From NCBI GenBank assembly GCA_021734405.1, contig JAIPJA010000004.1:1-50904 (forward strand): DNA of 50,904 nt. The letters run 5' to 3'. The notes beneath the pieces were generated by a model that was given only the letters and a program-made list of their open reading frames with translations, searched no databases and was not told where the DNA came from. Within the stretch, counting starts at the first letter, position 1; each line of letters opens with the position of its first letter. Positions 1 through 50,904 of this stretch are shown here, piece after piece. This DNA is from Minisyncoccota bacterium. GTDB lineage: Bacteria > Patescibacteriota > Patescibacteriia > Patescibacteriales > UBA12465. The position numbers and the translations under genes were made by a program.

Positions 1-30
1 TAAATATTCTTTTCGAGTGTTTATACTCAT
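1..30 (-). CDS. N-terminus of a gene running off the left edge (MSINTRKEYL...), possibly a transposase/integrase
   Basis: ATG at 30-28 with an open frame to the edge. MSxxxRKEYL resembles N-termini of some rve-type IS transposases, but only 10 codons are visible. Confidence 0.3.
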   Translation of the reverse strand, partial: MSINTRKEYL

Positions 31-72
31 TTTTTCTATAACCATAACTTAAAGCCTTAATTATTAATCGTT

Positions 73-132
73 TATGGTTACATTTTACAATCATTTATCG
101 TATAGGAGTATAGTTACATTTTGCATCATTTA
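73..132. repeat. Imperfect direct repeat TATrGTTACATTTTrCA(A)TCATTTA x2
   Basis: 73-97 TATGGTTACATTTTACAATCATTTA and 109-132 TATAGTTACATTTTGCATCATTTA, 36 bp apart. Confidence 0.7.
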
Positions 133-143
133 ATTCGTGCCTG

Positions 144-172
144 TTGACATCTAAAATTATTTATAATATAAT
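144..172 (+). promoter_or_regulatory. Consensus sigma70 promoter for rpoB-rpoC
   Basis: TTGACA (144-149), 17 bp spacer, TATAAT (167-172). Confidence 0.75.
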
Positions 173-225
173 TTAAAATACTTTTAATTAACTTAACTTT
201 AAGTGACAGAAAATACAAATCTATT

Positions 226-278
226 AAAACGGAATAGGTTGGACTTAATTTGCCTATAAGACCGTTTTTTTGTTTTTT
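226..278 (+). terminator. Terminator/attenuator-like hairpin in the rpoB leader
   Basis: AAAACGG 226-232 pairs with CCGTTTT 262-268; inner ATAGGT 234-239 pairs with GCCTAT 252-257; followed by T-rich tracts. Confidence 0.45.
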
Positions 279-471
279 ATATATTTTACAGTTTATTATA
301 AATACCTAGTTTTAGCGGATTATTTTTAAAACCTTAATATATCTTCCCCATTATATTAAGGCAAAAATTGTCGTGATTTTTACAGCAATAAACAAATAAA
401 TAATTTATATACTCTCAACTTAAAAGGCTTGAGAATTTTTTAGTAATAAAGAATAATAAATTTAAAAATAT

Positions 472-3400
472 ATGGCGCAAAAGAAAAACTCCACCTTGGA
501 GCTGGCACAAAGAAAGTATTTCACGGATTTTGTTCAGGCTGTGCCTATGCCTGAGTTAATTGAAATACAAAAAGATTCTTACAACTGGTTTTTAAAAGAG
601 GGCTTAGCTGAGCTTTTTGATGAAATCTCTCCAGTAATTGATTTTAGTGGCAGAGATTTAGAACTGTATTTTGAAGATTATTATTTAGATGAACCAAAGT
701 TTAGTGAATTAGAGAGTCGTAAGAAAAATATTAGTTATGAAGCGCCTTTACGTGTAAAAACTAGATTATTAAATAAAAAAACTAAACAAGTTGTAAATCA
801 AGAAGTCTTTTTAGGTGATTTTCCGGTTATGACTGATAACGGAACTTTTATTATTAATGGTATTGAAAGAGTTGTCGTCTCTCAGCTTATAAGAAGTGCT
901 GGAGTTATGTTTACAGCTGAATATATAAAAGAAAAGAAATGCTATGGCGCTAAAATTATTCCTAATCGCGGAGCTTGGCTAGAAATTGAAACCGATGCTA
1001 ATAAAGTGCTTTGGGTTAGAATTGATAGAAAAAGAAAAGTAGCTGTAACTTCTTTGCTTAGAGCTTTTGGTTATGAAACTGATGAAGAAATTAAAAAACT
1101 CTTCTCTGATGTTGATTTAGTTAAAGGTGACGACGATGTTTCCTATATTGAGGCTACTATTGAAAAAGATTTAGCCAAAAATGAGGCTGAAGGTTTGCAG
1201 GAAGTTTATAAAAGAATTAGACCAGGTGATCTAGCCGCCACAGAAAATGCCAGACAACTTATTTATTCTATGTTTTTCCGTTTTGATCGCTATGATTTTG
1301 GTTCAGTTGGTCGTTATAAATTAAACAGAAGATTTAAACTAGATTTAGCTAATGTTAAAGAGAATAGAATTTTAAGAAAAGAAGACTTAATTTTAATAAT
1401 TAAAGAAGTTATTAGATTAAATATAACTCAAGAGCCAGAGGATGACATTGATCACTTAGGTAATAGAAGAGTCAGAGCCATTGGTGGTTTAGTGCAAAAC
1501 AGATTTAGAGTAGGTTTAGCCAGAATGGAAAGAATTATTAAAGACAAAATGAGTACTACTGATTTAGGTAATTTAAGTCCAACTAAACTTATTAACGCTC
1601 GTCCAGTAATTGGTGTAGTCAAAGAATTTTTCATGTCTTCTCAATTGTCTCAGTTTATGGATCAAACCAATCCCTTGGCTGAATTAGAGCACAAAAGGAG
1701 ATTGTCAGCTATGGGTCCAGGAGGTTTAACTAGAGAAAGAGCCGGCTTTGATGTTCGTGATGTACACGCTACTCATTATGGTAGAATTTGTCCGATTGCT
1801 ACCCCAGAAGGTCCAAATATTGGTTTGGTGGGCCACTTAGCCAGTTATACTAGATTGAATAAATATGGATTTTTAGAAACTCCATACAGAAAAGTTAAAC
1901 ATGCTAAAACTGGCAGTATTATTACTGATGAAATTGTATATTTAGATGCTTTTGAAGAAGAAAAATATATTACTGTTGCTTCAACTATACCTACTGACAA
2001 AACTGGTAAGATTTTAGTAAATAGTTATGAAGCTAGAAAATATGGTCAGCCAGCTAAAGCTGATGTTAAAGATATTGACTTGGTTGGCGTTGCCGCTAAT
2101 CAAATAATTTCTATTGCTACTTCTTTAATTCCTTTTACTGAACACAATGATGGACAAAGATCACTTATGGGAACAAACATGCAACGTCAAGCAGTCCCTT
2201 TAATAATTTCCGAAGCACCAGTGGTTGGTACTGGCGTTGAGGAAAGAGCAGCTAGAGATTCTGGGCATGTAATTATTGCCCCAGAAGCCGGTGAAGTTAT
2301 TAAAGCTGATTCTAAGAGTTTAGAAATTAAAACAGCTAAGGGGAAAATATATAGATATAGTTTAAATAAATTTTTACGTTCGAATTCTTCTACTTGTATT
2401 AATCAAAGGCCAACTGTTGACAGAGGGGATAAGGTTAAAGCTGGACAAATTTTAACTGATGGCCCAGCTATTGCTGACGGTGAGCTTTCTTTAGGTAAAA
2501 ATGTTTTAGTAGCTTTTATGACTTGGGAAGGATATAACTATGAAGATGCTATTATTATTTCTGAGCGTTTAGTTAAGCAAGATGTTTATACTTCTATCCA
2601 CATAGAAAATTATACTATTGATGTTAGAGATACCAAGCTTGGACCAGAAGTGGTTACTAATGATATTCCTAATATTAGTGAAGAAAAATTAAAGAATTTA
2701 GACGAAGAAGGTATAATTAGAATTGGTGCTGAAGTTTCTTCAGGTGATATTTTGGTGGGTAAAATTACTCCTAAAGGAGAAACTACTCTTTCAGCTGAAG
2801 AGAAATTGCTTAGAGCAATTTTTGGAGAAAAAGCTAAGGATGTTAGAGATTCTTCTTTATATTTAGAGCACGGAGAACATGGCAAAGTAGTAGATGTAAA
2901 GATTTTTTCTCGTGATGAAGGTGATAAGTTAGCTGCTGGGGTTTTAACCTCCATTCAAGTATCTGTAGCCAATTTAAGAAAAATACAAGTTGGAGATAAA
3001 ATGTCTGGACGTCATGGTAATAAAGGTGTTATTTCTAAAATTGTTCCAGCTGAAGATATGCCTTATTTAGAAGATGGTACTCCAGTGGATGTTATTTTAT
3101 CTCCTTTAGGTATTATTTCTCGTATGAATTTGGGTCAGCTTTTAGAAACTCACTTAGGGTTTGCTGTTAAGAAGTTAGGTTATAAGGTGGCTACTCCGCC
3201 TTTAAATGGTATTAATGAGCAAGAAATCAAAAATCAGTTAAAACTAGCTGGGTTACCTGAAGATGGTAAAGTGACTTTATATGATGGGAAAACCGGCGAA
3301 CCTTATGATAATAAGATTACTGTGGGTTATAAATATATGTTGAAATTAAATCACATGGTTGAAGATAAAATTCACCAACGTTCTATTGGTCCTTACTCTC

Positions 3401-3783
3401 TTATCACTCAACAGCCTTTGGGTGGAAAAGCTCAATTTGGTGGACAGCGTTTTGGAGAAATGGAAGTTTGGGCTTTAGAGGGTTATGGGGCTGCTCACAC
3501 TTTACAGGAAATGCTAACTATTAAATCTGATGATGTTCCTGGCAGAAGTAAAGCTTATGAATCTATTATTAAAGGAGAGGAAATAGAAAAACGTAATGTT
3601 CCAGAGTCTTTTAATGTTTTAATTAGAGAATTAAAAGGTCTAGGATTAAATGTTGAACTTTTGGGTGGAAGTAAAGAAGAAGATAATGATAAAGAGGAAA
3701 AAGATGAAGATAATTTAAGTTCTAAAGAAGAGGTGGAAGAAAAAAAATTAGACGAAGATGATATTTCGAAGAAAAAATCATAA
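472..3783 (+). CDS. rpoB: DNA-directed RNA polymerase subunit beta
   Basis: SQLSQFMDQTNPLAEL, GRICPIATPEGPNIGL, GDKMSGRHGNKGV, GGQRFGEMEVWALE; 1103 aa with an acidic C-terminal tail. Confidence 0.99.
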   Translation: MAQKKNSTLELAQRKYFTDFVQAVPMPELIEIQKDSYNWFLKEGLAELFDEISPVIDFSGRDLELYFEDYYLDEPKFSELESRKKNISYEAPLRVKTRLLNKKTKQVVNQEVFLGDFPVMTDNGTFIINGIERVVVSQLIRSAGVMFTAEYIKEKKCYGAKIIPNRGAWLEIETDANKVLWVRIDRKRKVAVTSLLRAFGYETDEEIKKLFSDVDLVKGDDDVSYIEATIEKDLAKNEAEGLQEVYKRIRPGDLAATENARQLIYSMFFRFDRYDFGSVGRYKLNRRFKLDLANVKENRILRKEDLILIIKEVIRLNITQEPEDDIDHLGNRRVRAIGGLVQNRFRVGLARMERIIKDKMSTTDLGNLSPTKLINARPVIGVVKEFFMSSQLSQFMDQTNPLAELEHKRRLSAMGPGGLTRERAGFDVRDVHATHYGRICPIATPEGPNIGLVGHLASYTRLNKYGFLETPYRKVKHAKTGSIITDEIVYLDAFEEEKYITVASTIPTDKTGKILVNSYEARKYGQPAKADVKDIDLVGVAANQIISIATSLIPFTEHNDGQRSLMGTNMQRQAVPLIISEAPVVGTGVEERAARDSGHVIIAPEAGEVIKADSKSLEIKTAKGKIYRYSLNKFLRSNSSTCINQRPTVDRGDKVKAGQILTDGPAIADGELSLGKNVLVAFMTWEGYNYEDAIIISERLVKQDVYTSIHIENYTIDVRDTKLGPEVVTNDIPNISEEKLKNLDEEGIIRIGAEVSSGDILVGKITPKGETTLSAEEKLLRAIFGEKAKDVRDSSLYLEHGEHGKVVDVKIFSRDEGDKLAAGVLTSIQVSVANLRKIQVGDKMSGRHGNKGVISKIVPAEDMPYLEDGTPVDVILSPLGIISRMNLGQLLETHLGFAVKKLGYKVATPPLNGINEQEIKNQLKLAGLPEDGKVTLYDGKTGEPYDNKITVGYKYMLKLNHMVEDKIHQRSIGPYSLITQQPLGGKAQFGGQRFGEMEVWALEGYGAAHTLQEMLTIKSDDVPGRSKAYESIIKGEEIEKRNVPESFNVLIRELKGLGLNVELLGGSKEEDNDKEEKDEDNLSSKEEVEEKKLDEDDISKKKS

Positions 3784-3831
3784 TTTTAATTCTTAGTTAA
3801 ATAATTTTAAATAATCTTCAATATAAAAAAT

Positions 3832-6800
3832 ATGTTAAATCCAATTAAAACTAGCGATTTTGATGCTATCCGCCTCAAAGTAGCCTCTCCGGAACAGATT
3901 TTGGAATGGTCAAATGGCGAAGTTGTCCGCCCAGAAACTATTAACTATAGAACACAAAAACCGGAAAAAGATGGACTTTTCTGTGAAAAGATATTTGGGC
4001 CCACTAAAGACTGGGAATGTGCTTGCGGAAAGTATAAGAAAATAAGATACAAAGGTATTGTTTGTGATAAGTGTGGCGTAGAAGTAACTCGCTCTATTGT
4101 TAGACGTGAAAGAATGGCTCATATAAATTTACAAATTCCCATTACTCACATTTGGTTTTTACGTGGCATTTCTTCAAAAATTGGTTTACTTCTAGATTTA
4201 AGCATGCAATCCTTAGAAAAGGTGGTTTATTTTGCTAGCTTTGTGGTTATTGATGTTGATGAACAGTTAAAAATAGCTACTTTAGATCAGATCAAAAAAG
4301 AATATAAGAGTAAAGTAAAAAGTATTGAAAATGAATATCAGCAGAAATTAAAGAAAATAGAAACAGAAGAGGATAAAAGCATAACTATTAAAGATTTAGA
4401 CAGAGAAAAAGAAGAAAAATTAGAATCTTTAAATGAAAATTTTGAACTTACTCAAAAAGAATTAAAAGACTTAAAGCCAATGAGTATTATCTCTGAACAG
4501 GCTTATCAAAGTTTAAGTCTTAAGTTTGGTCATTTATTTGAGGCTGGTATTGGTGCTGAAGCAGTTAGAGATTTGCTTGCTAAAATTGATTTAGAAAAGA
4601 AAATTGAAGAGCTAGAAGCTCAACTTAAAAAAGCAGTTGAGTCAAAAAGAGATAAACTTATTAAACGTTTAAAACTTTTAAAGAGTTTAAAAAATAATGA
4701 TATAAGACCAGAATGGATGGTAATAACTACCTTGCCCGTGATACCTCCAGATTTAAGACCAATGGTAGCTTTAGACGGTGGTCGTTTTGCCGCTTCTGAT
4801 TTAAACGATTTATACAGAAGAGTTATAAATAGAAACAATAGATTAAAGCAGCTAATTGAATTAAATGCTCCTGAAGTTATTTGTAGAAATGAAAAAAGAA
4901 TGTTGCAAGAAGCTGTTGATGCTTTAATTGATAACTCAGCCAGACATTCTAAAACTGTAACTGCTTCAACTGGTCAAAAAAGACAATTAAAATCTTTAGC
5001 TGATTCTTTGAAAGGTAAACAAGGAAGATTTCGTCAAAATTTGCTGGGAAAACGTGTAGACTATTCTGGTCGTAGTGTAATTGTGGTTAATCCTAAACTG
5101 CGCTTAGATCAATGTGGTCTACCTAAGAGTATGGCTTTAGAATTATTTAAACCTTTTATTATTAGTCAATTAATAAAAAAAGAAATTGTGCATAATGTTC
5201 GTAGCGCTTCTCGTTATATGGAAGCTGGTCATGACGAGGTCTGGGATATTTTAGAAAATATTGTTAAAGAGGCCTATGTGCTTTTAAACCGTGCTCCAAC
5301 CTTGCATCGTTTAGGTATTCAAGCTTTTAAACCTACTTTAATTGAGGGTAAAGCTATTCAAATTCATCCCTTGGTTTGTAGTGCTTTTAACGCTGACTTT
5401 GACGGAGACCAAATGGCTGTGCATGTGCCTTTAACTAAAGAAGCTGTAGCTGAGGCTAGAGATTTAATGCTTTCTTCTCACAACCTATTAAAACCGGCCA
5501 CAGGTGATCCCATTGTTGCTCCTAATCAGGATATTGTCTGGGGAGCTTATTACATTACTGTAGAAGACAAAGAAACAGCTGAAAAAGACAATAAGGATTT
5601 ACGTCATTTTGCCAGTGAGAAAGATGCTAAGCTAGCTTATGATAATAGCCTTTTAACTTTACATGAAACTATTATTATTAGAAAAAAAGACACTGGGGAA
5701 AGACTTAGAACTACTATTGGTAGATCAATTTTTAATAGTATTTTGCCAGAAAAATTAAGATATATAAATGAAGTGGTAGGCAAGGGAAAACTAAAAAATC
5801 TAATTAAAGATTGTCTATATGTTTATGGTGAAGAAGCTACAGTTAAGTTTATTGATGATTTAAAAGATAAAAGTTTTAGCTTTATTACTCGCTCTGGTCT
5901 TTCTTGGGGATTTGGTGACTTACCTTATTTTGCTGAAAAAGACGAACTTATAGACACTGCTAATAAGAAAGTTGAACTTATTCAAGATCAGTTTGAAGAA
6001 GGTCTTTTAACTGAGTCAGAAAGATATAGTAAGGTAGTAGAGACTTGGACTGAGACTAAAGATAAGATTGCTGAGATTTGCAAAGCAGGCCTTATTAACG
6101 TTTTACCAGTGTTTTCTATGATTGAATCAGGCGCTAGAGGTTCTTGGGCTCAGCCAGTACAGATTTTAGGCATGAAAGGTTTAGTGACTTCTCCTTCAGG
6201 ATCAATTATTGAATTGCCAGTTAAAGGAAACTTTAAGCAAGGTTTTGGAGTTTTAGAATATTTTATCTCTACTCACGGTGTGAGAAAAGGTTTATCTGAT
6301 ACAGCCCTTAGAACTGCTAATGCCGGCTACTTAACCAGACGTTTAGTCGATGTTTCTCAAGATATTATTATTACCTCTGAAGATTGTAAAGATGATAAGG
6401 GCATGTTTATGAGTAAAGCTGAAAGTGAAAAAATTGGTACTGATATTATAAAAAGATTAGCTGGTCGTTATTTAGCTAAAGATTTGAAAAATGCAACTGG
6501 AAAAACCTTATTTAAAGCTGGGGAATTAATGGATGAAGAACATGTTAAAAAGATACAAGGTGAAGATATTGAAGAAGCTTATGCTCGCTCAGTTTTAAGT
6601 TGTAAGCTTCCTAAGGGTGTGTGTAGTAAATGTTATGGTTATGATTTAGCCTTTAACAAACCAGTAAAAATTGGCACTACTGTAGGAACCATTGCCGCTC
6701 AATCTATTGGTGAGCCTGGTACTCAGTTAACTATGAGAACTTTCCACAGTGGTGGTGTAGCTGGACAAGAAGATATTACTCAAGGTTTACCTAGAGTAGA

Positions 6801-7749
6801 AGAGATTTTTGAAAGTCGTCCTCCTAAAAAGAAAGGTTTATTATCTGAGCATGATGGAAGAATTACCATTGAAACAGCTAAGAAAACTATTGTTGATAAA
6901 AATGGTAAAGAAATTTTAGTTGATAATCCTAAAACTAAACTTTTGAACCTTCACTTTAAAGGTACTACTAGTGATAAATATTATTTTTCAGAAGCTATTA
7001 ATGAATATAAGTTAGAGTCTGGAAAAACTGGAGTTAAAAAGGTAGAGCCCAAAGTAAAGATAAAAGATGGTGATAAGGTTAGCAAAGGTGAGGACTTATT
7101 TACTGTGGGAGCTAAAGCTACTAAAGCTAAGGCTGGAGGTATTGCTCAAGTAACTGATAAATACATTGGTGTCTTAAGGGAAGTGGAAAAAATTCAACAA
7201 TTTTCTATTCCTAGGGGCACAGTGTTGTTTGTAAAAGATGGTGAGCAAATTAAAAAAGGCGATCAGCTTACTGAAGGTAGTTTAGATCTAAAAGAACTTT
7301 ATCGTTTAAGAGGAAGACTAGATACGCAAAAGTATATTATTAAAGAAATTCAATACGTTTATTCTTCTCAAGGTCAGCCTCTAAATGATAAGCATATTGA
7401 AATAATTGCTAAACAGATGTTCTCTCGTCATTTAATTATAGATTCAGGTGATACTAATTTACTGCCAGGGGAAGTAATAGAAGAGGGCGTATTAATAACC
7501 GCCAATAAAGCTGTTAAAAAGCCAGCTAAAACTGAAAGACTTCTTTTAGGTATTACTAAATCATCTCTTACCACTGACAGCTTCTTGTCAGCTGCTTCTT
7601 TCCAAGAAACTCCAAGAGTTTTAATTGAAGCTGCTATAAATGGCAAGATAGATTACTTAGACGGTCTAAAAGAAAATGTTATTATTGGTTGTTTAATACC
7701 AGCCGGAACTGGTTATAAGGGAAGAAAGAAAAGAGAAGTTTATGAGTAG
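3832..7749 (+). CDS. rpoC: DNA-directed RNA polymerase subunit beta'
   Basis: Zn finger CACGKY..CDKCGVE, catalytic NADFDGDQMAVH, GEPGTQLTMRTFH, SAASFQET. Confidence 0.99.
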   Translation: MLNPIKTSDFDAIRLKVASPEQILEWSNGEVVRPETINYRTQKPEKDGLFCEKIFGPTKDWECACGKYKKIRYKGIVCDKCGVEVTRSIVRRERMAHINLQIPITHIWFLRGISSKIGLLLDLSMQSLEKVVYFASFVVIDVDEQLKIATLDQIKKEYKSKVKSIENEYQQKLKKIETEEDKSITIKDLDREKEEKLESLNENFELTQKELKDLKPMSIISEQAYQSLSLKFGHLFEAGIGAEAVRDLLAKIDLEKKIEELEAQLKKAVESKRDKLIKRLKLLKSLKNNDIRPEWMVITTLPVIPPDLRPMVALDGGRFAASDLNDLYRRVINRNNRLKQLIELNAPEVICRNEKRMLQEAVDALIDNSARHSKTVTASTGQKRQLKSLADSLKGKQGRFRQNLLGKRVDYSGRSVIVVNPKLRLDQCGLPKSMALELFKPFIISQLIKKEIVHNVRSASRYMEAGHDEVWDILENIVKEAYVLLNRAPTLHRLGIQAFKPTLIEGKAIQIHPLVCSAFNADFDGDQMAVHVPLTKEAVAEARDLMLSSHNLLKPATGDPIVAPNQDIVWGAYYITVEDKETAEKDNKDLRHFASEKDAKLAYDNSLLTLHETIIIRKKDTGERLRTTIGRSIFNSILPEKLRYINEVVGKGKLKNLIKDCLYVYGEEATVKFIDDLKDKSFSFITRSGLSWGFGDLPYFAEKDELIDTANKKVELIQDQFEEGLLTESERYSKVVETWTETKDKIAEICKAGLINVLPVFSMIESGARGSWAQPVQILGMKGLVTSPSGSIIELPVKGNFKQGFGVLEYFISTHGVRKGLSDTALRTANAGYLTRRLVDVSQDIIITSEDCKDDKGMFMSKAESEKIGTDIIKRLAGRYLAKDLKNATGKTLFKAGELMDEEHVKKIQGEDIEEAYARSVLSCKLPKGVCSKCYGYDLAFNKPVKIGTTVGTIAAQSIGEPGTQLTMRTFHSGGVAGQEDITQGLPRVEEIFESRPPKKKGLLSEHDGRITIETAKKTIVDKNGKEILVDNPKTKLLNLHFKGTTSDKYYFSEAINEYKLESGKTGVKKVEPKVKIKDGDKVSKGEDLFTVGAKATKAKAGGIAQVTDKYIGVLREVEKIQQFSIPRGTVLFVKDGEQIKKGDQLTEGSLDLKELYRLRGRLDTQKYIIKEIQYVYSSQGQPLNDKHIEIIAKQMFSRHLIIDSGDTNLLPGEVIEEGVLITANKAVKKPAKTERLLLGITKSSLTTDSFLSAASFQETPRVLIEAAINGKIDYLDGLKENVIIGCLIPAGTGYKGRKKREVYE

Positions 7750-7786
7750 AAATAGCTAAAGATTTAGAAAATTTAATTGTATAGAA

Positions 7787-7819
7787 AAAACAGCTCCTAA
7801 TAAAGGGGCTGTTTTCTTT
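7787..7819 (+). terminator. Intrinsic terminator after rpoC
   Basis: AAAACAGCTCCT 7787-7798 / AGGGGCTGTTTT 7804-7815 followed by Ts. Confidence 0.8.
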
Positions 7820-7900
7820 GCAGATATATTTTAAGTGTTATTATAATATAATATAGTTTTTTAAAAATAAATATTTATTTAACTTCAAATTTATTTAGTC

Positions 7901-9908
7901 ATGAAAAATAATCAAGAAATTAGAAAGGCTATGGAGGTTAGACTTTCTGATCAGTTGCCGTCACCTCCGATTTTTGACGAAAAGTATAATAGAGCGCCAA
8001 AACGTGTTTGTGCTTTAACTAAAGATGAAATGGAATTATCTTTGCGAAATGCTTTAAGGTATGTTCCTGAAAATCTCCATCATGTATTAGCTCCAGAATT
8101 TTTGCAAGAATTAAAATCATTTGGGCGTATATATGGTTATCGCTTTCGTCCACAGGGCAGGATTTATGGTAAGCCCATTGATGAGTATGAAGGTATTATA
8201 GAAGCCAGGGCTATGCAAGTTATGATTGATAATAACCTTGATTTTGAAGTAGCTTTGTATCCTTATGAATTGGTGACTTATGGTGCGAATGGGCAGGTGT
8301 TTCAAAACTGGATGCAATATCGTTTGGTCAAGAAGTATCTATCAATTATGAGGAAAGATCAAACTTTAGTGGTTAGCTCTGGTCACCCCTTAGGACTTTT
8401 CCCTTCTTCTGAGAATGCTCCCAGAGTAATCATCACAAACGGTCTGCTTGTTGGTCATTGGGACAATGAAGATAATTTTAAAAAGTTAGCTGCATTAGGC
8501 GTTAGTAATTATGGACAAATGACTGCCGGTGGTTGGATGTATATAGGTCCTCAAGGAATAGTGCATGGCACTTTTATTACTATTTTAAATGCGGCTAGGA
8601 AATATCTAAAAATACAAGGTAGCTCTTTAGCTGGTGTGAATTTTGTTTCTTCTGGTTTGGGCGGCATGTCTTGTGCTCAGCCTAAAGCCATGAAGATAGC
8701 TGGTGGCGTAGCTGTGATTGCCGAAGTGGATAAAAAGAAAATTGATCTACGCTTACGTCAGGGGTGGATAGACACATACACTGATAGTTTAGATGAAGTT
8801 GTCAGGCAATTAAATAAAAACACTAAAGAGAAGAAGCCCCTGGCTCTCGCGTATCATGGTAATGTGGTTAGCCTCTTGGAACATCTAGCTTCTAGGAATG
8901 TAAAAGTTAATTTATTATCAGATCAAACTTCTTGTCATGCTATGAGTGAGGGCGGGTATATGCCGGTGGATCTAGAATTTGAATCTAGTAAAAAATTATT
9001 AGATATTGATTCTGAAAAATTTGAAGTTTTTGTAAACAAATCATTGTCGCGTCATTTTCAAGCTATAAAAAAATTAGTTGCCCAGGGCTCGTTTTTTTGG
9101 GATTATGGTAATAATTTTATGAGTTCTATTTTTGCAAGCGGTGAAAAGGCTATTACCAAAAATGGAGTTGATTTAAGTCAGGGGTTTATTTGGCCTTCCT
9201 ATGTAGAAGATGTTATGGGACCCATGTGTTTTGATTATGGCTTTGGTCCTTTCCGGTGGGTTTGTTTAAGTGGTAAACAGTCAGATTTAGACTTAACAGA
9301 TAATATCGCTTTAAATATTATTAATCCCAATAAATCATCTATGCATGCAGACAATTATAACTGGATTAAATCAGCTAAAGAAAATGAATTAGTAGTAGGT
9401 ACTAAAGCACGTATTTTTTATAGTGATGAAGAAGGTAGAGTTAAAATTGCTTTAGCCTTTAATAAAGCTGTGCGTGAAAATAAAACTGGACCTATTATGA
9501 TTGGCAGAGATCATCATGATGTTTCCGGAACTGACTCTCCCTTCAGGGAAACATCTGACATAAAAGATGGCAGTCAAAGTACAGCTGATATGTCTGTACA
9601 ATGTTTTGCTGGCAATGTGGCTAGAGGAATGAGTATAGTAGTTTTGTCTAATGGAGGAGGAGTAGGAATTAGTAGGGCCAGTAATGGGGGGGAATGGTAT
9701 CGTTTTAGATGGAAGCACTGAGACAGATAAAATTATTAAACTTGGTTTGTCTTGGGACGTGATGGGCGGAGTAGCTAGAAGAAGTTGGGCAAGAAGTAAA
9801 AATGCTATTAATACTGCTAAAGAATGGAATTTGAAGATGTTGGGAAAAGGGCAAATAACCTTGCCTTATACCGTGTCAGATGAAGTTTTATCTGATTTAA
9901 ATTTATAA
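7901..9908 (+). pseudogene. hutU: Urocanate hydratase (long ~670-aa type) with a +1 frameshift at G7 (9686-9692); either a true frameshift or a homopolymer sequencing error
   Basis: PYELVTYG, GQMTAG.WMYIGPQGIVHGT, SGLGGMS, DQTSCH, GRDHHDVSGTDSPFRET. ORF 7901-9721 leaves the family sequence after NGG, and the conserved end (G.VLDGS..WDVMGGVARRSWA) is in ORF 9684-9908. Removing one G gives a single 668-aa ORF. Confidence 0.93.
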
Positions 9909-9920
9909 TTTTACAAAATT

Positions 9921-9948
9921 AAAACCTCATTAATATATGAGGTTTTTT
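9921..9948 (+). terminator. Intrinsic terminator after hutU
   Basis: AAAACCTCAT 9921-9930 / ATGAGGTTTT 9937-9946 followed by Ts. Confidence 0.75.
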
Positions 9949-9971
9949 AAATGTAATTTATTAAAAAAGAC

Positions 9972-10009
9972 TTGACAGTTTAAAATTAATGCTTTAGTAT
10001 GATAAAGTA
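9972..10009 (+). promoter_or_regulatory. Sigma70 promoter overlapped by a 20-bp palindromic HisR/YerC-type operator
   Basis: TTGACA 9972-9977, 17 bp spacer, TAGTAT 9995-10000. Palindrome TGCTTTA-GTATGA-TAAAGTA at 9990-10009 resembles the CTTTA-N6-TAAAG box predicted for Firmicutes HisR (recalled from memory). Confidence 0.75.
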
Positions 10010-10026
10010 TTAGTATAATTTATTTT

Positions 10027-10323
10027 ATGCAAAAATGTAAAATCAGGCAATTAGAGGCATCAACCAGGGATTTATATGAAGCTATTTTGTTAATTGATAA
10101 TTTAGAAGAAGCTACTAGTTTTTTTAGAGATTTATTAACAGAGCAAGAAATTATTGAGTTTAGTCGTCGTTGGCAAGCAGCTAGGTTATTAGACAAGAAA
10201 GTATCTTATATAGAAATTTCTAAGATTACTTGTTTGAGTTCCACTACTATAGCTAGGATATCTCGTTGGCTTAAAAATGGTTGTGGAGGCTACAAGAAGA
10301 TGTTAAATAAAATGAAAAAATAA
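10027..10323 (+). CDS. YerC/YecD (HisR) TrpR-family transcriptional repressor
   Basis: LYEAIL..FFRDLLT..E..RWQAARLL...SY.EI...TCLSSTTIARISRWL is the typical YerC/TrpR helix-turn-helix pattern. Confidence 0.9.
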   Translation: MQKCKIRQLEASTRDLYEAILLIDNLEEATSFFRDLLTEQEIIEFSRRWQAARLLDKKVSYIEISKITCLSSTTIARISRWLKNGCGGYKKMLNKMKK

Positions 10324-10374
10324 AATTAAAATAATAAAGTTCTTTTAAAATTAATTAAATAAAAAATAAAAGTT

Positions 10375-11142
10375 ATGAACAGTAAAAACATTAACAAAGT
10401 TTTTGTAATTAATGCTGCGGGTGGCAATGCCACAGCTATTATGTTACTTAAAGAGCCTCTTAGCAGAGAAGAGTATGCTAAAATCGGTAAAAGAATGATG
10501 AATGATTTTGAGTCGTTTCAGGTTGAACAAGCAGGTTTTTTGCTTTTAGATACGATGCACTTTGAAATGAGTGGTGGTGAATTCTGTGGAAATGCTGCTA
10601 GAGCAGCTGCCATGTTGTTTTTTGATTTAAGACAATCAAATAAATTTACCATGTCAGGATTTTTAGGTGAAATAGTATCAAGAGTTAAATATACCTCTAC
10701 TGATAAAAAGATAGCTGAAGTAAGTTGTGACTTTCCCTCTTTAAATCCAGTGCCCCAATTAACCGACATTAAAAATACCAAGATAGTTGATTTGGGAGGG
10801 ATTGTGCATATAGTTGTTAATGATAATTTTCCAAAAGAAGATTATCAGCAAATTCATACAAAATTGACCGAGAGATTTAACTTGCAGAACAAAGCGGCTG
10901 TTGGGGTTGTTTGGTACAATATTTCAGGCAATGATGCGCGTATTGATCCAGTCGTTTGGGTAAAAGATATTGATAGTTTTTTTTATGAGACTTCTTGCGG
11001 TTCAGGTTCTATTGCTGTTGCCAGCGTATCTGGTGCAGAAAATATTTTTCAGCCTAGCGGTGAAAAAATTATTGTTAAAATTAATAATGAAGGAGTAAAT
11101 TTAAAAAGTGATATGGAGGTTATCTATGAAAGCGATGATTAA
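10375..11142 (+). CDS. PLP-independent DapF-fold amino-acid racemase, histidine racemase (CntK-like) subfamily
   Basis: GGNAT, EQAGF, MSGGEFCGNA, YETSCGSGS and QPSG parallel the S. aureus CntK motifs (SGNMT, EQVGF, MSGNEFCGNA, ENSCGSG, QPGG). It lacks the DapF hallmarks GNDF, GNPH and ERG.GET.ACGTG. Confidence 0.8.
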   Translation: MNSKNINKVFVINAAGGNATAIMLLKEPLSREEYAKIGKRMMNDFESFQVEQAGFLLLDTMHFEMSGGEFCGNAARAAAMLFFDLRQSNKFTMSGFLGEIVSRVKYTSTDKKIAEVSCDFPSLNPVPQLTDIKNTKIVDLGGIVHIVVNDNFPKEDYQQIHTKLTERFNLQNKAAVGVVWYNISGNDARIDPVVWVKDIDSFFYETSCGSGSIAVASVSGAENIFQPSGEKIIVKINNEGVNLKSDMEVIYESDD

Positions 11143-11719
11143 GCAATTTACAGGTGATATTAATGGCCCTGTCTCTCGAGATTTTGTTAATCTTTACAAA
11201 AAGGTGTTTGCTGAGCCACCTTACTTTGAAAGCTATGAAGACTGTTGGATTTTTGAGAATATTTGGCATTATCATTTAGTTAAAGGATGTATTTTTTTGG
11301 CTTTTGATAAAGATAAATTGATTGGTTTTGGTTGCGGGGTAGGCATGGATAAAGTAGAAAAATTTTTGCCACAAAGCTCTGCCTTAGATCCACTCTTTAA
11401 AGTTAAATGTTTTTTACGGGACGAGGCTAGTGAGTATATTAACGGGAACTCTTTTTTTTATATGTCTGAAATAGGGGTAGATTCTAAATATAGAAGACAA
11501 GGGGTGGGTGGTTTACTTATAACTAGAAGATGGCTATGGGCTGCTCATAACAATTATAAGAATTATCTTATGAGAACTGATGAATTAAATAGTAATTCAC
11601 GTTCTTTGTACGAAAATTTAGGAGCAGAAATTTTACCCATCAAACAAGATGTCTCCGATCATGCCGCTATTATTAATTCTGCTAGCAAAACCAGAATTTA
11701 TTTGCATGGTTCATTGTAA
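11126..11719 (+). CDS. GNAT-family N-acetyltransferase
   Basis: Motif A IGVDSKYRRQGVGGLL and N..SRSLYENLG. ATG 11126 has GGAGG at 11115-11119 and overlaps the racemase end, suggesting translational coupling. Confidence 0.85.
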   Translation: MKAMIKQFTGDINGPVSRDFVNLYKKVFAEPPYFESYEDCWIFENIWHYHLVKGCIFLAFDKDKLIGFGCGVGMDKVEKFLPQSSALDPLFKVKCFLRDEASEYINGNSFFYMSEIGVDSKYRRQGVGGLLITRRWLWAAHNNYKNYLMRTDELNSNSRSLYENLGAEILPIKQDVSDHAAIINSASKTRIYLHGSL

Positions 11720-11725
11720 CTTTTA

Positions 11726-11760
11726 AAAGCCTGTTATTTTTTACAGGCTTTATTTTTTTT
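11726..11760 (+). terminator. Intrinsic terminator after the GNAT gene
   Basis: AAAGCCTGT 11726-11734 / ACAGGCTTT 11743-11751 followed by a T tract. Confidence 0.75.
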
Positions 11761-11783
11761 AAATTTTTATTTAAAATATTAAT

Positions 11784-12500
11784 ATGGATAAAAAAATTTT
11801 AACATATAAAGAATTGCAAAAGATAAGAGCTGGTGAAAATGATGATGCTTTAGTATCATTGAATAATTATTTTCCTACAGCAATATTTTGTAAATATGAA
11901 AAATTAGACATGTTGCCTTGGTCTGGTAATCATATTTTAATTAGAGAATCTATAGCTGAAAAACTTAAAAAAGCAGCTTTTAATTTACAAAAAATAGATA
12001 AAACTTTGCAGTTTAAAGTTGTTTATGGGTATAGGCATCCCACTATTCAAAAAAAATATTTTTTAAAACAAAAAAAATTATTATCTTTAAAATATTCTAA
12101 ATTAAATAATAAAGAATTAATTAATTTAACTCATAATTTTGTAGCCTCTCCAGATGTGGCGGGTCATCCCTGTGGAGCCGCCATAGATTTAACAATAATT
12201 AAAAATGGCAAGCCCCTAGCTATGGGAACTAAAATAGCTGACTTCAATAATCCCGAAGCCATTAAAACTTTTTATAAGAAGCTTACAGAAACCCAAAAAT
12301 TAAACAGATTAATGTTAAGAAAACTTATAATGGATCAAGGGTTTGCTCCTTTTAATGGTGAATGGTGGCATTTTTCTTATGGAGATAAGGAGTGGGCATT
12401 TTATTATAAACAAAAATCCTCTCTATATTCATCTTTATCATTGACAAAAAAAGAAATATATAATATTATAAATAAAAATAAGATAAAATCGGGTGTGTAG
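11784..12500 (+). CDS. M15 family (VanX/DdpX-like) D,D-dipeptidase
   Basis: YGYRHP, Zn ligands GHPCGAAIDLT, catalytic EWWHFSYGD; no signal peptide. Confidence 0.9.
   Translation: MDKKILTYKELQKIRAGENDDALVSLNNYFPTAIFCKYEKLDMLPWSGNHILIRESIAEKLKKAAFNLQKIDKTLQFKVVYGYRHPTIQKKYFLKQKKLLSLKYSKLNNKELINLTHNFVASPDVAGHPCGAAIDLTIIKNGKPLAMGTKIADFNNPEAIKTFYKKLTETQKLNRLMLRKLIMDQGFAPFNGEWWHFSYGDKEWAFYYKQKSSLYSSLSLTKKEIYNIINKNKIKSGV
12441..12469 (+). promoter_or_regulatory. tRNA promoter embedded in the 3' end of the dipeptidase gene
   Basis: TTGACA 12441-12446, 17 bp spacer, TATTAT 12464-12469; about 20 bp upstream of the tRNA. Confidence 0.65.
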
Positions 12501-12564
12501 CTCAGTTGGCTAGAGCAATAGATTGTGGATCTAAAGGTCGCGGGTTCGAATCCCGTCATACCCT
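12491..12564 (+). tRNA. tRNA-His (GUG), atypical: no genomic G-1, U73 discriminator, CCA not encoded
   Basis: Acceptor GGGTGTG/CATACCC; D arm GCTC-AGTTGGCTA-GAGC; anticodon arm ATAGA-TTGTGGA-TCTAA; T arm GCGGG-TTCGAAT-CCCGT. Confidence 0.93.
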
Positions 12565-12567
12565 CTT

Positions 12568-12595
12568 GACCTGTAAACTTACAGGTCTTTTTTTT
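12568..12595 (+). terminator. Intrinsic terminator after the tRNA
   Basis: GACCTGTA 12568-12575 / TACAGGTC 12580-12587 followed by T8. Confidence 0.85.
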
Positions 12596-12622
12596 GACAA
12601 TTTATATTTCTTTTGATAAATT
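12594..12622 (+). promoter_or_regulatory. Promoter for hisS-hutH
   Basis: TTGACA 12594-12599, 17 bp spacer, extended -10 TG-A-TAAATT (TAAATT 12617-12622). Confidence 0.55.
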
Positions 12623-12664
12623 GAAATAATAATTTAGTTCATTGATAATTTAATACTTATAAAC

Positions 12665-14062
12665 ATGGAAAGAATAATCAAGCCAGAAAGACCGGCTGGG
12701 TTTATTGATTATAATACAGAATATTTTTTAGCCAGAGAATCTATGGTTAATAAAATAAGTAAAGTTTTCAGATCTTTTGGTTATAATCCAATTGAAACTC
12801 CATTAGCTGAATTCCTTAAAACCTTAGTTGGTACTGATGAAACTTCTAAAAATATTTTTTCATTAAGAAGTTTAAATTCGTCTTCAGGAGACGATGATAT
12901 TGCTTTGAGATTTGATCACACTGTGCCTTTCGCTCGTTTTTTAGCGGCTAATCCTTACAATAAAGAAAATCAATCAGGCATTAAATTGCCATGGAGAAGG
13001 TCCGTCTATGGTCCAGTGTTTCGTGGTGACACCCCCCAAAAAGGCAGGTTTAGGCAGTTTTATCAATTTGATATTGATGTGGCTGGCTCTTCTTCTATGC
13101 TTGCTGACGCTGAGATAGTTGCTGTTATCTATAACACATTAAAAGAGCTATCCATTTCTAACTTTGTTATTAAAGTGAATAACAGAAAAATATTAAATGG
13201 TTTTATTGATCTTCTAAACATAAAAAAAAGAGGGGAAATTAGTGCTAATGAAATTGCTATGGAGATAATGAGAATTTTAGATAAAATTCAAAAAAATTCA
13301 TGGGACATTGTAAAACAAGAATTAGCGCAAAAACCAGTTAATAAATTTGATGTTAGCCCAGGGCTTATTAAGGAAGATATTGTGAAAATTGAAAGATTCT
13401 TGCGCTTACAGGGTAGCAATGATGAAAAAATTACTCAATGTTTTTCTTTATTTTCTGGAATTAAAATTGCTGAGGATGGCTTAACAGAGTTAAGAAAAAT
13501 GTTAGAATTTTTATCATGCCAAACCGTAGATCTCGATTATGTAAAAATAGATTTTTCTGTTGCTAGAGGCTTAGATTATTACACTGGCCCAGTATTTGAA
13601 ACATTTATTAATTCAGCCCTCGAATTTGGTAGTATTTTTTCTGGTGGTCGTTATGATGAATTGTTTTCTAGATTTACAGGAAAGAAATTACCTGCCGTAG
13701 GGGCTTCGATTGGTGTTGATAGATTTTTTTCAGTTTTAAACCATTTAAATCTTCTAAACCTGAAACAAAAAAAAGTTGCCGATGTAATTATTTTACGATT
13801 ATCGGATGATGATAAATTTATTCAGGATTATCTATTTTTCGCTGATAGCTTAAGAAAATTAGGTGTAAACGCCGAGATAAGCTTATTGGAAAATAAAGAT
13901 TTTTCTGCTCAATTTAATTTTGCTATTAGTCAAAGTTATAATTACGCTTTAATTTTTGGCGAAAGAGAGCGGGAGAAAAATGTTGTTGTTATCAAAGATT
14001 TAATAAAAAGAGAACAGAAAGAATTAAAATTTTCGGAATTTAATAATTTTTTTAAATCATAA
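12665..14062 (+). CDS. hisS: Histidine--tRNA ligase (long-insertion, eukaryote/alphaproteobacteria-like type)
   Basis: LRFDHTVP, motif 2 FRGDTPQKGRFRQFYQFD, ARGLDYYTG, SGGRYD, AVGASIGVDR and a C-terminal anticodon-binding domain (so not HisZ). Confidence 0.95.
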   Translation: MERIIKPERPAGFIDYNTEYFLARESMVNKISKVFRSFGYNPIETPLAEFLKTLVGTDETSKNIFSLRSLNSSSGDDDIALRFDHTVPFARFLAANPYNKENQSGIKLPWRRSVYGPVFRGDTPQKGRFRQFYQFDIDVAGSSSMLADAEIVAVIYNTLKELSISNFVIKVNNRKILNGFIDLLNIKKRGEISANEIAMEIMRILDKIQKNSWDIVKQELAQKPVNKFDVSPGLIKEDIVKIERFLRLQGSNDEKITQCFSLFSGIKIAEDGLTELRKMLEFLSCQTVDLDYVKIDFSVARGLDYYTGPVFETFINSALEFGSIFSGGRYDELFSRFTGKKLPAVGASIGVDRFFSVLNHLNLLNLKQKKVADVIILRLSDDDKFIQDYLFFADSLRKLGVNAEISLLENKDFSAQFNFAISQSYNYALIFGEREREKNVVVIKDLIKREQKELKFSEFNNFFKS

Positions 14063-14073
14063 AAATTTATATC

Positions 14074-15738
14074 ATGAATGAAATTGTAATAAATGGCCAA
14101 AATTTAAGTATCCAAGATACAATTTTGGTTGCTCGTGGTTATCACGATGGTTATCGACATCATTTTCCTTTAGTAGTTTTAGATGAAGAGATAAAAGAAA
14201 AGCTTAAAATATTTCGTGAAGCTTTAGAAGAGAGAATTGCTGCTAAAGACATTATGTATGGCGTCAATACGGGTTGCGGAATAAAAAAAGGAACTGTTAT
14301 TTCTGCTGATGAAATTAACAATTATCAGAAGCATTACATTCCTGCGCATTGTGTTGCTATTGGAGAATTTTTTCCAGAAGAAGTAGTGAGGGCAGCTATG
14401 ATTTTTAGGGTAAATTCTTTTGCCCTTGGACACTCTGGCGTTAGACTTGAGTTGTGTGAGAAAATTTTGGAATTTTACAATAAAGGTATTATTCCTTGCG
14501 TACCTTCTCAAGGCTCAGTAGGTTCTAGTGGTGATTTGTGCTTTTTAGCTCATATTTCAGCGGCATTGATAGGTTTAAAAGAACAACAAGTTTTTTTCGA
14601 GGGAGAAATAATGTCTTGTGAAGTGGCTCTTGAAAAAGCTAGAGTGCAACCGATTAGTCTAAAAGCAAAAGAGGCCATGGCTCTTACCAATGGGTCGACC
14701 TTTATTTTGGCTCAGGGTATATTAGCTATTTATGACATTGAAAATTTGATTGATACTGCTAATATAGCAGCAGCTTTGTCGTTAGAAGCTATTAGAGGAG
14801 AGATTGATGCTTTTGACGAAAGAGTTCATGCCATTAGAAAAAGCGAAGGAGCTAATAATTGTGCTCAGGTGATTAGAGATTTATGTTGCGAATCGAAAAG
14901 AATGAGTAAAGCCTCACAAGATAAAACCTTGCCAGCCGAAAAACACATCAAAAAATTTGATGTTCAAGGGAAACCTGTTCCTAGAGTCCAAGATGCCTAT
15001 TCATTTAGAGCACATGCTCAGGTTATGGGATCTGTTATGGAAGCTTTTGATTTTTGTAAAGAAATTTTTAAGAGAGAATTAAATGCTGCCACTGACAATC
15101 CTTTAATTTTTGAAGAAGGTGACGGTTTTAGAGCTATATCAGGGGGCAATTTTCATGGAGAGCCTTTAGCCCAAGCAGCAGATTTTTTAAAAATTGCTGT
15201 ACAACAATTAGCCAATATTTCAGATCGTCGCTTTTATGCGCTAACCATGCCCAGTACCAGCTACGGCTTACCAGCTGATTTAGTTGGTTTGAGTAATCCA
15301 GATTTAAATACTGGCTTAATGATTTTGCAGTATAGTACGGCTGCATTGGTAAATGAAAATAAAAGCCTTTGCCATCCAAGTGTTATTGACTCTATTCCAA
15401 CCTCAGCTAATCAGGAGGACTATGTTTCCATGGGGGCAACTTCTGCTAAGTTTTTACGTAAAGTTGTAGAAAATACGACTTATGTTGTTGCGGCGGAATT
15501 ATTAGCCGCTGCCCAAGGAATTTCCTGGACTGAAGAAGATTTAGGACCTGATTTAAGTCCTTTAGGCACTAAAACGAAACGGGCTTATAATTTTATTCGT
15601 CAATATGTAAAAGTCATGGATGATGATAGATTTATTCAAGCAGATTGGCTTAAAATCATTGAGCAGATCAAAAACCAGGAATTTGTTAGATATGTTTATG
15701 ATGACAACCCTGGTTGTCGTTATTTGCACATACATTAA
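14074..15738 (+). CDS. hutH: Histidine ammonia-lyase (MIO family)
   Basis: YGVNTG, His at the specificity position (PAH), GSVGSSGDL, KEAMALTNG, QDAYSFR, DNP..SGGNFHG, NQEDYVSMG. Confidence 0.9.
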   Translation: MNEIVINGQNLSIQDTILVARGYHDGYRHHFPLVVLDEEIKEKLKIFREALEERIAAKDIMYGVNTGCGIKKGTVISADEINNYQKHYIPAHCVAIGEFFPEEVVRAAMIFRVNSFALGHSGVRLELCEKILEFYNKGIIPCVPSQGSVGSSGDLCFLAHISAALIGLKEQQVFFEGEIMSCEVALEKARVQPISLKAKEAMALTNGSTFILAQGILAIYDIENLIDTANIAAALSLEAIRGEIDAFDERVHAIRKSEGANNCAQVIRDLCCESKRMSKASQDKTLPAEKHIKKFDVQGKPVPRVQDAYSFRAHAQVMGSVMEAFDFCKEIFKRELNAATDNPLIFEEGDGFRAISGGNFHGEPLAQAADFLKIAVQQLANISDRRFYALTMPSTSYGLPADLVGLSNPDLNTGLMILQYSTAALVNENKSLCHPSVIDSIPTSANQEDYVSMGATSAKFLRKVVENTTYVVAAELLAAAQGISWTEEDLGPDLSPLGTKTKRAYNFIRQYVKVMDDDRFIQADWLKIIEQIKNQEFVRYVYDDNPGCRYLHIH

Positions 15739-15752
15739 AATGTATGTAATTT

Positions 15753-15780
15753 AAATCCCACCGTAATAGTGGGATTTTTT
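15753..15780 (+). terminator. Intrinsic terminator after hutH
   Basis: AAATCCCAC 15753-15761 / GTGGGATTT 15769-15777 followed by Ts. Confidence 0.8.
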
Positions 15781-15843
15781 ATTTCGAACTTTTAATATAT
15801 TTTTTGGTGTGATAAACTCTAAATATAATAATATTTATTAAAT

Positions 15844-16839
15844 ATGAAAAAAATAATACCAGAAAAATTAAAAGTAGGAGATGAAATACGAGTTATAGCC
15901 CCGGCTAGTAGCTTGTCTTTGGTTTCTAAAGATGTAAAAGAATTGGCACTGAAGAGATTAGAAGACATGGGTTACAGCGTGACTTTTGGAAAATATTGCA
16001 AGGAAAATGATATTTTTTCCTCTTCATCTATTGAATCGAGAGTAAAAGATATACACGAGGCTTTTAAAGATAAAAAGGTAAAAGCTATCTTAACTGTTTT
16101 GGGAGGTTTTAACTCAAATCAACTTTTAAAATATATTGATTATAAATTAATTAGAGATAATCCTAAAATAATTTGTGGCTTTTCTGATATAACAGCTTTA
16201 AATAATGCCATATTTCAAAAAACTAAAATGATTACATATATTGGTCCCCATTTTTCAAGTTTTGGCATGAAAAAAGGATTAGATTATACTAGAGAATATT
16301 TTGTAAAATGCTTAACCTCTGATAATAGCTATAAAGTTGAACCATCAAAAAAATGGAGTGATGATGCTTGGTTTTTAAATCAAAATAAAAGAGAGTTTAT
16401 TAATAATAAAGGTCCCTTAGTAATTAATGCGGGCAGTGCGGAAGGTGTTGTTTTTGGTGGAAATTTATGCACTTTAAATCTCTTACAAGGAACAGAGTTT
16501 ATGCCTGGTATCAAAAATTCTGTATTATTTATTGAAGATGATGATTTAGTTGAAGATTCTTTTAGCATGGAATTTGATCGCAATTTACAGTCTTTAATTG
16601 ATCAGCCTATATTTAAAAATGTAAAGGCTTTGGTCATAGGAAGATTTCAGAAAAAAACTGATATTAATTTTGATAAATTAAAATATATTATAAAATCAAA
16701 AAAAGAATTAAAAGATATTCCAGTGATTGCAAATCTTGATTTTGGGCATACCACGCCTATGATTACATTTCCAATCGGAGGCAAGGTAAAAATTACTGCT
16801 AGAGGTCAGAAACTTTCTTTAGATATAATAGAGCACTAA
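15844..16839 (+). CDS. S66 family peptidase (LD-carboxypeptidase / MccF-like)
   Basis: IAPAS, GGFNSNQLL, Ser motif GFSDIT, GGNL, Glu in FIED, His in FGHT. Confidence 0.92.
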   Translation: MKKIIPEKLKVGDEIRVIAPASSLSLVSKDVKELALKRLEDMGYSVTFGKYCKENDIFSSSSIESRVKDIHEAFKDKKVKAILTVLGGFNSNQLLKYIDYKLIRDNPKIICGFSDITALNNAIFQKTKMITYIGPHFSSFGMKKGLDYTREYFVKCLTSDNSYKVEPSKKWSDDAWFLNQNKREFINNKGPLVINAGSAEGVVFGGNLCTLNLLQGTEFMPGIKNSVLFIEDDDLVEDSFSMEFDRNLQSLIDQPIFKNVKALVIGRFQKKTDINFDKLKYIIKSKKELKDIPVIANLDFGHTTPMITFPIGGKVKITARGQKLSLDIIEH

Positions 16840-16870
16840 TTTAGTATTTAAAATATTATATAGTATTACG

Positions 16871-16893
16871 GCTCTCAATTAGAGAGCTTTTTT
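16871..16893 (+). terminator. Intrinsic terminator after the S66 peptidase gene
   Basis: GCTCTC 16871-16876 / GAGAGC 16882-16887 followed by T6. Confidence 0.65.
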
Positions 16894-16946
16894 ATTGACT
16901 CCCTACCTTTTTCTAGCTAATATAAGTATATATTAATATTTTTACC

Positions 16947-18149
16947 ATGAATAACTTAGACAAAGAAAAAAAAGCAGAGGAAATTGTACAAAGAGGTATA
17001 ATTTCTCAAATATTGCCTGATAAAAAAGATTTTAAAAATAAACTTGTAAAAGACAAGCTTCGCTTTTATATCGGGGCTGATCCAACTTCTACGGCTCTAC
17101 ATTTAAGCCATGCTAAAAATTACATGCTTTTAGAAGAGTTTCGACAGTTAGGACATGAGGTTATTGTTTTAATTGGAGACTTTACTGCTCGTATTGGCGA
17201 TCCTACAGATAAGGGCTCAGCCAGAGTGCAACTGAGTAAAGAAGATGTTGAAAAAAATGTTGTAGATTGGGTTAAACAAATTAAACCACTTTTAAATTTT
17301 GATGACAAAGATAATCCTGCCAAGATTATGTATAATAGTGCTTGGCTGTCTAAGTTGACCATGGAAGATGTAGTTGAATTAGCTTCTAATACTACGGTTC
17401 AACAGATGCTGGAGAGAGATATGTTTGAGAAAAGAATGAAGGAGAATAAACCCATATTTTTACATGAGTTTATGTATCCTTTAATGCAAGGTTATGATAG
17501 TGTAGCTATGGATGTAGATGTTGAGCTTTGTGGAACTGATCAAATATTTAATGCTCTAATGGGCAGGACTTTACTTAAAAAATTAAAGAATAAAGATAAG
17601 TTTGTGGTAGCTGTTAATTTAATGGAAAATCCTGTAACTGGAGAATTAATGTCTAAAAGCCGGGGCACAGGTATATTCTTGAATTTCTCTGCTAAAGAAA
17701 TGTATGGAGCAATTATGTCTCAGTCAGATGAGATGATAAAGGTGTTTTTAATAAATAATACTAGAGTTCCCTTACAGGAAATTGAGGAAATTATGAAAGC
17801 GGAAAACCCTAGGGATGCAAAAATGAGAACTGCTTTTGAAGTTGTTAAAGTTTTCCGCGGAGACAAGGAAGCTAAAGAAGCTCAAGATGATTTTATAGCT
17901 AAATTTCAAACTAAAGAAGTGCCTGATAATTTAGAAGAAATTAACTTAGGTAAAGATGAGGCCGAATTGTTTGAAATTTTAAAAGCCGGTCTTTCTAATT
18001 TAAGTAATAGTGATATTAGAAGATTAGTAGATCAAGGAGCTATTAAAATTGATGGGGAGGAGAAGAAGGATATAAAAGAGGTAATTGATATTTCTTCAGG
18101 AGTGGTGGTAAAGGCTGGGAAGAAGAATTGGTTTAAGACGGTTGGGTAG
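16947..18149 (+). CDS. tyrS: Tyrosine--tRNA ligase
   Basis: YIGADPT..LHLSH, IGDFTARIGDP, YPLMQGYDS, GTDQ.FN, MSKS, C-terminal S4 domain. Confidence 0.96.
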   Translation: MNNLDKEKKAEEIVQRGIISQILPDKKDFKNKLVKDKLRFYIGADPTSTALHLSHAKNYMLLEEFRQLGHEVIVLIGDFTARIGDPTDKGSARVQLSKEDVEKNVVDWVKQIKPLLNFDDKDNPAKIMYNSAWLSKLTMEDVVELASNTTVQQMLERDMFEKRMKENKPIFLHEFMYPLMQGYDSVAMDVDVELCGTDQIFNALMGRTLLKKLKNKDKFVVAVNLMENPVTGELMSKSRGTGIFLNFSAKEMYGAIMSQSDEMIKVFLINNTRVPLQEIEEIMKAENPRDAKMRTAFEVVKVFRGDKEAKEAQDDFIAKFQTKEVPDNLEEINLGKDEAELFEILKAGLSNLSNSDIRRLVDQGAIKIDGEEKKDIKEVIDISSGVVVKAGKKNWFKTVG

Positions 18150-18251
18150 TTTTTATAAGTTATATATAATTTAAATATTATTAAAGTTTTGGCTGATGTC
18201 AAGGCTTTTTTCATTTGTTCCCCAGTTTTAAATCAGGTATAATATAAGTGT

Positions 18252-19691
18252 ATGAAAAAGGGGAAACTATTTAAATTAAGAACTTTTTTATTATTTCTAT
18301 GGCTAGTTTTGATGGCTTTTTTTGTTTATCAAAAAGTTGTTCCTTTGGGAGAAGCTAAATATTGTGGTAATTTGCTTGATAAGGATTATTTTGTAGCTAA
18401 TTTAACACCTAGTGAAAGGATTAATAATGTTAATGGTAGAGCTGGTATTTTAGGAGAGCCAGTATATTTTTCTCTGCAGTTGCCTCGTCATTTTCAAAGG
18501 GCTGAGTTTGAGTTGAAATATAGAATAGATGAGAGGAGTAAGCTTTTTAAAATTGGTATGTTAGCTGATGACAAGTTTTGGCGCTATAGAGAAGAGCCTT
18601 TAGAAAATCAGTTGATTGAGGAAGCTATAGAGAGCTGGGAAGGTGTTGAGATTGAGGAGGGTAAATTATTTTTGCAACGCGAAAAAAAGTTTTCTAATTT
18701 AAAATCTTATCTGGATAGCAATCCTTCTCTATTTAATTTAGGAATATATAATTTATCTGAAAATGATTTAAATTTACCAGAGTTTAGCTTAGAAGCAGAG
18801 GAAAGAGCAACTTTAGCAACTGATTGGTCTTTACCAGCACCTTTAAGGGGAGATCATCAATTATTTGTCTATAGTTTTGGTGAAAACATTAGTTTAGATT
18901 TGAGTTATTTTGATTTAAACCAAAATAAAGATGAGGATAGTTTAGATCTTAATTTATACTACCGAGATAAACTGCTTAGTTCAGAAGTTTTACCTGATGA
19001 TGGTAGTAGCCAAGATAATGGCGAAGCTTCTGAAATCAAGAATTTTAACTGGAATTTAGGTTATTTACCTGAAGGAGTATATAAGTTAGAAATACGTGCC
19101 AGTAGTGATATAGTTATAGCTAATTTAAAAAGCTCTACTAATTATTTGGTGTTTGTAAATAAAGTTAATATTTATAAAAGTGATGAGCCTATAACTTTAC
19201 AAAATAATGGCAGTTTTTTACGAGCAGAAACAGTTTATCCGGCTTATTTGCAAACTATAAATTTCAAAGATAGACAATTAGAAGTTAATAAAACATATAA
19301 TCAGTATTATTTAAACAATATTGAAAGCAATAATTTTTTAGGTGATATAACGTTAGAAAAAGGTGGTATTCAATTAGCTAATAATGGTGTGTTTGCTTTT
19401 AGAGGGGCTTACTTTTTTGACCCTAGAGTTAAAACTTTAGATCAAAGCACTAAGTTGTCTGAGGTGAGCTATGTTATCGCTGATTACATTCCAGTTAAAA
19501 AAGAAGGTTCTTGGCGCATAGCTAGGGCAAGGTTTGATTTGTCTAGTGTCTGGAGTAAAGATAATAAATATAATGTGGTATTGTCTGTTCCAGGAATACA
19601 ACTTAATGATATACCAGCCATTACTATAGACAATCTTTGTGTTAGAGTTAAAGGCAAAAATATATGGCAGAAAATAAAAGAAGTTTTTTAA
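18252..19691 (+). CDS. Hypothetical exported/membrane-anchored beta-rich protein
   Basis: 479-aa ORF with an N-terminal basic plus hydrophobic segment; no recognised family motif. Confidence 0.7.
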   Translation: MKKGKLFKLRTFLLFLWLVLMAFFVYQKVVPLGEAKYCGNLLDKDYFVANLTPSERINNVNGRAGILGEPVYFSLQLPRHFQRAEFELKYRIDERSKLFKIGMLADDKFWRYREEPLENQLIEEAIESWEGVEIEEGKLFLQREKKFSNLKSYLDSNPSLFNLGIYNLSENDLNLPEFSLEAEERATLATDWSLPAPLRGDHQLFVYSFGENISLDLSYFDLNQNKDEDSLDLNLYYRDKLLSSEVLPDDGSSQDNGEASEIKNFNWNLGYLPEGVYKLEIRASSDIVIANLKSSTNYLVFVNKVNIYKSDEPITLQNNGSFLRAETVYPAYLQTINFKDRQLEVNKTYNQYYLNNIESNNFLGDITLEKGGIQLANNGVFAFRGAYFFDPRVKTLDQSTKLSEVSYVIADYIPVKKEGSWRIARARFDLSSVWSKDNKYNVVLSVPGIQLNDIPAITIDNLCVRVKGKNIWQKIKEVF

Positions 19692-19870
19692 GACTAAAAC
19701 TTAGACTTATTTTTAGGGAAATATTTTATTTCTTGCTTTTGTCTTTGGTTTCTTTTTCTCTTTTAGAAATTATTTGGCCAGGCTCTGTTTTAGCCTATTT
19801 TAACCTTAATTTACTATTGCTTATTTGCCTGCTCGTTGCTATATTATTAATATATTGGCCTAAAAAATAA
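19664..19870 (+). CDS. Small two-TM membrane protein
   Basis: 68 aa, two hydrophobic helices; fills the gap in a tightly packed operon. Confidence 0.6.
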   Translation: MAENKRSFLRLKLRLIFREIFYFLLLSLVSFSLLEIIWPGSVLAYFNLNLLLLICLLVAILLIYWPKK

Positions 19871-19880
19871 TATATAATTT

Positions 19881-20954
19881 ATGAAGATTATAAATGAAAG
19901 TGACAAAACAAAACTATATTTGGGTCTAGGTTTTGCCATTTTTTTAATTTTAATTATCTTAGGAGAAAAAGCTTTTTGGCCCTTAGTCATTATAGCTTTA
20001 GTTGTTCTAACGATAAAGAAAAATTTTCCTACTTTGTTTAAAAATCAAGCTTTGAATTTTAATATTTTCAAGGCTAAAACTAATAATATTATGGATACAA
20101 TTAATGTTAGCCAAAGAGAGGCTACAAAAAAAATCAAAAAATTATTTATTTGGATTATCGGAGTAATTATTGTAATTTGGCTTTTTGCCTCCTCTGTGGT
20201 GGTGGTAGAGGCTGGGCAAACTGGCGTTTATTCTTTATTTGGTAAAGTTAGAGACAGAGAGCTTGCCTCTGGTTTTTACCTTATTAACCCTCTAGCTAAG
20301 GTTACGCAAATGAGCATTAGAACTGAGGAATATACTATGAGTATTATGCAAGGTGAGGGTAAAAAGCAAGGGGCTGATTCTATTAAAGCTTTAACCAGCG
20401 AAGGGCTAGAGGTAGATTTAGATATTACAGTTTTGTATCATTTAGAAGAAAGTCAGGCTTCAGGTGTTTATAAGGATGTGGGTCTGCAATATGAAGATAG
20501 AATTATTAGACCTTCTATCAGAAGTACAATTAGAGAAGTGATTGCTAATTACAACTCTAAAGATATTTATTCTAGTAAAAGAGAAGAGGCAGTGGCCAAT
20601 ATTTTTTCTAATTTACAGGAACCTTTAGGAAACAGAGGCATTATTTTAGAGGAAGTACTGCTTAGAAATGTTCAGTTACCAGCTAATTTAGCTCAAAGTA
20701 TACAAGAAAAACTACAAGCTGAACAAGAAGCACAAAAATATGAATATTTACTACAAACAGAGAAAAAAGAAAAAGAAAGAAAAATTATTGAAGCTGAAGG
20801 ACAAAGAGATGCTCAAACAATTATTAACTCAAGTTTAACCCCTAATTATCTTTATTACCTATATGTAAGTAATTTAGAGGAAAGGGAGGGAACTATTTAT
20901 GTTCCTACTAATCCTGAGACTGGTTTACCTATGTTTAGAAATTTAGGGCAATAA
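19881..20954 (+). CDS. SPFH/prohibitin (band 7) family membrane protein
   Basis: VVVEAGQTGV..FGKV, IRPSIRS.IREV, LRNVQLP, AEQEAQ coiled coil; extra N-terminal TM hairpin. Confidence 0.9.
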   Translation: MKIINESDKTKLYLGLGFAIFLILIILGEKAFWPLVIIALVVLTIKKNFPTLFKNQALNFNIFKAKTNNIMDTINVSQREATKKIKKLFIWIIGVIIVIWLFASSVVVVEAGQTGVYSLFGKVRDRELASGFYLINPLAKVTQMSIRTEEYTMSIMQGEGKKQGADSIKALTSEGLEVDLDITVLYHLEESQASGVYKDVGLQYEDRIIRPSIRSTIREVIANYNSKDIYSSKREEAVANIFSNLQEPLGNRGIILEEVLLRNVQLPANLAQSIQEKLQAEQEAQKYEYLLQTEKKEKERKIIEAEGQRDAQTIINSSLTPNYLYYLYVSNLEEREGTIYVPTNPETGLPMFRNLGQ

Positions 20955-20959
20955 TTTTT

Positions 20960-23002
20960 ATGAGTTTAAAAAGTTTTTTTAGCCCTCAAAGCCTAGCTGT
21001 TGTTGGAGCTTCTTCAAACCCTGAAAAGATTGGTTATCAAATTGTTTCTAATCTTAAACAAGCAGGCTATCAGGGAAAAATTTATCCTGTTAATTTAAAT
21101 AGTTCTAAAATTTTAGGACTTAAAAGTTATTCTTCTCTTTTAGAGATAAAAGCTAAAGTTGATTTAGTAGTTATAGCTATTCCAGCTCCTTTAGTGAAAT
21201 CAGAGGTGGAAAAATGTGTTCAGCTAAAAATTAAAAATGTGGTTATTATTAGTGCTGGTTTTAAAGAGTTGAATAAAGAAGGGGCTAAAATGGAAGCAGA
21301 AATTTTTAACTTAGCTAAAGAAAACAACTTAAATATTTTAGGCCCTAATTGTTTAGGCTTTATAGCTAAAGAAAATCATTTAAATGCAACTTTTGCTAAA
21401 GTAGATTTAAACAGTCAAAGCAGTCAGATTTCTTTAGTTAGTCAATCAGGCGCTATTGGTAGCGCTATGTTAGACTGGTTTGCCGAGAGTAATTTATCTT
21501 TAGCTAATTTTGTTAGTTTAGGTAATAAGGTGGATATAGCTGAAGATGAAGTTTTTGATTATTTAAAAGATGATAAAGAAATTAAATTAGTAGTAGCCTA
21601 TTTAGAAGAAATTAAAAACGGCAAAAAACTAAGACAAAGCTTATCGGCTTTAGCTAAGAAAAAACCAGTGATTGTTATAAAGGCGGGTAAAAGTCAGGCT
21701 GGTACAAAAATGGCTTTAAGCCATACGGGCAGTTTAGCTGGATCCTTTAAAACGGTTAAATTAGCCTTAGAGTCTAGTGGAGCAATTTTAATTGATAATT
21801 TAGAAGAGTTGTTTGAGCTATTAAAACTATGGCCTAGCTTAAAAGATAAGTCTTTATCTAAAATATTTAATGACTTAGAAGTGATGTTAGTTTCTAATGC
21901 TGGTGGTCCTTTGGTTATAGCAGCTGATTTATTGGAGGAATATAAACTGTCTCTGGCTAAGTGGTCTAAGAGTATAAAAAGCTTAAAAGACTTACCTAAA
22001 GGTATTAGTTTAAAAAATCCTTTAGATATCTTAGGAGACGCTCCAGCTTCTCGCTATTTTTCAGCTTTAAAGCCTTTGCTTGAATATAGTCAAGAAAAAG
22101 TGTTTGTGATTGTTTTTACTCCGCAAAGCGTTAGCGAGCCTAAAAAAACTGCTGAGATTATAGTTAATTTTAAAAAGCAATATCGAGATAAATTATTTAT
22201 ACCAGTCTTTATTGGTGGTAAAGCTGTGGGAGAGGCTAAAAAAATCTTTGCCCAAGAAAATATGGCTTATTATGATTGTTTAGAGCCAGCACTATTTGCC
22301 TTAGCTAAATATGGAGATTATATAAAGAGACTAAAGAGTTTGCAGAGTTATCAAGCTGACAAAGACATAAGTCTTATACCTAAAAATCAGCAACTTGATT
22401 ATTTAAAATCATTTAAGTTACTGAAAAAGTATGGTTTAAATATAGTTGAAAATAAAAAGATAAGTTCAGTTAAAGATTTAGATAAATTAAAGTTTCCAGC
22501 AGTTTTAAAAGCTACGGGAGAAAAATTAATTCATAAAACTGAAAAAGAAGCCGTGGTAGTGGGCATAGAAAATACCTTAGAAGCTCAGTCTGCTTACAAA
22601 AAATTACAAACTCTTTTTAGTAAAGGAGCTGATACCATTGTTTTCCAGCCATTTATTAAAAATAATTTAGAGTTAATAGCGGGCTTTAAAAGAGATAAAG
22701 ACTTTGGCATTATGTTCATGCTGGGCTGGGGAGGTATTTATGCTGAAGTTTTGCAAGATACAGCTTGGCATTTAGGTTATTTAAAAAAAGCTGATGCTTA
22801 CAAAATGTTAAAGAGTTTAAAAGTATATAAAATCATTTCTGGTTTTAGAGGCAAGAAATACAGTCAAGAAAAAATTGTAAATTTTATGCTAGCTTTATCT
22901 AGGTTAGCTCAAGACAATTTACAAATACAAGAATTAGATATTAATCCTTTATTTGTTGATGATAAGTCTGCTAAAGCCGGAGATGTTAGAATTATTATAT
23001 AA
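20960..23002 (+). CDS. Acetate--CoA ligase (ADP-forming), fused alpha/beta
   Basis: AVVGAS, GPNCLG, SQSGA, phospho-His SHTGSL, NPLD, ATP-grasp HKTE and ELDINP. Confidence 0.9.
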   Translation: MSLKSFFSPQSLAVVGASSNPEKIGYQIVSNLKQAGYQGKIYPVNLNSSKILGLKSYSSLLEIKAKVDLVVIAIPAPLVKSEVEKCVQLKIKNVVIISAGFKELNKEGAKMEAEIFNLAKENNLNILGPNCLGFIAKENHLNATFAKVDLNSQSSQISLVSQSGAIGSAMLDWFAESNLSLANFVSLGNKVDIAEDEVFDYLKDDKEIKLVVAYLEEIKNGKKLRQSLSALAKKKPVIVIKAGKSQAGTKMALSHTGSLAGSFKTVKLALESSGAILIDNLEELFELLKLWPSLKDKSLSKIFNDLEVMLVSNAGGPLVIAADLLEEYKLSLAKWSKSIKSLKDLPKGISLKNPLDILGDAPASRYFSALKPLLEYSQEKVFVIVFTPQSVSEPKKTAEIIVNFKKQYRDKLFIPVFIGGKAVGEAKKIFAQENMAYYDCLEPALFALAKYGDYIKRLKSLQSYQADKDISLIPKNQQLDYLKSFKLLKKYGLNIVENKKISSVKDLDKLKFPAVLKATGEKLIHKTEKEAVVVGIENTLEAQSAYKKLQTLFSKGADTIVFQPFIKNNLELIAGFKRDKDFGIMFMLGWGGIYAEVLQDTAWHLGYLKKADAYKMLKSLKVYKIISGFRGKKYSQEKIVNFMLALSRLAQDNLQIQELDINPLFVDDKSAKAGDVRIII

Positions 23003-24639
23003 TGTTAAAAAGATTTTTTTCTAAACCTATACACACAATTACTTCAGCTGCAGCTTTAGTGGCTTTATTTTCTTTGTTTTCTAGAATTTTAGGAGTTGTA
23101 AGAGATAGAGTTTTAGCTGGTCAATTTGGTGCTTCTGAAATTACCGATGCCTATTATGCCGCCTTTAGAGTACCTGACTTACTTTTTAACTTAATAGTTT
23201 TAGGAGCGCTGTCAGCTGGTTTTATACCAGTTTTTACTAAGCTTATAAAAGATTTTTCTCTTAGCTATCAAGATAGTTATAGAAAGAATATAAAAGCTTG
23301 GAACTTGGCTAATAGCATTTTAAATTTAATGACTTTGTCTCTTTTAGCTTTGTCAGTTTTAGGAATAATATTTGCTCCAGAGCTGGTTAAGCTGGTGGTG
23401 CCAGGTTTTAGTGCTTCTTTGCAAGCGACCACAGTTAAATTAACCAGAATAATGTTTTTATCTCCTATATTTTTAGGTATTTCTAGTGTTTTAGGCAGTG
23501 TTTTACAGTCTTATAGAAAGTTCCTGGCTTATTCTCTAGCGCCGATATTATATAATTTAGGTATTATTTTTGGCATTATTTATTTAGTGCCACTTTTAGG
23601 AATTACTGGTTTAGCCTGGGGCGTGGTTTTAGGAGCTTTTTTACACATGCTTATACAACTGCCATCAGCCGTATTTTCAGGCTTTTTCTATCGCTTAAAA
23701 CTTTCTTTTAAATTTGAAGGAGTAATGAGAATTTTAAAGATGATGGTGCCTAGAACCATGGCTTTAGCAGTAGGGCAAATTAATCTTTTAGTTATAACTA
23801 TTATTGCCTCAACTTTAATTTCAGGATCTTTGGCTGTTTTTAATTTCGCTAATAACCTGCAATCTTTTGCTGTTGGTATTTTTGGCATCTCTTTTGCTGT
23901 GGCAGCTTTTCCTACTTTTTCTAGATTAGGAAATAATAATATTAAATTAGTAGATAGTTTTTTAAAAACTTTTAGACAAATACTTTTCTTTATTATCCCC
24001 TCTACGGTTTTGCTTTTAACTTTAAGGGCCCAGATTATTAGAGTTATTTTAGGAACGGGAAAATTTAATTGGCAAGATACTATTTTAACTATAGATACTT
24101 TAGGCTTTTTTGCTCTGAGCTTATTTGCTCAAGCTACTATATCACTCCTGGTAAGAGTTTTTTATGCTAAAGAAGACTCTAAAACTCCCTTTTATTCAGC
24201 TTTAATAGCTATGGTTATAAATATTATTTTGGCTACTTATTTTTCTGCTATCTTTGGTGTAGCTGGTTTAGCTTTAGCTTTTTCTTTGTCCACGGTGTTA
24301 AATTTTTTAATATTGTGGTTAATTTTAAACTGGAAATTAGGCAGTCTTTATCAAAAAAACTTACTCTTAACTATAGTTAAGATGTCAGTAGCTGCTATTT
24401 TAGCTGGAGTAGTAGTACAAATAGCTAAAGTAGTTATTTGGCCTTTTATTGATATGACTACTTTTAAGGGTGTGTTTTTACAAGGTTTAGGGGCTGGCTT
24501 GGCAGGACTAGCTTTTTATCTTTTACTATGTTATATATTTAAAGTCGAGGAAATGTTTGCTATATTTTCTAGTTTGCGTCGCAGGTTGCCTTGGAAGAAA
24601 ATAGAAACTGAGAATTCAAGTCAGGCTAGAGAGGTTTAG
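23002..24639 (+). CDS. murJ: Lipid II flippase MurJ
   Basis: SRILGVVRD, DAYYAAFRVPD, GALSAGFIPVF, RVFYA.EDSKTP; multi-TM. Confidence 0.95.
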   Translation: MLKRFFSKPIHTITSAAALVALFSLFSRILGVVRDRVLAGQFGASEITDAYYAAFRVPDLLFNLIVLGALSAGFIPVFTKLIKDFSLSYQDSYRKNIKAWNLANSILNLMTLSLLALSVLGIIFAPELVKLVVPGFSASLQATTVKLTRIMFLSPIFLGISSVLGSVLQSYRKFLAYSLAPILYNLGIIFGIIYLVPLLGITGLAWGVVLGAFLHMLIQLPSAVFSGFFYRLKLSFKFEGVMRILKMMVPRTMALAVGQINLLVITIIASTLISGSLAVFNFANNLQSFAVGIFGISFAVAAFPTFSRLGNNNIKLVDSFLKTFRQILFFIIPSTVLLLTLRAQIIRVILGTGKFNWQDTILTIDTLGFFALSLFAQATISLLVRVFYAKEDSKTPFYSALIAMVINIILATYFSAIFGVAGLALAFSLSTVLNFLILWLILNWKLGSLYQKNLLLTIVKMSVAAILAGVVVQIAKVVIWPFIDMTTFKGVFLQGLGAGLAGLAFYLLLCYIFKVEEMFAIFSSLRRRLPWKKIETENSSQAREV

Positions 24640-24748
24640 TTTTATTTATAAACTATATATAAGATTAAACCTTATATACACTTTAAATTTGTAATAATTA
24701 GTAGCTATAAATAAGCATTAATTTAAAAGCATAGAAATATATTTATTT

Positions 24749-26557
24749 ATGAATTATCAAACTGATAAAATTAGAAACTTTTGTATAATTGCCCATATTG
24801 ATCATGGCAAGAGCACTTTGGCAGATAGAATGTTGCAGTTAACTAAAACTGTGGAAGACAGAAAAATGAAAGAACAGCTTCTAGATGCCATGGATTTAGA
24901 AAGGGAAAGAGGTATAACCATAAAATTACAACCTGTGAGCATGGAATATCAAGATCATCTTTTAAATTTAATTGATACTCCCGGTCATGTTGATTTTGGT
25001 TATGAAGTTTCTCGTTCTTTGGCAGCCGTGGAGACAGCTATTTTATTAATCGATGCTACCCAAGGCATTCAAGCGCAAACTCTAGCTAATTTATATTTAG
25101 CTTTAGAGCAGGATTTGTATATTATTCCGGTGATAAACAAAATTGATTTGCCAGCCGCAGATATTGAGGGAAGTCAAGAGGAAATAATTAAGCTTTTAGG
25201 TTGTGATAAAGAGGATATAATTTTAGCCTCAGGGAAAACCGGGCAAGGTGTAGAAGAAATTTTAAACCGAGTCATAACTAAAGGTGCTCAACCTGAAAGC
25301 AGTCAAGCTAACACTAATAGAGCTTTAATTTTTGATTCTAATTATGATAAATATAAGGGGGTAGTTACTTATGTGAGGGTAGTTGATGGCAGTTTTTCTA
25401 AAGGAGATGAAATCAGTTTAGCTATTAGCAAATCTGAGAGTGAAATTTTAGATATTGGAGTTTTTAAACCTCAATATAGTCCAACTGGAAAATTAAGTAC
25501 AGGCATGATAGGCTATATTGTTACTGGTTTTAAAGAAGTTAGTCAGACAAAAGTAGGTGATACCATTACTTTATCTAGCCAAGCTAATGATTGTAAGGCT
25601 TTACCTGGATACAAGGAAGTAAAGCCTATGGTATTTGCTGGTATTTTTCCTAAAGAAGGTGATGATTGGCAGAGTTTAATTGAGGCCGTAGAAAAACTCA
25701 AGTTAAACGATGCTTCGCTTACTTATGAAACTGAACATTCTGAAGCTTTGGGTTTTGGTCTTCGTTGTGGTTTTTTAGGACTGCTTCATTTAGAAATATT
25801 TCAAGAAAGACTCAGAAGAGAATATGGGTTAGATATAATTGTTACTATTCCTAGTGTTGCCTACAGAGTAATTAGCACTAATTTGGAAGAAAATATTATT
25901 AGAACTCCACAAAAGATGCCTAGACCTGATCAAATAAATAGCATTGAAGAGCCTTGGGTTACTTTAGATATTATTACCCCACAGACATATATTGGCTCTA
26001 TCATGCAACTTACTCAAGAAAAGAGAGGTGAGTATAAAAATACTGAATATATAAATACTGGTGATAAACATACAGCCAGAGCTATTTTACACTATAATTT
26101 ACCTTTGTCTTCGATTTTAACTGATTATTATGATAAGATAAAAAGTGTCAGCTCTGGTTATGCCTCTATAAACTATGAATATTTAGGCTATAGAGAAGCT
26201 GATGTAGTAAAAATGGATATATTAGTAGCAGAGGAGCCAATAGAGTCTTTAGCTTTGATGGTATATAGAGATGAAGCTTTTTCTCAAGGTAAAGAAATTG
26301 TTAAAATTTTAAGAGATTCACTGCCTAAACAAATGTTTGTAGTTAAATTACAAGCAGCCGTGGGAGGAAAAATTGTGGCCGCTGAGAGATTATCAGCTAT
26401 GAGAAAAGATGTAACAGCCAAGCTTTATGGTGGAGATGTTAGCAGAAAAAGAAAGCTTTTAGATAAACAAAAGCAGGGTAAAAAGAAAATGATGAAAGCT
26501 GGTAAGGGTAGCGTTGATATTCCTCCAGAAACTTTTGTTAAAATTTTAAAAAGATAA
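24749..26557 (+). CDS. lepA: Translation elongation factor 4
   Basis: IAHIDHGKSTLAD, ERERGITIK, RCGFLGLLHLEI, RKDVTAKLYGGD. Confidence 0.98.
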   Translation: MNYQTDKIRNFCIIAHIDHGKSTLADRMLQLTKTVEDRKMKEQLLDAMDLERERGITIKLQPVSMEYQDHLLNLIDTPGHVDFGYEVSRSLAAVETAILLIDATQGIQAQTLANLYLALEQDLYIIPVINKIDLPAADIEGSQEEIIKLLGCDKEDIILASGKTGQGVEEILNRVITKGAQPESSQANTNRALIFDSNYDKYKGVVTYVRVVDGSFSKGDEISLAISKSESEILDIGVFKPQYSPTGKLSTGMIGYIVTGFKEVSQTKVGDTITLSSQANDCKALPGYKEVKPMVFAGIFPKEGDDWQSLIEAVEKLKLNDASLTYETEHSEALGFGLRCGFLGLLHLEIFQERLRREYGLDIIVTIPSVAYRVISTNLEENIIRTPQKMPRPDQINSIEEPWVTLDIITPQTYIGSIMQLTQEKRGEYKNTEYINTGDKHTARAILHYNLPLSSILTDYYDKIKSVSSGYASINYEYLGYREADVVKMDILVAEEPIESLALMVYRDEAFSQGKEIVKILRDSLPKQMFVVKLQAAVGGKIVAAERLSAMRKDVTAKLYGGDVSRKRKLLDKQKQGKKKMMKAGKGSVDIPPETFVKILKR

Positions 26558-26567
26558 AATAAATAAC

Positions 26568-26672
26568 ATGAAAACAAGAACCAAGAAAGCTATAAATAAA
26601 ACAGTTTGGATACTGGTGTCTGTAATGGTTATTTTTTCTATGGTAGCCTGGACGTTTGGCTCTAGCTGGTAA
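26568..26672 (+). CDS. Unannotated 34-aa single-TM microprotein (MKTRTKKAINKTVWILVSVMVIFSMVAWTFGSSW)
   Basis: ATG 26568 to TAA 26672 fills the lepA-recJ gap (10 and 8 bp spacers); basic N-terminus followed by one hydrophobic helix. Confidence 0.7.
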   Translation: MKTRTKKAINKTVWILVSVMVIFSMVAWTFGSSW

Positions 26673-26680
26673 GTATTTTT

Positions 26681-28417
26681 ATGAAAAAAAATTGGTATTT
26701 AGCTCCGAAAGTAAACAAAGAATTAATAGATAAATATAAGCAAATTCCTGAGTTTTTGCTACAGTTTTTAGTTAACCGAAAAGTACTAGAATCAGAATTT
26801 GTAAGCTTTTTAGAAAATAATGAAGTTAATTTTTTAGATCCTTTTTTATTTTCTGACATGGAAAGAGCTGTAGAGAAAATTATTTATCATATTAAATCTC
26901 AACATAAAATCTTAGTTTACGGAGACTATGACGCAGACGGCATTACTTCAACCTCTCTGCTTTTTGATGTACTCTCTACTTTAAAAGCCGAGGTTGATAC
27001 CTATATCCCTGATAGAGTTAGTGAGGGTTATGGTTTAAATGAGCAAGCTATAAGGGAAGCTCAGAGCCGAGGAGCTAAATTAATTATTACAGTTGACAAT
27101 GGAGTGAGAAACAAAAAAGAAATAGCTTTAGCGCAAAAATTAGGAATAGAGGTAATAGTTACTGATCATCATAGTTTTCCTGAAAACAAAGAAGATTGGC
27201 CAGAGTGTTTGATTATAAACCCTTCTAATCCTGAAGACGGCTTTCCCTATAAAAAATTAGCTGGCGTAGGCACAGCCTTTAAGTTAGCCCAGGCTTTAGT
27301 CAGTAGTTCTAAACTAAAAACGGAAGATAAAAATAAATTATTAAATAAACAATTAGATTTAGTAGCTTTAGGCACTATAGCTGATTTAGTACCTTTAACT
27401 GGAGAAAACAGAGCCTTGGTAAGAGAAGGTTTAAAAGTAATAAATAAAAGTTTAAGCTCACTAGGAAAAGGCAGGCAAGGTCTTTATCAATTAGCTAAAC
27501 TAGCAGGACTTTCTAGTGAGAAAGATTTAGAAAGTTGGAATATTGCTTTTCAGTTAGCACCACGACTCAATGCTTCTAGTCGCATAGAGCACGCTGATAC
27601 AGCGGTAAAGCTTCTTACCACTTCTAATCGTCAAGAAGCTAGAAGTTTAGCTCAGGAATTAAATTTAAAAAATCAAAAAAGACAATTAATTACTGAAGAG
27701 ATTTTTTCAGAAGCAGAAGAAATTTTAAAAGATGATAAAAACTTAGCTAAAGTAGCCCTTTGCCCAGAAACTAAGAAGTGGAATGAAGGAGTGATAGGTT
27801 TAGTTTCTAGTAAGTTAACCTCTAAACATTATTTACCTTCTTTAGTTATTACTAGAACTGAAGAGGAAAATGGAAAAGTAGGTTTTAAAGGTTCTGGCAG
27901 AAGTATTGAAGAATTTAATTTAATGGAGGCCTTGGAAGACTTAAGCGATTATTTAGATAAATATGGTGGTCATCCTTTGGCTTGTGGATTTTCTATTTAT
28001 AGTGAAGACAAGTTAGATAAGTTTATAGCTGGCTTTATAGACATAGCTAATAAAAAGTTAAAAGATAAGCATTTAGAACCTAAGTTAGAAATTGATATTG
28101 AGTTAGATCCAGAAATGATTACTGAGGATCTTATGCTAGAATGTGATAAAATGAGGCCCTACGGAAAAGATAATCCACGCCCACTTCTTATTAGTAAAAA
28201 ACAAAGAGTTGATGATATAATGACTATGGGAGATAAAGGTCAGCATGTAAAAATTAAAGTACAAGATTTTTGGGCTATTGCTTTTTCTCAGAGTGAAAAG
28301 TTTAAAGATGTAAAACCTGGAGATATAATTGATTTAGTTTTCTATCCGGAATATAATCATTTCAATGGTAAAAAAACTATACAATTTAAAATAATTGATT
28401 TCTACAAACATGGATAA
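26681..28417 (+). CDS. recJ: Single-stranded-DNA exonuclease RecJ
   Basis: YGDYDADG, ITVDNG, TDHH, GTIAD, PRLNA, GSGRS, GGH. Confidence 0.97.
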   Translation: MKKNWYLAPKVNKELIDKYKQIPEFLLQFLVNRKVLESEFVSFLENNEVNFLDPFLFSDMERAVEKIIYHIKSQHKILVYGDYDADGITSTSLLFDVLSTLKAEVDTYIPDRVSEGYGLNEQAIREAQSRGAKLIITVDNGVRNKKEIALAQKLGIEVIVTDHHSFPENKEDWPECLIINPSNPEDGFPYKKLAGVGTAFKLAQALVSSSKLKTEDKNKLLNKQLDLVALGTIADLVPLTGENRALVREGLKVINKSLSSLGKGRQGLYQLAKLAGLSSEKDLESWNIAFQLAPRLNASSRIEHADTAVKLLTTSNRQEARSLAQELNLKNQKRQLITEEIFSEAEEILKDDKNLAKVALCPETKKWNEGVIGLVSSKLTSKHYLPSLVITRTEEENGKVGFKGSGRSIEEFNLMEALEDLSDYLDKYGGHPLACGFSIYSEDKLDKFIAGFIDIANKKLKDKHLEPKLEIDIELDPEMITEDLMLECDKMRPYGKDNPRPLLISKKQRVDDIMTMGDKGQHVKIKVQDFWAIAFSQSEKFKDVKPGDIIDLVFYPEYNHFNGKKTIQFKIIDFYKHG

Positions 28418-28835
28418 AAATAACAACAATTTAGAACTAATAATTTTTTGTGATGGTGGTGCTAGAGGCAATCCTGGACCAGCGGGTTTAGGCGTAGCTA
28501 TTTATGATAAAGATAAAAATATTTTAGAACAGATGTCTGAGTATTTAGGAGTTACCACTAATAATCAGGCAGAGTACAGAGCGGTGTTAAAAGCTATAGA
28601 GCGGGTTAAAGAATTAGGAGCTTCTAAGCTAACTTTTTATCTAGATTCAGAGTTAATTGTTAAGCAAATGTCTGGGGAATATAGGGTTAAAAATAAAGAA
28701 CTATTGCCAATATATTTAAAAATTAGACAACTTATTTTAAATTTTGAAAAAGTAGACTTTTTTCATGTTAGAAGGGAGGCAAATAAAGAAGCTGATAGAT
28801 TAGCTAATATAGCTATGGATAAAAAAGGGAATTAA
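28410..28835 (+). CDS. rnhA: Ribonuclease HI family protein
   Basis: DGGARGNPGPAG, TNNQAEY, DSELIVKQ, HVRREANKEADRLAN; ATG 28410 overlaps the recJ end. Confidence 0.93.
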   Translation: MDKNNNNLELIIFCDGGARGNPGPAGLGVAIYDKDKNILEQMSEYLGVTTNNQAEYRAVLKAIERVKELGASKLTFYLDSELIVKQMSGEYRVKNKELLPIYLKIRQLILNFEKVDFFHVRREANKEADRLANIAMDKKGN

Positions 28836-28839
28836 ATAT

Positions 28840-28894
28840 TTACTAATTATGTTTAGTAAAATATAATTAAATTACTAATTATAATTAGTAATTT
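28840..28894. repeat. Two tandem palindromes TTACTAA-N6-TTAGTAA
   Basis: 28840-28859 (spacer TTATGT) and 28872-28891 (spacer TTATAA); the second lies within a perfect 26-bp palindrome at 28869-28894. Confidence 0.7.
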
Positions 28895-28928
28895 TTTAAA
28901 GCTTACTTTCAAGCCAGTTTTAAATAAG

Positions 28929-28960
28929 AAAAAGCAGTTAATTTATATAACTGCTTTTTT
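28929..28960. terminator. Bidirectional terminator between rnhA and porB
   Basis: AAAAAGCAGTTA 28929-28940 / TAACTGCTTTTT 28948-28959, with A and T tracts on either side. Confidence 0.85.
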
Positions 28961-28975
28961 CTTTATAATATTTAT

Positions 28976-29869
28976 TTATAGTCCGTATCTTTCTATATTC
29001 TTATCAGCTAGTTTTTGAATTTCTTTAATTTGTTCTTTACCTTTTTTATCTTTAAATAAATGAGCAAACCTACCTTGGGGCTCTAAGTAATCTTTAACAG
29101 GTTTTTTGTTTTTACCTAAAACTGACTTGTTTACTAATACTCCATTTTCATATTCCAGAAGTGGATAAAGTCCGGTTTGAACCGCTAACTGTCCCATACT
29201 TAAACCCTCATCAGGTTTAATCTTCCAACCAGGAATGCAAGGTGAAAGTATTTGAATGTAAGCAGGTCCACTGTGAGAAATAGCCTTTTTAACCTTATTA
29301 GTTATATCACTGGGATAGCCAGCTGTGCTTTGAGCAACGTAGTTTAAGCCATGAGCTAGAGCAATAGCTATCATATCTTTTTTTACTTGACTTGAGCCAA
29401 GAGAGTTAGAACCAGCAGGAGTAGTAGTAGTGCTGGCTGATATGGGAGTAGCCCCTGAAGCTTGAATACCAGTATTGGAGTAAGCTTCAGTATCATAGGC
29501 GATATATAGTATATTTTCTCCTCTTTCCCACATGCCACTAACTAAACCAAAACCAATATCAAAAGTACCTCCATCACCACCTTGAGCAATAACTTTAGTT
29601 TTTTTATCACCTTTAGTATTTAAAGCTGCTCTAATTCCTGAAGCTACAGCTGCAGCATTTTCAAATAGAGAGTGTATCCAAGGCACGCCCCAAGCGGTTT
29701 CTGGATAGGGAGTAGTGGTTACCTCTAAACAACCTGTAGCATTGGCAATTATAATATCTCTGCTCATGCCAGAGGCAACAGCCATAGCAGCAATCATTTG
29801 ACCACAACCAGCACAGGCTCGATGGCCACTGCCTAGGATTGGTTTTTGTTTTTTAGTATTTTTTGTCAT
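28976..29869 (-). CDS. porB: Pyruvate:ferredoxin oxidoreductase beta subunit
   Basis: GHRACAGCG, ATGC, SLFEN, TPP motif GGDGGTFDIG, YSNTGIQ, SPC. Confidence 0.93.
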   Translation of the reverse strand: MTKNTKKQKPILGSGHRACAGCGQMIAAMAVASGMSRDIIIANATGCLEVTTTPYPETAWGVPWIHSLFENAAAVASGIRAALNTKGDKKTKVIAQGGDGGTFDIGFGLVSGMWERGENILYIAYDTEAYSNTGIQASGATPISASTTTTPAGSNSLGSSQVKKDMIAIALAHGLNYVAQSTAGYPSDITNKVKKAISHSGPAYIQILSPCIPGWKIKPDEGLSMGQLAVQTGLYPLLEYENGVLVNKSVLGKNKKPVKDYLEPQGRFAHLFKDKKGKEQIKEIQKLADKNIERYGL

Positions 29870-29900
29870 AATATTTTTTTTACAGCACTAAGAAATTTTG

Positions 29901-31148
29901 TTAAGGTGCTACATAATAACAGCAGGCTAAAGGTTCTTTACACATCCTGCCTGAGCCAAAAAAAATGTTTCCAATCTGATAGCTACTAACAAAATCATTA
30001 TACCAATGATTGTTCTTATCACAACCTTGAGAGTTTGTTTGCTCGCCATTGTTTAAAGCATAACATTTTGAACCTCCTTGGGCTCCACAGCTTTCACCCA
30101 TAGTTCCCTTACCAAAGAATGGTTTGCCACTATAGCAGTAGCAGTAATCAGAGCCTGAGTAATTATCACAAGCTTTACCGTCAGTTTTTTGTGCACAGTC
30201 AACTACAACTCCACTACATTCGCTTAGTCGCGAACAGTTAGCTCCTTGTTCAAACACTGGTCTGCTAGAAAGACCAGAGCCAATAATGTTAAAGCAGACA
30301 TCATTGTTAGTGGTTTGACAGCTAGAAGCGGAGTTTATATTACTTCCTACCAAATTTTGACAGTCTTGACAGACCTTTTCCATGAATTGGCAAGGTGGTC
30401 TACCTTCAGGACAACATTGTGTTTCACATGCTTGGTAAATAAGTTCGCTATAACTTAATCTGGGTATATAATATTTTTGTTGTTCACTGGCAGAAGTTGC
30501 TATTTTACAACAACCATTAGCTTCACAATGACTATAATCACTATTTGGGCCATAATTTTCTAACCATGCACCATTTTGAGCTTCACAGTCAGGTTGTGTC
30601 ATGTTTGAAGCAGTTTCACCTATTTGACAACAACCATAAACTATATTTGTTAATAAGATCGTTTCTATAGGCTTTAATTTAGTTAAGTCAGTATTTATAC
30701 TGTTTAATATGACATAAGCTCCTACAAGCAGGATTACGCCTAAAGTCGCCCCAGTTATATATGATTTAGCTTGGCTTATTTTATCTGGACTACCAGCAGA
30801 AGTTAGCCATATTACACCTCCCACAGCTATCATTACTACTGCTAAAGTAATACCAACCCCTATGGCATAGTCATAAATAGATATTATGTATTTTCCTAAT
30901 AAGTCGCTTGTAACTATCCATATTTCTGTAGGTATAATGCCAAAGGGGTCTTTTTCTGCCTCTTCTCCTAAATGTCCCGCAGGGACATTTTTTCCTTTTT
31001 CAAAATCTGATCCAGGAATAGTCACAGAGGGTTTAAATTCCACGCTATCAAAAGATGGCTCTGTTTGAGCTAGCGTGGTTTGAGGAAGGGCTACAAAGGG
31101 GCTAATGATTATTAATAAAAGAAAAATTTTTAAAAAAGTTTTTTTCAT
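29901..31148 (-). CDS. VirB2/TrbC-like pilin-domain protein with a Cys-rich C-terminal region
   Basis: Signal peptide ending TLA-Q; TM hairpin LAVVMIAVGG..WLTSAG....I..AK..I..A..G..L....Y.IL..IN; many CC/CxC motifs follow. Confidence 0.75.
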   Translation of the reverse strand: MKKTFLKIFLLLIIISPFVALPQTTLAQTEPSFDSVEFKPSVTIPGSDFEKGKNVPAGHLGEEAEKDPFGIIPTEIWIVTSDLLGKYIISIYDYAIGVGITLAVVMIAVGGVIWLTSAGSPDKISQAKSYITGATLGVILLVGAYVILNSINTDLTKLKPIETILLTNIVYGCCQIGETASNMTQPDCEAQNGAWLENYGPNSDYSHCEANGCCKIATSASEQQKYYIPRLSYSELIYQACETQCCPEGRPPCQFMEKVCQDCQNLVGSNINSASSCQTTNNDVCFNIIGSGLSSRPVFEQGANCSRLSECSGVVVDCAQKTDGKACDNYSGSDYCYCYSGKPFFGKGTMGESCGAQGGSKCYALNNGEQTNSQGCDKNNHWYNDFVSSYQIGNIFFGSGRMCKEPLACCYYVAP

Positions 31149-31149
31149 A

Positions 31150-32334
31150 TTAGCTTATAAAAATAGCTTTGTTAGTGTCTTGGCTATTTATGTTAATAAT
31201 TTTATTTATTTTCTTTTTAGTAATATCTCTACCTCCTAGCCCAGCGATGATGCTATAAATTTTAGCTGGAGTTTTTCCTTGCAGTGCGCTTTTTAGTTCA
31301 CTTGCCATTGGACCAACGTTGCCTAAACTAATAGCTTTTTCAATTACTATTATTTTCTTGGCGTTTTTAAGATTTTTTATAATTTGCTTGTAGGGAAAAG
31401 GTCTGATGACTTTTAACTTTAAAACAGCCACCTCTTTATTTTCATCTACCACTTCCTTTATAGTCCCTACTACTGAGCCCATAGCTACAATTACAGTCTT
31501 AGCCTTCTTTTTACCATAATACTCTATTAGGGCACTACTATCTTTAGTAGCAATATCTTTGCCTAAGGTTTTTTGTAGTTTTTTGTATTCTTTTTCAATT
31601 AAGTCTATTGAATTTGAGAGGTCGTCTTGTAGAGATTGTCTAATTTCTTGGTAATAGGCGGGTCTAGCAAAAGATCCCATGGTCATAGGCTCTTTAGGGT
31701 TTAAATATGAGCCTTTTGTAGGGCTGTATTTAGGTAAGTATTTTTTTATCTGGGCTTTAGTAGGAATAATTACTGGTTCATAGGAATGAGTTAAAATAAA
31801 GCCATCAATATTTACCATAGCTGGGATATTTAAGGTTTCAGCTAGTTTGTAGGCTAGTAAATGTTGAGCTACAGCTTCTTGATGATTTTCAGCAAAAAAC
31901 ATTAACCAACCAGCATCCCTGACAGTCATAGCATCTTGATGGTCATTCCAAATAGTTATGGGGCTAGAAACACCTCTATTAGCTATAGTTAAAACTATTG
32001 GCAGTCTTAGCCCAGCCATATTAAAAATTACTTCAGTCATAAGCAGTAGTCCTTGAGAACTAGTAGCGCTATAGGTTCTAACGCCAGTAGCACTAGCTCC
32101 AACTACAATTGAAGCAGCCGCAAACTCACTCTCAGCTCTGACGTATTCATAACTAGCTTTACCATCAGCTTTAAACTTAGCCAAGTCTTCTACGATATGA
32201 GTTTGAGGCGTAATAGGGTAAGCTGAAACTACATCTGGCTCAATATTAGCCACTGTTAAAGCGACTGCTCTAGAACCTTCTAAAATATTAGAGCCTTTAG
32301 GTATTTTTATTTTTTTCTTGTTATTATTTTTCAT
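31150..32334 (-). CDS. porA: Pyruvate:ferredoxin oxidoreductase alpha subunit
   Basis: AYPITPQT, ESEFAA, ATSSQGL, IWNDHQD, DGFILTH, GLGGRD. Confidence 0.95.
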   Translation of the reverse strand: MKNNNKKKIKIPKGSNILEGSRAVALTVANIEPDVVSAYPITPQTHIVEDLAKFKADGKASYEYVRAESEFAAASIVVGASATGVRTYSATSSQGLLLMTEVIFNMAGLRLPIVLTIANRGVSSPITIWNDHQDAMTVRDAGWLMFFAENHQEAVAQHLLAYKLAETLNIPAMVNIDGFILTHSYEPVIIPTKAQIKKYLPKYSPTKGSYLNPKEPMTMGSFARPAYYQEIRQSLQDDLSNSIDLIEKEYKKLQKTLGKDIATKDSSALIEYYGKKKAKTVIVAMGSVVGTIKEVVDENKEVAVLKLKVIRPFPYKQIIKNLKNAKKIIVIEKAISLGNVGPMASELKSALQGKTPAKIYSIIAGLGGRDITKKKINKIININSQDTNKAIFIS

Positions 32335-32614
32335 CTCTTTTCATAATTATGGCTTTAACTGGGCAATGCTTAGCGCAGACTGCACAGCCTTTGCAATAGT
32401 CATAGTTAACCTCAGCCTTATCTTGGCCCTTTATTTTTTTCATAGAAATAGCTCTTTCCGGACAAATTTGACTACATAACTTACAGCCAATACATTTATT
32501 TTTATCTATTTCCGGTTTAAAAGTACGCCAAGAACCAGTCAAATTTCTATCAGTTGTGCCTGGTTGAGCATTTATATCTAAGTTGTTTTTTTTCTGTTTT
32601 TTCTTATTTATCAT
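32324..32614 (-). CDS. porD: Pyruvate:ferredoxin oxidoreductase delta subunit (2x[4Fe-4S])
   Basis: TGSWRT.KP, CIGCKLCSQICP, YCKGCAVCAKHCP. Confidence 0.93.
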   Translation of the reverse strand: MINKKKQKKNNLDINAQPGTTDRNLTGSWRTFKPEIDKNKCIGCKLCSQICPERAISMKKIKGQDKAEVNYDYCKGCAVCAKHCPVKAIIMKRDEK

Positions 32615-33161
32615 AAGCTATACTTACTGCTTTTAAATTCTTTTTTACTATTTCCTGATTTTTTTCAGAAAACTTTTCTGAAATAGCCTGTTTTAGTCCT
32701 TTTAAAGTAATAATTTCAGTTTGTTTAGCTAAAGCGCCTAAAATAACAGTATTGGCTAAGTTTTTTCCTAAAATCTTTAAAGCAATGCCAGTAGCGTCTA
32801 TAGTTAAAAGACTATTTTGCTTATTTTTTAAATTAGGATATTTTTTAATAATCTCCTGTGGGTTTAAAGTGGTATTTATTAGTATCTTGGTGTTATTGTT
32901 TACACCACTTTTAACTGCTTCTGAACCTAAAAGACTAGCATCTAAAATTATTACTATATCAGGATTATATATTTGTTCCCGGGTGCGAATAAAGTTAGTA
33001 TCTATTCTAGCAAAAGCTTCAATAGGAGCTCCAGTCCTCTCTACGCCAAAAGAAGGGAAGGCTTGAGAAAAAAAACCATCTTTAAAAGCGCTAATAGCAA
33101 TTATTTCTGAGGCCGTAACTACTCCTTGCCCGCCTCGACCATGTACGCGTATTTCTTTCAT
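32604..33161 (-). CDS. porC: Pyruvate:ferredoxin oxidoreductase gamma subunit
   Basis: EIRVHGRGGQGVVTA, AFPSFGVERTGAP, NTVILGA. Confidence 0.94.
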   Translation of the reverse strand: MKEIRVHGRGGQGVVTASEIIAISAFKDGFFSQAFPSFGVERTGAPIEAFARIDTNFIRTREQIYNPDIVIILDASLLGSEAVKSGVNNNTKILINTTLNPQEIIKKYPNLKNKQNSLLTIDATGIALKILGKNLANTVILGALAKQTEIITLKGLKQAISEKFSEKNQEIVKKNLKAVSIAYDK

Positions 33162-33194
33162 TATATTATTTATTGATTTATCTAATTGTTTATA

Positions 33195-33902
33195 TTAGTT
33201 TTGATTTTTCAAGTTCTCTAACATAGACTCTACAGTAGCTTCAAAACTTTCTTTAGGCATTAGGCCAGAAGCCTTGTACTCTTGAAAGAAATAAGTGGGG
33301 GTGGCTTTTATATCTAAAATAGCTGCATCTTCTATATCTTTTTGTATTTCATTTAAATATCTTTGCTCTTCTAAGCAAGTTGAAAATTGTTCTCTGTCTA
33401 CTCCAATAGACTCAGCCATATCTGGCAACTCCGTTAACTCAAAGACACCTTGGTTTTTATACATTATCTCAGCCATTAACCAAAACCTGCCTTGTTCTCC
33501 AGCGCATCGGGCTGCTAAAGCTAAAGTAGGCGACTCTTGACTGATAAAAGGAAAATCACGATGAATAATGCGTATATTATTAGGATATTTTTGATAAATT
33601 TCTTTCATAACATAATAGCCTTCTTTGCAATAAGGGCAGTTGAAATCTTCAAATACTACTAAAGTTAAAGGTGCATCCTTTTTACCTAAAGAGTATTTAA
33701 CCTCCCCTTGACGTAAAAGGGTGGGATCATAAATTTCACCAGAACGAGCATAAAACTCCCCTTTTCCAGAGAGTATTTTTTGTCGGGCTTGATTATAGTA
33801 TAATAGGGAGGAAATAGCTACAATTAAAAAAAGAAGTATAAAAACAATAATTAATAGGCCCCACCATTTTTGGTACCAACGTCGGCTATAGTATGATTTC
33901 AT
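33195..33902 (-). CDS. Membrane-anchored DsbA/BdbD-like thiol-disulfide oxidoreductase
   Basis: N-terminal TM, FEDFNCPYC, RDFP, AARCAGEQG, cis-Pro motif ATPT. Confidence 0.9.
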   Translation of the reverse strand: MKSYYSRRWYQKWWGLLIIVFILLFLIVAISSLLYYNQARQKILSGKGEFYARSGEIYDPTLLRQGEVKYSLGKKDAPLTLVVFEDFNCPYCKEGYYVMKEIYQKYPNNIRIIHRDFPFISQESPTLALAARCAGEQGRFWLMAEIMYKNQGVFELTELPDMAESIGVDREQFSTCLEEQRYLNEIQKDIEDAAILDIKATPTYFFQEYKASGLMPKESFEATVESMLENLKNQN

Positions 33903-34009
33903 AATTTTTACTATTTCAAATTTATGTTAAAATAGAATTATCTTCTATATTATATAAGGTGTTTATATAGAATATTATAGCATAAAAAATTGATAAGCAA
34001 AATTAAAAC

Positions 34010-34783
34010 ATGAAAATAATTTCTTGGAATATTAATGGCATTAGAGCAGTTTTAAAAAAGGGTTTTTTGGATTTTTTAAAAACAGAATTGCCTGATATTT
34101 GTGGCATTCAAGAAATAAAAATATCAGAGACTGCTAGAGCTACAGAAAAGTTGGACTTTCCTGGTTATAGAGAATACTTTAATAGTGCTAAAAGACCAGG
34201 CTATAGTGGCACAGCTATTTTAATTAAAGAAAATTTAGTTAAAGAAGTAGTGAGTATAAAAAGTGGTTTTGGTAAGGAAGAATTTGATTTGGAAGGTAGA
34301 GTACAAATATTAGAACTTAAAAACTATTATCTTTTAAACATTTATTTTCCTAATGCCAATCACGAATTATCTAGGTTAGACTATAAGAGGGAGTTTAATG
34401 ATTATATTTTAACTAATGTAAAAAAATTAGAGACAAAAAAACCCGTTATAGTTATGGGAGATTTTAATGTAGCTTTTTCTGAAATAGATTTAGCCAGACC
34501 TAAAGAAAATATAGGCAACCCTGGTTTTACTTTTGAGGAAAGAGAAGATATGGGCAGGTTTTTAGGTTCAGGTTTAAAAGACACTTTTAGAGAAGTAAAT
34601 GGTGATAAAATACAGTATTCTTGGTGGAGCTATAGAGCTATGGCTAGAGTTAGAAGTGTGGGTTGGCGTATTGATTATTTACTAGTTTCTGCTAAATTAT
34701 TAAAATCAGTAGAACAAGCCCTTATTTTAGATAAAGTCATGGGTTCAGATCATTGTCCTGTGGGTATTACTATTAAAGATTAA
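34010..34783 (+). CDS. xth: Exodeoxyribonuclease III / AP endonuclease
   Basis: SWNING.RA, QEIK, GYSG, YFPN, GDFN, WWSYR, GWRIDY, GSDHCP. Confidence 0.96.
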   Translation: MKIISWNINGIRAVLKKGFLDFLKTELPDICGIQEIKISETARATEKLDFPGYREYFNSAKRPGYSGTAILIKENLVKEVVSIKSGFGKEEFDLEGRVQILELKNYYLLNIYFPNANHELSRLDYKREFNDYILTNVKKLETKKPVIVMGDFNVAFSEIDLARPKENIGNPGFTFEEREDMGRFLGSGLKDTFREVNGDKIQYSWWSYRAMARVRSVGWRIDYLLVSAKLLKSVEQALILDKVMGSDHCPVGITIKD

Positions 34784-34788
34784 AAAAT

Positions 34789-37227
34789 ATGGGAAATTAT
34801 AAATATAATCCTAAGGAAATAGAGCCAAAATGGCAACAGTGTTGGGAAAAGCATCAATCTTTTAAAGCTGAAGATAATTCTTTAAAAGAAAAAAAGTTTA
34901 TTTTAGTAGAGTTTCCTTATCCTTCAGGAGCCGGGCTTCATGTTGGTCATGTCCGTTCTTATACAGCTTTAGATGTTTATTCTCGTTTGTTAAGACTTCA
35001 AGGTTTTAATGTTTTATACCCTATGGGCTGGGATGCTTTTGGTTTGCCTACAGAAAATTATGCTATAAAACATAAAATTAAACCCCAACAAGCTACTAAA
35101 GACAATATAGAAAAGTTTAAAAAACAACTAAAAAGTTTAGGATTGTCTTATGATTGGTCTAGAGAAATAAATACAACTTCTCCTAGTTATTATAAATGGA
35201 CACAATGGATATTTTTACAGTTATATAAAAAAGGTTTAGCCTATAAACACAAAATGCCTATAAACTGGTGTCCTAGTTGTAAAACAGGTCTAGCTAATGA
35301 AGAGGTAATAGATGGTAAATGTGAGCGTTGTGGAGCTCAGACAGAAAAAAAAGAAAAAGAACAATGGATGCTTAAAATAACTGAATATGCTGATCGGTTA
35401 ATTGAAGATTTGGAAACGGTTGATTTTTTAGAAAAAATAAAGATGCAACAAATTAATTGGATAGGTAGAAGTGAGGGAGCCGAAATTACTTTTAATATAG
35501 AAGACAAAGAAGTTAAGGTGTTTACTACTCGTCCTGATACTATCTTTGGTGCTACTTATTTAGTTTTAGCTCCAGAGCATGAATTAGTGTCTGAAATTGT
35601 GTCAAAAGAGCAAAAACCAGCAGTTGAAGATTATCTAGACTTAGCTAGAAAAAAATCTGATTTAGAAAGAACTCAGTTACAAAAAGACAAGACAGGAGTT
35701 TTTACCGGTGCTTATGCTGTAAATCCTGCCACTAAAGAAAAAATTCCAGTTTGGGTGGCTGACTATGTTTTAGCTAGTTATGGTTTTGGCGCCATTATGT
35801 CAGTACCTGCTCATGATGACAGAGATTTTGACTTTGCTAAAAAATATAATTTAGCCATAAAAGAAGTGGTTAAAGACTTGAAAGATAGTCAAAAACAAGA
35901 TGATGATTTGGATAGTACTTTTACTGGTGAAGGAGAGGTAATAAATTCTGACTTTTTAACTGGACTTACAACTTCTCAAGCTAAAGCTAAGATTATCACT
36001 TGGTTAGAAGAAAATAATTTAGGTAAAAAAACTGTTAATTACAAGTTAAGAGATTGGATTTTTTCTCGTCAACATTATTGGGGCGAACCTATTCCTATTG
36101 TTTATTGTAAAAAATGTGGGGAAGTGCCAGTACCAGAAGAAAATTTACCTATAACTCTACCAGAAGTAGAAAATTATGAACCCACTGATACTGGCGAGTC
36201 TCCTTTGGCTAAAATTGCAAGCTTTGTAAATACTGTTTGCCCTAAATGTCAGGGTGAAGCTAAAAGAGAAACTGACACCATGCCTAATTGGGCTGGTTCT
36301 AGCTGGTATTGGCTTCGATATACTGACCCTCAAAATGATAGGTCTTTAGCCTCAAAAGAGAAAATGAATTATTGGTTGCCAGTGGATTTGTATAACGGGG
36401 GCATGGAGCATACCACTTTGCATTTACTTTATTCTCGTTTTTGGAATAAGTTTCTATATGATATTGGTATTGTGCCTAGTTTAGAGCCGTATAAGAAAAG
36501 AATTTCTCACGGTATGATTTTGGCTGAAGATGGTAGAAAAATGAGTAAATCTTTCGGTAATGTTATAAACCCTGATGATATGGTGGAAAAATACGGAGCT
36601 GATTCTTTAAGATTATTTGAAATGTTTGTGGGGCCTTTTTCTGAAACTATACCTTGGAGCGAACAGGGTTTGTCTGGTTGTCGTAAATTTTTAGATAAAG
36701 TTTTTAATTATTTTTATGATTTTAGAGAAACAGCCTTTAGTGAAAGTGATCTTAGCGAGGAGCTTTTAACTTTACTGCAAAAAACTGTTAAAAAGGTGGG
36801 AGAGGATATTAAGGCTTTTAAATTTAATACAGCAGTTTCTGCTCTTATGATTCTTTTCAATGAGTTAAAACAAGGAGATAATTGGTATTTTTATAGCTTA
36901 AAGGATATGAAGAAAATTGCTATTATTTTATATCCTTTAGCTCCTCACTTAGCTTCGGAAGTATGGTCTTTTATGGAAAAAGATAACAAATTAGAAAAAG
37001 TAGCTTGGCCCCAATATGATGACAAGCTAATAGCCCAGGAAAAGATAAATTTAATTGTTCAAGTTAATGGAAAACTTAGAGCTACACTCACAGTAGAAGG
37101 TGATATAGAGGAGTCACAAGCTAAACAATTAGCTCTAAAAGAAGAGGCAGTTAAAAGGCAATTAGAAGGTAAGGAAATTAAAAAAGTTATTTTTGTACCA
37201 GGACGTCTGATTAATTTTGTAGTTTAA
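34789..37227 (+). CDS. leuS: Leucine--tRNA ligase
   Basis: FPYPSGAGLHVGH, FTTRPDT, VPAHD.RD, KMSKS, VQVNGKLR. Confidence 0.98.
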   Translation: MGNYKYNPKEIEPKWQQCWEKHQSFKAEDNSLKEKKFILVEFPYPSGAGLHVGHVRSYTALDVYSRLLRLQGFNVLYPMGWDAFGLPTENYAIKHKIKPQQATKDNIEKFKKQLKSLGLSYDWSREINTTSPSYYKWTQWIFLQLYKKGLAYKHKMPINWCPSCKTGLANEEVIDGKCERCGAQTEKKEKEQWMLKITEYADRLIEDLETVDFLEKIKMQQINWIGRSEGAEITFNIEDKEVKVFTTRPDTIFGATYLVLAPEHELVSEIVSKEQKPAVEDYLDLARKKSDLERTQLQKDKTGVFTGAYAVNPATKEKIPVWVADYVLASYGFGAIMSVPAHDDRDFDFAKKYNLAIKEVVKDLKDSQKQDDDLDSTFTGEGEVINSDFLTGLTTSQAKAKIITWLEENNLGKKTVNYKLRDWIFSRQHYWGEPIPIVYCKKCGEVPVPEENLPITLPEVENYEPTDTGESPLAKIASFVNTVCPKCQGEAKRETDTMPNWAGSSWYWLRYTDPQNDRSLASKEKMNYWLPVDLYNGGMEHTTLHLLYSRFWNKFLYDIGIVPSLEPYKKRISHGMILAEDGRKMSKSFGNVINPDDMVEKYGADSLRLFEMFVGPFSETIPWSEQGLSGCRKFLDKVFNYFYDFRETAFSESDLSEELLTLLQKTVKKVGEDIKAFKFNTAVSALMILFNELKQGDNWYFYSLKDMKKIAIILYPLAPHLASEVWSFMEKDNKLEKVAWPQYDDKLIAQEKINLIVQVNGKLRATLTVEGDIEESQAKQLALKEEAVKRQLEGKEIKKVIFVPGRLINFVV

Positions 37228-37337
37228 TTTATAGTTATATAAGCAAAGAAATTAGAGCTTAATGATTTAATTTTTAGTTAAGCTTTATTAATGTTATAGT
37301 GATAGGTAAATAATAGTTCAGAAATAATTTATAACTT

Positions 37338-38588
37338 ATGAAATACTTTTCCTCTAAGCTGTCAGCCGGCTTTGTTGCTATTTATTCAGGTAGAATGATT
37401 TTAACTGTCAGTGGGCAGTTGTTCGGGTTATTTTTACCGATTTTTTTATATCAATTATTTGGTTTTAATTTGATTTGGGTTTTAGCCTATTATTTTTTAC
37501 GTGATGGTGCCTATTTTTTATCCCTACCTTTTGGTTGTCGTTTTTTTATGAACCGTTTAGGGCTGAGAGATTCTTTGAGATTGGCTGTGGTTCTAGGTAG
37601 CGTTTTTTATTTGTGTTTTTATATTATCCAAGAAATGTTTGGTTTGACTCAGCCTAGTTTTGAAGGAGCTATTTGGATAATGTCTATTTTAGGAGTTAAT
37701 TTAATAATTTTAACCTTATTTAGATTAAATTATTGGGTGCCACTGCATACTGATATTACTAAGTTTACTAATAAAAGAGATAGAGCCAAACAACTTAGTT
37801 TAATGGCTATTACGCAAGTAGTTTTAGGAGCCTCTATGCCACTTTTAGCTGGTTGGATTTTAAATTATTATAATTATGGTGTTTTATTTCTACTAGGCAC
37901 TTTAATATATCTTTTAGCTTTAATTCCTTTTGCTAAATTACCCGAAGTAGCTGAAACTTTTTCTTGGAGTTATGGCCAAACTTTTAAAGAGTTCGTTTCT
38001 TCTAAAAGACAAAAAATGATTAGCGCCTATGTTGGTGATGGAGCAGAAAGTATAGTAGGTTTAGTTATTTGGCCTATATTTATTTGGGAGTTATTAGAAG
38101 GTAATTATTTTGAAGTCGGAGTTATATCTTCTTTAATAGTGGTGGTTACAGTAGTTTTACAGTTTGTGGCAGGAAAGTATATTGACAAAGGAGATAAAGG
38201 AAAAATGTTAAAATATGGATCGGGGTTGTATGCTATAGGGTGGATTTTTAAGATATTTATAACTACAGCTTTTCAAATCTTTATAGCCTCAACCTATCAT
38301 AATTTAGTTAGAGTTTTTGCTCGTACTTCTTTCGATACCTTAAATTATGAAATGGCCGCAGATCAAGGGCATTATGTTGACGAATATACTGTGCTTCGAG
38401 AAATGGCTGTTTCTCTAGGCAGAATGCTGATGAGTCTTTTAGTGGCTTTTTTGATTTTAAACTTTAACTTAGAATGGTCCTTTATCTTAGCTGCTTTAGC
38501 CGCTTTAACTATGAATTTTTTAGCTGGAGTAGGCGATGCTGAGGAAGAAAAAAGAATTAGTAAAAAACTTGATTTAAAGATAAAATAA
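37338..38588 (+). CDS. MFS-type transporter
   Basis: 416 aa with about 12 hydrophobic helices in two halves. Confidence 0.75.
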   Translation: MKYFSSKLSAGFVAIYSGRMILTVSGQLFGLFLPIFLYQLFGFNLIWVLAYYFLRDGAYFLSLPFGCRFFMNRLGLRDSLRLAVVLGSVFYLCFYIIQEMFGLTQPSFEGAIWIMSILGVNLIILTLFRLNYWVPLHTDITKFTNKRDRAKQLSLMAITQVVLGASMPLLAGWILNYYNYGVLFLLGTLIYLLALIPFAKLPEVAETFSWSYGQTFKEFVSSKRQKMISAYVGDGAESIVGLVIWPIFIWELLEGNYFEVGVISSLIVVVTVVLQFVAGKYIDKGDKGKMLKYGSGLYAIGWIFKIFITTAFQIFIASTYHNLVRVFARTSFDTLNYEMAADQGHYVDEYTVLREMAVSLGRMLMSLLVAFLILNFNLEWSFILAALAALTMNFLAGVGDAEEEKRISKKLDLKIK

Positions 38589-38598
38589 AAGTTTTTCT

Positions 38599-39444
38599 AT
38601 GATAGATTTACTTAAAACTACTAGACATTTATGTTCAGTCTATAATTTAGAGCCTAAAAAAAAGCATGGACAGAATTTTTTAATTTCAGAAACAGCTTAT
38701 GAGCATATTTTAAAAGCAGCTAATTTAAATAGTAAAGATATTGTTTTAGAAGTAGGGCCAGGCTTAGGTTTTTTAACCGCTAAACTTTCTGAGTTGGTAA
38801 AAAAAGTAATAAGCGTAGAGATAGATTCCAGTTTAGCTGAAGTTTTAGAAACCGCTACTAAATCTTTAAAAAACAATAATATTGAAATTGTGCGTGGTAA
38901 TATCTTAGATTTTACAGAAACAGATTTATCTAAAGGGTATAAGGTGGTGGCTAACTTACCATATAACATTACCTCAATATTTTTAAGAAAATTTTTGTCT
39001 TCCTCTAATTCACCTCAAAGCTTAACTTTAATGTTACAAAAAGAAGTAGTAGAGAGAATTTTAGCTAGTGCTGGTAGCCATAGCTTGCTTTCACTTTCAG
39101 TTCAATACTATAGCCAGCCACAACTTATTACTTATGTTCCTAAAGAAAGTTTTTGGCCTCAACCTGAGGTAGATAGCGCTGTTATATATATAGAAGTAAA
39201 GAATAAAAAACAATTACCTTTTAAAGAAAAAGAAGAAAAACTTTTTTTTCGTTTACTTAAATTCGGTTTTAGCGCTAAAAGAAAAAAATTAAAAAATAAT
39301 TTAGCTGGAGCTTTGCGTTTAGAAACAGAAATCATTGTTAAGGAATTAAAAACTCTAGGAATAACAGATTCTGTTAGGGCTCAAGAGTTGAGCCTAGAGG
39401 ATTGGTTAAAATTGTTTGCCCGCTTAAAGCCCTATATGCTATAA
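38599..39444 (+). CDS. rsmA: 16S rRNA adenine dimethyltransferase
   Basis: GQNFL, LEVGPGLG, VANLPYNIT, MLQKEV, P.P.VDS, RAQELS. Confidence 0.96.
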   Translation: MIDLLKTTRHLCSVYNLEPKKKHGQNFLISETAYEHILKAANLNSKDIVLEVGPGLGFLTAKLSELVKKVISVEIDSSLAEVLETATKSLKNNNIEIVRGNILDFTETDLSKGYKVVANLPYNITSIFLRKFLSSSNSPQSLTLMLQKEVVERILASAGSHSLLSLSVQYYSQPQLITYVPKESFWPQPEVDSAVIYIEVKNKKQLPFKEKEEKLFFRLLKFGFSAKRKKLKNNLAGALRLETEIIVKELKTLGITDSVRAQELSLEDWLKLFARLKPYML

Positions 39445-39445
39445 T
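39416..39445 (+). promoter_or_regulatory. Promoter for the surface-protein pair, inside the rsmA 3' end
   Basis: TTGCCC 39416-39421, 18 bp spacer, extended -10 TG-C-TATAAT (39440-39445). Confidence 0.5.
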
Positions 39446-39470
39446 ATTGTATATTATAATAACAGACTAA

Positions 39471-40127
39471 ATGTCTAGAAATTTTTCAAAACATTCTTCT
39501 AAGAGCTCAGATTTTAAGAATCAAAAAGTAGCTATTATTATTTTAGCTGTGTGTTCTTTAGCTATTATTTTATTTAGCTTTTGGCAATTAAAGGATTCTA
39601 TTTATGGTCCTTTTTCTTTTGAAGATCAGTATCAGCAATTAGCTAGTTTGGATAATTTACCTCAAGGTACTTGCCAAGGAGAAAACTGTGTCAATGAAGA
39701 AGAGTTGAAAAATAAAGATACAGATGGAGATGGCTTAAATGACTGGGAAGAGTTAAATTTTTATATGACCTCTCCTTATTTAGAAGACACTGATAGCGAT
39801 GGCATAAATGATAAGCTGGAAGTTGAAAGCAATTCTAACCCCAATTGTCCCAGTGGGCAAAATTGTGATCAAGCAGAAATAGTAAGCACTAATAATGATT
39901 TACAAAATGCATTACTTGATTTACAGCTTCAAGATGAGCAAATACAATTAGACCTTAATACTACTGGAGATAATCCTTTAGAAGCTATTATAAGCGGGGA
40001 GGCTGATGCTAATTCTTTAAGAAGTCTTTTAATTGAAGCTGGCATGGAAGCTGATATGGTCAACGCTTTTACTGATGAAGAACTATTAACCATTTATAAC
40101 GAGACTCTCTCTGAACAGTCTTTTTAG
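39471..40127 (+). CDS. Membrane-anchored protein with Ca-binding TSP3-like DxDxDG repeats
   Basis: One TM helix; DTDGDGLNDWEE and DTDSDGINDKLEV; two Cys pairs. Confidence 0.8.
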   Translation: MSRNFSKHSSKSSDFKNQKVAIIILAVCSLAIILFSFWQLKDSIYGPFSFEDQYQQLASLDNLPQGTCQGENCVNEEELKNKDTDGDGLNDWEELNFYMTSPYLEDTDSDGINDKLEVESNSNPNCPSGQNCDQAEIVSTNNDLQNALLDLQLQDEQIQLDLNTTGDNPLEAIISGEADANSLRSLLIEAGMEADMVNAFTDEELLTIYNETLSEQSF

Positions 40128-40146
40128 TATTTTTTAAATAAAAACA

Positions 40147-43100
40147 ATGAAAAAACAAGAGCGTAATTTTTTTAGAAAAAAAGTAATTGTTAAAGTACTT
40201 ATTCTTTTTATTTTATCAGTTTTAATATTTTCACCAGCTAAACCCGCTAAAGCTCAGGCTGCTGTTGGTATTTTAAGCTCTATTCCGCAAACCTTTAGTG
40301 ATTTATGGAAAAATGCTAAACAGTTGGCAAAAGACGCCCTTAATCAAACGGCTTCTATGGCTTTAAATAGGACAATTAGAAATACTTTAAATAGATTAGC
40401 TTATGATGCTGCTGAAGATTTAATGAGTGGGGGAGAGGGGCAACAACCTAAAATAGTTACTAAAAACTGGGGTGATTATTTTAAAGATATAGGTGATGCA
40501 GCTGCTGGAGATTTCTTGGATGGTTTAAATTCTTGGACTAAAATGGATTTATGTGAACCTAATTTAGATGTTAAATTAGGTATTGGTTTAGGTTTAGAAA
40601 GACAAATAAGGCCAGCAGAGCCAAATTGTAAAGCTAGTACTATGGTAAATGCCTGGAAAGATGAATATCAAAGGCTTCGTGATATGCAAAGCGAGGATTT
40701 TATGCAAAAATTTATGGGGTTTTTAAAACCTGAAGCTAATAGTTTAACTGTGAGTTTAAGCGTTTTTCAAGGTTTAGAAGAAAAGAAAACTGTGGCTTAT
40801 GAAGATGCCAAAAATTATACTACTGCTACTCAAGGGGAAAGCCAAGATGCTACTACTGATGCCGGAGATCAACAAACTGATTTAGCTGGCAGGGCTCGTT
40901 GGAAATCATTATCAGCTGAAGAGCAATTAAATGAGAGTATAGGTAAATTTACTGGTAATGCCTTAGTGGACGCTGCTAATGTCTTTTTAAATCAATTGGC
41001 TTTAAAAGCTTATGAAAAAGGGATGAAGGCTTTAATGGATAGAGGCGATAATAGTTCAGTGGCCTCTAATGTTACGAGGGAGTCTAATTTTTTAAATCCT
41101 GAAGCAGACAGTTCTAGTGTTAATAGAGCCAAGGTTCAAGCTGAGCTTAGAGAAATTCTTGAACCCCGTTTCGATACTAGGGGTGATTTTGATATTTTAG
41201 CCACACTTTCAACTTGTCCAGATTTGGGTAACACTAAAAATCCTATATCAGCTGATAATTGTGTTATTGATGAAGACTTTAGAGAAGCAATAGCTGATCA
41301 AAAAACTGTAGGTGAAGCCATGGAAAGTGGCTATCTTCATAAAGACTGGGTTTTTGGTGGAGCCGTAATTAGTTCAAAAATAAACTATAATGAGGGTTAT
41401 TCAGCTAGATCACTGATGATACTTAGGAAATATAGAATTATTCCTTTAGGCTGGGAAGAAGCTTTAAATAGAGCTTATAAAACAGGAGGCGTGACTGCTA
41501 CCTTACAAGACTTAGTGTCCTGTTTTGATCCTAATGATAAATATAATACCTTTAGCCAGGGATTTCCTGTAAATGCTGGTTGGTGTCAAGGACTGGTTGA
41601 TCCAAAATGGGTCTTAAAGGCCCCGTCTAATTATTGTGCTAAGCTAGGTAATGGTTATGTTTTATCTGAAGAAGTAATGCCAGCTACAGGGGATGAAGAA
41701 AATAGGGAAGACAGTCAGTTACATGTAACTAGAAATACAGATTATTGTGCTGATAGTCAAAGCTGTATTAAAGAAAAAAGTGATGGTACTTGTGAGGCCT
41801 ATGGCTATTGTACTGAAGAAAAAAGAACTTGGAATTTTAATAGTGATGATTGTGAGCCAGTCTATAACACTTGTGAAACCTTTAAGAAGGTAGGGGATGG
41901 ACAAAGCGTGTCTTATTTAAAAAATACTTTAAATTATGCTGGTTGTGATGCTGACAGTGTAGGTTGTAAGAGTTATGCTGATACTGGTATATATTTTGCT
42001 GATAATGATAATTTAAAATGGAATTCTAGTAGTTTGTTATTTTTAAATCATAATACTGAGAGTTGTATAGAAGAAGATGAGGGCTGTGATGAGCTTATAC
42101 GAATTAGAGATAATTACGGTCATAACTTTATAACTAACGGTAATTTTGAACAGACTGATGAAAAGTATTGGTGGAATTGTGAGCAGGGTACCTATGATAA
42201 TTGTTTAGATTCAGGCTATAGAAGCCTTAAGTCAGGTATTATAGGTACTAATTATTTAGATGATTTGATAAGTGATTTTGAAGTTGAGGTTGGTCCTTCA
42301 GACTATAACATCTCTGGCAATACTTATACTTTTTCTTTTTATGCCAAAGATTGTTCGGATGATGATGCTTTTGGTTTTAAAGGTACATTTAACAATAATC
42401 CTATAATTTTAACAGAAGATAATTTAACTGATAGTACTTCTTGGAAATATTATCGACTTTCCTATACTTTTCCAGCTGGTCAGTATTTAGGCAATACAGT
42501 TAGAGTTTTTATTACCCCTGACAGTGAGTGTACTGTTGATCAATTAAAGTTAGAGTTAGGTAATAAAGGTACAGTTTATACTGAATATGGATATAGTAAT
42601 TTGTTTTATCAAAAAATGTTGCCTGAGTATATGTGGGAGACTTGTTATGTTAACCCTTATTCTGGTAATACTGATTTTAGTTTGAAAAATGATGCTCCTG
42701 ATGTTTGTGATGATTTTGCTAGAATGTGTAATGAAGATGAGGTTGGTTGTGATATGTATACTTCAGTTAAAAACCCGACTGATCAAGTAGCTGCTAAAGT
42801 AGCCACTTCTGATTATTGTAGGGAAGAATGTAATAATTACGACTTATATATTCAGCAAGATAATTATTTATTTTCTAAAAAAACGGAAACTTTTATTCTA
42901 GAAACAGCCGATACTTGTTCGGCTTCAGTTGTAGGTTGCAGTGAGTTTACTAACTTAGATAAATTAGCTCAAGGCGGAGAAGCTAAAGAGTACTATAAAA
43001 CTCTAAGGCAATGTATTGAGCCAGCTTCAGGCTCCTGTGCTAATTTCTACACCTGGGAAGGCTCAGCAGAAAGTGGTTATCAATTAAAGTCATATACTTT

Positions 43101-46100
43101 AAAAACAGGCGCTGGTAATGAACCAGCTGTGACTGAAATAGACAATGCTTTATGTAATGAAACAATATTTAAACGTTTACCAGGTCATCCTGAATATAAT
43201 CCAGATTGTTATGAGTTTTATAATACTGATGGAGATACCAGTTATCATTTATATTCTAGAACTATAACCTGTTCAGATAATTGTCACCCCTATAGATTAA
43301 GTGATAAAAATATTGATTATGAATATAGTCAAGCTGAGTGTAATGCTTTAGGAAATCAGGCAAATTGGAATAGCAATGAGGAAGTTTGTTATTACTGTAA
43401 AAATAATGGCAAATGGGATAGTGCTCAACAGGCTTGTATATATCAAGCTGTCCCAGGACTAGGAGAAAGTTGTTTGGCTAGCGATAATAAGTGTAGGGAA
43501 TATAATGGTAACAGTGGTAGTAATGTTAGAATAGTTTCCAGTTATGATTTTAATGTTAGTAAGGAAGGGTGGTATACTCCTAGTTGTTATTTAGGCACTG
43601 TTCTTTCTTCAGAGTCTTTAAATAGAGGAGGTAAGTCTTTAAAGTTTCAATATGTAACTGACTGTGGGGAGACTCCAGCTAAAGCGCATCCTATTATAAA
43701 AACAGCTTTAGCGGCAGGAATGACAAATCCTATTATAGTAAATAAAGTAGGCACTAGCGTCAGACAAGGAAGATCTTATGTAATTAAATTTTTAGCTAAA
43801 GCCACAGAGGACATAAACTTAAAGGTTTATTTTGAAAATCAAGCTGAAGACACTCAAGAATTTAATGTGTTAGGAGGTGGTGAAGATGGTGTTACTGTTA
43901 TAGGGGATAATAACTGGCATTCTTATGAGCTTAACTTAGCTTCTTTAGATCACTCTGTAGGCCCAGATGAATTATTAGTGATAAAGGATGCAAATAATCC
44001 TTTTGTTGATGACTTTTTCTATATAGACGATATTGTCCTAACTGAAGTAACTGATAAGTATTATTTAATTGCTGATTCTTGGAATACACCAGAGAGTTGT
44101 TATTATGACATTATAGGTAACTATCAAGGGGTAAACTATAATTTAGGTTGTAGCTCTTATTTAAGTGGAGACAATTCCCTAGTTTATTTAAGACAGTTTA
44201 GTAAGCTGTGCCAGGATTCAGCCGTGGGCTGTGATTTAATGGTTGATACTAAAAATACCTCTGATTATTTAAGTAGTACCTATAATGATGAAGATGGTAA
44301 TGGTTGTGATAATGATGGAGAAGATTGTGTAGAAATAGAAGCAGATGAATATATTTACGCTGTCTATAGCCCAGATAAAACTTGCTCCGAAGGTGATAAA
44401 GGTTGTCAAAGACTAGGTGCTAGCTATAACTTAGGCGATGGTTTAACTTTTAGAGATATATATTTAAAAAATAATCCTGATAAATACGATAGCATTTTAT
44501 GTAGCGCTAGCACTGTTGATTGTGAGTCTTGGATAAACGATAGTGGTAATACAGTTTTCTTTAAAGATCCAGGCGAGCAAGTTTGCGAGTGGCGGCCTGA
44601 TAGCACTGGACAAAATTGGTCCTGGTTTAAAAAGACTAGCAAGCGTTGTGATGGTAATAATAATAAGATAGCTGATGAGTTTGAAAATATTTGTGTAAAT
44701 AGTTCTGATTGCTATATTAGCAATGCTACTTTAGATGAATGTAGTAGTGATGAAGATTGTCGCTTAAATGTTTGTAATAATGCAAGTGTTTGCACTTTAA
44801 GTGGTGTTAGTTGCGACCCTAATAATCCTTGTGATAATACTAATATTTGTGTCTCTGGCCATTGTGCTAATTCTTGTATAGGTGCTACTGAAGATTTTGA
44901 GTGTGACGTTGAGAGTGAAAAAACTTTTGGCTTTGGTGGTAGAGGTAATTTAGTTTATCAACCATCTGAGTGGACAGGGCTTTGTGAGGCTTCAGCTTCA
45001 ACCTGTACTGAATACATTGATCCTTTAAGTTCTTATGTGGTTGATGAGATTGTTAATCCTACTTTTTCTGATATGAATGGGGATGGTCAGTTGGGTGATT
45101 TTTGGAATCCTAATGTTAATAATGACTATGATCAAAATTTAGCTTTAAGAGCAAATAAAATTTATACCTTTGGTTTGGAGGTTTCTCCTAATCTTGTTGA
45201 CGATATTTCAGCTATTCCAGATAATATTATTAGTATTCAATGTGGTAATGGTGCGACTATGAGGCAAATAAAAACAGATAATACCTTAGATATAGTAACA
45301 CAAATTCTTGGTATAACTGGTGAGCAAGCTAATAATCATATAAATTTTAAATTTATCTCACCTCAAGAGGATGGCGCTTGCAAGGCTCATATATATACTA
45401 ATAATTTAGATGAGAATCAACAGAGAGGTATAAAATTTATATTAAAAGAGTCAGTTATTGATTATAGGTTAGCTAAAGAGTTAGATAGAAATTCTTGTAA
45501 CGGAATTACTGATATTGAAAATGGTTGTATATTATTTAATGAAAGAACTACTAGTGGGGATAGTTATAAGGAATTAACTTGGACCGCTTATGATAGCTAT
45601 ATTAGTTTTAACAAGGCTCCGCAACCAGGTGGCAGTTATGATGTCAAGAATGCCAATAGTTTAATAAAGGTGAGACCAGATAGAGTTTGTGCTTCTTGGT
45701 TAGCTTGTGAGAGTAGAGGTTTTGATAAAAATGGTAATGAAGTTTGTTATGACGTTATAGACTGTGATAGTTTAGATGTAAATGGTAATTGTGCTAATAG
45801 ACTTGAGTCACCAGAAGGTATTAGAACTTTTAATAGTTCTAGAGACAAAAATGCTTCTGGCTATAGTTTACTTGGCAGTTTCTTTATTAGCAACATGAAA
45901 GAGTTGGGTAATAATTTAGATAGTGCTCATTATGATTTTGAGACAGGTGAAGACCAATCTTTTACTGGTGATGATATTAGAATAATAATAGAACCTATAC
46001 CTGACCCTAGCATTGCAGTTAGTTATCCAGCTCATGGTTTAGGATTTTTAGAAATAAAAGGTAGTCAAGGAGCTTCTTCTTCAGTTTTAGCCGTGCAAAG

Positions 46101-48489
46101 GAACAAGAAGTATATAATAAATTATTTAGTAAATTCTTCTTCCTTAGTTTCAGGTGATAAGGTAGTTATGTCTATTATGGGAGTTGATAATTCTGGCAAT
46201 GAAGATACCATGTTCCAGGTGGAGCATGCAACTAGAGGCTGGGAAAGAAAGGTTTACGAATTTACTCCTACTTTTGCTGATAAAATAAGGATTAAGTTCA
46301 ATACCAAGACTGGAGTTCCTAACAATCCTTTCTACATAGATGATGTAAATATTGAAACAGCTTTAGTTTATAAAGAAGAAAATGGTAATAAAGACTATAT
46401 TTCTAAATCTTGTCGTCTTTATCCTAAGCAAGATAGTTTGAGTTGTCAGAGTACAGCTCAAAGTGTGATTGCTAATGGTTGGGAGGGTTATTGTCTACAA
46501 AGAGACCCTTATCACCCAGATATATGTTTAATGTGGTATCCAGTTGATGTTATAAGTAGCCAAACTGGCTCTACAGCTGAGAAGAATTCAGGTTATAAGG
46601 GTAAAACCCCTCTTTGGTATTGTACTGAGGCTGATGCTAATTTTGTGTTGGCGGAGAGGAGGTTGGGGGTTGAGATTGGTTATACTTTTTCCGATATATA
46701 TAATAATGGTCCTAATGGTTGTCCGGAGTATGACTGTGATATAAAGCCTCGTGAGAATTTTTCAGGTGGTACCTGGAATTGTCCAGACACCTCAACAAAT
46801 TGGCCTCAAAAAATTATATGTGAAGACAACTGTGACTCTAAATGTAGATCAGTTGCATCTAGTTTTTATGCTCCAGGGTTTAATTTTGAAAATGGTAGTG
46901 GGTGTGATAATTGTCAAAGTGCTCAGATAGTTGTGTATTGTGCAAGTCAAGAGGTCTGTGACACTATTGATCCTAATAATAATAATTTTTCAAAAAATTG
47001 GATAGTTAGTGCTCCAGGCAATGAATATCAGGAATATGTTTCCCCTGGGCATGTTGAATATTATTGCGGTAGCAATGAATATGTATTCATCCATGCACAG
47101 AGACCTAAATGCGCAGGAACAACTGAAGCTAATATAAATAGAGTTTGTTTGCCAGATGGACAGGATTTATTACAAGAAATAGATAATTTAAATTTTGAAG
47201 ATCCTGATTTTGAAATTTGTCAAGATCCGCAGACTCCAGATAATAATATTGATCATTTTATTTGTGAGAGAGGACAAAAATGTAACCAAATTCCACGTTT
47301 TAATGAAGGCTGGTATCCTTATGAGGGAGATATAGAGCAACTATTGGAAGAAATAAGACCAGAAGATGTTTATTATGGCGAAAGTATTCCCGGGGAGGAT
47401 AAGCTTAAAGTTTATGATTATAATACAAGTAGTTTATATAATCTAAACCAATATGAGTTTGAATGTAATAAGATGGTGCAAGTAGTTGAGTCTAATGGTA
47501 ATAATACAGCTTGGGCAGTTAGATCTCAAGATAGCACTGTTACTTCAACTCCAGCTTTTTTCTTAAATCCATATTATACTGATTTACAAGGTTACGGCTA
47601 TGATGCTTCTGACCCTCCTTTTGGTTCAGCCTCTTTACAATCTGGCTGGAATGACAATGCTGTGAATTTTAGAGTAAGGGTTAATTATCAAAATAGTACT
47701 TCGTTTGCTGGCTTGCCTTACGGTTGCAATGACCAAGGCACTGGAAGCTGTGCAAGGCTGGGATTTTGTAGTGATGCCCCTGAAGTTTTATGTATATATA
47801 ATGATAATAAGGTGGATGAGCTAGTTTGTGCGAATGGTACTTGCGAACTGTTAGGTTTGAAGCCTAGTTATACCTTTGATAATGCTAAAGAGATTTTAAA
47901 AACCTTTTTCTTAAAAACATATAGCACTTTAGAGTTTAATGACAGTAAATGGGTGGCTGACAATGATCCTAATAGTGGCTTTGATTTCAGTTATCCAGGA
48001 AGCCCCACTACAACTAGTATTTTTGCTGTTGGGGGTATGTGTGAAGATGGAGAAAGGACTGACCAAAACGCTTGGTGTTATATACCTCCGGAAATAGAAA
48101 ACATTAGACTGGAAAAAGATGGTGCTACAGTTGATTTAGTACAAGAAGGAGCAACCAGTGGCTACGACGTTGTACAATCAGGTGAATATCAGTTGAAGTT
48201 TAATACTATAATTGATAGAGAGCAAGCACCTTTAGGAGATATTATTATTGATTGGGGTGAAGGACCGGCTCAGACTATTTCTAATCAAGACTATCATCCT
48301 GACCCAGATTTCCCTCATATTATTACTCATAGCTACATTAACCCTAGTGGGCTTAAGAATATAAAAATTCAGATATCAGATAACTGGGGCTTTAATCGTT
48401 GTTGTGCTCCGTCACACGATACACCTTGTACATATAGAGATCTTAATAGTGTCACTTGTCCGGATCAGTGTCCTTGCGACGCTAGTTAA
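40147..48489 (+). CDS. Giant (2780 aa) exported Cys-rich surface protein with CBM4/9-like and PKD-like domains
   Basis: Signal peptide ending AKA-Q; about 110 Cys by hand count; NFITNGNFE..YTFSFYAK..W..Y..VDQLKLE and FYIDD motifs; C-terminal IDWGEG..HSY..I.DNWG. Confidence 0.85.
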   Translation: MKKQERNFFRKKVIVKVLILFILSVLIFSPAKPAKAQAAVGILSSIPQTFSDLWKNAKQLAKDALNQTASMALNRTIRNTLNRLAYDAAEDLMSGGEGQQPKIVTKNWGDYFKDIGDAAAGDFLDGLNSWTKMDLCEPNLDVKLGIGLGLERQIRPAEPNCKASTMVNAWKDEYQRLRDMQSEDFMQKFMGFLKPEANSLTVSLSVFQGLEEKKTVAYEDAKNYTTATQGESQDATTDAGDQQTDLAGRARWKSLSAEEQLNESIGKFTGNALVDAANVFLNQLALKAYEKGMKALMDRGDNSSVASNVTRESNFLNPEADSSSVNRAKVQAELREILEPRFDTRGDFDILATLSTCPDLGNTKNPISADNCVIDEDFREAIADQKTVGEAMESGYLHKDWVFGGAVISSKINYNEGYSARSLMILRKYRIIPLGWEEALNRAYKTGGVTATLQDLVSCFDPNDKYNTFSQGFPVNAGWCQGLVDPKWVLKAPSNYCAKLGNGYVLSEEVMPATGDEENREDSQLHVTRNTDYCADSQSCIKEKSDGTCEAYGYCTEEKRTWNFNSDDCEPVYNTCETFKKVGDGQSVSYLKNTLNYAGCDADSVGCKSYADTGIYFADNDNLKWNSSSLLFLNHNTESCIEEDEGCDELIRIRDNYGHNFITNGNFEQTDEKYWWNCEQGTYDNCLDSGYRSLKSGIIGTNYLDDLISDFEVEVGPSDYNISGNTYTFSFYAKDCSDDDAFGFKGTFNNNPIILTEDNLTDSTSWKYYRLSYTFPAGQYLGNTVRVFITPDSECTVDQLKLELGNKGTVYTEYGYSNLFYQKMLPEYMWETCYVNPYSGNTDFSLKNDAPDVCDDFARMCNEDEVGCDMYTSVKNPTDQVAAKVATSDYCREECNNYDLYIQQDNYLFSKKTETFILETADTCSASVVGCSEFTNLDKLAQGGEAKEYYKTLRQCIEPASGSCANFYTWEGSAESGYQLKSYTLKTGAGNEPAVTEIDNALCNETIFKRLPGHPEYNPDCYEFYNTDGDTSYHLYSRTITCSDNCHPYRLSDKNIDYEYSQAECNALGNQANWNSNEEVCYYCKNNGKWDSAQQACIYQAVPGLGESCLASDNKCREYNGNSGSNVRIVSSYDFNVSKEGWYTPSCYLGTVLSSESLNRGGKSLKFQYVTDCGETPAKAHPIIKTALAAGMTNPIIVNKVGTSVRQGRSYVIKFLAKATEDINLKVYFENQAEDTQEFNVLGGGEDGVTVIGDNNWHSYELNLASLDHSVGPDELLVIKDANNPFVDDFFYIDDIVLTEVTDKYYLIADSWNTPESCYYDIIGNYQGVNYNLGCSSYLSGDNSLVYLRQFSKLCQDSAVGCDLMVDTKNTSDYLSSTYNDEDGNGCDNDGEDCVEIEADEYIYAVYSPDKTCSEGDKGCQRLGASYNLGDGLTFRDIYLKNNPDKYDSILCSASTVDCESWINDSGNTVFFKDPGEQVCEWRPDSTGQNWSWFKKTSKRCDGNNNKIADEFENICVNSSDCYISNATLDECSSDEDCRLNVCNNASVCTLSGVSCDPNNPCDNTNICVSGHCANSCIGATEDFECDVESEKTFGFGGRGNLVYQPSEWTGLCEASASTCTEYIDPLSSYVVDEIVNPTFSDMNGDGQLGDFWNPNVNNDYDQNLALRANKIYTFGLEVSPNLVDDISAIPDNIISIQCGNGATMRQIKTDNTLDIVTQILGITGEQANNHINFKFISPQEDGACKAHIYTNNLDENQQRGIKFILKESVIDYRLAKELDRNSCNGITDIENGCILFNERTTSGDSYKELTWTAYDSYISFNKAPQPGGSYDVKNANSLIKVRPDRVCASWLACESRGFDKNGNEVCYDVIDCDSLDVNGNCANRLESPEGIRTFNSSRDKNASGYSLLGSFFISNMKELGNNLDSAHYDFETGEDQSFTGDDIRIIIEPIPDPSIAVSYPAHGLGFLEIKGSQGASSSVLAVQRNKKYIINYLVNSSSLVSGDKVVMSIMGVDNSGNEDTMFQVEHATRGWERKVYEFTPTFADKIRIKFNTKTGVPNNPFYIDDVNIETALVYKEENGNKDYISKSCRLYPKQDSLSCQSTAQSVIANGWEGYCLQRDPYHPDICLMWYPVDVISSQTGSTAEKNSGYKGKTPLWYCTEADANFVLAERRLGVEIGYTFSDIYNNGPNGCPEYDCDIKPRENFSGGTWNCPDTSTNWPQKIICEDNCDSKCRSVASSFYAPGFNFENGSGCDNCQSAQIVVYCASQEVCDTIDPNNNNFSKNWIVSAPGNEYQEYVSPGHVEYYCGSNEYVFIHAQRPKCAGTTEANINRVCLPDGQDLLQEIDNLNFEDPDFEICQDPQTPDNNIDHFICERGQKCNQIPRFNEGWYPYEGDIEQLLEEIRPEDVYYGESIPGEDKLKVYDYNTSSLYNLNQYEFECNKMVQVVESNGNNTAWAVRSQDSTVTSTPAFFLNPYYTDLQGYGYDASDPPFGSASLQSGWNDNAVNFRVRVNYQNSTSFAGLPYGCNDQGTGSCARLGFCSDAPEVLCIYNDNKVDELVCANGTCELLGLKPSYTFDNAKEILKTFFLKTYSTLEFNDSKWVADNDPNSGFDFSYPGSPTTTSIFAVGGMCEDGERTDQNAWCYIPPEIENIRLEKDGATVDLVQEGATSGYDVVQSGEYQLKFNTIIDREQAPLGDIIIDWGEGPAQTISNQDYHPDPDFPHIITHSYINPSGLKNIKIQISDNWGFNRCCAPSHDTPCTYRDLNSVTCPDQCPCDAS

Positions 48490-48497
48490 ATAGAGGT

Positions 48498-48506
48498 TGT
48501 GGATAA
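48498..48506 (-). promoter_or_regulatory. Single perfect DnaA box
   Basis: TGTGGATAA is the reverse complement of TTATCCACA; intergenic. Confidence 0.4.
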
Positions 48507-48589
48507 AAATCTTTACACATTTTTAAATATGTGGTAAATTATATTTAGAAATAGATTCTTTAACATAAAATAAAAAAACGGAGGTTAAA

Positions 48590-48979
48590 ATGAAAACTAT
48601 ACTTGTTGTATTTCTTAGCTTTATAATGATGTTTCTGGGTTGCGGTAAAGATGAGCCAGTCAACCCGGACCCACCTGTTCCCAACCCGGAGTATATTATT
48701 ATCACGGTCAGAGCTGTTGATTCGCAGCTATTTGATTCTAAAATAGCCGTGCCAGCTTTAAACATGGAAAATAATTCGATGTCACGTGTAAATGATGACG
48801 ACCCTACTAGGGAGAAAAAAGTCGTATTCTCTTATGACGATTTCCATAACACCAGTCAGCTGGTTAAAGTCATGCTGATATTAGACCCTAATGGTGATGG
48901 AAAATCCCCTTGGGAGATTGTAGAACTCGAACAAAACATTTTAATTGACGAGGACAAGGTAATTGTCTTTAGTCAATGA
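48590..48979 (+). CDS. Lipoprotein, copy 1
   Basis: Lipobox FLG-C, Pro-rich linker, DPNGDG loop; GGAGG at 48580-48584. Confidence 0.85.
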   Translation: MKTILVVFLSFIMMFLGCGKDEPVNPDPPVPNPEYIIITVRAVDSQLFDSKIAVPALNMENNSMSRVNDDDPTREKKVVFSYDDFHNTSQLVKVMLILDPNGDGKSPWEIVELEQNILIDEDKVIVFSQ

Positions 48980-49006
48980 AATGAGAAACATGTAACCCTC
49001 CTTTAT

Positions 49007-49038
49007 AACCCAGGTTGTTTTTTATACCTGGGTTTTTT
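49007..49038 (+). terminator. Intrinsic terminator, unit 1
   Basis: AACCCAGGT 49007-49015 / ACCTGGGTT 49026-49034 followed by Ts. Confidence 0.85.
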
Positions 49039-49120
49039 CCTGCCAAAAATTAATGTATTGTGATATTATTTAACTAATTAAAATAGATTCTTTAACATAA
49101 AACAAAAATGGAGGTATATT

Positions 49121-49510
49121 ATGAAACTTATATCTATTGTATTTTTGAGCTTTATGATGTTGTTTATGGGTTGCGAAAAAGATCCCGTGGATCCCGATCC
49201 ACCGGTTCCGCCTAATCCGGAGTTTATTACCTTAACGGTAAGAGCTGTTGATTCACATTTGCTTACTTCTAAATTAGCTGTGCCAGCTTTAGGCATGGAG
49301 AATAGAGTGATGCCAGCCGTGAGTCTTGACCCTGTGGTCACCGAGAAAAAGATTTTTTTTGATTATGAAGATTTTCATAACACTAGCCAGCTGATTAAAG
49401 TAGAGTTTATTCTCGATCCCGACGGTGACGGTAAAGCACCTTATGAGGTGTTTGAACTCGAACAAACGGTTCTTATTGACGAAGATAAGGTAATTGTCTT
49501 TAGTCAATAA
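49121..49510 (+). CDS. Lipoprotein, copy 2 (paralog of 48590-48979)
   Basis: Lipobox FMG-C; shares TVRAVDS, AVPAL.MEN, DFHNTSQL and IDEDKVIVFSQ with copy 1; GGAGG at 49110-49114. Confidence 0.85.
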   Translation: MKLISIVFLSFMMLFMGCEKDPVDPDPPVPPNPEFITLTVRAVDSHLLTSKLAVPALGMENRVMPAVSLDPVVTEKKIFFDYEDFHNTSQLIKVEFILDPDGDGKAPYEVFELEQTVLIDEDKVIVFSQ

Positions 49511-49528
49511 CATGTAATCCTCCTTCAT

Positions 49529-49559
49529 AACCCAGGTGTTTCTTATACCTGGGTTTTTT
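49529..49559 (+). terminator. Intrinsic terminator, unit 2
   Basis: AACCCAGGT 49529-49537 / ACCTGGGTT 49547-49555 followed by Ts. Confidence 0.85.
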
Positions 49560-49615
49560 CTTGCCAAAAATGGTTTAAGCATGATATTATTTAACTAATT
49601 AAAATAGATTCTTTA

Positions 49616-50704
49616 GGTTTAATGGTCAAAAATGGTTGGTGAAAAACAGGTTTTATGCTGTAATAATAGTATTAATATTAACATCAATTTAAACTTGTTT
49701 AACTCTATGACTATTTTTTTAAAAGAATTGTCCAGTTTGTAGGACTAATAAATGGTTAATAAAGTGGGGGATAAGAGATAATCGACAACGATTTAAATGT
49801 CAAAAATGTTGTCGATTTTTTGTTTGCAAAATTAAAAGTAATTCCATTAATAGACAAAGAATATGGTTTAAAAAGTGGGTATTTAAAAAAGATACCTTAG
49901 AAGATATAGCTAAAGATAAAAAATGTTCTGTTAGCACTATTCAAAGATTATTTAAAAACTATTTAGAAAGCCCACCAGTTCCACAAGTTAAAGAAAATAA
50001 TTGTAGTTATTTAATGATAGACGGAACCTATTTTAGTGATTTTTGTCAGTTAAACTATTTTGATAATGATTTAAAATATTTGCAATATTTCGACATAGTT
50101 AAAAAAGAAAACTATCTAGACTACAAGATGGGCTTAGAGTTATTAAAGAAGGCAGGGTTACAAGTTTCTAGTATTACCTGTGATGGCCATAAAGGGCTAC
50201 TGAACGCTATTTCTGAGATTTTCCCCAATACTACTATACAACGTTGCGTAGTTCATATAATTAGAATGAGTAATATATATTTAAGACAAAAACCTAAATA
50301 CCCAGTTGCTATTGAACTCAAAGAAATAGTTAAAAAACTTAGTCTAGTAAATAGCTATGATGAGAAGGAAATGTGGATTCAATCATTTAAAAACTGGGAA
50401 CAAAAATATTATCATTTTTTACAAGAAAAAACTGAACATATCTCTGGCAGAAAAAGATATACCCACAGACTACTTAGAAGAACCAGATCACTTATCTCTC
50501 ATGCTATGCCTAATTTATTTCACTATCTAGATGATAGAAAAATACTTAAATCAAACAATGGTTTAGAGTCTAGATTTTTTTATTTAAAAAATAACCTCCG
50601 AACACATAGAGGCTTATCTAGAAAACATACAAAAAACTTTCTTAGCTGGTATTCATATTTTAAATATAGGGGTTAAATTACCAACCATTTTTGACCATTA
50701 AACC
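49616..50704 (+). mobile_element. IS256-family insertion sequence (Zn-ribbon variant), 1089 bp
   Basis: Perfect 25-bp terminal inverted repeats: GGTTTAATGGTCAAAAATGGTTGGT (49616-49640) and its reverse complement at 50680-50704, enclosing a Mutator-type DDE transposase. Confidence 0.9.
49707..50676 (+). CDS. IS256/Mutator-like transposase; ATG is out of frame by +1 at T7-A4 (49714-49724)
   Basis: Frame is open from 49723: KNCPVC..WG..RQRFKCQKC (Zn ribbon), an HTH-like segment, IDGTYF, TCDGHKGL, QRCVVH, SNNGLES. Joining ATG 49707 to this frame gives 322 aa. Confidence 0.8.
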
Positions 50705-50796
50705 TTAATTGACAAATTTTCTGTCAATATTAGACTAATTATGGTATTATTTTAATAACTCTAAAAACCCGCATTCCACCCCCAAGTGCAACTTTT

Positions 50797-50822
50797 ACAT
50801 CCTCAATTAAGGATGTTTTTTT
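50797..50822 (+). terminator. Orphan intrinsic terminator
   Basis: ACATCCT 50797-50803 / AGGATGT 50810-50816 followed by a T tract. Confidence 0.55.
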
Positions 50823-50904
50823 GTTATTTATCTATTAAAAGTTCGTTTTCTACCATAACCTCTAATGGGGTATAGTAGTTTAATGATTTTCTAGGTTTAC
50901 TATT

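What the first reader, a model, noticed from the sequence alone, without database searches (positions are those of the whole stretch)
12490..12567. tRNA-His(GUG) lacking the near-universal G-1:C73 identity pair
Seen: a 7-bp acceptor stem GGGTGTG/CATACCC, preceded by C (12490) and followed by T (12564) then CTT, plus an A27-A43 mismatch. Known: bacterial tRNA-His encodes G-1 opposite C73 as the main HisRS determinant. The recognised bacterial exception (some Alphaproteobacteria) lacks G-1 but has A73, while U73 is typical of tRNA-Cys and tRNA-Gly. The alternative reading (G12491 as -1, C12563 as 73) leaves an abnormal 6-bp stem. No Thg1 gene is in the window. Inference: a new tRNA-His identity set, or a tRNA specialised for non-ribosomal use.
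Basis: partly seen in the sequence, partly recalled or inferred. Interest (0 to 1): 0.85.

Follow-up and report, generated by a model that had tools for sequence, protein, structure and literature searches.

The report
Spare histidine tRNA without G-1
This is a real histidine tRNA gene that lacks the usual extra 5' G and has U instead of C at position 73. It is most likely a second, spare histidine tRNA that travels with its own charging enzyme inside a histidine-breakdown gene cluster, so two histidine tRNA recognition rules probably coexist in one tiny bacterium.

Summary
Window 12491-12564 is a high-scoring tRNA-His(GUG) with a 7-bp acceptor stem, C at -1, U at 73 and no encoded CCA.

The context changes the reading. 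In this assembly that gene most likely lies in a gap, together with its usual neighbour tRNA-Arg(UCU).

The window's tRNA belongs to a rare second type, found in 10 of 316 genomes of the order. It always sits on the same contig as a third histidyl-tRNA synthetase ("HisRS2") that is followed directly by a histidine ammonia-lyase. Urocanase, a histidine-racemase-like gene, a TrpR-like regulator, a GNAT and an M15 peptidase are also nearby.

Across 11 orthologous tRNAs the cloverleaf covaries, but positions -1/73 drift:
- G-1:C73 in 3
- A73 without G-1 in 3
- U73 without G-1 in 5

Best reading: a natural accessory HisRS/tRNA-His pair that does not depend on G-1. It resembles the extra hisS of histamine islands and the G-1-less pairs of alpha-proteobacteria and Trypanosoma brucei (which also has U73). 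Charging and expression are untested.

Earlier notes of this scan describe similar modules on other DNA. My literature searches found no description.

The parts
12491..12564 (+). tRNA-His(GUG) of the second type ('tRNA-His2'), positions 1-73. It has G1-C72, U73 and an A27-A43 mismatch. There is no encoded G-1 (C at 12490) and no encoded CCA.
   Evidence: ARAGORN. Rfam RF00005 at 68.2 bits. Sequence read. Cloverleaf covariation among 10 orthologues.
12441..12469 (+). Sigma-70-like promoter, TTGACA-17-TATTAT, about 20 nt upstream of the tRNA.
   Evidence: Consensus scan, 11 of 12 matches. This is a pattern match only. Promoter-like sites are not enriched overall in this AT-rich stretch (12 found against 8.2 expected).
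12568..12595 (+). Intrinsic terminator: an 8-bp GC-containing hairpin plus a T8 run, starting 4 nt after position 73.
   Evidence: Terminator scan: 5 found against 0.5 expected in shuffles. Similar hairpins follow the orthologous tRNAs of G019 and G004 (read).
12665..14062 (+).
   Evidence: TIGR00442 hisS at 325.9 bits, above the 286.75 cut-off. Best PDB hits are 3net, 6nhi and human HisRS. Orthologues at 49-58% identity occur only in genomes that carry tRNA-His2.
14074..15738 (+). Histidine ammonia-lyase family (MIO) enzyme. It directly follows HisRS2 in all 7 relatives whose contig continues past HisRS2.
   Evidence: Pfam Lyase_aromatic, E 3e-155. NCBIfam HutH models score 504 and 477 bits, just under their cut-offs of 524 and 539. 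Synteny.
7901..9721 (+). Urocanate hydratase (HutU), long form.
   Evidence: TIGR01228 at 398.2 bits, above the 375 cut-off. Syntenic in G019, G146, G129 and G004 and in L174.
10027..10323 (+). TrpR-related YerC/YecD-family regulator.
   Evidence: Pfam Trp_repressor, E 7e-19. TIGR02531 at 63.4 bits, above the 42.2 cut-off. Syntenic.
10375..11142 (+). DapF-fold, cofactor-independent racemase most similar to histidine racemase.
   Evidence: NF052224, E 1.9e-22, but 80 bits against a cut-off of 400. Best PDB hit is histidine racemase 9cr6, E 6.4e-13, with both Cys motifs aligned. Syntenic.
11108..11719 (+). GNAT-family acyltransferase of unknown substrate.
   Evidence: Pfam Acetyltransf_1, E 4e-10. 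Syntenic in G129, G142 and G004 and in L174.
11784..12500 (+). M15 (VanX/D-Ala-D-Ala dipeptidase-like) peptidase. Its reading frame runs through the tRNA promoter and ends 10 nt inside the tRNA.
   Evidence: Pfam Peptidase_M15, E 7e-16. Syntenic in G004, G142 and G129 and in L174.

Best explanation
The gene encodes a functional second histidine tRNA (tRNA-His2). It forms a co-inherited pair with an accessory synthetase (HisRS2) inside a portable histidine-handling cluster. That cluster holds a dipeptidase, a racemase-like enzyme, a GNAT, a regulator, urocanase and histidine ammonia-lyase.

Proposed mechanism, with each step marked:
1. The tRNA is transcribed from its own promoter to its own terminator. 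This is a sequence pattern only.
2. RNase P cuts at +1, because C-1 cannot pair with U73, so the mature tRNA starts at G1. Inferred.
3. CCA is added enzymatically. The enzyme family is present; the step itself is inferred.
4. HisRS2 charges it with histidine without needing G-1:C73, presumably reading the invariant anticodon loop and the G1-G3 stem start. Inferred from linkage, co-distribution and the free drift of -1/73.
5. The canonical HisRS enzymes, which elsewhere depend on G-1, should use it poorly, which would make the pair semi-orthogonal. Inferred from E. coli and yeast data.
6. The pair keeps a protected supply of His-tRNA for translation while the neighbouring lyase and urocanase consume histidine, as proposed for the extra hisS of lactobacillal histamine islands. 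This is by analogy.

The organism's ordinary G-1:C73 tRNA-His most likely exists but is unassembled.
For: It is a real tRNA under selection:
- Rfam scores it 68.2 bits.
- Among 10 orthologues, 94.5% of cells pair and 10 of 22 pairs change on both sides. 0 of 500 shuffles reach this, and slid controls give 30-49% paired.

It is accessory:
- The tRNA-His2 signature occurs in 10 of 316 genomes of the order, all in one family.
- Canonical G-1:C73 tRNA-His is present in 20 of 20 typed relatives from all 16 genera. It is verified in carriers G004, G019, G012, G119, G121, G146 and G111 (partial).

It is paired with HisRS2:
- HisRS2 orthologues at 49-58% identity occur in 8 of 147 other family genomes. 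These are exactly tRNA-His2 carriers, and the gene is always on the same contig, 0.1-9 kb from the tRNA. The next best match is 40%.
- G000 has three hisS-grade genes. The C40 copy is the order-wide housekeeping one.

The cluster is conserved:
- HAL follows HisRS2 in 7 of 7 relatives whose contig continues. The other cluster genes are syntenic in several.
- A metagenome contig, L174, has the identical gene order and a tRNA with C-1 and U73.

The identity position is labile:
- -1/73 reads G:C in 3, A73 in 3 and U73 in 5 of 11.
- These states are spread over a monophyletic HisRS2 clade (SH-aLRT 99, quick tree).
- The sister Desulfobacterales-type enzymes sit in genomes with canonical tRNA-His.
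- HisRS2-type enzymes lack two of the three arginines that hold the G-1 phosphate in T. thermophilus. R7 is A or G and R115 is T, S, Q or K (with PMC4357726 passages).

The processing machinery is present or absent as expected:
- RNase P RNA is present.
- The CCA-adding enzyme family is present.
- Thg1 is absent.

The canonical gene is probably in a gap:
- tRNA-Arg(tct) lies beside canonical tRNA-His in 9 relatives.
- The homologue of the flanking gene in G001 ends 138 nt from the start of contig C9.
- AGA makes up 171 of 277 Arg codons, yet tRNA-Arg(tct) is not in the assembly.

Precedents: C. crescentus (PMC3064791), T. brucei with U73 (PMC4338351), and the HDC-island hisS (PMC5313534).
Against: - No expression or charging data exist. 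No RNA run was available.
- The canonical tRNA-His of this genome is inferred, not seen. If it is truly lost, this tRNA is the sole decoder.
- The motif-2 loop, including the Gln equivalent to E. coli Q118, does not covary with base 73 in HisRS2. In alpha-proteobacteria it does. The protein therefore shows no clear adaptation to the loss of G-1.
- The missing arginines are also missing in relatives that serve G-1:C73 tRNAs, so they are not specific to the G-1-less state.
- Free drift at -1/73, the A27-A43 mismatch here and the tandem U-U mismatches in three orthologues could instead reflect relaxed selection.
- No T-box or other known leader precedes HisRS2, unlike the HDC-island hisS.
- HutI was not found, so the 'catabolic' half of the cluster is incomplete and its purpose is unclear.
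- The tree is the quick version. The careful search did not finish.
Confidence: 0.6

Rival explanations
1. First reader's main reading. This is the organism's only tRNA-His, so the whole proteome is decoded through a new bacterial identity set (no G-1, U73).
For: It is the only tRNA-His in the assembly by ARAGORN and by Rfam. BLAST with a relative's canonical tRNA-His finds nothing in G000. The genome is 95.6% complete.
Against: - The assembly also lacks tRNA-Asn, tRNA-Phe and tRNA-Arg(tct). AGA makes up 62% of Arg codons, so essential tRNAs are plainly unassembled.
- tRNA-Arg(tct) is the conserved neighbour of canonical tRNA-His in 9 relatives.
- The syntenic flank in G000 runs off contig C9.
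- 7 of the 9 other carriers were shown to keep a canonical tRNA-His. The remaining two have canonical-type strings that I did not fetch.
Confidence: 0.08
2. Dedicated non-ribosomal carrier. HisRS2 loads tRNA-His2 with L- or D-histidine for an aminoacyl-tRNA-dependent transferase, perhaps the neighbouring GNAT. That enzyme would modify a cell-wall precursor or a small molecule. The changed acceptor end would keep the tRNA out of the translational pool.
For: - The cluster holds a histidine-racemase-like enzyme with both catalytic cysteines, a GNAT-fold protein and a D-Ala-D-Ala-dipeptidase-like M15 peptidase. All are syntenic with the pair.
- Identity at -1/73 is unconstrained.
- A pyrimidine at 73 is an anti-determinant for bacterial D-aminoacyl-tRNA deacylase (bioRxiv 10.1101/322289, passages), and a DTD gene is present.
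Against: - The GNAT has no detectable similarity to Fem, L/F-transferase or MprF families; it matches only generic acetyltransferase models.
- The tRNA keeps a fully standard T-loop, D-loop and anticodon loop.
- Three orthologues have A73, which DTD prefers.
- Canonical C73 is also a pyrimidine, so the DTD argument does not set U73 apart.
- In several carriers the tRNA lies up to 9 kb from HisRS2, with no transferase nearby.
Confidence: 0.12
3. Sensor or regulatory role. The charging level of tRNA-His2 reports histidine availability and tunes the cluster, for example through the TrpR-like regulator or through HisRS2 acting as a HisZ/Gcn2-like sensor. It would not mainly supply translation.
For: - A TrpR-related YerC/YecD regulator is a conserved member of the cluster.
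- HisRS-like domains act as sensors elsewhere: HisZ models also hit HisRS2 at 165 bits, and Gcn2 is a known case (abstract listing).
- The tRNA has its own promoter and terminator.
Against: - HisRS2 passes the hisS equivalog cut-off and fails the hisZ cut-off, 164.9 against 271.65.
- It keeps the catalytic motifs.
- No T-box or other riboswitch-like element was found in the window at gathering thresholds.
- No known mechanism links TrpR-family proteins to tRNA.
Confidence: 0.08
4. Decaying duplicate. tRNA-His2 came in with a horizontally acquired HisRS and is now redundant and drifting. On this reading the loss of G-1:C73 and the stem mismatches are early pseudogenisation.
For: - -1/73 differs among close orthologues.
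- A27-A43 is mismatched here.
- Tandem U-U mismatches at 4:69 and 5:68 occur in G146, G121 and G111.
- Distribution is sporadic, 10 of 316 genomes.
Against: - Helices keep pairing through compensatory double changes in 10 of 22 pairs. D and T stems are 100% paired.
- Its Rfam score is in the middle of the range of the genome's other tRNAs.
- U73 with C-1 is shared by G000 and L174, whose HisRS2 proteins are only about 53-58% identical.
- The anticodon loop is nearly invariant.
- The promoter and terminator are intact.
Confidence: 0.07

Closest known systems
G-1-less tRNA-His/HisRS pair of a subgroup of alpha-proteobacteria (Caulobacter crescentus; Wang 2007 recalled from reference lists; Yuan 2011, PMC3064791, passages read)
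   Same: - A bacterial tRNA-His without an encoded G-1 and without C73.
- A 9-nt D-loop.
- Served by a divergent HisRS.
- In Caulobacter the pair is orthogonal to the E. coli pair and relies on the anticodon.
- One orthologue here (G012) even has the full alpha-proteobacterial set: G1-U72, A73 and encoded CCA.
   Different: - Here base 73 is U and 1:72 is G-C.
- The pair is an extra one beside a canonical system, not the cell's only system.
- HisRS2 forms a clade separate from the alpha-proteobacterial-type enzymes.
- Its motif-2 loop does not covary with base 73.
- The -1/73 state varies within the clade.
Trypanosoma brucei tRNA-His and its G-1-independent HisRS (Rao and Jackman 2015, PMC4338351, passages read)
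   Same: No G-1, no Thg1 and a U73 discriminator. That paper says U73 is found in no other annotated tRNA-His.
   Different: - That system is eukaryotic and is the cell's only one.
- Trypanosomatid HisRS is only a weak match to HisRS2 (T. cruzi entry 3hrk, 78.7 bits, against 184 for human). It is in fact closer to this genome's C31 paralogue (T. brucei and T. cruzi entries 3hri/3hrk, 177-178 bits).
- In T. brucei, U73 alone was not an identity element.
Extra hisS in histidine decarboxylase islands of Lactobacillus parabuchneri/buchneri, and tyrS in tyramine clusters (PMC5313534, passages; PMC3315439, abstract listing)
   Same: A second, horizontally mobile synthetase gene sits next to an enzyme that consumes its amino acid. 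A tRNA gene lies beside it in the island table. The authors propose that it secures His-tRNA charging while histidine is being consumed.
   Different: - That hisS has a histidine T-box leader; none was found here.
- The consuming enzyme there is a decarboxylase, not HAL and urocanase.
- No altered tRNA identity is reported there.
CPR bacteria with archaeal-type TyrRS/TrpRS and matching tRNA identities (Mukai et al. 2017, PMC5370408, abstract and passages)
   Same: Candidate-phyla-radiation bacteria that carry a laterally acquired synthetase together with a tRNA whose identity elements break the bacterial rule.
   Different: That work concerns Tyr and Trp. In the passages I read, histidine is mentioned only through the alpha-proteobacterial case.

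Membership tests
tRNA (Rfam RF00005), histidine isoacceptor | Cloverleaf matching the covariance model above the gathering score | tested here: met
   68.2 bits against 29, covering model positions 1-71 of 71.
tRNA (Rfam RF00005), histidine isoacceptor | Anticodon GUG | tested here: met
   ARAGORN reports anticodon gtg. GTG is at 12525-12527.
Canonical bacterial tRNA-His identity set | Genome-encoded G at position -1 | tested here: not met
   C at 12490. The register is fixed by alignment with G-1-bearing orthologues.
Canonical bacterial tRNA-His identity set | C73 discriminator able to pair with G-1 | tested here: not met
   T at 12564.
Canonical bacterial tRNA-His identity set | G-1 added after transcription by Thg1/TLP as an alternative route | tested here: not met
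   PF04446 has 0 matches in the 95.6%-complete genome. The control genome M. acetivorans rings. The mature 5' end itself cannot be tested here.
Alpha-proteobacterial G-1-less tRNA-His/HisRS pair | No G-1 | tested here: met
Alpha-proteobacterial G-1-less tRNA-His/HisRS pair | A73 and G1-U72 (PMC3064791) | tested here: not met
   U73 and G1-C72 here. Only orthologue G012 has A73 with G1-U72.
Alpha-proteobacterial G-1-less tRNA-His/HisRS pair | 9-nt D-loop with U20a | tested here: met
   The D-loop AGTTGGCTA is 9 nt. Assigning the T to position 20a is my own numbering.
Alpha-proteobacterial G-1-less tRNA-His/HisRS pair | HisRS of the divergent alpha-proteobacterial type | tested here: not met
   HisRS2 is 31-34% identical to alpha-proteobacterial MAG enzymes and falls in a different clade of the quick tree.
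Trypanosoma-type G-1-independent system | No G-1, U73 and no Thg1 | tested here: met
   PMC4338351.
Trypanosoma-type G-1-independent system | Cognate HisRS related to the trypanosomal enzyme | tested here: not met
   3hrk scores 78.7 bits, well below Nostoc 3net (196.6) and human HisRS (184).
Functional histidyl-tRNA synthetase (TIGR00442 hisS) | Score above the equivalog cut-off, with both catalytic and anticodon-binding domains | tested here: met
   325.9 bits against 286.75. Pfam tRNA-synt_His plus HGTP_anticodon. The hisZ model scores below its cut-off.
Functional histidyl-tRNA synthetase (TIGR00442 hisS) | Charges tRNA-His2 with histidine | not testable with these tools
   Needs an aminoacylation assay.
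Amino-acid-consuming island with a spare synthetase (HDC-island type) | An extra hisS beside a histidine-consuming enzyme, in addition to a housekeeping hisS | tested here: met
   HAL starts 11 nt after HisRS2. The housekeeping copy is on C40. The linkage is conserved in 7 of 7 relatives whose contig continues past HisRS2.
Amino-acid-consuming island with a spare synthetase (HDC-island type) | Histidine T-box leader in front of the extra hisS | tested here: not met
   No T-box or other Rfam family besides tRNA in the window at gathering thresholds.

The most novel reading that the evidence does not exclude
Two (or three) histidine-charging channels with different tRNA identity rules coexist in one 1-Mb cell. 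The hut-linked channel (HisRS2 with the U73, G-1-less tRNA-His2) would be a naturally orthogonal pair reserved for a job outside bulk translation. One candidate job is carrying histidine, possibly D-histidine made by the neighbouring racemase, to an aminoacyl-tRNA-dependent transferase that modifies the envelope or a metabolite. The drift at -1/73 would then be the footprint of escape from the translational HisRS.
Probability: 0.12. Interest if true: 0.85.

Novelty: new variant of a known kind. Interest (0 to 1): 0.62.

Why it matters
G-1:C73 is one of the most conserved tRNA identity marks in biology. The 2023 identity review lists only alpha-proteobacteria, a few protists and a nematode mitochondrion as exceptions.

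This case is different in two ways. The same orthologous tRNA shows G-1:C73, A73 or U73 in sister lineages. It also sits beside a canonical tRNA-His in the same cell.

If HisRS2 really charges these tRNAs, three things follow:
- The clade is a natural experiment on how a synthetase becomes independent of G-1.
- It is a ready-made source of orthogonal HisRS/tRNA pairs.
- It is a case of two identity rules for one amino acid in a minimal genome.

It also ties tRNA charging to histidine scavenging and breakdown in bacteria that cannot make amino acids.

A practical point: annotation pipelines would wrongly report this genome as having an aberrant sole tRNA-His.

Tried and rejected
- **BLAST survey.** BLAST with the tRNA recovered only 3 tRNA-His among 40 relatives. 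It mostly hit Val, Asp and Ala tRNAs. I replaced it with a covariance model and pattern scans.
- **Covariance model R1.** R1 did not separate His from other class-I tRNAs below about 80 bits.
- **A suspected third tRNA-His type.** The string TTGTGGCGACAC... turned out to be the variable arm of tRNA-Leu(taa).
- **A second flank for the gap argument.** The 60-nt match between G001:C58 and G000:C10 is an intergenic motif, not synteny, so I dropped it. The gap argument rests on C9 and on the missing tRNA-Arg(tct).
- **Protein covariation with tRNA type.** I looked for covariation between HisRS2 and the tRNA's -1/73 state in the motif-2 loop and in the loop equivalent to T. thermophilus Gly72-Gly73. 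No clean pattern emerged.
- **Outgroup loci.** HisRS2-like genes of Desulfobacterales, Magnetococcales and Moraniibacteria have no HAL or tRNA-His within about 6 kb. 13 of the 15 metagenome loci at 49-60% identity have none within the DNA held.
- **Expression.** No RNA holder was listed. The laid runs are DNA contigs only. X3 and X4 matched only short conserved tRNA parts.
- **DTD/discriminator idea.** Both U and C at 73 are equally poor for E. coli DTD, so this does not explain a change from C to U.
- **Tree.** The careful tree search did not finish in 300 s. The quick tree was used.
- **Not run.** I made no structure prediction and no complex prediction, because no claim here depends on protein-protein binding.
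Full report
**1. The observation**

ARAGORN finds a single tRNA in the window, tRNA-His(gtg), at 12491-12565. Rfam's tRNA model matches 12491-12564 end to end at 68.2 bits (gathering score 29, E 7.6e-13).

Read directly:
- The acceptor stem is GGGTGTG/CATACCC, 7 bp with one G-U.
- The base before it is C (12490). The discriminator is T (12564). CTT follows, so CCA is not encoded.
- A27 (12518) faces A43 (12534).

The register is not ambiguous. Orthologues that do encode G-1 carry one extra G in front of the same GGG start and have C at 73 (alignment A2).

Thg1 (PF04446) has no match anywhere in the 95.6%-complete, 1.01-Mb, 51-contig genome. A type-A RNase P RNA is present (209.7 bits) and so is the CCA-adding enzyme family.

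Contigs of the probable source run show no difference over 12200-12900. A second sample of the same study shows none over 12200-12538. That stretch includes position -1 but does not reach position 73.

**2. It is probably not the organism's only tRNA-His**

ARAGORN and Rfam both find 35 tRNAs in the genome and only this one tRNA-His. The assembly also lacks tRNA-Asn, tRNA-Phe and tRNA-Arg(tct).

All 20 have G at -1, a GTG... acceptor stem, a 4-nt variable loop and C73. This includes the only other genome of the same genus, G001.

In 9 relatives this canonical gene lies just downstream of tRNA-Arg(tct). In G001 the gene upstream of that tRNA pair has its homologue at G000:C9:139-1364, pointing off the contig start. 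The tRNAs would lie 0.8-1.1 kb further on.

AGA makes up 171 of 277 arginine codons in nine window genes. tRNA-Arg(UCU) must therefore exist and is simply unassembled. Its usual neighbour, the canonical tRNA-His, is most probably missing for the same reason. A second apparent flank match, to contig C10, proved to be a 60-nt intergenic motif and I dropped it.

**3. A second type of tRNA-His, tied to a third HisRS**

A covariance model built from four sequences and a signature pattern find the window's type of tRNA in only 10 of 316 genomes of the order. That type has a GGG start, a 5-nt variable loop and the anticodon loop ATTGTGGMT. The ten genomes are G000, G004, G012, G019, G111, G119, G121, G129, G142 and G146, all in one family.

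Five further pattern matches have other arm sequences. Of these, G162 was typed as canonical. G137, G176, G219 and G229 were not typed.

The genome has three genes that pass NCBI's hisS equivalog cut-off of 286.75 bits:
- **C40 (368.4 bits).** This copy has 44-80% identical orthologues across the order and is the housekeeping enzyme.
- **C31 (316.9 bits).** This is a second paralogue at family level. Its best solved relatives are archaeal and trypanosomal HisRS.
- **The window copy, HisRS2 (325.9 bits).** It has 49-58% identical orthologues in 8 of the 147 other family genomes, and all 8 are carriers of the second tRNA. The gene is always on the same contig, 0.1-9 kb from the tRNA. The next best match is 40%. 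G111, a 150-contig assembly, has the tRNA but no HisRS2 was found.

The other carriers also keep a canonical tRNA-His. It is verified in G004, G019, G012, G119, G121 and G146, and partly in G111. G129 and G142 have canonical-type strings that I did not fetch.

**4. The neighbourhood is a histidine cluster**

Around the pair lie:
- urocanase (TIGR01228, 398 bits, above 375);
- a TrpR-related YerC/YecD regulator;
- a DapF-fold racemase whose best family and PDB hits are histidine racemases (NF052224, E 2e-22, but far below its cut-off; 9cr6, E 6e-13), with both catalytic Cys motifs aligned;
- a GNAT;
- a VanX-like M15 peptidase;
- directly after HisRS2, a histidine-ammonia-lyase-family enzyme.

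HAL follows HisRS2 in all 7 relatives whose contig continues past HisRS2. The other genes are syntenic in several. A metagenome contig, L174, has exactly the same gene order.

HutI was not found in the genome, so the classical Hut pathway is incomplete.

The tRNA has its own near-consensus promoter (TTGACA-17-TATTAT) and a hairpin-plus-T8 terminator. No T-box or other known RNA element lies in the window at gathering thresholds.

**5. Where HisRS2 comes from**

Its best solved relatives are Nostoc (3net), Elizabethkingia (6nhi; the species name is recalled, not from a call) and human cytoplasmic HisRS. They are not the T. thermophilus or E. coli enzymes.

Its nearest database relatives are labelled Falkowbacteria, Patescibacteria and, at the same 52-54% identity, Desulfobacterales: Desulfonema, Electrothrix and Magnetomorum.

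In Desulfobacterales, Magnetococcales and Moraniibacteria genomes the gene has no HAL or tRNA neighbour.

In a quick maximum-likelihood tree the hut-linked enzymes form one clade (SH-aLRT 99), sister to the Desulfobacterales-type group. The subclades are (G000, L174) at 94, (G129, (G019, G004)) at 97 and (G119, (G146, G121)) at 100. The careful search did not finish.

**6. The identity position drifts while the tRNA stays a tRNA**

Among 10 orthologues, 94.5% of cells in 22 pairs are standard pairs and 10 pairs show changes on both sides. 0 of 500 shuffles reach these values, and slid controls give 30-49% paired. D and T stems are 100% paired.

By contrast, -1/73 varies across the 11 genes (the 10 above plus L174):

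| -1/73 state | Genomes or contigs |
|---|---|
| G:C | G004, G019, G129 |
| no G-1, A73 | G012 (with G1-U72 and encoded CCA, the alpha-proteobacterial pattern), G121, G111 |
| no G-1, U73 | G000, L174, G142, G119, G146 |

Mapped on the HisRS2 tree, and with outgroups serving canonical tRNAs, this needs several changes of state. G142 is known only from a partial protein that looks closest to the G-1:C73 subgroup.

U73 with C-1 is shared by G000 and L174, whose HisRS2 proteins are only about 53-58% identical. The state is therefore old and maintained.

In G142 and G119 an A at -1 could pair with U73, and in G111 a U could pair with A73. That makes 3 of 8 genes without an encoded G-1, which is not clearly more than chance in AT-rich flanks.

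**7. What the enzyme shows**

I mapped T. thermophilus contacts (R7, R115 and R122 on the G-1 phosphate; Gly72-Gly73 pocket; PMC4357726 passages) through alignments.

All HisRS2-type enzymes have A or G at the R7 position and T, S, Q or K at the R115 position. They keep R122 and the motif-2 Gln. This holds for members with and without G-1 tRNAs, and for the Desulfobacterales group.

It is therefore compatible with a class that leans less on the G-1 phosphate, but it is not specific to the loss. I found no residue that covaries cleanly with base 73. In alpha-proteobacteria such covariation is reported (review PMC9976931).

**8. Most likely mechanism**

See the best explanation. In short, this is an accessory HisRS2/tRNA-His2 pair that does not depend on G-1, within a histidine-scavenging and histidine-consuming cluster.

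| Status | Points |
|---|---|
| Shown | gene structure; linkage; co-distribution; covariation; lability of -1/73; presence or absence of the processing enzymes |
| Inferred | processing at +1; charging by HisRS2; poor use by the other HisRS; use in translation |
| By analogy | the purpose: securing His-tRNA while HAL and urocanase run, as proposed for the extra hisS of histamine islands (PMC5313534) |

Rivals are the sole-tRNA reading, a non-ribosomal carrier, a sensor and a decaying duplicate.

**9. Comparison with what is known**

G-1-less tRNA-His is known in:
- a subgroup of alpha-proteobacteria, with A73, G1-U72 and anticodon-based recognition (PMC3064791);
- Acanthamoeba, and Trypanosoma brucei, whose U73 was described as unique among annotated tRNA-His (PMC4338351);
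- C. elegans mitochondria (review).

CPR bacteria with archaeal Tyr and Trp identities are described (PMC5370408).

The following searches found no paper describing a bacterial U73 G-1-less tRNA-His or a HisRS-HAL-tRNA-His module:
- tRNAHis, G-1, Patescibacteria;
- tRNAHis, U73, discriminator;
- histidine ammonia-lyase, histidyl-tRNA synthetase, Patescibacteria;
- tRNAHis, candidate phyla radiation, HisRS.

Earlier AI notes of this scan, on other genomes, describe second HisRS/tRNA-His pairs without G-1 and HisRS-HAL-tRNA clusters in Patescibacteria. They agree with this reading and gave me the histamine-island lead. They are not independent evidence.

**10. Verdict**

- The feature is real and unusual, and it is maintained.
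This is a spare channel, not the cell's main one.
- Novelty: a new variant of a known kind.
- Interest: moderate to high for tRNA-identity and orthogonal-pair work. It is limited by the complete lack of expression and charging data.

Noticed in passing
G000:C40 (L032:1168-2514, - strand) and G000:C31 (L031:1471-2739, + strand): This 1-Mb genome has three full-length hisS-grade genes. C40 is the order-wide housekeeping copy and sits next to a queuosine-synthesis gene (queA family). C31 is a second paralogue at family level, and its best solved relatives are archaeal (1wu7) and trypanosomal (3hri/3hrk) HisRS. Most genomes of the family seem to carry two HisRS, but I found only one canonical tRNA-His type.
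   Followed up: partly
L093-L110 (e.g. G001:C48:2920-4149, G006:C1:452935-454209): About 20 family genomes carry yet another HisRS type, 35-40% identical to HisRS2. In the quick tree it groups with alpha-proteobacterial-type HisRS. No tRNA-His lies within 1.5 kb of it.
   Followed up: partly
window 10375-11142: A DapF-fold racemase whose closest characterised relatives are histidine racemases (F. nucleatum HisR, S. aureus CntK), with both catalytic cysteine motifs. It is conserved in the cluster. A D-histidine link in a CPR bacterium has not been described in the papers listed.
   Followed up: partly
whole genome G000: HutH-like and HutU genes are present, but no imidazolonepropionase (HutI, TIGR01224) match was found. 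The histidine pathway appears to stop at imidazolone propionate, or to use an unrecognised enzyme.
   Followed up: no
L041:1501-1575, L040:1501-1575, L039:1500-1574: The tRNA-His2 genes of G146, G121 and G111 share tandem U-U mismatches at acceptor pairs 4:69 and 5:68. These are conserved across three genomes with different discriminators.
   Followed up: no
L037:1501-1577 (G012:C4): One orthologue has the complete alpha-proteobacterial-style set (no G-1, G1-U72, A73, 9-nt D-loop) plus an encoded CCA. It lies directly upstream of its HisRS2.
   Followed up: partly
window 11784-12500 versus 12441-12500: The M15 peptidase reading frame runs through the tRNA's promoter and ends 10 nt inside the tRNA gene. 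The tRNA promoter therefore lies inside coding sequence.
   Followed up: no
G000:C10:588-654 and L123 (G001:C58):2552-2611: A roughly 60-nt intergenic motif, about 80% identical, is shared between unrelated places of two genomes of the genus. It may be one of the cassette-site-like repeats noted earlier for this genome.
   Followed up: no
window 16947-18149: A TyrRS gene lies 1.2 kb downstream of the histidine cluster, after an S66 LD-carboxypeptidase. Only G004 showed a (weak, 37% identity) homologue nearby, so it is probably not part of the module.
   Followed up: no
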